Below, one piece after another: positions 1 through 64,000 of a DNA stretch of 64,000 nt. The stretch is from Eledone cirrhosa. Its lineage: Eukaryota. The position numbers were made by a program, and so were the translations under genes. Under the pieces are notes generated by a model that saw nothing but the letters and a program-made list of their open reading frames with translations, was not told the DNA's origin and did not search any database. The stretch lies in contig OZ024743.1 in NCBI GenBank assembly GCA_964016885.1, positions 254,944,001 through 255,008,000 on the forward strand, written 5' to 3'. Position 1 is the stretch's first letter. Every line of letters begins with the position of its first letter.

Positions 1-1905
1 GTGGGTGTTATTTTTAAAGAAAAGTAAAGTGGGTGTTTGGAAAAGTTATTGTTTAGACTAGACAAAGGTAGAGTGTGATACATATCTTCACAGCAATAGC
101 TTGGGAGCTTTGGAGCTTAGGCGAATCCCTTAGTACAGACATATATACCCACCCACAGTTTTATACTTCTGGATGCGCGTGTATGTCTATATACACATGT
201 GCACTCATACAAGAGAGTATATACAAATATACTCTTAAGCATACACTCGAACATTTATCAATCCAACCTGGGGTATTAGTATTACGTTGCGTTCACATGA
301 GTGTGTACATTCACGAAGTCCCAGTATACACACACAATGCACGGTTGCGGCCTCTCATTCATGCGTATAGGGTTAGTACCTTGGGATAATTGTTCTTCCT
401 TTGTGGGTCGCTCCCGGGGGGGGGGTTCCCTCAGGTTCAATAAAGCGTGGTTTTGATCACTCCTAACCAGTAAAGGATCCGGTGGACCATCCACCATAGG
501 GACCACAAACTATGGGTGGTTGTTGTTGTCCATTGGTCATTGGTACGGGGTGTAGGGGACTACAGGGGGGGGGCCTTAACCGGGGTTTATCCATATAGCT
601 TGAGGAAAGCTCACGTCCTTAGGTGTCTGCAGGCACCGAATAAGTCGGCCCTTCTGTTTAATAGCTTGGTTCCGCCATGAAGTATCTCGAGTGTCTCACT
701 AAGACAGAGGTTGCAAATACCAGACCCGCCTCTGTCTGGGGGAACCTTTCTAATCACGGACCAGACCAGATAGTGCGGGATCTTTTCAAGTTTGAGCTTC
801 CAGATCATTTCAGAAAGGGCCGTACATTTCCTCTTATCTATTCTGTTAAAGGAATGGCGATGGTTATACCACTTATCTTTGAATCTCGTCGCTGTGGATC
901 CTATGTAGTGGTGCTCCGAGTTAGGGGTTGTGACCTTGCACCTGTAGACTACGTTTTTCGTCATGCATTCATTACTAAGGGGGCAGAGTGATGGGTCTCT
1001 GCAATTACATGACTTCTTAAGCCCCACCACATGTACCGCGTGGTTACCATCACTCGGGGTTGGCTGGGTAGCTGCCGCAATCAGCACAGGGTCGTTGGGT
1101 TCCGGTGTGCTAGTTGGGCCTGTCCAAGGTCTGGTGCGTCCCGCGTGCTGGTTCAGTTGGGTGGCTCCGGGGTTTACGGTGGTATTAGAGGCAGTGAACC
1201 TATTCCTGTTTATGCCAGCTATGTGCTGGGCTACGGAGCGTGTGGTTGAGTAGGAAAGTTTCACCGTGTGCCTGTTGAATATTTTATGGTAGTTGTGGGC
1301 CCTAGGGAAAAATTTATCCAGTACTCTAAAGAATGTTCTAGCCAGGCTGGTACGTAGACCCGCCGAGTACAGAGGGTTATACCATGTGACCTTCCTGGTC
1401 CTATTCTTGCGGGGTTGTTGGGTGTCTGCCGTGGACCATCGCGTGGTTATGCACAGCTCAGGTCGAACTCGGTTGGTGTCACTCAGGTGTGCGGAGCGGT
1501 CACTATCATGAGGGTTATATGGGCCCACCGTGGGGCTATAAACCTGCGAGGTGCGGCCTCCCTGATCAATTAGGGTTCGGCGGGTGGTGGGGCCGGTGCA
1601 CGGGTGGCTATGCTCCGCAGCAGCGTTGTAGGTATTAGACCGGTGGTGGTGATGGATAGGGGTCTGGGATTGTTATAAATCGTCACCGAGGTATTAGGTG
1701 GGCAACTCATGCCCCTGAGGGTATTGGTCCGGGGTAACCTTGGGTAATCTCGATCATGTCTCTAGAGGGTTATAGCTCATTCTATGGCTGTGGGACGCCT
1801 TAGCTAGCGCTGAGTTATAGTAATCAGCATTACTATTGAAGATCTCTTTATTGGCCGACAAGTTAGAGATCCTGTCAGAGACACTCTTAACTAGGGCCTT
1901 AACTA
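1..1905 (-). mobile_element. Penelope-like retroelement (PLE), 5'-truncated: end of RT thumb, linker, GIY-YIG endonuclease, 3' UTR running off the window
   Basis: Minus-strand peptide [30 protein letters not shown] (1754-1900) resembles a PLE RT thumb, followed by the GIY-YIG ORF 611-1528; abuts (TA)n at ~1905. Confidence 0.85.
611..1528 (-). pseudogene. PLE GIY-YIG endonuclease region
   Basis: Motifs RKVTWYNPLYS, IFNRHTVKLSYS, CNCRDPSLCPLSNEC, VVYRCKV..YIGST..FK.KWYNH.HSF, LSEMIWKLK, CNLCLSE, LLNRR..CRH. Confidence 0.88.
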
Positions 1906-1927
1906 TAGATATGCATATATATATATA

Positions 1928-1991
<64 letters not shown>

Positions 1992-2050
1992 TATATATAC
2001 ATATATATATATATGCATATATATATATATATAAATATATATATATATGC

Positions 2051-2086
<36 letters not shown>

Positions 2087-2204
2087 GCATATATATATAT
2101 ATATGTATTACGTCAATACTCATCTTTTTCCATTTATCTGAGGGTTCTAAACCCCATTATCAGGCTACAAATTCTTTTAGTAAAAAATACGGTGAAAGCT
2201 ATTC

Positions 2205-2330
<126 letters not shown>

Positions 2331-2336
2331 GATATA

Positions 2337-2510
2337 CATGGACACACTAGAAGAGGAAGACCAAGGTTAACATATGTTGATGCCCTAAGGACAGACACTG
2401 GTCTGTTGGAGACGCAGGACATGGCAGCGATAATGAGGGACAGAGACCGCTGGAGAGAACTCGTCCATGGATCTCGGGAATTTAACCCGCCTTAGATAGA
2501 TAGATAGATA
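2337..2510 (+). mobile_element. RTE-type LINE 3' end fragment
   Basis: Translates [33 protein letters not shown] then stop, followed by a (TAGA)n tail. Confidence 0.7.
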
Positions 2511-2549
2511 TATATATGCAAATATATATAAAATATATATATATATATA

Positions 2550-2581
<32 letters not shown>

Positions 2582-2585
<4 letters not shown>

Positions 2586-2947
2586 GGAGGTGAGTTTTAT
2601 TGTAGTACAATAAAGCAATGCAGATATCGGATAAGTAGCACTCTACAGTTTGTAGGACTGGAGTATAAATAATATAAGATCAAAAGATGGTTAAAAGAGT
2701 TCCATGTATTTTATTATGCGCATTTCAAAAATAAATATCATAATGAAATGACATTTGTGTTTTCGTCAGATAAAATAGGGAGATATGATATGTTGATTTA
2801 AAACTGCACTATTCACAAGTGTTTTTTAACCTTCATATCATGTCTCCCTATTTTATCTGACGAAAACGCAAATGTCATCTCATGATGATATTTGTTTTTG
2901 AAATGCGCATAATAAAATACATGGAACTCTTTTAACCATCTTTTGAT

Positions 2948-2952
<5 letters not shown>
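2582..2952 (-). mobile_element. Non-autonomous PLE-type hairpin element with HHR
   Basis: ~90 bp tail (2582-2670), then inverted arms ~2673-2792 / ~2833-2952; (TA)n on both sides. Confidence 0.75.
2849..2919 (+). ncRNA. Type I hammerhead ribozyme (mirror copy on - strand 2707-2777)
   Basis: tattttat CTGACGA [gcaaatgtcat..atgatatttgt] GAA ATGCGCAT A ataaaata: 8 bp stem I, canonical core, palindromic stem III. Confidence 0.85.
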
Positions 2953-3017
<65 letters not shown>

Positions 3018-3026
3018 TATATATAA

Positions 3027-3101
<75 letters not shown>

Positions 3102-3633
3102 TATATATATATATATATATTTATTTTTGAAAATTAATTGAGTTCTTAACATGTGGAATTGATATTAGTTTTGAAATAACTAATTAACCCACGTATATTT
3201 AATATTTTACTCTTAATTCAGCCAGAGATTTACATTCCCGATTGCCCTTTAAAGCGTAACTTTCCGTATTTACTACGGTTATGAAATGCGGTATGTTATT
3301 CGCGTACGACTTCTGTTTTTAGCCTAAGAAAATATCTATATGCGTGTGTAATTAATACACGCATGCATTTATTTTATTAATTTCAATTGAGTTCTTAACA
3401 CGTTGGATTGATAATGTTTTTTGAAAAAACTAATTAACCCGCGTGAATATTATTTTTTCATTTCTCATTTATTGGTTGTCTCCCCTTCCCGCTTCGTGAC
3501 GCTATAATACTTCCTCAGTCAAAAACTGCTGGAATTTCAAATTTGGCGGTCATTCGATGCGTGAGGGAGCAGCTTAGCAGACACGATTTTTAACTGCGGT
3601 AAGAATTTTTTCTTATATTAAAGTTTAATGGGC

Positions 3634-3758
3634 TTCCACTGATGATTTATAAGCGCCCACCTAAATATATTCTTACATGAATATATATTAGGCTTCTACA
3701 TGAACTGGAAACATTCTCCTAATTTGTAGAAAACTTATAATGAAACAATTGTTTGGAA
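3634..3758 (+). ncRNA. Type I hammerhead ribozyme with extended stem II, in a repeat (~3630-3945) whose inverted copy lies at ~24485-24800
   Basis: ttcca CTGATGA t ttataag..cttataa t GAA ACAATTGT T tggaa. Confidence 0.75.
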
Positions 3759-4064
3759 AGAGAAATATATTTTAACTTTAATTATATCTCATAAAATAAT
3801 ACAACTGGCTTTCCACATAATACATATAGTTAGCACCCCAAACACTTAAATAGGGTTTATACTAACATATAACCTAATGTTTGTTGAGTGAGATGGTTAC
3901 CAGTCAGAATTTAGCTTTAAGCTATCTCTGTTATTGTATTAATTATATATATATATCTATATATATATGCATTTATATTAATATATATATGTATGCATAT
4001 ATATATAGTATTAATTATACTATTTATGGTTATGTAAATACAAAAACCTTTAGCAGTTATATAT

Positions 4065-6832
4065 ATTTTTTTATACAATCCCGAAATAGTGGTAGGCAGT
4101 AATATATTACTACCTTATTACCAGTAAGTTAAGTAGCTCAATGTAAAAACATCAGATGATTTACAGAGCAGTTATATGGAATATAAGAATCAAAGAATTG
4201 TTCAAAACATTTTTGTGCTTACAACTGTTTCCTCCAAACCGAGGTTTGGTTTCTTCGGAGCAATTTATTAATGAATGGACAGTTATATGACCTCCTTTTC
4301 ACCCAAGAGACATACAGATACATATGCAAATATTGTGGGTCAACATTCATTACAGCATTTAGAGTAGCAGTACACACTTAGAGATTACATTCATATTAAA
4401 AAGTACAATCAAAAATCAAAAATACAGGTTAAAATACAACATGAAAATAAGCGGTTATATAGTGCAAATGTTATATGTGTGGCAAGCACGTGCGTCTTGT
4501 TTATATAGTGTGGCAGAGAGTTACGTGTAGTAGAAGCACTTAGGTAGGTAAACAAGAGTGTTAGGTTGGTTGATCTGGTGGCAAATTCTTTATATGATTG
4601 TTATAGTCTGTGTGTGGAGAAATGATATAAGCATTAAAAATAGTGCAAGCATTAAAAATATTAAAAGTATTAGAAATGCACAGCGAAGGGATGTTATGAA
4701 CTTCATGTACTTCGACATTTTCATAGTCAGGGGAGTGTATTTATCAGATTATATGCCCCTCACATAATCCACGACGTTTGACAATCCAGTTAGAGAATCG
4801 TAGTCTGATGTTCTTTAGTTCAATACAGGAGGCTGTTACGTTTCGAGAATCGACATTGAATACTACCCGGAAGTGTGTGTGTGGCTAAGGGGAGTTAATG
4901 CATGAGGGGAGGAAACTCCGAGGTTTCTATTACTAGCTATTGAAATGTGTCTCAAAATAAACCCTAATTTCTATGGTTATGCGCAACTTCTAAAAAATTT
5001 CTAAAGCATAAAGTGTTTTAACTATAGAGTAGTCTATTAAGTTGTGCTGAAGGTGTTCGTATTATTATGGTGAATTAACCCCCATCGTAGGGTGCCACAA
5101 ATGAATATTATAGACGACGAGTGAGGATTCTAAATTAATGATCTCTGTGGTTGTAGTCTACTCATAGGACCAGGCGCGGTTATTGCAGAATCACTTCAAC
5201 ACACAACGATCTCTGGTAATTTCTGGATCATCGCTTGCTACATTGGATGTCGAAAGATAATCATCACCAGGGCCGACCAGAGGTCAATCCGCAGTCGTCA
5301 TAACCCCACTCTGACCATCAAATCATCCATATATGTACAACCCGCACGCCAGTTGCAATACATTCATTCTCTGCACTCAGCGTCCTGGTCCTACTGGTCA
5401 ACAGCGTTACTAGATTAAATCGTTTTTCATCTGTCCAAGGAAGGCACTTCCTCCGCGCAACACTACCAAGCCAATCAATTCATGCTTAAATTACCTATAG
5501 AGCGGTGTAGTGCAGTTCAAGTGGGTGGATGTTGTCACACCTAACGTAGAGGTATAAATGGGTATTCGCCCTGCGAAGGGTTCCAGAGGGATGTCGTTGT
5601 TTGTGTTATATTAGATCAGTTAGTGTTGGGTATGTGGTATAAGGTGTGCCCCTGGTGTTTGGTTCAAGTCCGACATTGCTATATTTTGGGCTTAAAGTTT
5701 TGGAAGGAATGTCTGAAGCGGTGCTGGCAAGTTGCAAACACTTCAGATTCTTTGTTAAGTAGGTTCCGGTTAGAGAAGATAATATTGTGGGTCTCTAGTA
5801 TACAGAGGTTACAACATTTATTAGGTGGTTTGTACGAAGTCGCACTGCCTATCACTTCCCATTTGAGTGTGTATGGTTTATTTTTAGTTTTTAGATAGTG
5901 TATGTAGCTAGATAGTGAGGTGGAGTTGGCTAGGCTGTGCTTTTTAATAGACTACTCTATAGTTAAAACACTTTATGCATTAGAAATTTTTTAGAAGTTC
6001 CGCATAACCATAGAAATTAGGGTCTATTTTGAGACACATTTCAATAGCTAGTAATAGAAACCTCGGAGTTACCCCCCCCCCCCCTCATGCATTAACTCCC
6101 CTTAGCCACACACACACACTTCCGGGTAGTATTCAATGTCGATTCTCGAAACGTAACAGCCTCCTGTATTGAATTAAAGAACATCAGACTACGATTCTCT
6201 AACTGGATTGTCAAATGCTCAATATCGAATTGTCGTGGATTATGTGAGGGGCATATAATCTGATAAATACACTCCCCTGACTATGAAAATGTCGAAGTAC
6301 ATGAAGTCCATAACATCCCTTCGCTGTGCATTTCCAATACTTTTAATATTTTTAATGCTTGCACTATTTTTAATGATTATATCATTTCTCCACACACAGA
6401 CTATAACAATCATATAAAGAACTTGCCACCAGATCAACCAACCTAACACTCTTGTTTACCTACCTAAGTGCTTCTACTACACGTAACTCTCTGCCACACT
6501 ATATAAACAAGACGCACGTGCTTGCCACACATATAACATTTGCACTATATAACCGCTTATTTTCATGTTGTATTTTAACCTGTATTTTTGATTTTTGATT
6601 GTACCTTTTAATATGAATGTAATCTCTAAGTGTGTACTGCCACTCTAAATGCTGTAATGAATGTTGACCCACAATATTTGCATATGTATCTGTATGTCTC
6701 TTGGGTGAAAAGGAGGTCATATAACTGTCCATTCATTAATAAATTGCACCGAAGAAACCAAACCTCGATTTGGAGGAAACAGTTGTAAGCACAAAAATGT
6801 TTTGAACAGTTCTTTCATTCTTATATTCCATA
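4065..6832 (-). mobile_element. 5'-truncated PLE with ~870 bp inverted arms and GIY-YIG C-terminal core
   Basis: Arms 4173-5040 / 5944-6832; minus strand ~5690-5943 translates STSLSSYIHYLK..LKWEVI..CNLCILE..LLNKR..CQHR; ~100 bp tail on the left. Confidence 0.85.
6745..6791 (+). ncRNA. Hammerhead ribozyme variant, CCGAAGA core (mirror copy ~4216-4262 on - strand)
   Basis: CCGAAGA a[ccaaac ctcg (g/a)tttgg]ag GAA ACAGTTGT A agca; stem I tgct/agca is intact in the minus-strand copy. Confidence 0.6.
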
Positions 6833-6833
6833 T

Positions 6834-6903
<70 letters not shown>

Positions 6904-7124
6904 TATACATATATATATGCATATATATATATATGTATATTAATAAAAGGGATTCCAACTTTGTCTGATTTACTCGTTTTATTTACGATCCTTTAAAATT
7001 TATAATGGTATTAGAATGAAATAGTATGGTACAATATTAAATGTTAATTGAACAAGTATTTTCATGCTTTCTCAATATTCAGTTTCATATTGTGGGGTGA
7101 CAGTCAAGTTTATATATATATGCT

Positions 7125-7150
<26 letters not shown>

Positions 7151-7157
<7 letters not shown>

Positions 7158-7510
7158 GTGAGGTTTTTTTTACAAAATGAAAAATAACCGAGGTGTCCTA
7201 CACGAGTGGAAGTATAAAGAAAAAGGGATGAAATCGAAAATGCAACTGAAGTCTTATTTTTTTTTAAAATATATATATTTATTTGGTTCCTTTACCGGTT
7301 TCGCAGTTCTTCTGCTTTTCAAAAGGTGAGTTGAGATGGAGGGTCTGTGGTTTTTCTCAGATGTGAGAAAAACCACAGACCCTCCATCTCAACTCACCTT
7401 TTGAAAAGCAGAAGAACTGCGAAACCGGTAAAGGAACCAAATAAATATATATATTTTTTAAAAAAATAAGACTTCAGTTGCATTTTCGATTTCATCCCTT
7501 TTTCTTTATA
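7151..7510 (-). mobile_element. Non-autonomous PLE-type hairpin element with HHR
   Basis: ~60 bp tail, then a near-perfect ~150 bp-arm palindrome centred near 7361; same family at 61195-61516. Confidence 0.8.
7397..7434 (+). ncRNA. Minimal 38 nt hammerhead ribozyme, U3-A8 core variant
   Basis: cctt TTGAAAA gcag aagaa ctgc GAA ACCGGT A aagg. Confidence 0.8.
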
Positions 7511-7688
7511 TATATATAGTAATAATAATAAAATTGAAGACTAAAATCCAAAGAGGGCTGGATAAGGAAAATATATATCAAATATATAAGAACCGTTGAG
7601 CAAATATTTAAAGTTTAAGCAAAGTTTCAGAAGATCCCGTTAAGGTGAAAGCACCGATTCTTTGCTTAAACTTTAATCTGTTATTTTA

Positions 7689-7765
<77 letters not shown>

Positions 7766-7819
7766 TATATATATATATATATGCATATATATATATTTAT
7801 GCATATATATATATATATA

Positions 7820-7858
<39 letters not shown>

Positions 7859-7865
7859 AATATAT

Positions 7866-7908
<43 letters not shown>

Positions 7909-7956
7909 TATATATATATGCCTATATATATATGCATATATATATATATATGCATG

Positions 7957-9273
<1,317 letters not shown>

Positions 9274-9274
9274 T

Positions 9275-12094
<2,820 letters not shown>

Positions 12095-12305
12095 TGACAA
12101 ATGAAAATAAAATTAAAAATAAAAGCAAAAACAAAAACCATAACCTACATAAAAATAACCACTACCACAGTCACCAACAGTCTTCTAAACAGGAAACTTC
12201 TTCCTCTTTTTTAGCCATAATGAATCTGGCAAAAGAACTGGAAAAAAACATTCGAGCTATCACCCAGCACCACCCTCCACTATCACTCCACTGCACAAAC
12301 TCCCA

Positions 12306-13757
12306 TTGCTGCCATTAACAAACAAACAAATTAACAACACACCAAAACAATTAAAACCATCCACTCTCGTCACTACATTTTTGCTTAACGCCCAAGGCAT
12401 CAGCCCTTCCACCAATACTCAAAAATGGAAGATCAAATTCCTGGAGGACTGGATTGATGTCCATCCAAACCACATCCCTTTCTTCGTCCTCACTGAAACC
12501 CATCTCAGTAACCTCCACTTGGAAGCCGAGGTGAAAGTGAAAAATTTCAAAGCCATCCGTGCTGATCGCGCTGGCAGAAGAAAGGGCGGAACTGCCATTT
12601 ATGTCCATAATTCTTTCTCAACAGAGGCTATGAACATATTCACTAATGGATACTGTGAAGCAGTCACTGTATTCAGTCAAACCAACAACCTAATAGTAGT
12701 TGGGCTCTATAGGCCACCCCAAACGCCTGTACCATGCTTCAAGGAATGCCTCAACAGCATAAAGTGTTTCATCCAAGAGTGTCACCCTGACAACATCTTA
12801 ATGATGGGGGACTTCAACCTCCCCGGAGTTGACTGGTCCACAAACAGCCTGCCACCAGGTTCTTCTGCCTCAACCTCTGACAGGGAAGCAGTGGAATCGC
12901 TTCTTGACTTCATGGATGATTTCTTCCTATCCCAACTGGTGCTCGAACCAACGAGGTGCCACAAAAACGTCATAGACTTAATTTTCAGCAATCACACTGA
13001 CAATATCCACAATATTGCAGTGGAGAAAACTCTACTCTCTGATCATGACATGGTTCTCTGTGATCTGAGATTCCACCGTCCAATATACAAACCCAATGTC
13101 ATCTCTCCTGTCCATCCGTTTGACGCTATGGATTTCCACAATGCAAACTGGGAAGCGATCAGTCATGATCTTGCACATGTCGACTGGTCCTTCACGCACA
13201 CTCATACACCCACTAACATCAAAAAGTCCTGGCAGACATTTGTGGACACTGTTACAAACATATGTGCTAAATACACCCCATTAAGAACTATAAACAAATC
13301 TAAGAGCAGAATCCCTAGAAATAGAAAAACGCTCATCAGAAAAATTAAGAGAACGAACAAAAAAATCAACAAGCTGAAATACCGTCAGCAGCAACACATC
13401 AACTTGACTGCCATTTCATCACTAGAGATTAAAAAACATAACCTCCAAAACAACATAATGTCCCTCATCAACAATCAGAGAAGAGCTGAAGAGGCCTGGG
13501 CCATTGAGAAGATCAAACTCAATCCCAAAGTGTTCTTTTCATTTGCAAAAAAACACAAAATTACTGGCTCTACTGTTGGCCCTCTAATTGATGAAAATGG
13601 CACTCTTCAAGACAATGCTAAAACCATGGGTGAGATACTGCAGAAACAATACTGCTCTGTTTTCAGCAATCCTGATATGGCCGATCTGGGCTGTATCGGC
13701 GATGTTACTCCCCATTACACCTTATCGGACATAACGTTTGGCGCCCTGATGTCTTAG
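12306..13757 (+). CDS. LINE ORF2 N-terminal part: apurinic-type endonuclease and linker (frameshift near 13745)
   Basis: LNAQG, LTETHL, DR..RKGGTAIYV, GLYRPP, MGDFNLP, EPTR..IDLIF, SDHDMV. Confidence 0.9.
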   Translation: MLPLTNKQINNTPKQLKPSTLVTTFLLNAQGISPSTNTQKWKIKFLEDWIDVHPNHIPFFVLTETHLSNLHLEAEVKVKNFKAIRADRAGRRKGGTAIYVHNSFSTEAMNIFTNGYCEAVTVFSQTNNLIVVGLYRPPQTPVPCFKECLNSIKCFIQECHPDNILMMGDFNLPGVDWSTNSLPPGSSASTSDREAVESLLDFMDDFFLSQLVLEPTRCHKNVIDLIFSNHTDNIHNIAVEKTLLSDHDMVLCDLRFHRPIYKPNVISPVHPFDAMDFHNANWEAISHDLAHVDWSFTHTHTPTNIKKSWQTFVDTVTNICAKYTPLRTINKSKSRIPRNRKTLIRKIKRTNKKINKLKYRQQQHINLTAISSLEIKKHNLQNNIMSLINNQRRAEEAWAIEKIKLNPKVFFSFAKKHKITGSTVGPLIDENGTLQDNAKTMGEILQKQYCSVFSNPDMADLGCIGDVTPHYTLSDITFGALMS

Positions 13758-13819
13758 CGGCAATAAAGGAAATCAAGCATAATTCAGCAGTAGGTCCCGA
13801 TAGGTTCCCTGCTTGTGTC

Positions 13820-15325
13820 TTGAAGGCGTGTCAACACCAACTTGCATCTCCTCTTGCCAATCTGTGGCGGAACTCACTGGATGCTGGATATGTGCCAGAA
13901 AACCTTCTATCCCAGTCTGTTGTCCCAGTTTTCAAAAAGGGAAACAAATCCCTTGCCGTGAATTACCGTCGAATCTCACTCACCTCTCATATCATTAAGG
14001 TATTTGAGAGAGTGGTGAGATCACGAATGACCCACTTCCTTGAGAGTAACAATATGCTGAACTCCAACCAGCATGGATTCCGTAATGGAAGAGATTGCCT
14101 GACGCAGCTACTGCATCACTTTGATGACATTTTGAGAGCCTTGGGAGAGGGTTCCAACACTGATGTTATCTACCTTGATTTCAGCAAGGCCTTTGACAGG
14201 GTTGATCATAACATTCTACTGAGAAAGCTGTCCAATATTGGTGTCACTGGAAAGCTGCTGCAGTGGATCAAGAGCTTCCTGTCAAACAGAACCCAACATG
14301 TTGTAGTTGAAGGAGTCAAATCCAACCCAGCCAAAGTCAGTAGTGGGGTCCCACAAGGCACTGTGTTGGGCCAACTTCTCTTCATCATCTATATTAATGA
14401 CATCACTGACATCATCAAACACAGCAACATTAAAATTTTCGCTGATGATTCCAAGCTCCAAAAGGTCATCATTGGCGTGGATGACCGGATAAGCCTTCAG
14501 TCAGACCTACTGGCTGTTACCCAATGGGCGGAAAAGAACAACATGTTACTGAACGAAGACAAATTCGAACTGATCCACTTTGGAAAAGAGGATGCTCTGA
14601 AACTCCCGTACTCCCTTCCCTCCGGGGAAACTCTCGTGGCATCTAACAACATCAGAGACTTGGGAGTAACCGTGGACAGCAACATAAGCTGGGCCACGCA
14701 TATAAGCAACAAAGTTGACATGGCCCGCAGAATGTGTTCCTGGATCCTCAGAACCTTCCAGTCGAGAGATTCCCACACCATTATCCTTCTCTTCTCTACT
14801 TTTGCCCGACCACACCTTGAATACTGTTGTCCACTGTGGTCTCCCCGCACGAAACAAAGTGTCATGAAACTTGAATCTCCTCAAAGGGCAATCACGAAAA
14901 AGATAGATGGCATGTCAGACCTTGACTACTGGGGTCGACTAGAAAACCTGAAACTTTACTCACTCCAACGTCGCTGTGAGCGTTATATTATCTGCATGAT
15001 GTGGAAAATGTTCCATCATCACTGCCCAAATGATGTTGGCATCGCCTTCAAGATACACCCAAGGCTTGGGCCCCGTGCTATCCGTCCCATACAAAAATCT
15101 AAATCGCAACTCGTAACAACAATACGGCACAATTATTTCACCTCAATCGGCCCTGCTCTCTTCAACATCACACCAGGACACGTCAAAACAGAAACTGACC
15201 ACACAAAATTCAAGAAGTCTTTGGACAAATTCCTCCAAGTAATCCCGGACAAACCACCCACACCCGGATATGTCTCCGCAAACAGTAATTCTCTTCTCGA
15301 ATGGGCCATGGTGCCCAAATCCTGA
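13820..15325 (+). CDS. LINE ORF2 C-terminal part: reverse transcriptase
   Basis: PVFKKG, NYR.ISLTS, QHGFR, YLDFSKAFD, SGVPQGTVLG, FADD, DLGV, RPHLEYC..WSP. Confidence 0.93.
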   Translation: MKACQHQLASPLANLWRNSLDAGYVPENLLSQSVVPVFKKGNKSLAVNYRRISLTSHIIKVFERVVRSRMTHFLESNNMLNSNQHGFRNGRDCLTQLLHHFDDILRALGEGSNTDVIYLDFSKAFDRVDHNILLRKLSNIGVTGKLLQWIKSFLSNRTQHVVVEGVKSNPAKVSSGVPQGTVLGQLLFIIYINDITDIIKHSNIKIFADDSKLQKVIIGVDDRISLQSDLLAVTQWAEKNNMLLNEDKFELIHFGKEDALKLPYSLPSGETLVASNNIRDLGVTVDSNISWATHISNKVDMARRMCSWILRTFQSRDSHTIILLFSTFARPHLEYCCPLWSPRTKQSVMKLESPQRAITKKIDGMSDLDYWGRLENLKLYSLQRRCERYIICMMWKMFHHHCPNDVGIAFKIHPRLGPRAIRPIQKSKSQLVTTIRHNYFTSIGPALFNITPGHVKTETDHTKFKKSLDKFLQVIPDKPPTPGYVSANSNSLLEWAMVPKS

Positions 15326-15438
15326 ATTGAAAGACTTCGCCAGGTGGTGCTATTAAGTTAGACATGGCCTGGGCCAATACTGGCCAAAAAATTTCAAAGT
15401 TATATATATATATATATATATGCATATATATATATATA

Positions 15439-15515
<77 letters not shown>

Positions 15516-15813
15516 TTCAAGAGTAACCAATCTTAAAGAGAGAGATGGGGATAGGAGAGGAGAGATTGGTGAATTAGTTAGAAGCCAAAGCGTAAAGGCA
15601 TGCGCTCAATGTGCAATATGCAGTAGAAAGCAGCTAGGTGGCTGGGTTCATGTAGAATTTTGGCGCGCAGACCTGGAAATATTCATTAGTTAAGCAAAAC
15701 AAGACTACAAATTTCACAAGGAAGACATTATTAAAAGATTGTCAACATATTTTAATTTGATGTAAGGAATGTAGAGAATAATAATAATAATAATATTAAT
15801 AATAATAATGTAC

Positions 15814-15932
15814 GTTTACAATTGTTTCGCTACTCCATATAATATTTCTGGATCAGATGACTATATATCATTATTGATCTGGTTCAGTCGAAAATGATTA
15901 ACATATTTAAAAACAGAGCGGCTCATCGGAAC
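15814..15932 (-). ncRNA. Hammerhead ribozyme variant, CCGAUGA core with long stem II
   Basis: Minus strand: gtt CCGATGA gc..(~90 nt)..gc GAA ACAATTGT A aac; the plus-strand mirror (~16727-16846) is degraded. Confidence 0.6.
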
Positions 15933-16856
15933 TTCAAAGGAATATAAATTGAATTAAGGAGGGAATGTTACATAATGTAATGTTCCATATATTGGTATTT
16001 CACTCTGGTGTCCTGGCTGTATCAGTTGTCAACCATAATCAAGCAGTATTCATCTGTCGAGGCTGCATTGTGTGAGATCTGCCTATGGGTAACAAGATGG
16101 CTGCCAAATGACATATTTACCTTTCTAATTAGAGAGTCGTTTTAGGGGATGTAACTCCTCGAGAGATTAGAAATTGCGGCTAGTTTATAGTTAAGTGCTA
16201 ATTTTTAAATGTTTTATTGAGAGACAGTATAGGGGAGGTAACTTATAATTATCTAAGTTAGTTATAGCTATTTAACTTATTAGCTACAAGTAAAAATGGG
16301 GCTTGATGACTATGTTGGGTCAAATATTCTATTGGCGAAGGAATTAGCCCTTCGATGTTGACAGCTAATAGTTACCTCCGTTCTATCGTAATCGGTAGAG
16401 ATCGTGATAGAGTTATGTAATATGCTTCGGTAATACAGAGATCACAAGATTTTCTTCGTCCATTGAACGGTTGGGCCCAAGCTACGATATCCCATTTTAG
16501 TGAGTGTTGAACGTTGCTTAATTTAAGGTATTTCAATTAGCCTAGCTAGCTTTGGCAGCCATCTTGTTACCCATAGGCAGATCTCACTCAATGCAGCCTC
16601 GACAGATGAATACTGCTTGATTATGGCTGACAACTGATGCAACCAATACACCATAGTGAAAAACCAATATATGGAACATTATATTATGTAACATTCTCTC
16701 ATTATTTTAATTTATATTCCTTTGAAGTTCCGATAAGCCGCTCTGTTTTTTAAATATGTTAATTATTTTCAACTGAACCAGATTAATTATGATATATAGT
16801 CATCTGATCCAGAAATATTATATGGAGTAGCAAAACAATTTTAAACGGACATTATT

Positions 16857-17025
16857 GAGGGTGGTGGATTGGCAGTATCGGTAGAGGGTCGGACGCCATG
16901 CTTTCTAGCATAGTTACGTCCCTTTACAGACTGAGTTCCAATCCCGCCAAGGTTAACTTTGCCTTTCATCCTTACGAGGTAATGTACTGAGTAATTGCTG
17001 GCCTTGTGCCTAAAGAGGAGACAAT
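16857..17025 (+). mobile_element. tRNA-derived SINE inserted in the right arm of the PLE
   Basis: A-box-like tggcagtatcgg, B-box-like gagttccaatcc, core gcctttcatccttacg; absent from the left arm. Confidence 0.8.
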
Positions 17026-17351
17026 TATTATTATTAATATTATTATTATTATTATTCTCTACATTCCTTACATCAAACTAAAATATGTTGACAATCTTTT
17101 AATAATGTCTTCCTTATGAAATTTGTGGTCTTGTTTTGCTTAACTAATGAATATTTCCAGCTCTGTGCACCTAACTTCTGCATGAACCCAGCCACCTAGC
17201 TGCTTTCTACTGCATATTGCACATTGAGCACATGCCTTTACGCTTTGGCTTCTAACTATTCCACCAATCTCTCCTCTCCTATCTCCTCTTCTATCTCCAT
17301 CTCTCTCTTTAAGATTAGTTACTCTTGAAATGTGTATATGCATATATATAC

Positions 17352-17434
<83 letters not shown>

Positions 17435-17812
17435 TATATATATATATATGCATATAACGAAGGAAATGTGGTAAGGAAAAAGATGGACCATAACGCACCA
17501 AAGTACTCAATACTTAGGGTTAGAGTGGGTAATAGGAACCAGTAGGACCCTGACGGTTGAGCTCAAGCTGATATACAGAAAGGGATGGGAACATAAGTTA
17601 GCGTCAATCTCATGACACAAGGTAAAAGAAAGAAAGAAAGGAAGGAGAGAGAAGAAGGGGGAAGAAAGAAGAAGAGAAGCCAGGGTTAATGTCAGCTAAA
17701 AGAAGAAATGCAACTACTATCGGTCAGATATAGGCAAGCAAGAGGGGAAGGAAGATAAGTCTGCGGGAGGAAGACAGGAAGAGGTGAGAAGAGAAGGAAG
17801 AGAAGAGAGAAT

Positions 17813-18830
17813 TAGAAAAGTAAGGGTTGATGGCTACAAGAAGGAAGATAGAAAGAAAGAGGAAGAAAGGTCGATATTAATGTCAGACCACAGTCAGGCC
17901 AGGAGTGACGCGAGAAAATTTTCACAGGGACCCGCATCTTAGCAGAGGTGAATATATTAGGAGTCAGTGTGTTACAATGTTTAGACTTATAGGATGAAGT
18001 TAAAAAATTAATAATCAACATTCAATATTAAAGAGGTTAGAAAATTTAAAGTTCAACTGTTTAACATTTTCAGGTTGATATATCTAATAGTTCCGAATTG
18101 TTCTGTAATTTAAAGGTACTATGTGGCGCTTAAAACACCGGCCGCGCCCCGGGCCCAATGGCGAATGAAGCTACGCCGAGTATTTTCATTTACCGAAAGA
18201 AGGGGAAATATATTTTTCCAAGCACTCCAGGTAAGCACGTTCGCCAGGGAGCTGGTCGCGCCGCCATTAAAACCCACCCAACAGTCCGACAGAAAGTTGA
18301 AACTTTAAAATTTTGCTTAGAGGAGTAGAAAAGTAATGGTTGATGGCTACAAGAAGGGAGATAGAAAGAGAGAGGAAGGAAGGTCGATATTAATGTCAGA
18401 CCACAGTCAGGCCAGGAGTGGCGCGAGAAAATGTTTACAGGGACCCGCATCTTAGCAGAGGTGAATATATTGGGAGTCAGTGTGTTACAATGTTTAGACT
18501 TATAAGATGAAGTTAAAAAATTAATAATCAATATTCAATATTAAAGAGGTTAGAAAATTTAAAGTTCAGCAGTTTAACATTTTCAGGATGATATATCTAA
18601 TAGTTCCGATTTGTTCTGTAATTTAAAGGTACTATGTGGCGGTTAAAACACCGGCCGCGCCCCGGGCCCCATGGCGAATTAAGCTACGCTGAGTATTTTC
18701 ATTTACCGAAAGAAGGGGAAATTTATTTTTCCAAACGATCCAGGTAAGCTCGTGCGCCAGGGAGCTAGTCGCGCCGCCATTAAAACCCACCCAACAGTCC
18801 TACCGAAAGTTGGAACTCTAAAATATCGCT
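17813..18830. repeat. Two tandem ~513 bp direct repeats inside an element (~17457-19048) starting with the same terminus as 39517 and 61162
   Basis: tagaaaagtaa.ggttgatggctacaag at 17813 and 18326; high identity. Confidence 0.85.
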
Positions 18831-19048
18831 TAACTTTATCGGATGAAGTTGAAAGAATTCAGAATAATATTATAAAACTAAAGAGTAAGAAGATTGAGAA
18901 TTGAACAGGCAGAAAATTGAAGATTAAACATTCAAGTAACTTCTATGAGGTTTGGGGTTGCGGGGTTTAATAAAATAGTCTTTTATGAAGAAACGTTAAT
19001 TGTATTATGTAGATCTGTAATTTATCCTAGTGGGATGTAGAGTACGGG

Positions 19049-19115
<67 letters not shown>

Positions 19116-19154
19116 TATACATATATATATATATATTTATATATTCATATATTC

Positions 19155-19189
<35 letters not shown>

Positions 19190-19207
19190 TATTTGTATAT
19201 GCATATA

Positions 19208-19269
<62 letters not shown>

Positions 19270-19293
19270 TACATATATATTTATGCATATACA

Positions 19294-19328
<35 letters not shown>

Positions 19329-19330
19329 GA

Positions 19331-19421
<91 letters not shown>

Positions 19422-19533
19422 TAGAATATTCGAAAATATTCTGTATGTTTATAATAAACATTTTGAAGACCTAATCGCTATAGAATAGAATACGTCACGT
19501 ATTACAATTAGATTCTCGATAAAAGCAAGGGAA

Positions 19534-19576
19534 GTAATCTACGCGTTTCATTCTTGTTAGAAATCATCAGGACTAC
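19534..19576 (-). ncRNA. Minimal type I hammerhead ribozyme (first of 7 minus-strand copies, one every 310 bp)
   Basis: Reverse complement reads gtagtc CTGATGA tttctaacaagaat GAA ACGCGT A gattac. Confidence 0.85.
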
Positions 19577-21827
19577 ATATCCAGTGCTTTTATCGAGAAT
19601 GACACAGCTAGAGACTTATAGAATACTTAGCTGTGTACAGGAACTGGTTTGAAAGAGCGGTTGCCGGTCCGGCAGAAATTAGAAATTGGAATAAATGCTC
19701 TGAAATAGCGATATATATGTGAATATAGACATAGAATATTCGAAAATATTCTGTATGTTTATAATAAACATTTTGAAGACCTAATCGCTATAGAATAGAA
19801 TACGTCACGTATTACAATTAGATTCTCGATAAAAGCAAGGGAAGTAATCTACGCGTTTCATTCTTGTTAGAAATCATCAGGACTACATATCCAGTGCTTT
19901 TATCGAGAATGACACAGCTAGAGACTTATAGAATACTTAGCTGTGTACAGGAACTGGTTTGAAAGAGCGGTTGCCGGTCCGGCAGAAATTAGAAATTGGA
20001 ATAAATGCTCTGAAATAGCGATATATATGTGAATATAGACATCGAATGTTCGAAAATATTCTGTATGTTTATAATAAACATTTTGAAGACCTAATCGCTA
20101 TAGAATAGAATACGTCACGTATTACAATTAGATTCTCGATAAAAGCAAGGGAAGTAATCTACGCGTTTCATTCTTGTTAGAAATCATCAGGACTACATAT
20201 CCAGTGCTTTTATCGAGAATGACACAGCTAGAGACTTATAGAATACTTAGCTGTGTACAGGAACTGGTTTGAAAGAGCGGTTGCCGGTCCGGCAGAAATT
20301 AGAAATTGGAATAAATGCTCTGAAATAGCGATATATATGTGAATATAGACATAGAATATTCGAAAATATTCTGTATGTTTATAATAAACATTTTGAAGAC
20401 CTAATCGCTATAGAATAGAATACGTCACGTATTACAATTAGATTCTCGATAAAAGCAAGGGAAGTAATCTACGCGTTTCATTCTTGTTAGAAATCATCAG
20501 GACTACATATCCAGTGCTTTTATCGAGAATGACACAGCTAGAGACTTATAGAATACTTAGCTGTGTACAGGAACTGGTTTGAAAGAGCGGTTGCCGGTCC
20601 GGCAGAAATTAGAAATTGGAATAAATGCTCTGAAATAGCGATATATATGTGAATATAGACATAGAATATTCGAAAATATTCTGTATGTTTATAATAAACA
20701 TTTTGAAGACCTAATCGCTATAGAATAGAATACGTCACGTATTACAATTAGATTCTCGATAAAAGCAAGGGAAGTAATCTACGCGTTTCATTCTTGTTAG
20801 AAATCATCAGGACTACATATCCAGTGCTTTTATCGAGAATGACACAGCTAGAGACTTATAGAATACTTAGCTGTGTACAGGAACTGGTTTGAAAGAGCGG
20901 TTGCCGGTCCGGCAGAAATTAGAAATTGGAATAAATGCTCTGAAATAGCGATATATATGTGAATATAGACATAGAATATTCGAAAATATTCTGTATGTTT
21001 ATAATAAACATTTTGAAGACCTAATCGCTATAGAATAGAATACGTCACGTATTACAATTAGATTCTCGATAAAAGCAAGGGAAGTAATCTACGCGTTTCA
21101 TTCTTGTTAGAAATCATCAGGACTACATATCCAGTGCTTTTATCGAGAATGACACAGCTAGAGACTTATAGAATACTTAGCTGTGTACAGGAACTGGTTT
21201 GAAAGAGCGGTTGCCGGTCCGGCAGAAATTAGAAATTGGAATAAATGCTCTGAAATAGCGATATATATGTGAATATAGACATAGAATATTCGAAAATATT
21301 CTGTATGTTTATAATAAACATTTTGAAGACCTAATCGCTATAGAATAGAATACGTCACGTATTACAATTAGATTCTCGATAAAAGCAAGGGAAGTAATCT
21401 ACGCGTTTCATTCTTGTTAGAAATCATCAGGACTACATATCCAGTGTTTTATCGAGAATGACACAGCTAGAGACTTATAGAATACTTAGCTGTGTACAGG
21501 AACTGGTTTGAAAGAGCGGTTGCCGGTCCGGCAGAAATTAGAAATTGGAATAAATGCTCTGAAATAGCGATATATATGTGAATATATTGTAATACGTGAC
21601 GTATTCTATTCTATAGCGATTAGGTCTTCAAAATGTTTATTATAAACATACAGAATATTTTCGAATATTCTATGTCTATATTCACATATATATCGCTATT
21701 TCAGAGCATTTATTCCAATTTCTAATTTCTGCCGGACCGGCAACCGCTCTTTCAAACCAGTTCCTGTACACAGCTAAGTATTCTATAAGTCTCTAGCTGT
21801 GTCATTCTCGATAAAAGCACTGGATAT

Positions 21828-21870
21828 GTAGTCCTGATGATTTCTAACAAGAATGAAACGCGTAGATTAC
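21828..21870 (+). ncRNA. Minimal type I hammerhead ribozyme (first of 7 plus-strand copies)
   Basis: gtagtc CTGATGA t ttc taacaa gaa t GAA ACGCGT A gattac; flanked by a 16 bp helix attctcgataaaagca / tgcttttatcgagaat. Confidence 0.87.
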
Positions 21871-23881
21871 TTCCCTTGCTTTTATCGAGAATCTAATTGT
21901 AATACGTGACGTATTCTATTCTATAGCGATTAGGTCTTCAAAATGTTTATTATAAACATACAGAATATTTTCGAATATTCTATGTCTATATTCACATATA
22001 TATCGCTATTTCAGAGCATTTATTCCAATTTCTAATTTCTGCCGGACCGGCAACCGCTCTTTCAAACCAGTTCCTGTACACAGCTAAGTATTCTATAAGT
22101 CTCTAGCTGTGTCATTCTCGATAAAAGCACTGGATATGTAGTCCTGATGATTTCTAACAAGAATGAAACGCGTAGATTACTTCCCTTGCTTTTATCGAGA
22201 ATCTAATTGTAATACGTGACGTATTCTATTCTATAGCGATTAGGTCTTCAAAATGTTTATTATAAACATACAGAATATTTTCGAATATTCTATGTCTATA
22301 TTCACATATATATCGCTATTTCAGAGCATTTATTCCAATTTCTAATTTCTGCCGGACCGGCAACCGCTCTTTCAAACCAGTTCCTGTACACAGCTAAGTA
22401 TTCTATAAGTCTCTAGCTGTGTCATTCTCGATAAAAGCACTGGATATGTAGTCCTGATGATTTCTAACAAGAATGAAACGCGTAGATTACTTCCCTTGCT
22501 TTTATCGAGAATCTAATTGTAATACGTGACGTATTCTATTCTATAGCGATTAGGTCTTCAAAATGTTTATTATAAACATACAGAATATTTTCGAATATTC
22601 TATGTCTATATTCACATATATATCGCTATTTCAGAGCATTTATTCCAATTTCTAATTTCTGCCGGACCGGCAACCGCTCTTTCAAACCAGTTCCTGTACA
22701 CAGCTAAGTATTCTATAAGTCTCTAGCTGTGTCATTCTCGATAAAAGCACTGGATATGTAGTCCTGATGATTTCTAACAAGAATGAAACGCGTAGATTAC
22801 TTCCCTTGCTTTTATCGAGAATCTAATTGTAATACGTGACGTATTCTATTCTATAGCGATTAGGTCTTCAAAATGTTTATTATAAACATACAGAATATTT
22901 TCGAATATTCTATGTCTATATTCACATATATATCGCTATTTCAGAGCATTTATTCCAATTTCTAATTTCTGCCGGACCGGCAACCGCTCTTTCAAACCAG
23001 TTCTGTACACAGCTAAGTATTCTATAAGTCTCTAGCTGTGTCATTCTCGATAAAAGCACTGGATATGTAGTCCTGATGATTTCTAACAAGAATGAAACGC
23101 GTAGATTACTTCCCTTGCTTTTATCGAGAACCTAATTGTAATACGTGACGTATTCTATTCTATAGCGATTAGGTCTTCAAAATGTTTATTATAAACATAC
23201 AGAATATTTTCGAATATTCTATGTCTATATTCACATATATATCGCTATTTCAGAGCATTTATTCCAATTTCTAATTTCTGCCGGACCGGCAACCGCTCTT
23301 TCAAACCAGTTCCTGTACACAGCTAAGTATTCTATAAGTCTCTAGCTGTGTCATTCTCGATAAAAGCACTGGATATGTAGTCCTGATGATTTCTAACAAG
23401 AATAAAACGCGTAGATTACTTCCCTTGCTTTTATCGAGAACTAATTGTAATACGTGACGTATTCTATTCTATAGCGATTAGGTCTTCAAAATGTTTATTA
23501 TAAACATACAGAATATTTTCGAATATTCTATGTCTATATTCACATATATATCGCTATTTCAGAGCATTTATTCCAATTTCTAATTTCTGCCGGACCGGCA
23601 ACCGCTCTTTCAAACCAGTTCCTGTACACAGCTAAGTATTCTATAAGTCTCTAGCTGTGTCATTCTCGATAAAAGCACTGGATATGTAGTCCTGATGATT
23701 TCTAACAAGAATGAAACGCGTAGATTACTTCCCTTGCTTTTATCGAGAATCTAATTGTAATACGTGACGTATTCTATTCTATAGCGATTAGGTCTTCAAA
23801 ATGTTTATTATAAACATACAGAATATTTTCGAATATTCTATGTCTATATTCACATATATATCGCTATTTCAGAGCATTTAT

Positions 23882-23928
<47 letters not shown>

Positions 23929-24131
23929 TAACAGATTAAAGTTTAAGCAAAGAATCGCTGCTTTCACCATTAACGGGATCTTCTGAAACTAACAAAGTCA
24001 ATCTGTAAACGCAGAACTGGATATTTCAAAAAACGTTACAACCGGAGGAAGACAGAAAGACGATACTTTGGTTCGTGGAAACGTTCGCTGGCAAAGAACG
24101 GGAAAATTATTACTATATATATATATATATA

Positions 24132-24174
<43 letters not shown>

Positions 24175-24191
24175 GCATATATATATATATA

Positions 24192-24253
<62 letters not shown>

Positions 24254-24424
24254 GGTTTGATGATATCACCGGATTCATACGGAACCCGGTCATTGAAATG
24301 ATCATAGTATAATAAACCTTTCAGGGATTTACACAAATCCAGCCTCCTGTCATTTCATTATAATTATATATATATATATTCATATATATGCATATATATA
24401 TATATATGCATATATATATATATA

Positions 24425-24484
<60 letters not shown>

Positions 24485-24491
<7 letters not shown>

Positions 24492-24800
24492 TACAATAAC
24501 AGAGATAGTTTAAAGCTAATCTCCGACTGGTAACCATCTCACTCAACAAACATTAGGTTATATTTTAATATAAACCCAATTTAAGTGTTTGGGGTGCTAA
24601 TAATATGTATTACGTGGAAAAGCCAGTTGTATTATTTTATGAGATATAATTAAAGTTAAAATATATCTCTCTTTCCAAACAATTGTTTCATTATATTTTT
24701 TCTACAAATTCGGAGAATATTTCCAGTTTATGTAGAAGCCTAATATACATTCATGTAAGAATATATTTAGGTGGGCGCATATAAATCATCAGTGGAAGCC
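24485..24800 (-). mobile_element. HHR-bearing PLE pLTR fragment, inverted copy of ~3630-3945
   Basis: Reverse-complement match; HHR core at ~24673-24797. Confidence 0.75.
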
Positions 24801-26497
24801 GAATATATATATATATATATATATATATAATGGAAAATTTTGAACAGGGACAAAACAGAGAGGCAGTACAATAAATGTTTATTAATTTCACGCTCAGGAG
24901 AGTGGGGGGTAGCTGGGGGACGACGTTTCGGGCATAAGCCCTTCCTCTGGTGAGAAGTGTGTGGGAACAGAGTTCAAAAGGTGTGTAGGGGCGTGGTTGA
25001 GAGACATATAGCGAAAGGAAACGGTGCCAATGAAAAAATAACAAATAGATATAAAATAAAAATAAAGCATGATCAAAATACAAGGAATGAGAAAATTTAA
25101 AAATAATGGCATGATCAAAATAAACTGAAATTAAAAGGGGGGTAAACAGGTGGTGGAAGGGTGTGGGGTGAGTAGGGGTGGTGGTGGGTGGAGTGGGGAG
25201 AGGGAGACGGGGTGTCCGAGTGGGGAGGGCTGAAAGTGGTGTGTGTGTGTAGGTGTGTGTGTGTGTGTATGTGAAAGTAAGGGTTGGGGGAAGAACGGGG
25301 TTGCATGTTCAGGAAGAGGTGTGTGTGTGGGGGGGGGGGGGTTTAGTGGGTCGGAGTGTCTGTGCGTGTGTGGTTAGGGGGGTGGGGGGAGAGGAATCAG
25401 GAGGCTGAGGGTGTAAATATGTGGTGGGAAGCACGTGTGTGTGGGGTTTAAGCGTGTTGTGGGTGTGGGTGGCGTGTGGAGAAAAATAATTTTTTGGAGT
25501 GTGTGTGTGGGTGAGTTATATAGGTGATTACGTAAGAGGATGGTTGAAAAGTTGGTAAGTTCCAAGGATGTTAGAAGATTGGTTGTAAGTCAAATTCTGC
25601 GTGTGGGTAATCCATGAAGTGGTGGTCGGAAGAGGAGAGATCTGGGGTGCGCGCGCAACAGGAAGTGGTCAGCAGTAGGAGTGCTGTGGTCTGTTGGTGC
25701 TTGGAGGTGGTCAGAAAGGCATAGCAGCAGTCGGTAGAATGGTAAGGGGGCGAGGATGGGTAGGTGTGAAAGTTGGAGTGAGGAGGGTGTGTGTGTGTGT
25801 GTATTAGTAGGGGTGTTAGTGGGATGAGTGAGTGTGGAGCGAGGGTGTGGGTTTCAATATTATTTATTATATATTATATAATACAAGTTACTCATTCTAT
25901 ATCATTCATCTTTATCACTTTCTTCTCTTCCTCTTTTCTTTTTTCTTTTTAATATCTAACCTCTAATCTGTACTTTCTTCCTAACTACTTCTCAATTCTT
26001 ATTATTACTCACCACAACATATCCACTCTTCCATCTTTCTTCATATCATTGGTCATAAAAATTATTATTATCTTTTAAATACAGTATAGTATTACCTTTA
26101 ATAGTCCTTCGTAAACATAAATATTTTTTGACGTTAGATTTTTCTTCCCTAAATTCCTTATTTCTTCCTTTCATGCTCGTTTGACTTTTACATATTACAT
26201 ATTACAATACATAAAAACAAACTTAAACCCTAACTAATTTACTTTAATATATTATATTATTACCATTGGAAATTATTTCGTAAACATATATATTTTTTGA
26301 TTTTAGATATTTTCTTCCTTAAACATTATTTTCTCCTTTGCTTTCTGCGCTCATTTTTAAACAAACTATTTACATATATTACACACACATATTAGATTAC
26401 ATAAAAACAAACTTAAACACTAACTAATTCCTCTAAATGCATAACTCATCCACTCTTCTACTTCTTTTCACGTTATACCCTTAATAACATAAATATT

Positions 26498-26658
26498 AGG
26501 CTCGGACGCCATGCTTTCCAGCATAGATACGTCCCTTTACGATCTGAGTTCAAATCCCGCCGAGGTTGACTTTGCCTTTCATCCTTACGGGGTCGATAAA
26601 ATAAAGTACCAGTAATGCACTGGGTAATTGCTGGCCTTGTGCCTAAAGTAGAAACAAT
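26498..26658 (+). mobile_element. tRNA-derived SINE (5'-truncated)
   Basis: gagttcaaatcccgccgaggttgactttgcctttcatccttacggggtcgataaaataaagtaccag. Confidence 0.82.
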
Positions 26659-26744
26659 TATTTATACTCCAGTCCTACAAACTGTAGAGTGCTACTTATC
26701 CGATATTTGCATTGCTTTATTGTGCTACAATAAAACTCACATCC

Positions 26745-28170
<1,426 letters not shown>

Positions 28171-28700
28171 TTTTGAGTATATGTTGGTTGTATAACAACA
28201 CCTCAGTATGCAAGTTGGAGCTTTCCACGAAGTGCGCAGGTTGGTTTGGTTACTCCAGATTAATGTAAAATAAAATAAAATAAATAAGTCAAATGTTTAA
28301 AATTTAGCTTCGTTTATTACTGCTATATATATATTTCGGTGACAGCCATCTTTGACTGTGACCTCTTCAGGCACTCCGAATTGGTGTGGTGAAGACACGT
28401 ACATATGTTGTTGAGGTGTATAATTCTGTCAATACTCTGATATGCCCAGTTCCTGGTTGGGTTGTTATTTCACTGAGGAAATATGATTCCAGTTCCTCAG
28501 TGAAATAACAACACAACCATGTACTGGGCATGTCAGAGTATTGACAAAATTATACACCTCAACAACATTTGTACTTGTCTGTACCACACTAATTTGGACT
28601 GCCTGGAGAGGTCTCAGCTAAAGATGGCTGACCTCAAAATATATATAGAAGTAATAAACGAAGCTAAATTTTAAACATTTGACTTATTTATTTTATCTTA

Positions 28701-28705
<5 letters not shown>
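28171..28705 (-). mobile_element. Non-autonomous PLE-type hairpin element with HHR
   Basis: ~95 bp tail, then diverged inverted arms ~28270-28480 / ~28493-28698; (TA)n on both sides. Confidence 0.75.
28321..28373 (-). ncRNA. Type I hammerhead ribozyme
   Basis: Minus strand: tgc CTGAAGA ggt cacagtc aaagat ggctgt c acc GAA ATATATATAT A gca. Confidence 0.75.
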
Positions 28706-28781
<76 letters not shown>

Positions 28782-29593
28782 TATATATGTTTGCATATAT
28801 ATTTATATATGCATATATATATATGCATATATATAATGCGGCGATGAATTAGTTTAGCGAGGTTTTTTATATAAAATCGTGTGTCGAAACAGATATTTTT
28901 ATACTTGGGGAGGGTCATATTTGCGTAATATTGCCAGAATTAATAACACAACACACTCACTGTTTGGTTGGTTTTCGCTTCTCGCTGTCTTTTATATCTG
29001 CGATCTAACTTACTCGGTCCTGAATATTGCCATTGACTGACCGACGGTCAAAAATAATACAGATACAATATAGACACAAACACATATATATATAGTTTAC
29101 ATAATTTACATAAATCTTTCGTTGCACATCTGCAACATCGTCAGTGGTGTTATATTCTTTGTTCCTCCTGTTGTGTTGTATGTCTACGCCATTTTTTATT
29201 CAGTCTGTCTATATATTTATTTATTTATTTGCTTGTTTGTTTATCTTATTTTATTTTGTCTTCTTTGCGCATGCGTTTGCGTGTGTGTATAGTGTTATGT
29301 GTGCTGTGTGACTAGTGTGTATAGTGTTGTGTCTGCTGGGTGACTAGTGTGTGTTTATGTGCTTGTTGTTATTGTGCTTGTGTATGTATTTATTTATCTT
29401 ATTTTATTTTATTTTATTTATTTACTTATTTATACTTCTCTCAGGTCAGTGTTGTTTGTTTGGGTGTTGTTGTTGTTCTACTCATTCTTTCTGTTTAGCT
29501 TTGGTCTTCTAATTTCTATTTCACTGACCTCTTTGATTCGTCTATCGGCTGGGTCATTCCTATGTTTAGATATTATTCTAATTTCTATGTTGT

Positions 29594-30880
29594 CTATGTT
29601 ACCGTCATGTTGTTGTCTTGCATGTTCGTATAGTACTGACTCGTTTTTCGTCCTTTTAGTTCCCCCCAGTGTTGGTCTATCCTTTCACCTATGCTACGAG
29701 CTGTCTCACCTATGTATGTTGTTGTCATGTTTCTGCAAGTACCCTCTGTACATCTTATGCTATAGATTACGTTTCTAGTTTTACAGATTATCCGGTGGTT
29801 CACCTTACATATGATACATTTCCTATTGGTACAGTGGGTTTTCTTAAAAGGGTAGGTTTTGCTGATCAGGAATTTTATGGTGGTTCCTGGCTTTTCTACC
29901 ACCTTTATTTTTAAGTGGGTCTTTCTCAGGGCCTTTCTACACTGGTTAGCTAATTTCCCTCCAGGGGTGGCGTCCACAAACATGACACTCTGATATCTCT
30001 GGTTATCGAACCATGATGTGGCCTTCCCTATCTTATGTCTAGTCCTATCTAAGCTATTCCATGATTTGCTCCTGTATAGTGGGCAAATTCCTTTCATGTC
30101 CAGTTCTATGAGGGTCTTATACTTTTCCATGGCTCCTTCGTATACTCTGACTCTGTCTCTTTGGTTGTAGCCAGAGAACTGCATGCGGTTGATGAAGTGT
30201 TGGATGTGTCTTTCTATTTCTGTTGGGTCGCACATGCTGGACACATTCTTCATCACTCGTACCAAATCTGCGATCAGAATATTAAACTTAGCACTACTGG
30301 ACATTGCTGAGTTTTTGTGTATCAGGTATTTGGAGGCCATGGGTTTAGCATAGTGTGAGTGGAGAATTTGGGCTCTCTCGTCTATAGTGTTAATCCAGAG
30401 TTCTGTGTCTAATACAGGTAGTCTATTGTTAGGGTGTTTGGAAGGGAAGTCGATAGTTACAGTTATACTCTGGTGTATGGAATTAGCTATCTGCTGGATG
30501 CTTTCCATCGTGCTACGTTCTAAATCAAACTTGTTAGTGCTCTCTAGTGGGGCTGTTCTTATAACTATATTGATATCGTCTACATAACGAGAGTACATGA
30601 TGAGGTCTATGGAGCTTTCATTAAGGAGATCTTTAAGTCTCCTTTCCCACCATACCATGAAAAGGTTGGCAACATCACCAACTATGCTGACGCCGATGGC
30701 TGCTCCCTCATTTTGGGTGTAGATTTTCTCATTGAACTTAAATATGTGGCCCTTTAGGGTAGTTTTGATACTAGCCCCTATTGCATGTGCGACCATTTTT
30801 CTTACCTGATCAGTGTTTTGGGGGGTCCGTATAGCATTGGTCCACCCAATCCACCTTCCTATGGGAGTCCTTTTTGCCAT
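29594..30880 (-). pseudogene. PLE RT palm/thumb + GIY-YIG
   Basis: YTQNEGAAIG, YSRYVDD, LPVLD, HYAKP, FVDATPG, C..C..C..C, NVIYSIRC, YIGETARS..ER..QH. Confidence 0.92.
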
Positions 30881-31340
30881 TGAGACAATGGTGGGGGGGT
30901 CTACCTCTTATAGGTCTACTAGGGCAGAAACATCTAAGGTCATGGCTGTCTAGGTAGTCAGTGTCGTAGGTAAGTCTAAGTAGGAGGCCCAGTTCGTCTG
31001 TGTCGACGTCGCAGAACTCCACCTCACTCTCAATGATCATCTCCACACATCTTTTCACAGCAAAATCAATGTTAATGGATGGGTACAGTGACACCACATC
31101 CATGCTGCCTATTATGCAGTTGGATAGGCTCATGTTTTTGTTGCACTCACTGATTCTGCTGAGGAGGTCCTCTGTACTTTCACATACATCTGGGGACATC
31201 TTGATTATGGGGCGTATAACCATTGAGAGGAAGTAGGAGATCCTGTAGTTGCTAGCTATATTAGCTCCGCATACGGGTCTTGTTGGTGGTCCTGTTGTCG
31301 GGTCGTCGACTGTCTTGTGGTCTTTGCGGAGCCCATACAA
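30810..31340 (-). pseudogene. PLE RT N-terminal motifs (frameshifted)
   Basis: YGLRKDHK..PTRPVCG, STEDLL, IGSMDVVSLYPSI. Confidence 0.9.
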
Positions 31341-32199
31341 GAAAGTTGTTGGCAGTGCGTCTGCTTGGCTTTAGGATGTCAGTCCACATCATCATGTGAG
31401 CGTTGAGGATTTTTTCTCTCCCATCGTGTGTGTGTTGTGCAACTTCGCTCGTGTTGATGATGTGGGGTTGCATAGCCTCGATGTAGTTCGGCATGCTATC
31501 TATTGACATGCTACCAGACTTATCTGTGGGTAGACACACTACCTCACCATCTCTTGTGCGCTGCTTGAGGCTAACCAAGCCTTCTACAGGTTTTCTCCCA
31601 AGTTGTTGGCTCTCTGGTCTGCTCTGTCTCTTAGTATACCTGTCTACTACTTGTCTAATCTTATTTCTAGCTATGGTGAACTGTGCCGCCGTCTCGTCAT
31701 CTATTTGCTGTGGTATGCAAACTCTTTTATTAAAGGGTAACCTCGTAGGATAGATATTACCCATCTTATATGTTTTGTCAGCTGGGTTGAAAAATAGTTT
31801 CTCTAAGGGGTTGTCATTATATCTATCGTCATAGTTGTGTATGTTGCTATTGTTGTTATCAGGGTGGTTGTTGTTGTTTCTATCATTAGCATTATTATTA
31901 TTGTTATGATTGCTAGATGTATTGTTGTTTACTTCACCGTTATTGTTGTTGTTGTTACTGTTATTTCTACCATTGTGGTTGTTACTATTATTATGTTTCT
32001 TGTTTTTGTTGATGTTGCTACATGTACTATTTCCATTATTACCACTGTGGTTATTGTTGTTGTTGTTCGTATTGTTACCGTTATTACTACTGTGGTCACT
32101 GTTGCTGTGTCTGTGGTTAACGTTTCTATTATTATTATTATTGTGGTTGTTGTTGTTCCGTCTATCGCTAGTATTATTGCCATTATCACTATTTCTCAC
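31261..32199 (-). pseudogene. PLE N-terminal region with Asn-rich tract
   Basis: PTRLPFNKRV..P, GLVSLK.R..GEVVCLPTDKSG (typical PLE pre-RT motif), preceded by a poly-Asn low-complexity segment. Confidence 0.8.
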
Positions 32200-32546
32200 T
32201 TTCCTGCCATTGTTATGGTTATGGCTGTTATTTCTATACCCAGAGTTATTGTTTATATTACTACTACCGTTATTATTGTTGTTGTCGTTTACCTTTGCAT
32301 TCCAACGTATTCCAGAGGACCGAGTAAGTTAGATCGCAGATATAAAAGACAGCGAGAAGCGAAAACCAACCAAACAGTGAGTGTGTTCTGTTATTAATTC
32401 TGGCAATATTACGCACATATATATATATATACATATATATATATATGCATATATATATATATATATATGCATATATATATATATATGCATATATATATGT
32501 GTATATATATATATATGCATATATATATGCATATATATATATATAT

Positions 32547-33755
32547 TGGAAAATGTGTGTAATCCTTGGTACAGTTAGGTGTATTAAGACAGGGGGGAAG
32601 AAAAAACTGGCTTCACTTGCGCTTTCAACAAATTTATTTTCTTCACAAAATCTAAAAAGAATTTTTTTCCGGATTAGAAAAAATTTTTTCTTAAAAAAAT
32701 AATTTTATAAATTAAGTTGTTGGTTGTTGGTTAGGTCTTAGGAGTTCTTGGTTAACGTAGGAGGTATTGTTTCGTTTTTAGAACGACCTTTCACGCTGAG
32801 GTGCGCTTGTCAAACTGATGTGTATGTAGTGTGTTGTTCTATATATAGGGATTTAATATGTCTGTGGTGTGGTGGTTTTTTTTTCTCCCCCTTTAATAAG
32901 TGTAGGGGGGTAGGTGTGTTGAAAAAGTGTTAATAGCAGTAATGAGTTGAGACGGTGAGTAGGGTTAGGTGGGGAGTAATGTAGCAAGTGCGGCCTGCCT
33001 CGGTCATTCTCGAAAAATTCCTTTATTCAGGGGAAAAAGCTTTTAGTATTCCTTTGTGTTGAGAATGGTCATAGGCAAACCGCACCTGCCAAGTTTGAAA
33101 ACAATTATTTTTTTCTGAAGAATTTTTCTACGTCCATCCCAAAATTAGTCCTTTGTTCAACACACACATATATGTGCGTATATACGTACATACACATACG
33201 GGCATATGTAGGAATATATAGGCACACACCATCAATCACACACCCATGTACATATACATCCACATACATGACCATTCTCAACACAAAAGAATACTAAAAG
33301 CTTTTTCCCCTGAATAAAGGAATTTTTCGAGAATGACCGGGGCAGGCCGCACCTGCTACTCTTCTCCCCACCCAACCCTATTCACCGTCTCAACTCATTA
33401 CTGCTATTAACACTTTTTCAACACACCTACACCCCTACACTTATTAAAGGGGGAGAAAAAACCCCCCACCACACCACAGACATGTTAAATCCCTATATAT
33501 AGAACAACACACCACATACACATCAGTTTGACAAGCGCACCTCAGCGTGAAAGGTCGTTCTAAAAACGAAACAATACTTCCTACGTTAACCAAGAACTCC
33601 TAAGACCTAACCAACAACCAACAACTTAATTTATAAAATAATTTTTTTTAAGAAAAAATTTTTTCTAATCCGGAAAAAAATTCTTTTTGGATTTTGTGAA
33701 GAAAATAAATTTGTTGAAAGCACAAGTGAAGCCATTTTTTTCTTCCCCCCCTGTC

Positions 33756-33760
<5 letters not shown>
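32547..33760 (-). mobile_element. Hairpin element with ~490 bp inverted arms, in (TA)n
   Basis: ~35 bp tail; arms ~32582-33072 / ~33268-33760; no HHR confidently resolved; strand inferred from tail position. Confidence 0.75.
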
Positions 33761-33807
<47 letters not shown>

Positions 33808-33819
33808 TATATATATATA

Positions 33820-33858
<39 letters not shown>

Positions 33859-33860
33859 GC

Positions 33861-33892
<32 letters not shown>

Positions 33893-33923
33893 GCATATAT
33901 ATATATATATATACTATATATAT

Positions 33924-34745
33924 AGAGTTATAAACTCAAACAGTCTATTACAATTAAATAGCTCAAAGAAAGAGGTATTTCTGAGCCGTGAAATACAAAT
34001 TAATATAAATGAATATATGATAAACACTAATACAATTATATAAGTGTTTGTATTGCAAATGACCAAGTTAGCTAGATTGAAAAATACTAATTAAATTAAT
34101 ACAGTTTGCCTGTCTCGATTTAAAATAATAAATCAATAAAAACAAACCTATATTGGCAATAGCCGTGATACCTGGACAAGTTTAAATTTCAAAACCCAAA
34201 CCTGTTCCGCAGACAAATTTAAATTTCAAAACCCAAATTCGTTTCGCAACGATAAGTGAAAAATTCAATTTCTGTGCTCTTCTGCAGGTATCCAGAAAAT
34301 TGGTATGTTTCACCTCAAAATACTTAGGAGGACTGATAAGCAAGTGTTTAACGCACATGGTTTTTCAGCGCCTAGCTAGTCCTATACTCGTGCTGCTAGA
34401 AATAACACCCGTTTTTATGGGACTAAAATTTAGCTCAACGAAAGGAGCCGTTAATACTATATATAGAGTTATAAACTCAAACAGTCTATTACGAAACGAA
34501 TTTGAGTTTTTAAATTTAAATTTGTCTGCGGAACAGGTTTGGGTTTTGAAATTTAAATTTGTCCAGGTATCACGGCTATTGCCAATATGGGTTTGTTTTT
34601 ATTGATTTATTATTTTAAATCGAGACAGGCAAACTGTATTAATTTAATTAGTATTTTTCAATCTAGCTAACTTGGTCATTTGCAATACAAACACTTATAT
34701 AATTGTATTAGTGTTTATCATATATTCATTTATATTAATTTGTAT
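33924..34745 (-). mobile_element. Hairpin element with ~255 bp inverted arms and degenerate HHR
   Basis: Arms ~33993-34246 / ~34492-34745; start of the tail repeated directly at ~34460-34492; minus strand cagaaga gca..tgc GAAAC gaattt..aaatttGTC. Confidence 0.7.
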
Positions 34746-34750
34746 ATATA

Positions 34751-34804
<54 letters not shown>

Positions 34805-35498
34805 TATTATTTTTATGTAATATTTAATTTTTATTAATTCAACTATAACAATTATTATGTAAAATATATTAATTTAATATATTGTTGCTCTTTATATAGT
34901 GTAATGGAATATAGGCAGGGTTCAGATTGTAATACAAACTGCACTTACTTTGTAAAAAATTTTAAAAATAATTTTTTTTTAATTTTGTTTGTAAAAGTTT
35001 GTACAAACATTTTTAAAACTATCGATTTTACAAAAGTTTGTAAATTTTTGTTTCTGAAAAATTTTAAAACACTCTAAGATAGCGTATATTGAATAATAAA
35101 TTGATAATTTATAGTGATTTGGCAGTCATATTATGATTGTAAACTTTGTAATTTTGATTCAAAAAGAACTTTGTAATTGTAAAATTTTGTAATTTTGATC
35201 TAAAATAACTTTGTAATTGTAAAATTGCGTTCTAAAATAACCTTGTAATTGTAAAATTTCATATTTTTGAAATTTGTTCGCAAAAATATCAATTTTTAAT
35301 TTAATGTACTTAGTTTTTTATGTATCGATTTAGTTTACTATGATAGTCAACTACAGGTGTCCATGCGTTTAAAAATGTTTGATATTATTAATATATTCGA
35401 TCGCAAATTGGCGTATTTATATCTGAACATAAGTATGACAAATGTTATTTCTTCTTATTTTGTATTTATTTAAGCTACTAATAAGTATTTATTTGCAG

Positions 35499-36105
35499 GT
35501 TCGTGACGTATCCCGCAAGTTAATCGGGACCCGTCACCGATTTTGGTGTCCCAACTGCCGATGTGAATGAGCAGTGCCGGACTTGTGAATTGGGTCTTGA
35601 TGTTGCGGGCAGTTCATCTTCTTACAATCATGCGGTCCCACAAGCTTGTTCGCATTGGTGTGCCAATAATCTGCCAGACATGCGTATTAAATTGGAAGCG
35701 AAAGCAACTTACCGGATGCGGAATCGGGAGAAGTTGGGACAAAAACAGGCCGATTGTAGAGCTGCGAATTCGGCTAAAATAAAGCAAAAACCTGCCGAGC
35801 ATAGATATTCAAAACGACATGAGTTGGCAAACAAGCAGGCCGAGTATAGATCTGCAAATTCAGTCGTTATATCTCAAAAGATAAGCCGATCGTAGGGCTA
35901 GGAAACGTACCGAGTTAGCTGAAAAGCAGGCTGAGTACAGATCTGCGAAGCGAGATAAAGTATTGCAAAGAAAGGCTGTGTATAGAATTGTCAATAAAGA
36001 TAATATACAGTCTTATCAGAAAGCTTACTATAAAAACAAAAATGTTCTTCGTAAGCGGTCTTTGCATCGAATAAGGAAACTAGAAACAATGCTTGACTTC
36101 GTTTG
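35499..36105 (+). pseudogene. CpG-rich coding fragment with K/R/E/Y-rich (KQAEYR..N) repeats, probably DNA-transposon or virus-like
   Basis: Candidate acceptor tttgcag at 35498; ORF 35563-35895 continues after a disruption as ARKRTELAEKQAEYRSAKRDKVLQRKAVYR..QKAYY. Confidence 0.45.
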
Positions 36106-36671
36106 AATGGCTGCTATTTTTAGCAGCACAAGATTGACCTGTCCACCGTACTTTTTGCCTTTGCACATGGTACCATGACAAAACTGTTTCATCATTCATT
36201 TGCTCTCATTCTGAGGCATGTGACGACAAGTGCAGAGAGATCTCCAGATATAAAGCAATGCCTGTGCTGTGAAGCTTTTATAGTGAGCAAAGGCACTGCA
36301 CAAAACCAGTTCCACTCTCTTAACCAAAATGATATTTACGAAAAAGAAGAACAAGTCAACATCATTGGATACTATCAGGGTTGCAGATGTTATATCAGAG
36401 TTTTCCTTCTCCTAGAATTCTGCCTTGACAAAGGCTCAGGGGCCATCTCTCCCCGTGATTTTGGATGGCTATTGACTCTTAAGAGCCCCTTTGCCTTTTG
36501 ACAGGTTTTGTTTTTAGTCCTGCAGGATGTCCAAAGCCACCCTCCTCACCAAGAAACCTTGGTGGGGTTGCCAGTTTAGTCGCCAACGACCCGACCATGA
36601 GACAGGTTGTACTGGGATACATGTTACCAGTAGCACCAACTGGTGACCTGACACACATATACATACATACA

Positions 36672-36706
<35 letters not shown>

Positions 36707-36719
36707 GTGTATGGTGTAG

Positions 36720-36950
36720 GTATCATGACAAAAATTACCCAGTCCGCACTGTAAAGTGGTCATGTAGGCATTATGAAAAAAAGTATCCAGCACGCACTGT
36801 AAGTGTGGTTGGCATTAGGAAGGGCATCCAGCCATAGCAACCAAGCCCAAATCAGTTCTGTGTGAACGAATCACAGTCACCCGACCTGATCTCTCACAAA
36901 GGGACAGCTCGTCCTACTCATGCTAGCGTGGAAGATGGATGTTAAACAAT
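36720..36950 (+). mobile_element. RTE-related LINE/SINE 3' end
   Basis: gttggcattaggaagggcatccagcc..catgctagcgtggaagatggatgttaaac, shared with the copies at 43.5, 45.6, 48.0 and 57.7 kb. Confidence 0.7.
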
Positions 36951-37133
36951 AATTGTTTCTACTTTAGGCACAAGGCCAGCAATTACCCAGTGCATTACTG
37001 GTACTTTATTTTATCGACCCCGTAAGGATGAAAGGCAAAGTGGACCTCGGCGGGATTTGAACTCAGATCGTAAAGGGACGTAACTATGCTGGAAAGCATG
37101 GCGTCCAACCCTCTACCGATACTGCCAATCCAA
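36950..37133 (-). mobile_element. tRNA-derived SINE
   Basis: Reverse complement of the 16857/26498 family. Confidence 0.85.
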
Positions 37134-37252
37134 ATTATGCATGATGAAATATTGTTGTTTACTTGAAGCATTGCATATATGTAATGTGAAAAGTGATAAA
37201 TGTAAGAAGGCTAACATAATGCTAAAAGTATATATATATTATCTCTCTCTCT

Positions 37253-37320
<68 letters not shown>

Positions 37321-37744
37321 ACGTGTGTGTCTCTGTGTGTATGCATGTATGTATATGCACGTTTCTATGTGTATGTTTGCTGTTTATGTCCTCAAATTTA
37401 GTGGTTTAACAAAAACAGATCACTACAAATAAGTACTGAACTTGAAAAGATAAAAGTCCTAGCATTTACATGATCACTTAAATCCCTGAAAGGCAGTACC
37501 TCAATGTGACTGCTGTCTTATGACTGAAACAAGTAAAAGAATAAAAGAATATATATTACTTTCCCTCTTATACACACACACATTGATCAAAACCTGCTAT
37601 GGTTGGCTTTGCCTTTCTTTTTTCCAGTGTCAATAAAATGAAATACCAATCAAGTCCTGGGATCAATATAATTGACTATACCTCCCTTCATATTTGATAA
37701 TGTTCCCATATAAAAATCATTATTAACCATATTAACCCAGAATC

Positions 37745-37945
37745 ATTAGAGCATTGGACACCATGCTTTGCCGCATAGAGTTACGTCCCTTTACGTTCTG
37801 AGTTCAAAGTCTCACCAAGGTTAGCTTTGCCTTTCATCCTTTTGGTGTTGATAAAATAAAGCACCAGTAACGTACTGGGGTCGATTCAATTGACTTTGCC
37901 CTCCCCTAAAACTGTTGGCCTTGTGTCTAGACCAGAAACCATTAT
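37745..37945 (+). mobile_element. tRNA-derived SINE, diverged
   Basis: gagttcaaag..gcctttcatccttttggtgttgataaaataaagcaccag. Confidence 0.75.
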
Positions 37946-38276
37946 TAATCATATTTCAAGTGAAAAAATATTGCTTTTGATTTAAAATACCTTTGAAAAT
38001 TATCAGGAATTAAAAGTTATGTAGTAATGTAACTAATTTTCTTGTTATTTATCTGGTGTTTGGAACATATCTTAATAGAGGTTCTTACATAGAATTATGA
38101 AAACGTTTTAATTAAGATTTTCTTTGTTCTGATCAAATAATTTTCAAGACAATACAAGCTATACAGATAGATATGTCCTTTATCCTGACTATGCCATTTA
38201 CTCTTTACATACACATGATGTACCAAATTCACTTTGGACAGATTATACATGAGGAGCTAACAACCAGCACTCACAC

Positions 38277-38279
<3 letters not shown>

Positions 38280-38365
<86 letters not shown>

Positions 38366-38820
38366 CTCTCTCTACAGACTATGCAGATACAACAAGCAGG
38401 CATTACTATGTTGCCTAGCAAATCTCTTACCAAAGAGCATTTTCCTCTGCTCCTCCTCTCTTTCCTTTTTCCAGCTCCTTCTTTCCCCCCCAACACCACC
38501 ATCATCACCATATCCATCATCACCATCATCACCACCTTCGTCACCATCTCCATCACCCCCATCATTATTATCACAACTATCACCATCATCATTATCACTA
38601 TCATCATCTCCATCATGATCACCATCACCTTCATCAATCCCACCACCATCATCACCCCCACCACCATCACCCCCATCATCCCCACCATCACCAACATCAT
38701 CACCTTCATCCCCACCATCACCATCATCACCACCATCATCCCCACCATCACCATCATCATCACCTTCATCCCCACCATCACCATCATCATCACCTTCATC
38801 CCCACCATCACCATCACATA
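38280..38820. repeat. (CA)n then (CAT/CAC)n simple repeats
   Basis: Direct inspection; explains the ITIII/MVMM ORFs. Confidence 0.92.
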
Positions 38821-39516
38821 CATATCATGAGATAAATAATTCGCTCACCCACCCATTCTCCTACCTACATTATTATATGACACCACCATAACATGCCACT
38901 ACACCACAGCACACTACATCACTCATCTCCAACATGCCATACAACCACACTTCTCAGTCCCACCAAAACATTGCAGCACATCACACAACCCCAACACATC
39001 ACATAAACGCACCACACAACCCCACCACTGCCCACAATGTCCATACCATGCCATTGATTTTCAAAAGCATCAATTATATCTTTTTTCCTCTCCTCATAGA
39101 ATAGTTTATTCAGAATAATACACATACATACACATATGCATGAGAACACTAAAATGCATACAGACACACACACATGTACACACACACACAGATGGATATG
39201 TGTGTGTGTATATATATATATGTATATATATATGTATATTCAATTTAAAATCATTGAAATATAGTAAAGAAACACACACACACACACACACACACATGTC
39301 TGTTAGCTTTTTCGTTACTATGGTATTGTATGGTTGGGTTTTGCCTACCGCAATGTTTAATTAGTCAAGCTATTTAAACATATGTTATTGCTCTAAGGAC
39401 CTACCCTTATTGAGTGCTTTGCTAACTCATTCCTATAGTAGGTCGACTTTGCTTGGCCACAGACAAAGTTTCGATTTTACTAAGCTTCCACTTGTATTTT
39501 ATATATATATATATAT

Positions 39517-39716
39517 AACGAAGGAAATGTGGTAAGGAACCAGGTGGACCATAACGCACCAAAGTACTCAATACTTAGGGTAGTAGAGTGGGTAATAGGA
39601 ACGAGTAGGACCCCGACGGCTGAGCTCAAGCCGTTTCGACGGCTAATTCTGGACTCCAGACGTCCAGAATTAGCCGTCGAAATGGCTTGAGCTCAGCTGC
39701 CGGGGTCCTACTCGTT

Positions 39717-39720
<4 letters not shown>
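39517..39720 (-). mobile_element. Minimal hairpin derivative of the PLE family at 58831-61162
   Basis: ~78 bp tail plus ~60 bp inverted arms centred near 39657; (TA)n on both sides. Confidence 0.8.
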
Positions 39721-39762
<42 letters not shown>

Positions 39763-40922
39763 ATAATATCAATGAATCATGGAATTTGGAATAAAAGTAT
39801 TCAAGAACGGTAAAAAATATAAATTCCTCCCTGGTTAATATTTCTATCAAGAATTATGGTTGAGTTCATATAAGTACTGGAACATGGCAATATTCTTCTC
39901 TACAACAATGATTACAACTACAGTTTCAATTATTACAGTATCTTCAGTAACAACAATCACAGCAACTACTACAACCATCACAACAGATGCAGCAACAACA
40001 TAAAAAAACAACAATAAAAAACAAGGCTTCTTCTTCTTCTTCTTCTTCTCCTCCTCCTCCTCCACCTCCCCTCCCTTTTCTTCTTCTTAATTTACTTTGT
40101 GTGTTTTTATGTTGTCTGTGTCTGTGAATTCACATTAGTGTGTGTATGTGTATGTGTATGTATGTATGTTGTTGTATGTCTGTCTATATGTCTACATATG
40201 CGTGTGCGTAGTAAGGTGTCTATATGTGTTGTTCATTTGCTTGTGTGTGTGTGTGTGTGTAATGCAGTATGTATACATGTATTTGTCTCTCTGTCTACAT
40301 GCATATGTGTTTGTGTGCATGCAGTAATGTGTGTCTGTGCATCTCCATCTGTGTGTGTGTGTGTGTTTGTAGAGTCTGCATGTATCTAATTCTATGTGTG
40401 TATAGTGATGTGTCATGTATGTGTAGCATAAGTCTTTGATGTCAGTCGCCCAGAACTCTATTGAACCCTAGAATGTCACATAACAAAGGACATTATGGAC
40501 CATTCTTTCTTCACACACAGTCTTCACTTAAGCAGATATGAAGTCCTCATCCACATAGAAGCAAAATGATGTGTGTGCATATGTATGAATGTGTGTGTGT
40601 GTGTGCATATCAATTTATATATGATATGTGTGACTGTGTTTGTCTGTGTGTGTACAGTTCTATCTGTCTATATATATGTCTGTCTGTGTTTATGCATGTG
40701 CATGTATATGTGTGTGTGTACATGTCTATCTGCCTACATATATATGTGTGACTGTATTTCTATGTGTCCATCTATCTATCTATAATATGACTCTATTATT
40801 GACTCTGTATGAGTGTGTCTATCAATCTGTCTATGAATGAGCCATTCTTCACACACAGTCATCAGTTATTCAGTCATTTCTCTTGATATATTTCCAATCA
40901 TATATGCATGGTTGTGTTTGTG

Positions 40923-41026
<104 letters not shown>

Positions 41027-41507
41027 TCTATATGTTTTATATATATTATATAAAACAGCTATGAAGATACATAAGTGACCCAAGGATATAGTTTCGTGCT
41101 TACAGAACTTATTAAACTAATATATACACACATATATTTGTGTGTGTTGTATGTAAGTACATCGCATATCATTAGGAACTTCTAAACCTGTCAATCAATC
41201 TGTAAGAAAAACAGCCAAATTTCTTTGTCTACACCTTTAATTATTCTAAGGCAACAGCATGTTTGACAATATAGTCTCTGATATACAAATTAATGACTTG
41301 ATGGTCATTGCTTGAATGACTCTTATCATATATCTATTCAATTAGAATTAGGGCATACCTGGGGCTAAACAACATTCTTATTCCTGTACAAAATCCTGTT
41401 TGAAATAATTATCATCCTAGAATATATGTAGTTTCTTAATCTGATGTGATGGTATATTATTCAACTTTTCATGGCTGTATTTCTAATGAAATACACTCTA
41501 TTAATTA

Positions 41508-41688
41508 ATTGTTTCTACTTTTGGCACAAGGCCAGCAATTACCCAGTGCATTACTGGTACTTTATTTTATCGACCTGATAAGGCTAAAAGGCAAAGTTAA
41601 CCTCGGAGGGATTTGAACTCAGATCATAAAGGGCCGTAACTCTATGCATCAAAGCATGGCGTCCGACCCTCTACCGATACTGCCAATG
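41508..41688 (-). mobile_element. tRNA-derived SINE
   Basis: Same family as 36950-37133. Confidence 0.82.
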
Positions 41689-43504
41689 AAATGAAGAATG
41701 TTGAGGGATTTATCAAAATTATTATATATTTCATTACTAAGATAATAACTTAAATATGTTTCATATATAAAATTGTTAGGATAAAAGACAATGCTGACCT
41801 TGGCAGGAATTGTGCTCAGAGGAAAGAAGGCTAGAACAAATACCAAGGCATTTAATTCAATGTGATAAAGACTATGCTAATTCATCACCTGACTAATGAC
41901 AGCCAATATCTTTAATCACTAATAGCTCATTGCTCTCTGCATTATAAACACTTTAAAAAAAAACATGCATTTAACCCTTTCATTGCCATATTTCTAATGA
42001 CATGCACTGTATTTCAATTAATTAATGAAGAATTTGGAAAGATTTACTAAAATTATTAATCATTTCATTACTAAGATAGTGACATAACACTCTGTTCTTC
42101 TATAATCTTTTTTGAGTATTTCAATTTAAATAGGAAACCTATAAAATGAATGGTTTTAATTGGGCTTTCATCAAAAAGGTTAATTTGGTTTCCCACTGCA
42201 TACCCTCTCGTGCAAATGTTTCCTAACATAGTGTCAACTTCAGTATTTAAACTGGCTGTATCCGACCAGAATTTTATCACCTCTTTCTATTAGAACCAGC
42301 CATAACTGACTTCTCATATTGACGTTAAATTATTGTTCTCAAAATAAATAATATGAAAATTTCATAGATTCGATATTATGTGCGATAAAGCGTTTAGCAC
42401 AAAAATACAATAGTATATATAGAATAAATATTTAAGGGTTAAACCAAGTCTTTAGAATGAAATTTGGTAGACAGAAACTATGAGGAAGATGACTGGATGT
42501 ATTGTCAAACATGCAACTTTGTTATTTATTTTGTCATGCATATTCTGCTTGAAAATTATATTAACCCGTTTGAAACCAACACAGTCAAACCTGACTCGAG
42601 TTTTTTGAAACAAAGCCATTCATTTTAAAAGCTTCCTATTGAAATTAAAATCTTCCAACATAATTTTATGTAAGAAGCACGTGTTAAGATACTATCTTAG
42701 TAATGAAATAATAATTTTACTAAAATCCTCAAAATTATTTCTTAATTAATTAAAATAGAGTCACGAAAAGGTTATGGGTAAATATGTCTGTGGAATATTA
42801 AGCCTCTTGCCCAGGGTGGTGGTGGTTATAGAATGGTGTATATTGGTAGCAGTAATGTGGTATTGGAAGTAGTAGTGTAGTGGTGGTATTGGTGTTGTGA
42901 TATGACACGACTTTCCCATTAAACACTGAATGTTGAGTTATGCTTCATGACAAATCAATAATTAGAGAGTGTGTGGGTATGGGTGTGGATGATGGGTTGA
43001 GGTCAGAGATTATAATAACATTGTAGTATCTGCTAATAGTGGGCTGGGGTGTGGCTAAAGCTATAGCCAGGCTGGTGGGGTGGCACTGGTTGCGGTAATG
43101 TTCGTTATGGTAGTGACAATGGTGTGATTGTAACTTGATATAATAGTGGTGATCATGATTGTGGTGGTGGAAATGATGGGGATGTGGTGCTGGTAGCAGC
43201 AGTAATGTGGTGATACTGACAATCATAGTGATTGTGATAGTAAAGATATGGTTATGGTGGAGGTATTGATATTTATTATACTACCAGTGATGTATGTTTG
43301 TGCTCAATTCACACACACACCACATACATGTATATATATATATATATACAAGTGGTAATGGTGGTACCATGAGAAAACGAATCAGGGAACATATGAGCAG
43401 GATGTAATCACCTGATTAGTCTAGTGTTAGTATATGACAGCCCATCTAGCATAAGCAAGTATGGAAAATAGTGATGATGATTGATATATATATATATATC
43501 ATTT

Positions 43505-44125
43505 TATTCGAGAGAAGACTACGGTGGTATGGTCACGTGATGCGCATGAAAGACGACAGCTGTATAAAAAAGTGCAGGGTGATCAAAATAGATGGTAGCC
43601 ACGGAGTAGGCAGACCCAGAAAAACCTGGGCTGACTTGATAAATTCCGACCTCACACACTTACACCTCTCCAAGACAATGTCTCTGGACCGAGATCTTTG
43701 GCGCTACGCAGTAATACAGAAGACCCTCCTTGCCTAAGTACAAAGCGAAACCTACAGTCAGTAGGCACCTCTTAACCAAAATACACCCCCAACCCTCGTC
43801 CCACTACCCCCACCCCATCCACACCACCCCTTTCGATGTAAAGTTATGTTGGTACCACAACATCCAGTCCTAAATAAATGAGGTCGTGTAGGTGTCACGA
43901 CAAAAAAACACACAGTCCACGCTGTAATGTGGCCATGTAGGTAACACAGTAAAAACCTCCCAGTCCACACTGTAAACGTGGTTGGTGTTAGAAGGGCATC
44001 CAGCCGTAGAAAACCCGCCAGACAGTCCTATACGAGCAAGACAACCAATCTTGCCTCAAGTGGGAAAATTCCCGTCCAGACCCATGCTAGCATGGAAGAT
44101 GGACGTTAAACGATGATGATGATCA
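43505..44125 (+). mobile_element. RTE LINE 3' end (end of ORF + 3' UTR + (GAT)n tail)
   Basis: ERRLRWYGHVMRM..GRPRKTW..DRDLWR; ends ggacgttaaacgatgatgat. Confidence 0.85.
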
Positions 44126-44729
44126 TCATCATCATCAACATCATCATCGTTTAACGTCCATTTACCATGCTAGCAAGGGTTAGATGGGTTGTTCAATTAG
44201 CGGTAAGTCGTGTCAGATTACCATGTCTTGCTCATATAGAACTGTTTCTGACTAGGTTTATACAATTATATCTTTACAATGTAAGGGTGGTGTGGACAGA
44301 AGTGGGTAGCTGGTGTTGGGGCATGGGAGGTGTATTGAAGGTAGTATAGTGGTTATGAGGTGCCTACTAGATGTCAGTTTCAGTCTGTGTGTATGGGAAG
44401 GCATGTCTTCTGTATTACTGCATGACACCAAAGATCTCAATCCTGTCTCATTGTCTTTGTTGGAAGTTAAGTGTGACATTTATCCTTGATAGACAAACAT
44501 ATATATATATATATTGATGTTAAGTCTGATATATAGCATACTAAAAGACAAACATATATGTAATTATGTAGTAAGGTAGCTGTGTGTGTGTGTATATGTA
44601 TATATGACATGATGAGTGACCAAGTGAGTAAACAGAGATATAATCTTATTGTGCCTCAAAAAAGAGTTGTGTTGAATGTGGGGAACGATGTCTGAAAATA
44701 GTTAAACAGTTAACTGTTTCTGTGGCTTG

Positions 44730-45165
44730 GATTGTTATAGTGAACATATACACACACAAACTCCCACACACAAATGCATACAAGCTTGTGAGCGTTAAGG
44801 TGAATAACCCACATACGCATAAGCTCATGGTTATTATGATGAAGTCACATACTCTCTCTTACACACACACATATAAGATTGTGATTATGGTGAACAGATA
44901 CACACACATAAGCTTGTGATTGTTAAGGTGAAGACACACAAGTTAGTGATTGTTATGGTGTAAATACAGACACACACATAAGCTTGTGATTGTTAAGGTG
45001 AAGACATACACACACACAGGTTAGTGATTGTTATGGTGAACATTCACTCACACACAAACTTGTGAATGTTATGGTGAATACACACACATATATAAACTGT
45101 GATTGTTTTTGTGAACACACACACACATATATAAGCTTATGATTCTTATAGTGGAGACACACACG
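44730..45165. repeat. Degenerate minisatellite, units of roughly 30-40 bp
   Basis: Recurrent gtgattgtta(t/a)ggtgaa.acacacac. Confidence 0.75.
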
Positions 45166-45190
45166 CATACTTGCTTATATATGTGTGTGT

Positions 45191-45308
45191 GAAGGCATGA
45201 GGTTTAGTGGTTAGGGTATTAGACTCACAATCGTAAGGTCATAAGTTCAGTTCCTGTGCTAGACAGCACATTGTGTTCTTGGGCAAAATGTTTTATTTCA
45301 CGTTGCTT
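45191..45308 (+). mobile_element. Second tRNA-derived SINE family head (reverse copies ~52075-52180 and ~58015-58135)
   Basis: tagtggttagg A-box-like, agttcagttcc B-box-like, gtgttcttgggcaa core. Confidence 0.65.
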
Positions 45309-45622
45309 TCCTTGATAGGAATGGCTCCTTTTCTTAAAATGCCCAAGAAACGTCTTATGAAATGTAACTCCCTAGTAAGCCAGTTAAACCCAAATAGGTA
45401 TAAGCTATGAATTTCATTTTTAAAGCATGCATGATATTTAAATAAGCCATTATCAAAAATGATTTAGTTACAAAACATATATATATAAGTTATTTACTTC
45501 TGTGACTCAGTACCATAATAAGTGTCTGCTGAAGAGGGATAAACACTGAAATACATACATATGGTATTCTTACAGAGATACTGAAGTAGTCGTGATATGA
45601 CCATAGATGAAAATACTCACAG

Positions 45623-45900
45623 TCATCATCATCATCACCGTTTTACGTCCGTTCTTCCATGCTAGCATGGGTTAGACGGGTTGTCCTGTTGTGGGCAGTG
45701 TCTGGTCGGTTGACCATGCCTTGCTCATACAGGAACTGATTTTGGCTTGGTTTCTACAGCTGGATGCCCTTCCTAACACCAACCTCATTTACAGTGAGTG
45801 CTGGGTGCTTTTTTTTCCATGGCGCCTACATGTCCACCTTACAATGTGGGCTGAGTGCTTTTTACCGTGACACCTCCATGACCACTTTGCAGTGGGAGGG
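45623..45900 (-). mobile_element. RTE-related 3' end
   Basis: catcatcatc..acgtccgttcttccatgctagcatggg..ggatgcccttcctaacacc. Confidence 0.72.
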
Positions 45901-48029
45901 TGTGGGGGCATATTGTCTATATGCTTCAGCTTGTACCCATGTAACACTATATATATGTTTCCATATACACCCCTATTCTGAATCGTACTGTATTAGTACT
46001 ATTGCAAATATATACATCATCATCATCCCTGTCTAATGTTTATTATCCATGCTTCCGTGGGTCAGATGGATTGTCATGTTCTGAGAAGAAACAGAGCTCC
46101 TGGCTGTGTCTCAACAGTATGTTTCATTCAGGTATGGTTACTACCTAATGACAACCATTTTGCACCAAGTACTGGGATTATTTCATCATAATACCAGCAC
46201 TACCATCCTAGAGGGTGAACTGGATGCTTTCTTTTGTGGTATCATGTGTGTGTTTGTGTATATATATATATATAAAATGTGTAACTCACTCAGCAGATCT
46301 AAATATAGACTGTTTATTCTGGATTATTGATATAGCTTAAATTAACAGAAAAATTGTCAGTTTTATTTTGGTGCAATGGTAACACAGCCACATGGTATAC
46401 AGCGAGTGTAAGTTTGAGTCACTCAAGTGACACTGTTTAATTTGTTTGTATCCATGAGCTTATAAAGCCCAACATTTTAGACTATTTTTCATAGTCAAAT
46501 ATGTGTTGATGCTGTTAACTTTAAGCTTTATATTCAAATATATATATATAAATATGAATGCGTGTGCGTATGTCTGTGTGTATGTGTGTGGCTGTCTTCA
46601 TGTCCATGTATATGTCTACATTTGTGTCTTTGTCTCAGTTTAAATCACATAATTTAGAGGTTAAAAAGGGATAACACAAGTACAGAATATGAAAAAGCAA
46701 AATGCTGAGGTTCATATGATCAACTTTAAAGCAGTGCTCCTGCATGGCCACAGTTTAAAAAACTTAAATCAGTAAAAGAGTATATATGTTCACCGTAACA
46801 ATCCAAGAGATAGGAACACTTAACTGTTTCAAACTTTTTAGATCTCATCCACCATTTACACCATACACATTCTTTATATAATACACAATGTTCATCCATC
46901 CACTCAATCATTCATGTCATATGCATACATACTACATAATTATATATATATGCTTGTCTTTCAGAACATTATATATCATACTGCTTAACTTCCAACAAAA
47001 TGTTTTATGTTATTATTTTATGACACCACACCACCCCTGTATTAATGTCTTTTGTTACACAGTAGTTCTAGTTAATGTATATTGATAACAAAAATAAACT
47101 GCATTAGATGTTGCAGTTACTGAAGGAAATTGCTTTGTTTTATGCAATATTCAGTGTAATGGATTTAACATTTAAGTGATTATAATACGTTAACTACAAT
47201 GTTTTGTAGGTAATTTAATGATGAATCTCTCCTAAACGTATAATGTGAATTAAATTGTGTATTTTTCAATCGAATAAAAATTTAATTAAAGTTAAAATGA
47301 ATATGAGTTCTCCTGAAATTCTAAACATATCACAGTTAATATTTTTTCAGTACATTATTTGGAGCAATTTTATTTTAAATTAATTCAACACTGGTATATA
47401 TATATATGCATATGTACCTAGACACACACACATACACACATACACACATACACATGCACATATATATATACATGCATGTGTACACACATATATATATATA
47501 TATATACATGCATACACACACACACACACACATATATATATACATGCATACACACATGTATATATATATATATACAAACACATACATGTATACACACACA
47601 CACATATATGCATATTAACACACATGCATATAGGCATGTATAATCATTTAACTTTTTTCTCATTTGTATATTGAACATTTTCAACATCACTCCATTGTGT
47701 TTGGCTCAAAGTAGTTATTATTCCTGTTGATAGCTGTCACTGTTGTCATTGTCATAACAACCATCATCATCATCAACATTATAGTTTTAACATTCTGTGT
47801 CATCTTAACCATGACATTTTCAACTTTTCCACCAATCTTCTTTGGTCTGCCACTATCTCACATTTTATCTTTATGATAGTCTGTTCACACTTGTATTATA
47901 TGTTAACTAAACGCTCATACATTTTACTCATGTGAAATATTTTTTCTATTTCTTCCCATTCTGTCTTCTTATAAAGGACTAATGTCCAAAACATTAAGTC
48001 GCTTTCCCTACTATATCAAGCATTAAACT

Positions 48030-48650
48030 GGTAGTTACGGAGTAGGTAGACCCAGAAAAAACTGGGACGATCTGATGAATTCCGACCTTACATACTGGCT
48101 AGTAACCATATGAATGAAACATACTGTTGAGACACAACCAGGTGCTCTGTTTCTTCTCAGAACATGACAATCCATCTGACCCACGGAAGCATGGATAATG
48201 TCACTGGACCGAGATCTTTGGCGCTACGCAGTAATACAGAAGACCCGCCTTGCCTATGTACAAAGCGAAACCTACAGTCAGTAGGCACCTCTCAACCAAA
48301 TATACACCCCAATCCACTACCCCTACTCTATCCTCCCACTCCCACCAACACCACCCTCTCTCTGTAAAGTTGGTACCACAACATCCAGTCCAAATAAATG
48401 AGATAATGAGATAAAAAAAAACACACAGTCCACGCTGTAATGTGGTCATGTAGGTAACATGGTAAAAAGTTCCCAGTTCCACACTGTAAATTGGTTGGTG
48501 TTAGGAAGGGCATCCAGCCATAGAAAACCCGCCAGACAGTCCTATATGAGCGAGACATGGTCACCCGACCAACCTTGCCTCAAGTGGGACAACTCCATTC
48601 TAACCCATGCTAGCATGGAAGATGGACGTTAAAAGATGATGATGATGATT
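48030..48650 (+). mobile_element. RTE LINE 3' end, interrupted
   Basis: Near copy of ~43600-44120 with (GAT)n tail; 48100-48200 matches 46030-46115 in reverse. Confidence 0.78.
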
Positions 48651-48859
48651 GCATGTATTGTTCTCCTAAGATTTTTCATTGTTGAATGTTTGCTTATATA
48701 TATATGTATGTATGTATATATAGTATCCTGACTTTTAGAATAGGTACACCACATTTGTTGGTGTTATTATTATTATTATTATCACTATTGCACTGGGATA
48801 ATTGCTGGCCTTGTGCCAAAAGTAGAAACACTTATTATTATTATTATTATTATTATATA

Positions 48860-49080
48860 AAGGCGGTGGATTGGCATTATCGGTGGAGTGTTGGACACCT
48901 TGCTTCATGGCATAGACTTACACCTCTTTATGTTCTGAGTTCAAATCCCATTGAAGTTAGCTTTGCCTTTCATCCTTACAGGGGTCAATAAAATAAAGCA
49001 CCAGTAATGCACTGGAATCGATTTAATCAACTTTCTTCTCCCCTTCAAATTGCTGGCCTTGGGTCTAAAGTAGAAACAAT
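48860..49080 (+). mobile_element. tRNA-derived SINE with (ATT)n tail
   Basis: aggcggtggattggca..gagttcaaatcc..gcctttcatccttacaggggtcaataaaataaagcaccag. Confidence 0.8.
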
Positions 49081-49552
49081 TATTATTATTATTATTATTA
49101 AAAACTTCCTTTGATTCCTGCTGTTAATGTCAGCCTGATACATGAGCCAAAATTTGGTAATACTCACATTTAACAATCAATTGGCATATAAATGATACAA
49201 TAAAGACATAAACACAACAACAAATGTCATTGCAATGTATTTATATTAATAATTTCCTTCTTAGGGCATGGACAGCACTATTGTTTTGTATATCTTGCAA
49301 CCATGACTTTCTATGTATCTGGTCTAGATACTCATCTGTACCCTTTTCTTATCATTTATTTGCCTTGATCATTCTGTTTGCATTCACAGAAAAATGCCAA
49401 AGCATTGTCACATTCTTAGCTTCTGGGACTGCATCTGGGTGATGTTTGCACCCAGATGTATTTATGTCATAAAACCTGTATATTAACCAGTGTTTAAAAT
49501 TGCCATGGTCTATCATATCTAGTTTTATGCACTTGGGGAAGTAATACTTTCA

Positions 49553-49612
<60 letters not shown>

Positions 49613-50223
49613 GTTAACATTATTATTGTTGTCATTATTATTGTTATCATTATTATTGTTATTATTATTATCATTCGACCTCTATCATAATGGAGTAAAT
49701 ATCCAAATCTAGTTTTACATTTTAGTATATCATACTCAAGACATTAATGGAATATTAAATAATTTTCTCCGCTCAAGGCATTTTCTTGCTTTTTTTTTAA
49801 ATTATATTTCTATATTTTTGTCTTTTTTGTTTGTTCCACATAAAAAGTAAAAATAAATAGAAAATAGATGAATAAATAAATAAGCTATTAAGTAGGTAAT
49901 AGTTTCAAACAAAAATAATGACAAAATATTACCCCCAAAATTTGAAAATGTTCAGTGTGTTGCATACCTAACATTATTATCATCATAAAGAATATTATCC
50001 TTAATTTAATGATTTCATTCCACCAGCTATTTTCCCTCCTATTCCTCCAAAACATTATTATATGTGTGTATTTGTGTGTGTGTATATTTATATATATATA
50101 TATATATATATATAGATGATGATGATGATGATGATATATATATATATATACACATGCACACACATACATACATACATAATACATACATACATACATACAT
50201 ACATACATACATACATACATACA

Positions 50224-50255
<32 letters not shown>

Positions 50256-52480
50256 ATACTAGCATTTTTCCAGAATTAAACAGAAGAGTTTTTCTGTTAC
50301 TAAGATTTCATTTTCAATCATTTATTTAACTATATATTGTTTAAAGCATGGAAGCTTACTTGGAAAATTCTAAGGCAATGTTGAACAATGGGAAAAATGC
50401 CTCAAGGTATGATTAAATTTAGATATGGAACACGAATAATTTCATTTTTACATTTTCAAATCTATCTTTTATTTTTTTTTTTTTGTCTCTAACTTTCTAA
50501 TCACCCAAGGTGTGTTTTATACTGATACGTCTGTTTGGAAAGTATAAAGTAAGTGGTTATCTGGTTAAGTTGGTTATGTGGTTACTTATTCATTCGTTGC
50601 CAATTAGATTTATATAAAAGTTTATAGCAGAGGTATGTATCAATTGCTGGAATTAATAATAACCTGCTAGCAGAAGAGAAGAAATGTTGTAGCTTATAGT
50701 AAAGTAGATCTGTTGCTTACCATTGTTCCTGAAGACAAATGACAAATTTATTCTTCAAAAGTACAGTAAGCCCTTGGTGTAACAGATCCCTGATTTAGCA
50801 GATTATCAATTTAACCCACTACATAACAATATTACCAAACTCTACAATCAGTATGGTCACAGTAAACTAATCCTAATCTACACTGTCAAAATAAGGAAAG
50901 GAGTCAGTTCTTGTATTGGACCAAATAAACTATAATTCCCTTTGTCTTTCTGTTGTTGATACTATTCATTGTTCGCAACTCCTGGCAGAATGTCACCACT
51001 TTTCAAAGGATTGGAGGCAGTATTTGAACTCAAAATTCACAAAACTGAAACAGATATTGTAAACAGTCTTGACCAACTCTTTAACAGTTCTGCTAATTAA
51101 CCTCCCCTTGAAAGGTACTTTCTTCATTGGCCCTGAAAGAAAGTGCAAAAGATGGTCTTGGCAGAATTTGAATTCAGGATGCAGAGAGCTGAAACAAATG
51201 TCAAGACTTTTAATCCAATGCTCTAATGACTTCATTCACCAGTGTCAAAAATGAATTAATTATTTCATATTCTTTATTATGGCTGCAGTCTAATAACTGA
51301 AGTCAGTAAAAAAATAAAATATTAATTGAAGCATTTTATATTGTGCATTAGTGTAGATTGTATTATAGCAGACTTTTACTTTTCTTTTTTTTTTTAATAA
51401 ATACAATAAAAATGATCCCTAGGTTAATTCAATTTAACAGATTTTTGTCATTAGTGGACACATCTCCCATTCTGACTACACCATTACATTGAGGATTTAC
51501 TGATTTTTGATTCACTGCAGTTTTAGTGCAGTGAAGCCAAAATCAGGAGGAAATACCCAAACTATGACTTCCAAGTTGGATAGTGTGTGTAAAAGATACA
51601 TGTGCCAAAATGTTTTAATTTTAGTTTATTTTGTAATTTACAAATATATACTATATACTTAGTATACACATACGTGGCTAGATGGATGAATTGTTTTAAA
51701 CCGATTGGGTGGCTGGCTAGATAGATGGAGAGCTAAATAGATAAGTGCATATATGGATGGAGAAATTGTTAAATAGATAGATATATAGCAAAATGGATGG
51801 ATAGATAGATGGAGAGATGAATGAATAAATGCATGGATAGATTGATTACTAGATACACAGATGGATAGGTGAATGGATTGAAAGATGGATGGATCAATTA
51901 ATAGGTAGAAAGATAGAGAGATGGTTAAATGGATAGATAAATAAATAAGAATATGAAAATAACAGCTCACATTTTACAGAATAAGCTAGTCTCTTAAGAG
52001 GTTGTATCTCATTGAAGGTTCCTTGATTGTTGTAATAATAGATGACCCAGTCTTATCCTCAAAAACAATTTGAAATGAAGCATCTTGCTCAAGAAAACAA
52101 TGCACTATCTATTTTAGCATTTGAGCTCTTTACCTTTAGACTGTGAGTCCAACACTCTAACCACAAGGTTGCGTGCCTTCATGGTGGATCAATAGATATG
52201 CTGTATGTGTTTGTTTGTGTATATTTATGTTTGTATATATATATGTGTGTGTGTCTGTCTGTCTGGTTTGTTTTATTAGTTTAGTTTTTGTGTGTCTCTG
52301 TATGTCTCATCATCTTGTCCTTAGTTACTAGTTGTGAGATTGTTGCTCTTCCACTCATGTTTTCTGCTTAGTGTTGGTTGGGCACACACAAATAGAACAA
52401 GATAGAACAAGTAACCAACTAGTGACAAGAAAATATATGTATAAATAAATAAACAAATAAATATATGAAAATAGATAAAT

Positions 52481-52725
52481 AAATAAAAAAACACACAAAC
52501 ATGCACACAAACCCAAATATAGTGCATGTACAGCCCAAGTACACAGCTCACACAATCAAGATGATGAAGGACAGAACAAAGGAGAGACACAGTAATTATT
52601 TTGTTGTTATTTTGTGTCTCTCCTTTGTTCTGTCCTCCACCATCTTGATTGGTGTGAGCTGTGTACTTGGGCTGTACATGCATTATATCTGGGTTTGTGT
52701 GCATATTTGTGTGTGTTTTTATTTA
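52481..52725. repeat. ~130 bp-arm inverted repeat
   Basis: tgcatgtacagcccaagtacacagctcacac..ggagagacaca / tgtgtctctcc..gtgtgagctgtgtacttgggctgtacatgca. Confidence 0.85.
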
Positions 52726-53077
52726 AGAAGGTCACATAAACAGCTTTGACAATCAATAACTTAATAGCCATCCAGTTATTAATTTGAAGTTTATAATAAA
52801 TTGAAGTGAAATCCAACAAATGCAGGTGTTTTAATGGCAGCATGACACCCACCACTAAAGTATAACAATATATGTTTCAACACAAGTTTTCAGATACTAA
52901 ATCTTGCGGAAAAAATACAAGAACAAAGTATATATATATATATTTATTAAAATAACAGATTAAAGTTTAAGCAAAGAATCACTGCTTTCACCTTTATATA
53001 ATATATATTTGATATATATAATATATTTATATATATATTATCCTTATCGAACCCTCTTCGGATTTTAGTCTTCACAT

Positions 53078-53108
<31 letters not shown>

Positions 53109-53939
53109 TTCTATGAAGAAAGGATAGGGCTGTCGCCAAGCGGTGGTTCATTTATCTAAATATAGTATGTGTTTTTGTATATCTAGCGATATATGTTATA
53201 TTTATAAATAAACATCTTGAAAACCTTCAGCTATGAATTTGGAAACTAATGGCATAGTGCCATCTTGCAGAGCAGCAGCTAATGGTGGGTAACTAATGGC
53301 AAGGATGTCACCAATTCTGACTCCAGGCATTATCAAGCCAGTGCATTTTACCCTGCTGACTGCTGGAGCTCAATATAGGCAAAAGCATATAGTTTAGAAA
53401 CCTATGTAGATGGGCTGATTAACCTCATTTGCATATAGAGCTATCAGCTGGCTCAACCAGAAAGTAAAATTAAGGTATCAGCTCTAACATAACTCTGTAT
53501 GCGTTTTCGTACATCTAGCTATATGCAGTATGTTTATAAATAAACATTTTGAAAACTTTCAGAAATGGTAACATGATTGTCATCAGTTAGCCACACTAAG
53601 CTTCTGCTGGAATCTGTTAGATGATACTACCCCCATCAGTTTCCAAATTCATAGCTGAAGGCTTTTGAAAGGTCATGAATTTTGGGTAATGACTGAAAGA
53701 ATACGATCAAAAATACAGGTGACTGAAATGGAGTTTCTCTGAAGGGTTTCAACCAATGCATAGCTCAGAGATTAGAGAGTCACCCTAGGTAGAGCCACTA
53801 CTTCTCTGAATTAAGAGATCACAGCTCTCATACTACGGCCATGTGATTAAAATATCTCAGGAAAGAATTGCTGGACAGATTTTATGGGCAAAACCAACCT
53901 GAAGGAGACCTGTGTGTAGAGCTCAAGCAAGATGGTAGA

Positions 53940-54120
53940 ATAATTGTTTCTACTTTTGACACAAGGTCAGCAATTACATTACTGGTACTTTATTTGCTCG
54001 ACCCCATAAGAATGAAAGGCAAAGTTAACCTCGGTGGGATTTGAACTCAGACCGTAATGTGACGTAACTATGCTGGAAAGTATGGCGTCCGACCCTCTAC
54101 CGATACTGCCAATCCACCGC
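53940..54120 (-). mobile_element. tRNA-derived SINE with probable target-site duplication
   Basis: Family match; caagatggtagaataa occurs on both sides (~53928 and ~54120). Confidence 0.85.
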
Positions 54121-54288
54121 AAGATGGTAGAATAACATCCATGAGTTTGGCTGGTCTTGCTTGGGGATCCAGCCGGATCAGTTGGAGAGGGTTGCTTCTG
54201 ACAGGACCTGCTGAAAGGAGTGCTTAAGGACTCTGACCCCATGACCCTCTCAAGAAAAATGTGTTTAAAGAAGAATATATATATATAT

Positions 54289-54832
54289 GTCTAATGGTAG
54301 CTAAGATGCTTCCATAGGCAACATGCTGGTTGAGCACTCTATGCTCCTGCGGAGCAGAGTATTATAGAATGGAAAAAGAAAAATCAGTGATGCATCGGAA
54401 CTCAATTTATTGTGTTACAATTGTTTCCCCGGCGAACAGCTCGAGGTGCGATCCGTGTGTGGATCTACATGACTCTAGACTCACAGGTTCCTCGGACACG
54501 TCTATTGATTTCGGATCATATCCTCTTTTTGGGGTTTTCTGGCCCTACAAGCCTAAATCGTCCAGCTTCAACTGCTTTGCGCGTCCTTTGGAGTGACCAA
54601 CCCAAAGATGCGCAAAGCCAATGAAGGTGGACGATATAGGCTTGTCGGGCCAGAAAACCCCAGAAAGAGGATATGATCCGAAATCAATAAACGTGTCCGA
54701 GTAACTTGCGAGACTAGAGTCAGGTAGATCCACACACAGATCGCACCTCGAGCTGTTCACCAGGGAAACAATTGTAACACACAATAAATTGAGTTCCGAT
54801 GCATCACTGATTTTTCGTTTTCCATTCTATAT
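54289..54832 (-). mobile_element. Non-autonomous PLE-type hairpin element with HHR
   Basis: ~72 bp tail; arms ~54363-54580 / ~54610-54832; TA runs on both sides. Confidence 0.78.
54412..54499 (-). ncRNA. Hammerhead ribozyme variant, CCGAGGA core
   Basis: Minus strand: gtgt CCGAGGA acctg..ccggg GAA ACAATTGT A acac. Confidence 0.62.
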
Positions 54833-56069
54833 ATATATATGAGAGAGAGAGAGAATCTGCAGTGCTGAGGCCAAGAGACCACTAATCATGGGAGTACTAA
54901 ATGCATGAGGAGATGCTGATTGGGTATAGAGATATGTAGAATCCCGATCATGGAAGTCGGGATTTTACATATCTCTCTCTCTGTCTCTCCATGTATATAT
55001 CCAAACAGGTGTTTTAGATAATGTTCATAAGTACAATGTTGCTGCTGATGATCATGAAGAGAAGGAGGGGCAAAGTGGCTATTGACAGTCATGGTGATTA
55101 ATATGACAAGTATAAATTTGATAATGATTATCGTTGTGGAATGTTAATTTAAATGACGGGGAAGTTGACAACTATGACGATGATTACTATAGTGTGATGA
55201 CGAGGAAAAGACGAATAGTAATTATTCTGGTAATGAGTATTGTGGTTCTGGTGGTGGTGGTGGTGGAGGTGACGATAATAGTGATGTTTGTGGTAGTGGT
55301 TATGAGGATAATGATGTAAAGTTTGAAAGCAATTATTTTGATGAAGATGTAGCTTTGTGGTGGTGGAGAATTATGATGATTCTGACGATGATCATGATGA
55401 TGGTTCTAATTTTGATGATGCTGATGATTCTGATGATGTAGTTAAATCGTTGGCGCTCTATTCACTGTAAATGTGTATCAATGGAAAGATCAATATAACA
55501 CCATTAACATTTGATTGATTAATTGGTCAATTTGGTGCCCTTTGACCTCTCCTAGATCTTTAGAACCTAATGAGGTATTTCTACATTTCATATAACTATA
55601 AGCAAGACTTCAGACCTATTTCTACAATTGTGGGAGGCTGCAGAAGCGGTACTGACTGGCATCTGTATAGGTTTACAAAACAAACAATTGCCATCATCAT
55701 TAGCATCCTCACCAAACAGGACTACTTCATCATAGCTAGATTTACTTTTCATTTGGAGTTACCACACAGTAAGAAAAAATGAAAAGTCAAATTTACAGCT
55801 CAAACATGTATGGGTTTATCTATCCTTCTACTTGGTTGGATCACATAGGATGTTCCTTGGTTGTTTTAATGCCCTATTAAGGAGAGCAATGTTGAAAGAA
55901 GGCTCCTGCTCAACAAAACAACATGCTGCTCAATTCGGGAATCAAACCTATGGGATTATGTTTGTGAATCAAATACCCTAACCACTGTTCCATGATAAAG
56001 AAAACAGAATAATAGCAAAGACTGAAGGCAACATAATAATAATAATAAAAATATTAATATTAATATATA

Positions 56070-56359
56070 TAAACTGTAGTGTGCAGGAGAGAAGACAGCA
56101 TTAATATGGCCATGTGATGCGCATGGAAGATGACAGCTGGGTGAAGAAGTGCCAAGTAATCCCAGTGGAAGGAAGATGCAGTAGAGGAAGACCACGAAAA
56201 AATGGGTGGAGGTGGTGAGAGCTGGCTTCAGATCACTGAAGCTCACAAAGGAGATGACGAGGGACCGTGACGAATGGAGAAATGCTGTGCGGAAGAAGAC
56301 CCGTCCCACCCTTGCAAGCAGGTAAGAGCGGATGTAAAATTATGATGGTTATGATGATG

Positions 56360-56360
<1 letters not shown>
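56070..56360 (+). mobile_element. RTE LINE 3' end fragment
   Basis: RRRQH..GHVMRMEDDSWVKKC..GR..RGRPRKKW..MTRDRDEWR. Confidence 0.75.
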
Positions 56361-56390
<30 letters not shown>

Positions 56391-57694
56391 TGCACACACA
56401 TATATATAAAATAATTTACAAAAGAAATATATTCCTTGGTAATACAATAACTAAGACATGTAATTGTTGAATTAATATCAATGTTAGAAGTAGTTATAAA
56501 AGCTGATGGTAGTCGTATTTATCATAGATTTCTCTGGTAGTTAGTATTAGTTTAAAATATATATCTTAAAATGGAAACTGATTGTATGTTCTCTAATCTT
56601 TACAACTTTCAACATTTTCCATCATTTATTGAAGATTAGATGAGAGATAAGACAAAAAAGAAATACATAAATATATTGAAATAAAAGGAAATAAATATGT
56701 TTATCTTGTGTTTATTGCTGGGATAAGTAGAACTGTTTGTTTGAGGTTTTCCTTGGTCAGAGGTAAATACTAATCACTAATCAATACTATTGAATTTTGC
56801 TGATATCAATTTTACTGGTAAATGTTTGATCACGCATCCCTACTCTCACTAACCCATTCTGATATCAAAAGGGTTAATAACTATAATGGTGATGATGAAA
56901 CAGATGTGGGAATGGATGATAGATGTAGCGTTTAACCTTTTTGATGTCAAACCATCAGAAATTGTTCCTAGTTCTAAAATACAAACCATTTCTTTTAACT
57001 CTTATTATCCTGTAATGATTTAGTGGAAAATATCTAAAAACTCTTTTGTTACTTTAAATTTTTATAGTATTTTTAATACTAGACAGATCACTGTAAATAT
57101 TTGCAATATTAGTGTAAAGATTGCAAATTCTGAAGTGTTGCTGTTCCAGTGATGTCTTATACTTTTCAAGAATGTCTTGCTAATGCAGTGTCATGTTGCA
57201 CAAGACATTAAGAGTCAAATTTTTGTATACAAATTGAAACATTTTGTCATGATTTTATGTAAGAACCTTTAAATTATATTCCAAATATCAGCTTAAATCC
57301 TTAATAATTTCAATGTTAGTTATAGCATAAGCTGTTAGTTATAGCATAAGCTAACAAAATGTTGTTAGATAAAAATGATGTGGGGGGGGGGGGGGATTTT
57401 AATTTAATAGTAAGCCTCTAAAATGCAAAGGTTAGTAAATTTACGAAATGCCTTCAAATTCAATTTCCATTTATTGTTAGAATTACTTGAAACATAGGAG
57501 GTGTATTTCATTAAAAACTTGTTAATGAAAGGGTTCAGCTAATGAACAATTTTGGTGCCAACACATCTAAAACACTGCAAGTTCTATGCAATAAAACCAC
57601 TCATTTAAAAAGGTTTCCTTGCCAAATAACTATAGATATATGTATATAAAATTATATTGGTATACATATAGAGGAGGTAACCAAGACGGCACAA

Positions 57695-57965
57695 ATCATC
57701 ATCATCACCGTTTTTACGTCCATTCTTCCACGTTAGCATGGATTAGACGGATTATCCTGCGTGGGCAGTGTCCAGTTGTCTGACCTTGTCTTGCTCATAC
57801 GGGAACTGATTCTGGCTTGATTTCTGCAGATGGATGCCCTTCCTAATACCAACCTTATTTACAGTGAGTACTGGGTGCTTTTTTTACGTGGCGCCTACAT
57901 GTCCACTTTACAGAGTGGGCTGGGTGCTTTTTTGCCATGGCACCTCCACGATCACTTTGCAGTGG
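57695..57965 (-). mobile_element. RTE-related 3' end
   Basis: Same family as 45623-45900. Confidence 0.72.
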
Positions 57966-58711
57966 AATGATAGAGACCCCAGTCCTATCATCTCATTTCT
58001 ACAGTCGAGTAAACTAGAGCAATGTGAAATAAAGTGTCTTGCTCAAGGAAACAACACATCACTCGGTCCAAGAATTGAACTCACAACCTTTCGATTGCAA
58101 GCCCAGTGCTCTAACCACTAAGCCATGTGCCTTCATATATACACATTTTTATTATGTAAGGATGTAATCATGTCAGAAAATGTGAATTTCCCAGTAGATT
58201 GAAACAATTATAAATACTTTTAATTGATTTTCGAATTTAGTTGGGTCCTCATCACAAGCCATGTATATCATCTGAATAACCACAAGGAAACATGCATTTG
58301 ATGGGCTTATATAGTCATTCCCTATTAGTATTATTCTAAAATGGATGTACTAATTCGTTAAGTAATTAGTACCCATACTGGTAGATAATTAAGATATATA
58401 TTAAGAAGTGCTCTAGCAAACGAACTGTACAATAAAGTTATATCTGTAAACATACAGAATGGGTAATTGAGAATGCACAATTGTGTATAAATATACATAT
58501 TTCTATTATGTAGGCATGTGAACATGTCAGAAAATATGAATTTCCCTGTAAATTGGAAAAATGATAAACACCTTTAATCGTTGGCCTCTCATCAGAAGGC
58601 ATATATATCATCTAAATAACCACAAGGAAACACATATTTGATGGGCTTCTATATATAGATATATATATATATGAATGTAGATATTTATATTAGTGTATAT
58701 GTATGTGTGTG

Positions 58712-58747
<36 letters not shown>

Positions 58748-58761
58748 TATTTCTGTGTGTG

Positions 58762-58835
<74 letters not shown>

Positions 58836-59579
58836 AACGAGTAGGACCCCAACGGCTGAGCCCAAGCCGTTTCGACGGCTAATTCTGGACTAAATCAAAA
58901 ATTTTATCCTGGTATTTGAATAGCCGAGCTTCTCAAGGGGTAATTCCATATATGGTCAAAGTGATTGTCACAAGGATTGGTCAAAAGTTTGTTGTTGAGA
59001 CATAATAATTCTATGATGGCAATTTGTGGAGGGAAGGGGTAGCTAAACCTGCCAGTAGGAGAAAGAGGGAGAGGGGTGGAGGAGACCCATTCATGCGTTG
59101 ATAGTGCCAACTACAGCTGGGCATGAGGTCAAAGAAGATACTAGGGAGGGGGAGGGGGGAAGTCGAAACAATAAGTAGAACAATAAGGGGTAAATATATA
59201 GAAAAATACTGAGAGTAAAAAAATAAACAAATGCTGGGCAAAAAAAATATACTAGGTGGGACGGAATTATAATGAGACCCTTTTAAGAGGTATAAGTAAT
59301 AAACCGAGTATATCTTACGGTGACGGATCAACAAGTGAGGGGCCAAAATACTAAAGAAACTACCACGAAATAATAAATAAAGGTTTCTACCCCAGGCACA
59401 AGGCCAGCAACCACCCAGTGCAAAAAAGTAAACTAATACGAAATAATAATTCAGAGTCCCGAAAAAGAATACTAATACTATCTCTAAGGGTGCCGCCACG
59501 ATACAAAGGTTCTAGTGCAAGCTACATAAAAGCTCGTACGAAGTAAATGTAAAATTTGAGACGAAAGATTAATTCAGAA

Positions 59580-59867
59580 TCCTTCCGAAACCCGGCCCAG
59601 CGTCGCGCCACTACACTTTCGGGCCACATATGGGACCTCAAGGATAACAACATTACCTATGATCTCACTTGGAGATTACTGTCCAGAGCCAACTCTTACA
59701 CGGGAGGACGCTGTCCGTGCAATTTATGCACGGAGGAAACTTTACAAATGCTGTTTTCGACGGACCAACTCCTAAACAAGAAAGATGAACTTGTTACTGC
59801 ATGTAAACACAGATTGCGTAGGACTTATCTCGCCCTCAAACCCCATAATGACCCGGGAGGGGGGTAG
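59580..59867 (+). pseudogene. PLE GIY-YIG C-terminal fragment
   Basis: SFRN..ATTLSGHIWDLK..LTWRLL..CNLCTEE..LLNKKDELVTACKHR, homologous to the end of ORF 611-1528. Confidence 0.85.
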
Positions 59868-60973
59868 ACTAGGGCTATAACACCCCACTTGCTGATTTTG
59901 TAATGGGTAACCCCTGCTTGCTAAGGTAGACGTAAGATCTTCTTTTATATCTTTTTATCGCTTCCTCTATATTTCCTTCTTCCCCCCATCCTTCCCTAGT
60001 CCTCCCACCCCAGTTCTCTTTCTTTGTCGTCGTCTTTTTCTCGCCCACCCGAGGCAGCCCCTCGGTCCTTTGTAGCCTCAGTACCCCCACCCCTTCCCCT
60101 ATTCTATGATAGATTTGGCCGACTCCGCTTTTTATAGCAGATGTGTTAGACCCCGGATACTTGCCCTCCTACCCGACCGCTGCCCCTTTTCCGTGCTTTC
60201 TATATTTCTTAGTTGTATCTTTGCTTTAATTTCTCGTTTATCAGTATTTTTTTTTTTGGGGGGGGGGTCGGAAGGATTCTGAATTAATCTTCCGTCTCAA
60301 ATTTTACATTTACTTCGTACGAGCTTTTAAGTAGCTTGCACTAGAACTTTTGTATCGTGGCGGCACCCTTAGAGATAGTATTAGTATTCTTTTTCGGGAT
60401 TCTGAATTATTATTTCGTATTAGTTTACTTTTTTGCACTGGGTGGTTGCTGGCCTTGTGCCTGGGGTAGAAACCTTTATTTATTATTTCGTGGTAGTTTC
60501 TTTAGTATTTTGGCCCCTCACTTGTTGACCCGTCACCGTAAGATATACTCGGTTTATTACTTATACCTCTTAAAAGGGTCTCATTATAATTCCGTCCCAC
60601 CTAGTATATTTTTTTTGCCCAGCAGTACCAGTGAGAGACTTAGGTCGTAGTAACCAGAAATTGTTTATTTTTTTTACATTTAATTGCTTTTTAACACTCT
60701 CAGTATTTTTCTATATATTTACCCCTTATTGTTATACTTATTGTTTCGACTTCCTCCTCCTCCCTCTCCCTAGTATCTTCTTTGACCTCATGCCCAGCTG
60801 TAGTCGGCATTATCAACGCATGAATGGGTCTCCTCCACCCCCTCTTCCTCTTTCTCCTACTGGCAGGTTTAGCTACCCCTTCCCTCCACAAATTGCCATC
60901 ATAGAATTATTATGTCTCAACAACAAACTTTTGACCAATCCTTGTGACAATCACTTTGACCATATATGGAATT

Positions 60974-61069
60974 ACCCCTTGAGAAGCTCGGCTATTCAAA
61001 TACCAGGATAAAAATGTTCATTTAGTCCAGAATTAGCCATCGAAACGGCTTGAGCTCAGCCGTCGGGGT
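60974..61069 (+). ncRNA. Type I hammerhead ribozyme, U3-A8 core, GUC cleavage triplet (mirror ~58846-58941 on - strand)
   Basis: acccc TTGAGAA gct cggcta ttc..gaat tagcc.tc GAA ACGGCT tgagctc AGCCGT C ggggt. Confidence 0.75.
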
Positions 61070-61160
61070 CCTACTCGTTCCTATTACCCACTCTACTACC
61101 CTAAGTATTGAGTACTTTGGTGCGTTATGGTCCACCTGGTTCCTTACCACATTTCCTCCG

Positions 61161-61194
<34 letters not shown>

Positions 61195-61200
<6 letters not shown>

Positions 61201-61509
61201 AAAAGAGATGAAATCGAAAATGCAACTGGAGCCTTATTTTTTTAAAAAATATATATATTTATTTGGTTCCTTTACCGGTTTCGCAGTTCTTCTGCTTTTC
61301 AAAAGGTGAGTTGAGATGGAGGGTCTGTGGTTTTTCTCACATCTTTTGAAAAGCAGAAGAACTGCGAAACCGGTAAAAGAACCAAATAAATATATATATT
61401 TTTAAAAAAAATAAGATTCCAGTTGCATTTTCGATTTCATCTCTTTATCTTTATACTTTCACTCGTGTAGGACACCTCGGTTATTTTTCATTTTGTAAAA
61501 AAACCTCAC

Positions 61510-61516
<7 letters not shown>
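61195..61516 (+). mobile_element. Hairpin element with U3-A8 HHR, same family as 7151-7510
   Basis: Sequence identity with 7151-7510 in the opposite orientation; different fold-back point. Confidence 0.8.
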
Positions 61517-61600
<84 letters not shown>

Positions 61601-62345
61601 TACATATATACAGTGGCTGACTGGGTCTAAAAATATTGGTTGCCAGGAGATAAAGGTGGCCCACCAAGATATAGAATGCTATTGCTATCATTTAATTTTT
61701 ATAATATGAATAAATAACATTTTCAAAAAATACATGTGAAAACAAAATGGTGCAATCAAAGTTTTGTGGAAAAAAATGTGTATTTTTTTCCTAATTATAT
61801 TGTATATATACTGTACATATTACTGGCAGTATACAGTAATACTAAATGTTAATACAGAATGTTATAATTGAATTTTTAAATTATTGTGAATGTATAGTAT
61901 CAAAGTGACCTTTCTTATCTTCTCCAATAAAACATATACACATCCAGAGACTTTCAATAATATATATATATATATATGGGAGTGTGTGTATGTGTGTACA
62001 TGTGTATATATATAGATTTATATATATCTATACATACATGTTTTCAACTTGTACAAACATTATTTGGTGACTCGCTCTCCCTAGGGACTGATTTTACATG
62101 TTTTTAACCCATTGATATCAAATATTATTTGGCCAGCAGCCCCTGTGTATGTGTAACTATATATATATATAGATATATATATATATATATAATGTAGGAG
62201 GTGAGTTTTATTGTAGTACAATAAAGCAATGCAGATATCGGATAAGAAGCACTCTACAGTTTGTAGGACTGGAGTATACATATATAATATATAATATATT
62301 ATATTATATATTTATATATATTATACTATATATTATATTATATAT

Positions 62346-62395
<50 letters not shown>

Positions 62396-63057
62396 TCCAA
62401 ATATTTGTTGAGTGCTTTTATATCAGTTATAAATATTTACTCGTTGTAACCCAACAATTTAAATAAAACTTTGCATATATATATATATATATATATATTC
62501 GTGTGTTTGTGTCCATGTATGTATGCATGCATGAATGAATACAGTAAGCCAGTGACTCCAACTGTTAGCACTAATATATATTTTGGTTTCTATTAATTCC
62601 CTAGGGTATTGTTTGACCAAATTCTTTGCTTGGTTGTTTATTTATTTTTAGAAAAATTTTATTCTTTCTCTAAGACAGTTTTTAAACATATTTTTTTAAA
62701 GTAAATCATTGGCCCCTAAAATACTACAGAGGACCCCTGCAATGTCACCATGGGCTCCCTGGGTCCCACTTGCCATTGGGCAACCTGGCCAGTCCAGCAA
62801 AGAGAGGACAAGACAAGGAACAAAAACAATTTTTTAAGGAGAAACCTTAGAAAATTATTTCATAAAAATATGAACGAAGGACACAGAACTCCAGGGTCAT
62901 TGGCCATTGAGGTGGACTTTGGAAACCTCCCCAAATCCCACACATCTCCCTCCATCCAAGTCCCTAGCCCACACTATAAAATGGTTGTGTAAGTGACACA
63001 CAAAAAGCGCCCTGTCCACACTGTAAAGTAGTCATGTAGGTTTGACATGGTCTAGAA

Positions 63058-63355
63058 CAGGTATGGACAACGTTTTTCAAGAAACGGGTCACATGCGATG
63101 TGGTTCATCATCAGGCGGGATGCAAGCGCTAATTTACATTTGTGCCCCCATTAAATAAAAGGGGTTGTAACTCAGGTTGTTTTGATTTGTTTCTTCAGAA
63201 TTCATACACATTGTTTTCCTCGATCGTAAAAATGATAGAAAGATAAATTACGACTTAAAAGTTGGGGTAAAAAAAATAGAGAGTTTTCACTTAGGTGATT
63301 TAGGAGAGCCCTTCAGAAAGCTTGCGGCCCACAGGCCACAGGTTGCCCATGACTG
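63058..63355. mobile_element. hAT (Charlie-like) MITE
   Basis: TIRs caggtatggacaac / gttgcccatgactg; 8 bp TSD gtctagaa / gtctaaaa. Confidence 0.7.
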
Positions 63356-64000
63356 GTCTAAAACATTGTCTGGAACAGAAGGAAACTTTGAGGTTAGGTT
63401 TAATTATTTCTAACACTTACTCGTCTGGAACTATGCTAGCTGAAACCAATCAAAGTTCTATAAATACACACACATATAAGAAATCAGTTTTGTTTGAACC
63501 TGGTAAAGAATAGGTTCTGCTAGGTTTAAATATTCAAGATGTACTGTATGTCAGTGCCCTTCCAACTCCATCAGGAGTTCAAGGCTATGGATGTTTTATT
63601 TTTTATTTTTGTTTGCTCTTCCAATGTCAGTAACTCCTCATTTTTTAATTTATGCCATGCTGAACTGAAAGGTAACTTCCCTGTATATTTTTTCTTTCAT
63701 AATATTACAAATCTCTAATAGTTTGATTTATTGATCCATCCTGAAATTACAGTGAACTGATTAGGAACTTTTATCACATGGAATTTCATGAGATAAACAG
63801 AAGAAAACTTTGAGGTTAGGTTTAGTTATTTCTAACACTTACTGAGTTCTTTTTTTAAGAGATTGTACTTTCTAGAAGGTTACAATAATGCAAATAAGAT
63901 ATTTAATGTCTTATTTGCATTGCTATAGCCTTTAAAACAACAGAAAGAAAACACTATTTTCTACATTTTCAACAATGCTTGAGGCAAACTACAACTTATG

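What the first reader, a model, noticed from the sequence alone, without database searches (positions are those of the whole stretch)
19416..23887. 4.5 kb palindromic concatemer of a 310 nt hammerhead RNA (retrozyme/circRNA-like)
Seen: 7 head-to-tail 310 bp units, an abrupt inversion at ~21586, then ~7.4 reverse units. Units are almost identical and each has a minimal type I HHR (14 in total; one has GAAA>AAAA near 23404). There is no ORF, and both flanks are (TA)n. Known: non-LTR retrozymes are short tandem HHR repeats that yield circular RNAs and are thought to use PLE machinery. Inference: this is a single recent integration of rolling-circle reverse-transcribed circRNA that then folded back like the neighbouring PLEs. 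The right end runs ~40 nt beyond the left end, matching the tail rule. Transcription from either side would give self-cleaving 310 nt monomers, and read-through would give ~2.2 kb of dsRNA.
Basis: partly seen in the sequence, partly recalled or inferred. Interest (0 to 1): 0.88.

Follow-up and report, generated by a model that had tools for sequence, protein, structure and literature searches.

The report
Two-armed hammerhead retrozyme with Penelope ends
This is one of well over a thousand young insertions of a 310-base non-coding repeat that carries a predicted self-cutting RNA motif, and its two outward-pointing arms, fixed outer ends and shared sequence variants suggest that a Penelope-type jumping-gene enzyme copied one RNA, most likely a small circle, from both sides of a DNA break.

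Summary
Real. 19413-23887 holds 7.0 + 7.4 units of 310 nt, head-to-head, 14 type I hammerhead motifs, no ORF, in (TA)n. It is one of about 1,200-1,600 dispersed insertions (about 14,700 units). Of 93 arrays sampled, 76 are simple two-armed; all 76 point outward and pair one end at unit position ~165 with one at ~130-139, the Penelope 'tail' left by two reverse-transcription starts. Both arms carry the same array-wide haplotype in 59 of 62 (8 by chance); 35 haplotypes in 79 arrays. Inner ends do not pile up at the cleavage site, unlike a linear Penelope element here (19 of 30). Not a fold-back: the short-end arm is over a unit longer in 22 of 76. Best reading: a non-LTR retrozyme written by Penelope-type twin priming on one RNA, mostly a monomer circle; three arrays show multimer templates. 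Expression, cleavage, circles and the partner enzyme are unshown. The class and the Penelope link are published; this insertion-level footprint was not in the papers searched. The scan noted this family before on other DNA of this genome (six notes).

The parts
19049..19412 (.). Left target: degenerate (TA)n tract
19413..21586 (-). Left arm, 7.01 units, hammerhead sense pointing left; outer (3') end at unit position 127 = short 'B' end; inner (5') end at 123
21586..21586 (.). Inversion junction, unit position 123 joined to 32, 1-nt overlap; not a symmetric hairpin
21586..23887 (+). Right arm, 7.43 units, hammerhead sense pointing right; inner end at 32; outer end at 165 = long 'A' end
21865..22174 (+). 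Reference monomer from predicted cleavage site to cleavage site (310 nt, 34% G+C); circular fold -67.8 kcal/mol, z -4.6
21828..21870 (+). Type I hammerhead motif (first of 7 on +; others end at 22180, 22490, 22800, 23109, 23419, 23728); predicted cut after 21864; two copies fold in silico into the double hammerhead
21394..21436 (-). Type I hammerhead motif (innermost of 7 on -; others start at 21084, 20774, 20464, 20154, 19844, 19534)
23377..23419 (+). Hammerhead with core mutation GAAA>AAAA at 23404, predicted inactive
23801..23838 (+). Two hairpins (unit 79-116) just upstream of the short end, kept with compensatory changes in two older sister families; candidate recognition element for the reverse transcriptase (inferred)
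23850..23887 (+). 'Tail': unit 128-165, present only at the long end
23888..23923 (.). Right target: (TA)n

Best explanation
This array is one insertion of a non-coding hammerhead repeat (non-LTR retrozyme) that was likely written into a (TA)n tract by a borrowed Penelope-type reverse transcriptase-endonuclease, which likely primed twice, once from each target strand, on one RNA that was likely a 310-nt circle in most insertions. Steps: (1) arrays are transcribed [inferred; each unit has CCAAT and TATA-like words at 161 and 230, untested]; (2) multimers would cut as double hammerheads and monomers would be ligated to circles, which cannot cut alone because helix III is 1 bp [folding predicted; chemistry known for newt and axolotl, PMC7229834]; (3) the enzyme nicks both strands of (TA)n and starts at two fixed internal sites, ~165 and ~130-139 [ends shown; enzyme inferred from PMC11167929]; (4) each enzyme runs for 0.2 to 45 units through the cleavage site and stops at any position [shown]; (5) the two cDNA ends are joined by microhomology or short filler [shown in excess of chance], giving head-to-head arms. 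A minority of insertions used a multimeric RNA [shown for 3 arrays].
For: Dispersed family: 4,584 exact core matches, 0 in the reversed control; 652 forward long ends, 1,242 short ends. Geometry: 76 of 76 simple two-armed arrays are head-to-head with one long and one short end, including 9 of 9 picked by the hammerhead core alone and 12 of 12 picked because the long-end pattern missed them. 146 of 152 outer ends abut TA runs. Two internal starts spaced by the tail, AT-rich cutting and extension of both strands are shown in vitro for an anole Penelope-like element (PMC11167929). Intact Penelope-like elements in this genome have the same build (L151: 1,210-aa frame, head-to-head, 47-nt tail). 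One template: same haplotype in both arms in 59 of 62, shuffled mean 8.2, maximum 19 in 20,000. Monomer bottleneck: 35 haplotypes in 79 arrays; 17 arrays carry a variant in every unit that no other sampled array has, in up to 24 of 24 units. No fixed 5' end: inner ends are even over the unit (chi-square p 0.18), 2 of 152 within 5 nt of the cut site against 4.9 expected; a linear Penelope element here stops 1-7 nt above its hammerhead core in 19 of 30 against at most 16 of 152 in any 12-nt window for this unit (p 3e-9). RNA passage: array-wide changes are A>G 16, T>C 4 on the hammerhead strand, against 8 and 18 for single-unit changes (p 0.001); none of 34 array-wide variants hits the 12 core positions (about 1.7 expected, not significant alone).
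Against: No RNA, cleavage or circle was observed. L070, L144 and L093 share a single-unit variant or a haplotype switch in both arms at the same unit counted from the outer end, which a monomer circle cannot give; the two longest arrays show mosaics and 7- or 27-unit periods. The partner element was not found: no autonomous element among 114 Penelope-like loci compared shares the initiation region; one family shares only 26 of 28 nt of the hammerhead core and has a 68-nt tail. 15 of 93 arrays show one arm only (2 cut by N gaps, 2 with a tiny second arm). All sampled arrays except the window lie on contig C1, and 80 of 90 stretches were picked by an end pattern. The A>G excess may be selection for G-U pairs rather than editing. 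The 19-of-30 control counts only arms that hold the core.
Confidence: 0.6

Rival explanations
1. Same Penelope-type twin priming, but the template is usually a long, uncut linear multimer transcribed from an existing array; circles play little part.
For: End-anchored shared heterogeneity in L070, L144, L093; mosaics in L037 and the 45-unit arm; hammerhead cleavage was dispensable for the anole element in vitro (PMC11167929); 8 of 9 Xenopus retrozyme dimers did not cleave (10.64898/2026.07.22.740005).
Against: A linear-only route cannot fix a new variant in every unit or make a daughter longer than its parent; 17 arrays with private array-wide variants against 3 with inherited heterogeneity; no pile-up of inner ends at any transcript start or cut site.
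Confidence: 0.25
2. The enzyme jumps repeatedly from the 5' end of a cleaved linear monomer to the 3' end of the same or another monomer, building concatemers without a covalent circle.
For: Template switching occurs: a 272-nt piece of another retrotransposon sits in sense at the L037 junction; L062 switches haplotype in one arm.
Against: 838 unit junctions keep the cut-site motif with almost no indels there; only 2 of 152 arms end at the cut site; switches between haplotypes are rare although 35 coexist.
Confidence: 0.07
3. A short two-armed pseudo-LTR remnant inserted first and grew locally by unequal crossover, as proposed in the 2026 preprint for retrozymes.
For: 7- and 27-unit periods in two long arrays may be local duplications.
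Against: Opposite arms share private variants in all units; 29 of 77 arrays of 3 or more units have no internal variant at all and the rest about 6e-4 per base; over a thousand sites would each have had to expand in both arms within a very short time.
Confidence: 0.04
4. One rolling-circle cDNA folded back and copied itself.
For: This locus looks nearly symmetric (7.0 and 7.4 units); junction microhomology is enriched and two junctions sit in the unit's 16-bp stem.
Against: The short-end arm is longer in 36 of 76, by more than a unit in 22; L093 and L144 variants are in register from the outer ends, not from the junction.
Confidence: 0.03
5. Assembly artefact (chimeric or fold-back long reads) on a conventional satellite.
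For: No listed contig of the short-read sample bridges this very junction (listing cut, sample may be another individual).
Against: Unique flanks, private haplotypes and fixed end pairs at 93 sites; short-read contigs of sample S2 show 15 other inversion joints and long and short ends joined to TA.
Confidence: 0.01

Closest known systems
Metazoan non-LTR retrozymes (Cervera and de la Pena 2020, PMC7229834; passages and parts 2-4 of 6 read, supplement not seen)
   Same: 150-450 bp tandem units, type I hammerhead in each, low G+C, no ORF, weak palindromic helix III as in axolotl HHR_Amex1, U-U at the base of helix II as in HHR_Amex2; circle-templated tandem cDNA by Penelope enzymes is proposed there.
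   Different: That paper shows circles but no insertion anatomy; 'inverted' does not occur in its main text. Here the two arms, two fixed ends and shared haplotypes are counted, but no RNA is seen.
Retrozymes as derivatives of Penelope pseudo-LTRs (Li, Clavereau, Pollet 2026, 10.64898/2026.07.22.740005; parts 1-3 of 5 read, supplements not seen)
   Same: Non-autonomous partners of Penelope-like elements; similar unit length.
   Different: It rests on co-occurrence and pseudo-LTR homology and proposes local satellite growth. Here arrays appear to arrive multi-unit, and no homologous pseudo-LTR was found.
Penelope-like elements: tail and inverted 5'-truncated copy (Craig et al. 2021, PMC8557442, passages; Frangieh et al. 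2024, PMC11167929, parts 1-2 of 4)
   Same: 30-40 nt tail at one end, inverted truncated copy, (TA)n or AT-rich targets, two internal starts, both strands extended; non-autonomous Chlamys elements with multicopy head-to-tail insertions are mentioned.
   Different: No ORF; arms are concatemers of up to 45 units with no 5' limit; Chlamys elements lack canonical hammerheads.
L1 twin priming (recalled; only a search listing seen)
   Same: Two target-primed cDNAs on one RNA joined by microhomology, 3' ends outward.
   Different: In L1 the two parts do not overlap and the second start is not fixed; here both arms copy the same sequence many times from two fixed starts.

Membership tests
Metazoan non-LTR retrozyme | Type I hammerhead in every tandem unit | tested here: met
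   14 of 14 motifs, 13 with intact core; pairing kept by array-wide variants; below the Rfam cut-off
Metazoan non-LTR retrozyme | Tandem units of 150-450 bp, G+C under 50%, no ORF, no LTR | tested here: met
   310 nt, 34% G+C, longest frame 59 aa
Metazoan non-LTR retrozyme | Dispersed, many copies, Penelope-like elements in the same genome | tested here: met
Metazoan non-LTR retrozyme | Self-cleavage (as a dimer) | not testable with these tools
   Only the predicted double-hammerhead fold, -22.3 kcal/mol
Metazoan non-LTR retrozyme | Expressed as linear and circular monomer RNA | not testable with these tools
   No run on record as RNA was offered
Metazoan non-LTR retrozyme | Target-site duplication longer than 4 bp, when present | tested here: inconclusive
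   20 of 76 arrays against 10 in shuffles (maximum 17 in 30); clear in L034 (15 nt); hidden in pure (TA)n at this locus
Non-autonomous Penelope-like element | 30-40 nt tail at one end (two fixed starts) | tested here: met
   76 of 76; modes 165 and 130/139
Non-autonomous Penelope-like element | Inverted, 5'-truncated second copy | tested here: met
   78 of 93 arrays have both orientations, none tail-to-tail
Non-autonomous Penelope-like element | AT-rich or (TA)n target | tested here: met
   146 of 152 ends; partly by selection, but also in the 11 arrays picked by the core
Non-autonomous Penelope-like element | Homology to the pseudo-LTR of an autonomous element | tested here: inconclusive
   None over the initiation region in 114 loci of about eight families, a small sample; only the hammerhead core matches the L330 family
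min-HHR of Penelope elements (PMC4209133, passages) | No helix III/loop 3, helix II of 7-8 bp, helix I of 4-5 bp | tested here: not met
   6-bp helix I, 4-bp helix II, 1-bp helix III with palindromic loop: canonical-like type I
Conventional satellite DNA | Few long arrays, ends at any position | tested here: not met
   Mean 9.2 units per array, fixed outer ends

The most novel reading that the evidence does not exclude
These arrays are direct DNA prints of rolling-circle reverse transcription in an animal germ line: a Penelope dimer loads on one 310-nt ribozyme circle, two reverse transcriptases start 35 nt apart from the two strands of a (TA)n break and chase each other round the circle, so that each insertion clones one RNA molecule, its A-to-I edits included. 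More than a thousand insertions would then be a sequenced population of a viroid-like RNA evolving under selection on its fold.
Probability: 0.55. Interest if true: 0.82.

Novelty: new variant of a known kind. Interest (0 to 1): 0.66.

Why it matters
How animal hammerhead repeats spread has been proposed (circle plus Penelope enzyme) but, in the papers read, not shown, and the steps of Penelope integration after priming are stated to be unvalidated. This family gives a 310-nt substrate with mapped start sites, a conserved structure beside them and hundreds of very young insertions, so twin priming on one RNA and rolling on a circle become directly testable in vitro and in pedigrees. It also explains the tail-plus-inversion of Penelope elements by one rule, and argues against local satellite growth as the origin of these arrays.

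Tried and rejected
DNA search of the own genome with the unit returned nothing, not even the window (common words are skipped); patterns were used instead. Rfam at gathering score: none. No RNA holder listed. Runs X1, X3, X6 each hold one 340-nt contig (310 + 30) at depth 10-15: this is what a circle or a trace of the tandem DNA would give, run type unknown, so no evidence on circles. The window's own junction was not among the listed contigs of sample S2. Exact 27-nt pattern: 0 in metagenome and 0 in viral contigs. Partner hunt: P0002 family, GIY-YIG hits, P0001 family, 20 long-frame loci, 60 loci of two sister families, core-sharing family, junction insert: no partner. Pfam found nothing in the 1,210-aa L151 frame, NCBIfam and PDB nothing significant; its class rests on the YVDD and GIY-YIG-like motifs read from the sequence (recalled) and its build. 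In one search my fifth pair of helix 1 fell on a gap column and is void. Rejected: fold-back, assembly chimera, plain satellite, coding function.
Full report
Observation. The array is as described: left arm 19413-21586 (7.01 units, minus), right arm 21586-23887 (7.43 units, plus), 310-nt unit, 14 hammerhead motifs, one with G>A at 23404, no frame above 59 aa, (TA)n on both sides. Unit positions are counted from the predicted cut (1 = 21865). The centre joins position 123 to 32, so it is not a hairpin. The motif has the full core, a 6-bp helix I, a 4-bp helix II over U-U and a 1-bp helix III with loop CGCG; it lies at the tip of a 16-bp stem (z -5.6). Rfam does not call it (HH9 E 0.075). Two copies fold in silico into the double hammerhead, the form in which the newt and axolotl motifs work (PMC4209133 passages; PMC7229834 part 3).

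Family. The 3.0-Gb genome holds 4,584 exact copies of a 32-nt core, 652 forward matches to the long end plus TA (the reverse count is doubled by the gap) and 1,242 to the short end. In my sample 262 of 838 units carry the exact core, which scales to about 14,700 units, about 1,600 arrays at 9.2 units each (extrapolated from contig C1). I analysed 90 stretches: the window, 9 picked by the core, 60 by the long end (first new places listed), 20 by the short end where the long-end list had no match. They hold 93 arrays: 76 simple two-armed, 2 complex, 15 one-armed; of the latter 2 run into N gaps and 2 show a second arm of about 10 nt.

Geometry. All 76 are head-to-head, and all 76 pair one end at 155-172 (165 in 54) with one at 118-139 (130 in 37, 139 in 22), also in the 9 and the 12 not picked by the long end. 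146 of 152 ends abut TA. This is the Penelope footprint: a 30-40 nt tail at one end and an inverted truncated copy (PMC8557442 passages), which PMC11167929 traces to two internal start sites and extension of both target strands. Coding Penelope-like elements here are built alike: window 9276-11473 and 28850-32420 and L151, with a 1,210-aa frame and a 47-nt tail. Junction overlaps average 2.2 nt against 0.77 by chance in 46 joins without filler; 30 have filler. Target duplications appear in 20 of 76 against 10 in shuffles. Short-read contigs of sample S2 show 15 other inversion joints and both end types joined to TA, so the build is not a long-read artefact; this locus's own joint was not among those listed.

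One template, not fold-back. Where both arms exceed a unit, they share the haplotype in 59 of 62 (shuffle mean 8.2, maximum 19). The short-end arm is longer in 36 of 76, by over a unit in 22, which self-copying of the long arm cannot give. In L093 (17.7 and 3.0 units) both arms carry one haplotype for two units from the outer end and then another; L144 and L070 share a single-unit change in the first lap of both arms. Both primings therefore used the same unit of the same molecule.

Circle or line. For a circle: 35 haplotypes in 79 arrays, 34 array-wide variants, 19 private to one array, in up to 24 of 24 units; such fixation needs a one-unit bottleneck followed by amplification. Inner ends are even over the unit (p 0.18), 2 of 152 near the cut site; the only mild cluster (16 of 152, p 0.04) is at the 16-bp stem. 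As a control, a coding family that shares the hammerhead core and has CCAAT and TATA words above it stops 1-7 nt above the core in 19 of 30 loci, as expected at the 5' end of a linear RNA. Array-wide changes are biased to A>G on the hammerhead strand (16 against 4 T>C by a spanning tree; single-unit changes 8 against 18; p 0.001; by distinct sites 10 against 4, p 0.04), 8 of 10 sites in predicted stems: A-to-I editing or tolerance of G-U pairs, either way strand-specific. Against a circle as the sole route: the three arrays above need multimers (11 of 67 testable calls shared, in 4 arrays), and two long arrays show 7- and 27-unit periods. I put twin priming on one RNA by a Penelope-type enzyme at about 0.9 and the circle as main template at about 0.65.

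Recognition element and relatives. Two older sister families exist: about 317-320 nt (4,435 motif matches) and about 342 nt (67 matches; also window 53.2-53.6 kb). They end at the homologous long and short sites and keep two hairpins at unit 79-116 with changes on both sides in 4 pairs (96% of cells paired, 20-53% when slid; 23 sequences, three lineages, so few independent events). The partner element was not found in 114 Penelope-like loci.

What is known. Retrozymes, their circles and the Penelope proposal: PMC7229834. Pseudo-LTR origin and local expansion: 10.64898/2026.07.22.740005. Seven searches listed no paper on two-armed retrozyme insertions or shared haplotypes; most subscription papers are outside the library, and the supplements of these papers (for example the life-cycle figure S9 of PMC7229834) were not seen. 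Earlier notes of this scan reach the same reading for this 310-nt family and for 422- and 467-nt families; they are not independent evidence. My reading was recorded before that look-up; the editing test was prompted by one of them. Their 'cephalopod' label was not checked.

Verdict. Real; a member of the non-LTR retrozymes on every feature that DNA can test, with an insertion anatomy that makes the proposed mechanism testable. New variant of a known kind, interest 0.66.

Noticed in passing
window 9276-11473 and 28850-32420: Head-to-head insertions of an abundant young Penelope-like family with a hammerhead in the pseudo-LTR; intact copies elsewhere have frames of 1,200 aa with an Asn-rich insert (L151) that Pfam does not recognise.
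   Followed up: partly
window 1-1900: Fragment of a second Penelope-like family (C-terminal GIY-YIG-like domain), tens of thousands of candidates, copies 86-95% identical.
   Followed up: partly
window 53160-53660: Decayed member of the oldest sister family (about 342 nt); relatives carry an octamer-like word ATGCAAAT upstream of a degenerate hammerhead.
   Followed up: partly
L158-L187: Sister family of 317-320 nt, mostly one or two units per arm, hammerhead core often degenerate (UUGAUAA): short arrays where the ribozyme has decayed would fit loss of circle formation.
   Followed up: partly
L298-L334: Penelope-like family with CCAAT and TATA words 30 nt above a hammerhead whose helix II is nearly identical to this unit's; 8,816 core matches; 68-nt tail; arms stop at the likely transcription start.
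   Followed up: partly
L037:2899-3170: 272 nt of another retrotransposon (PHD-finger-like and RT frames; copies clustered on contig C25, 19-24 Mb) captured in sense at an inversion junction.
   Followed up: yes
L075/L155 and L035/L036: A 45-unit arm with linked 81G>A and 84T>A in 9 units and a partial 27-unit period; a 308-nt variant array with a 7-unit period.
   Followed up: partly
L045:700-3400: Another two-armed hammerhead array with a period of about 484-494 nt lies beside a 310-nt array.
   Followed up: no
window 12189-15325: LINE with AP endonuclease and RT in two overlapping frames.
   Followed up: no
window 2600-2950, 7200-7500, 28180-28700, 32550-33760: Several short head-to-head insertions in (TA)n, some with hammerhead-like cores: further Penelope-type remnants.
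   Followed up: no
runs X1, X3, X6: Three runs labelled as other organisms, from three studies, each hold one clean 340-nt cyclic contig of the unit at depth 10-15; trace DNA is the simplest reading, run type unknown.
   Followed up: partly
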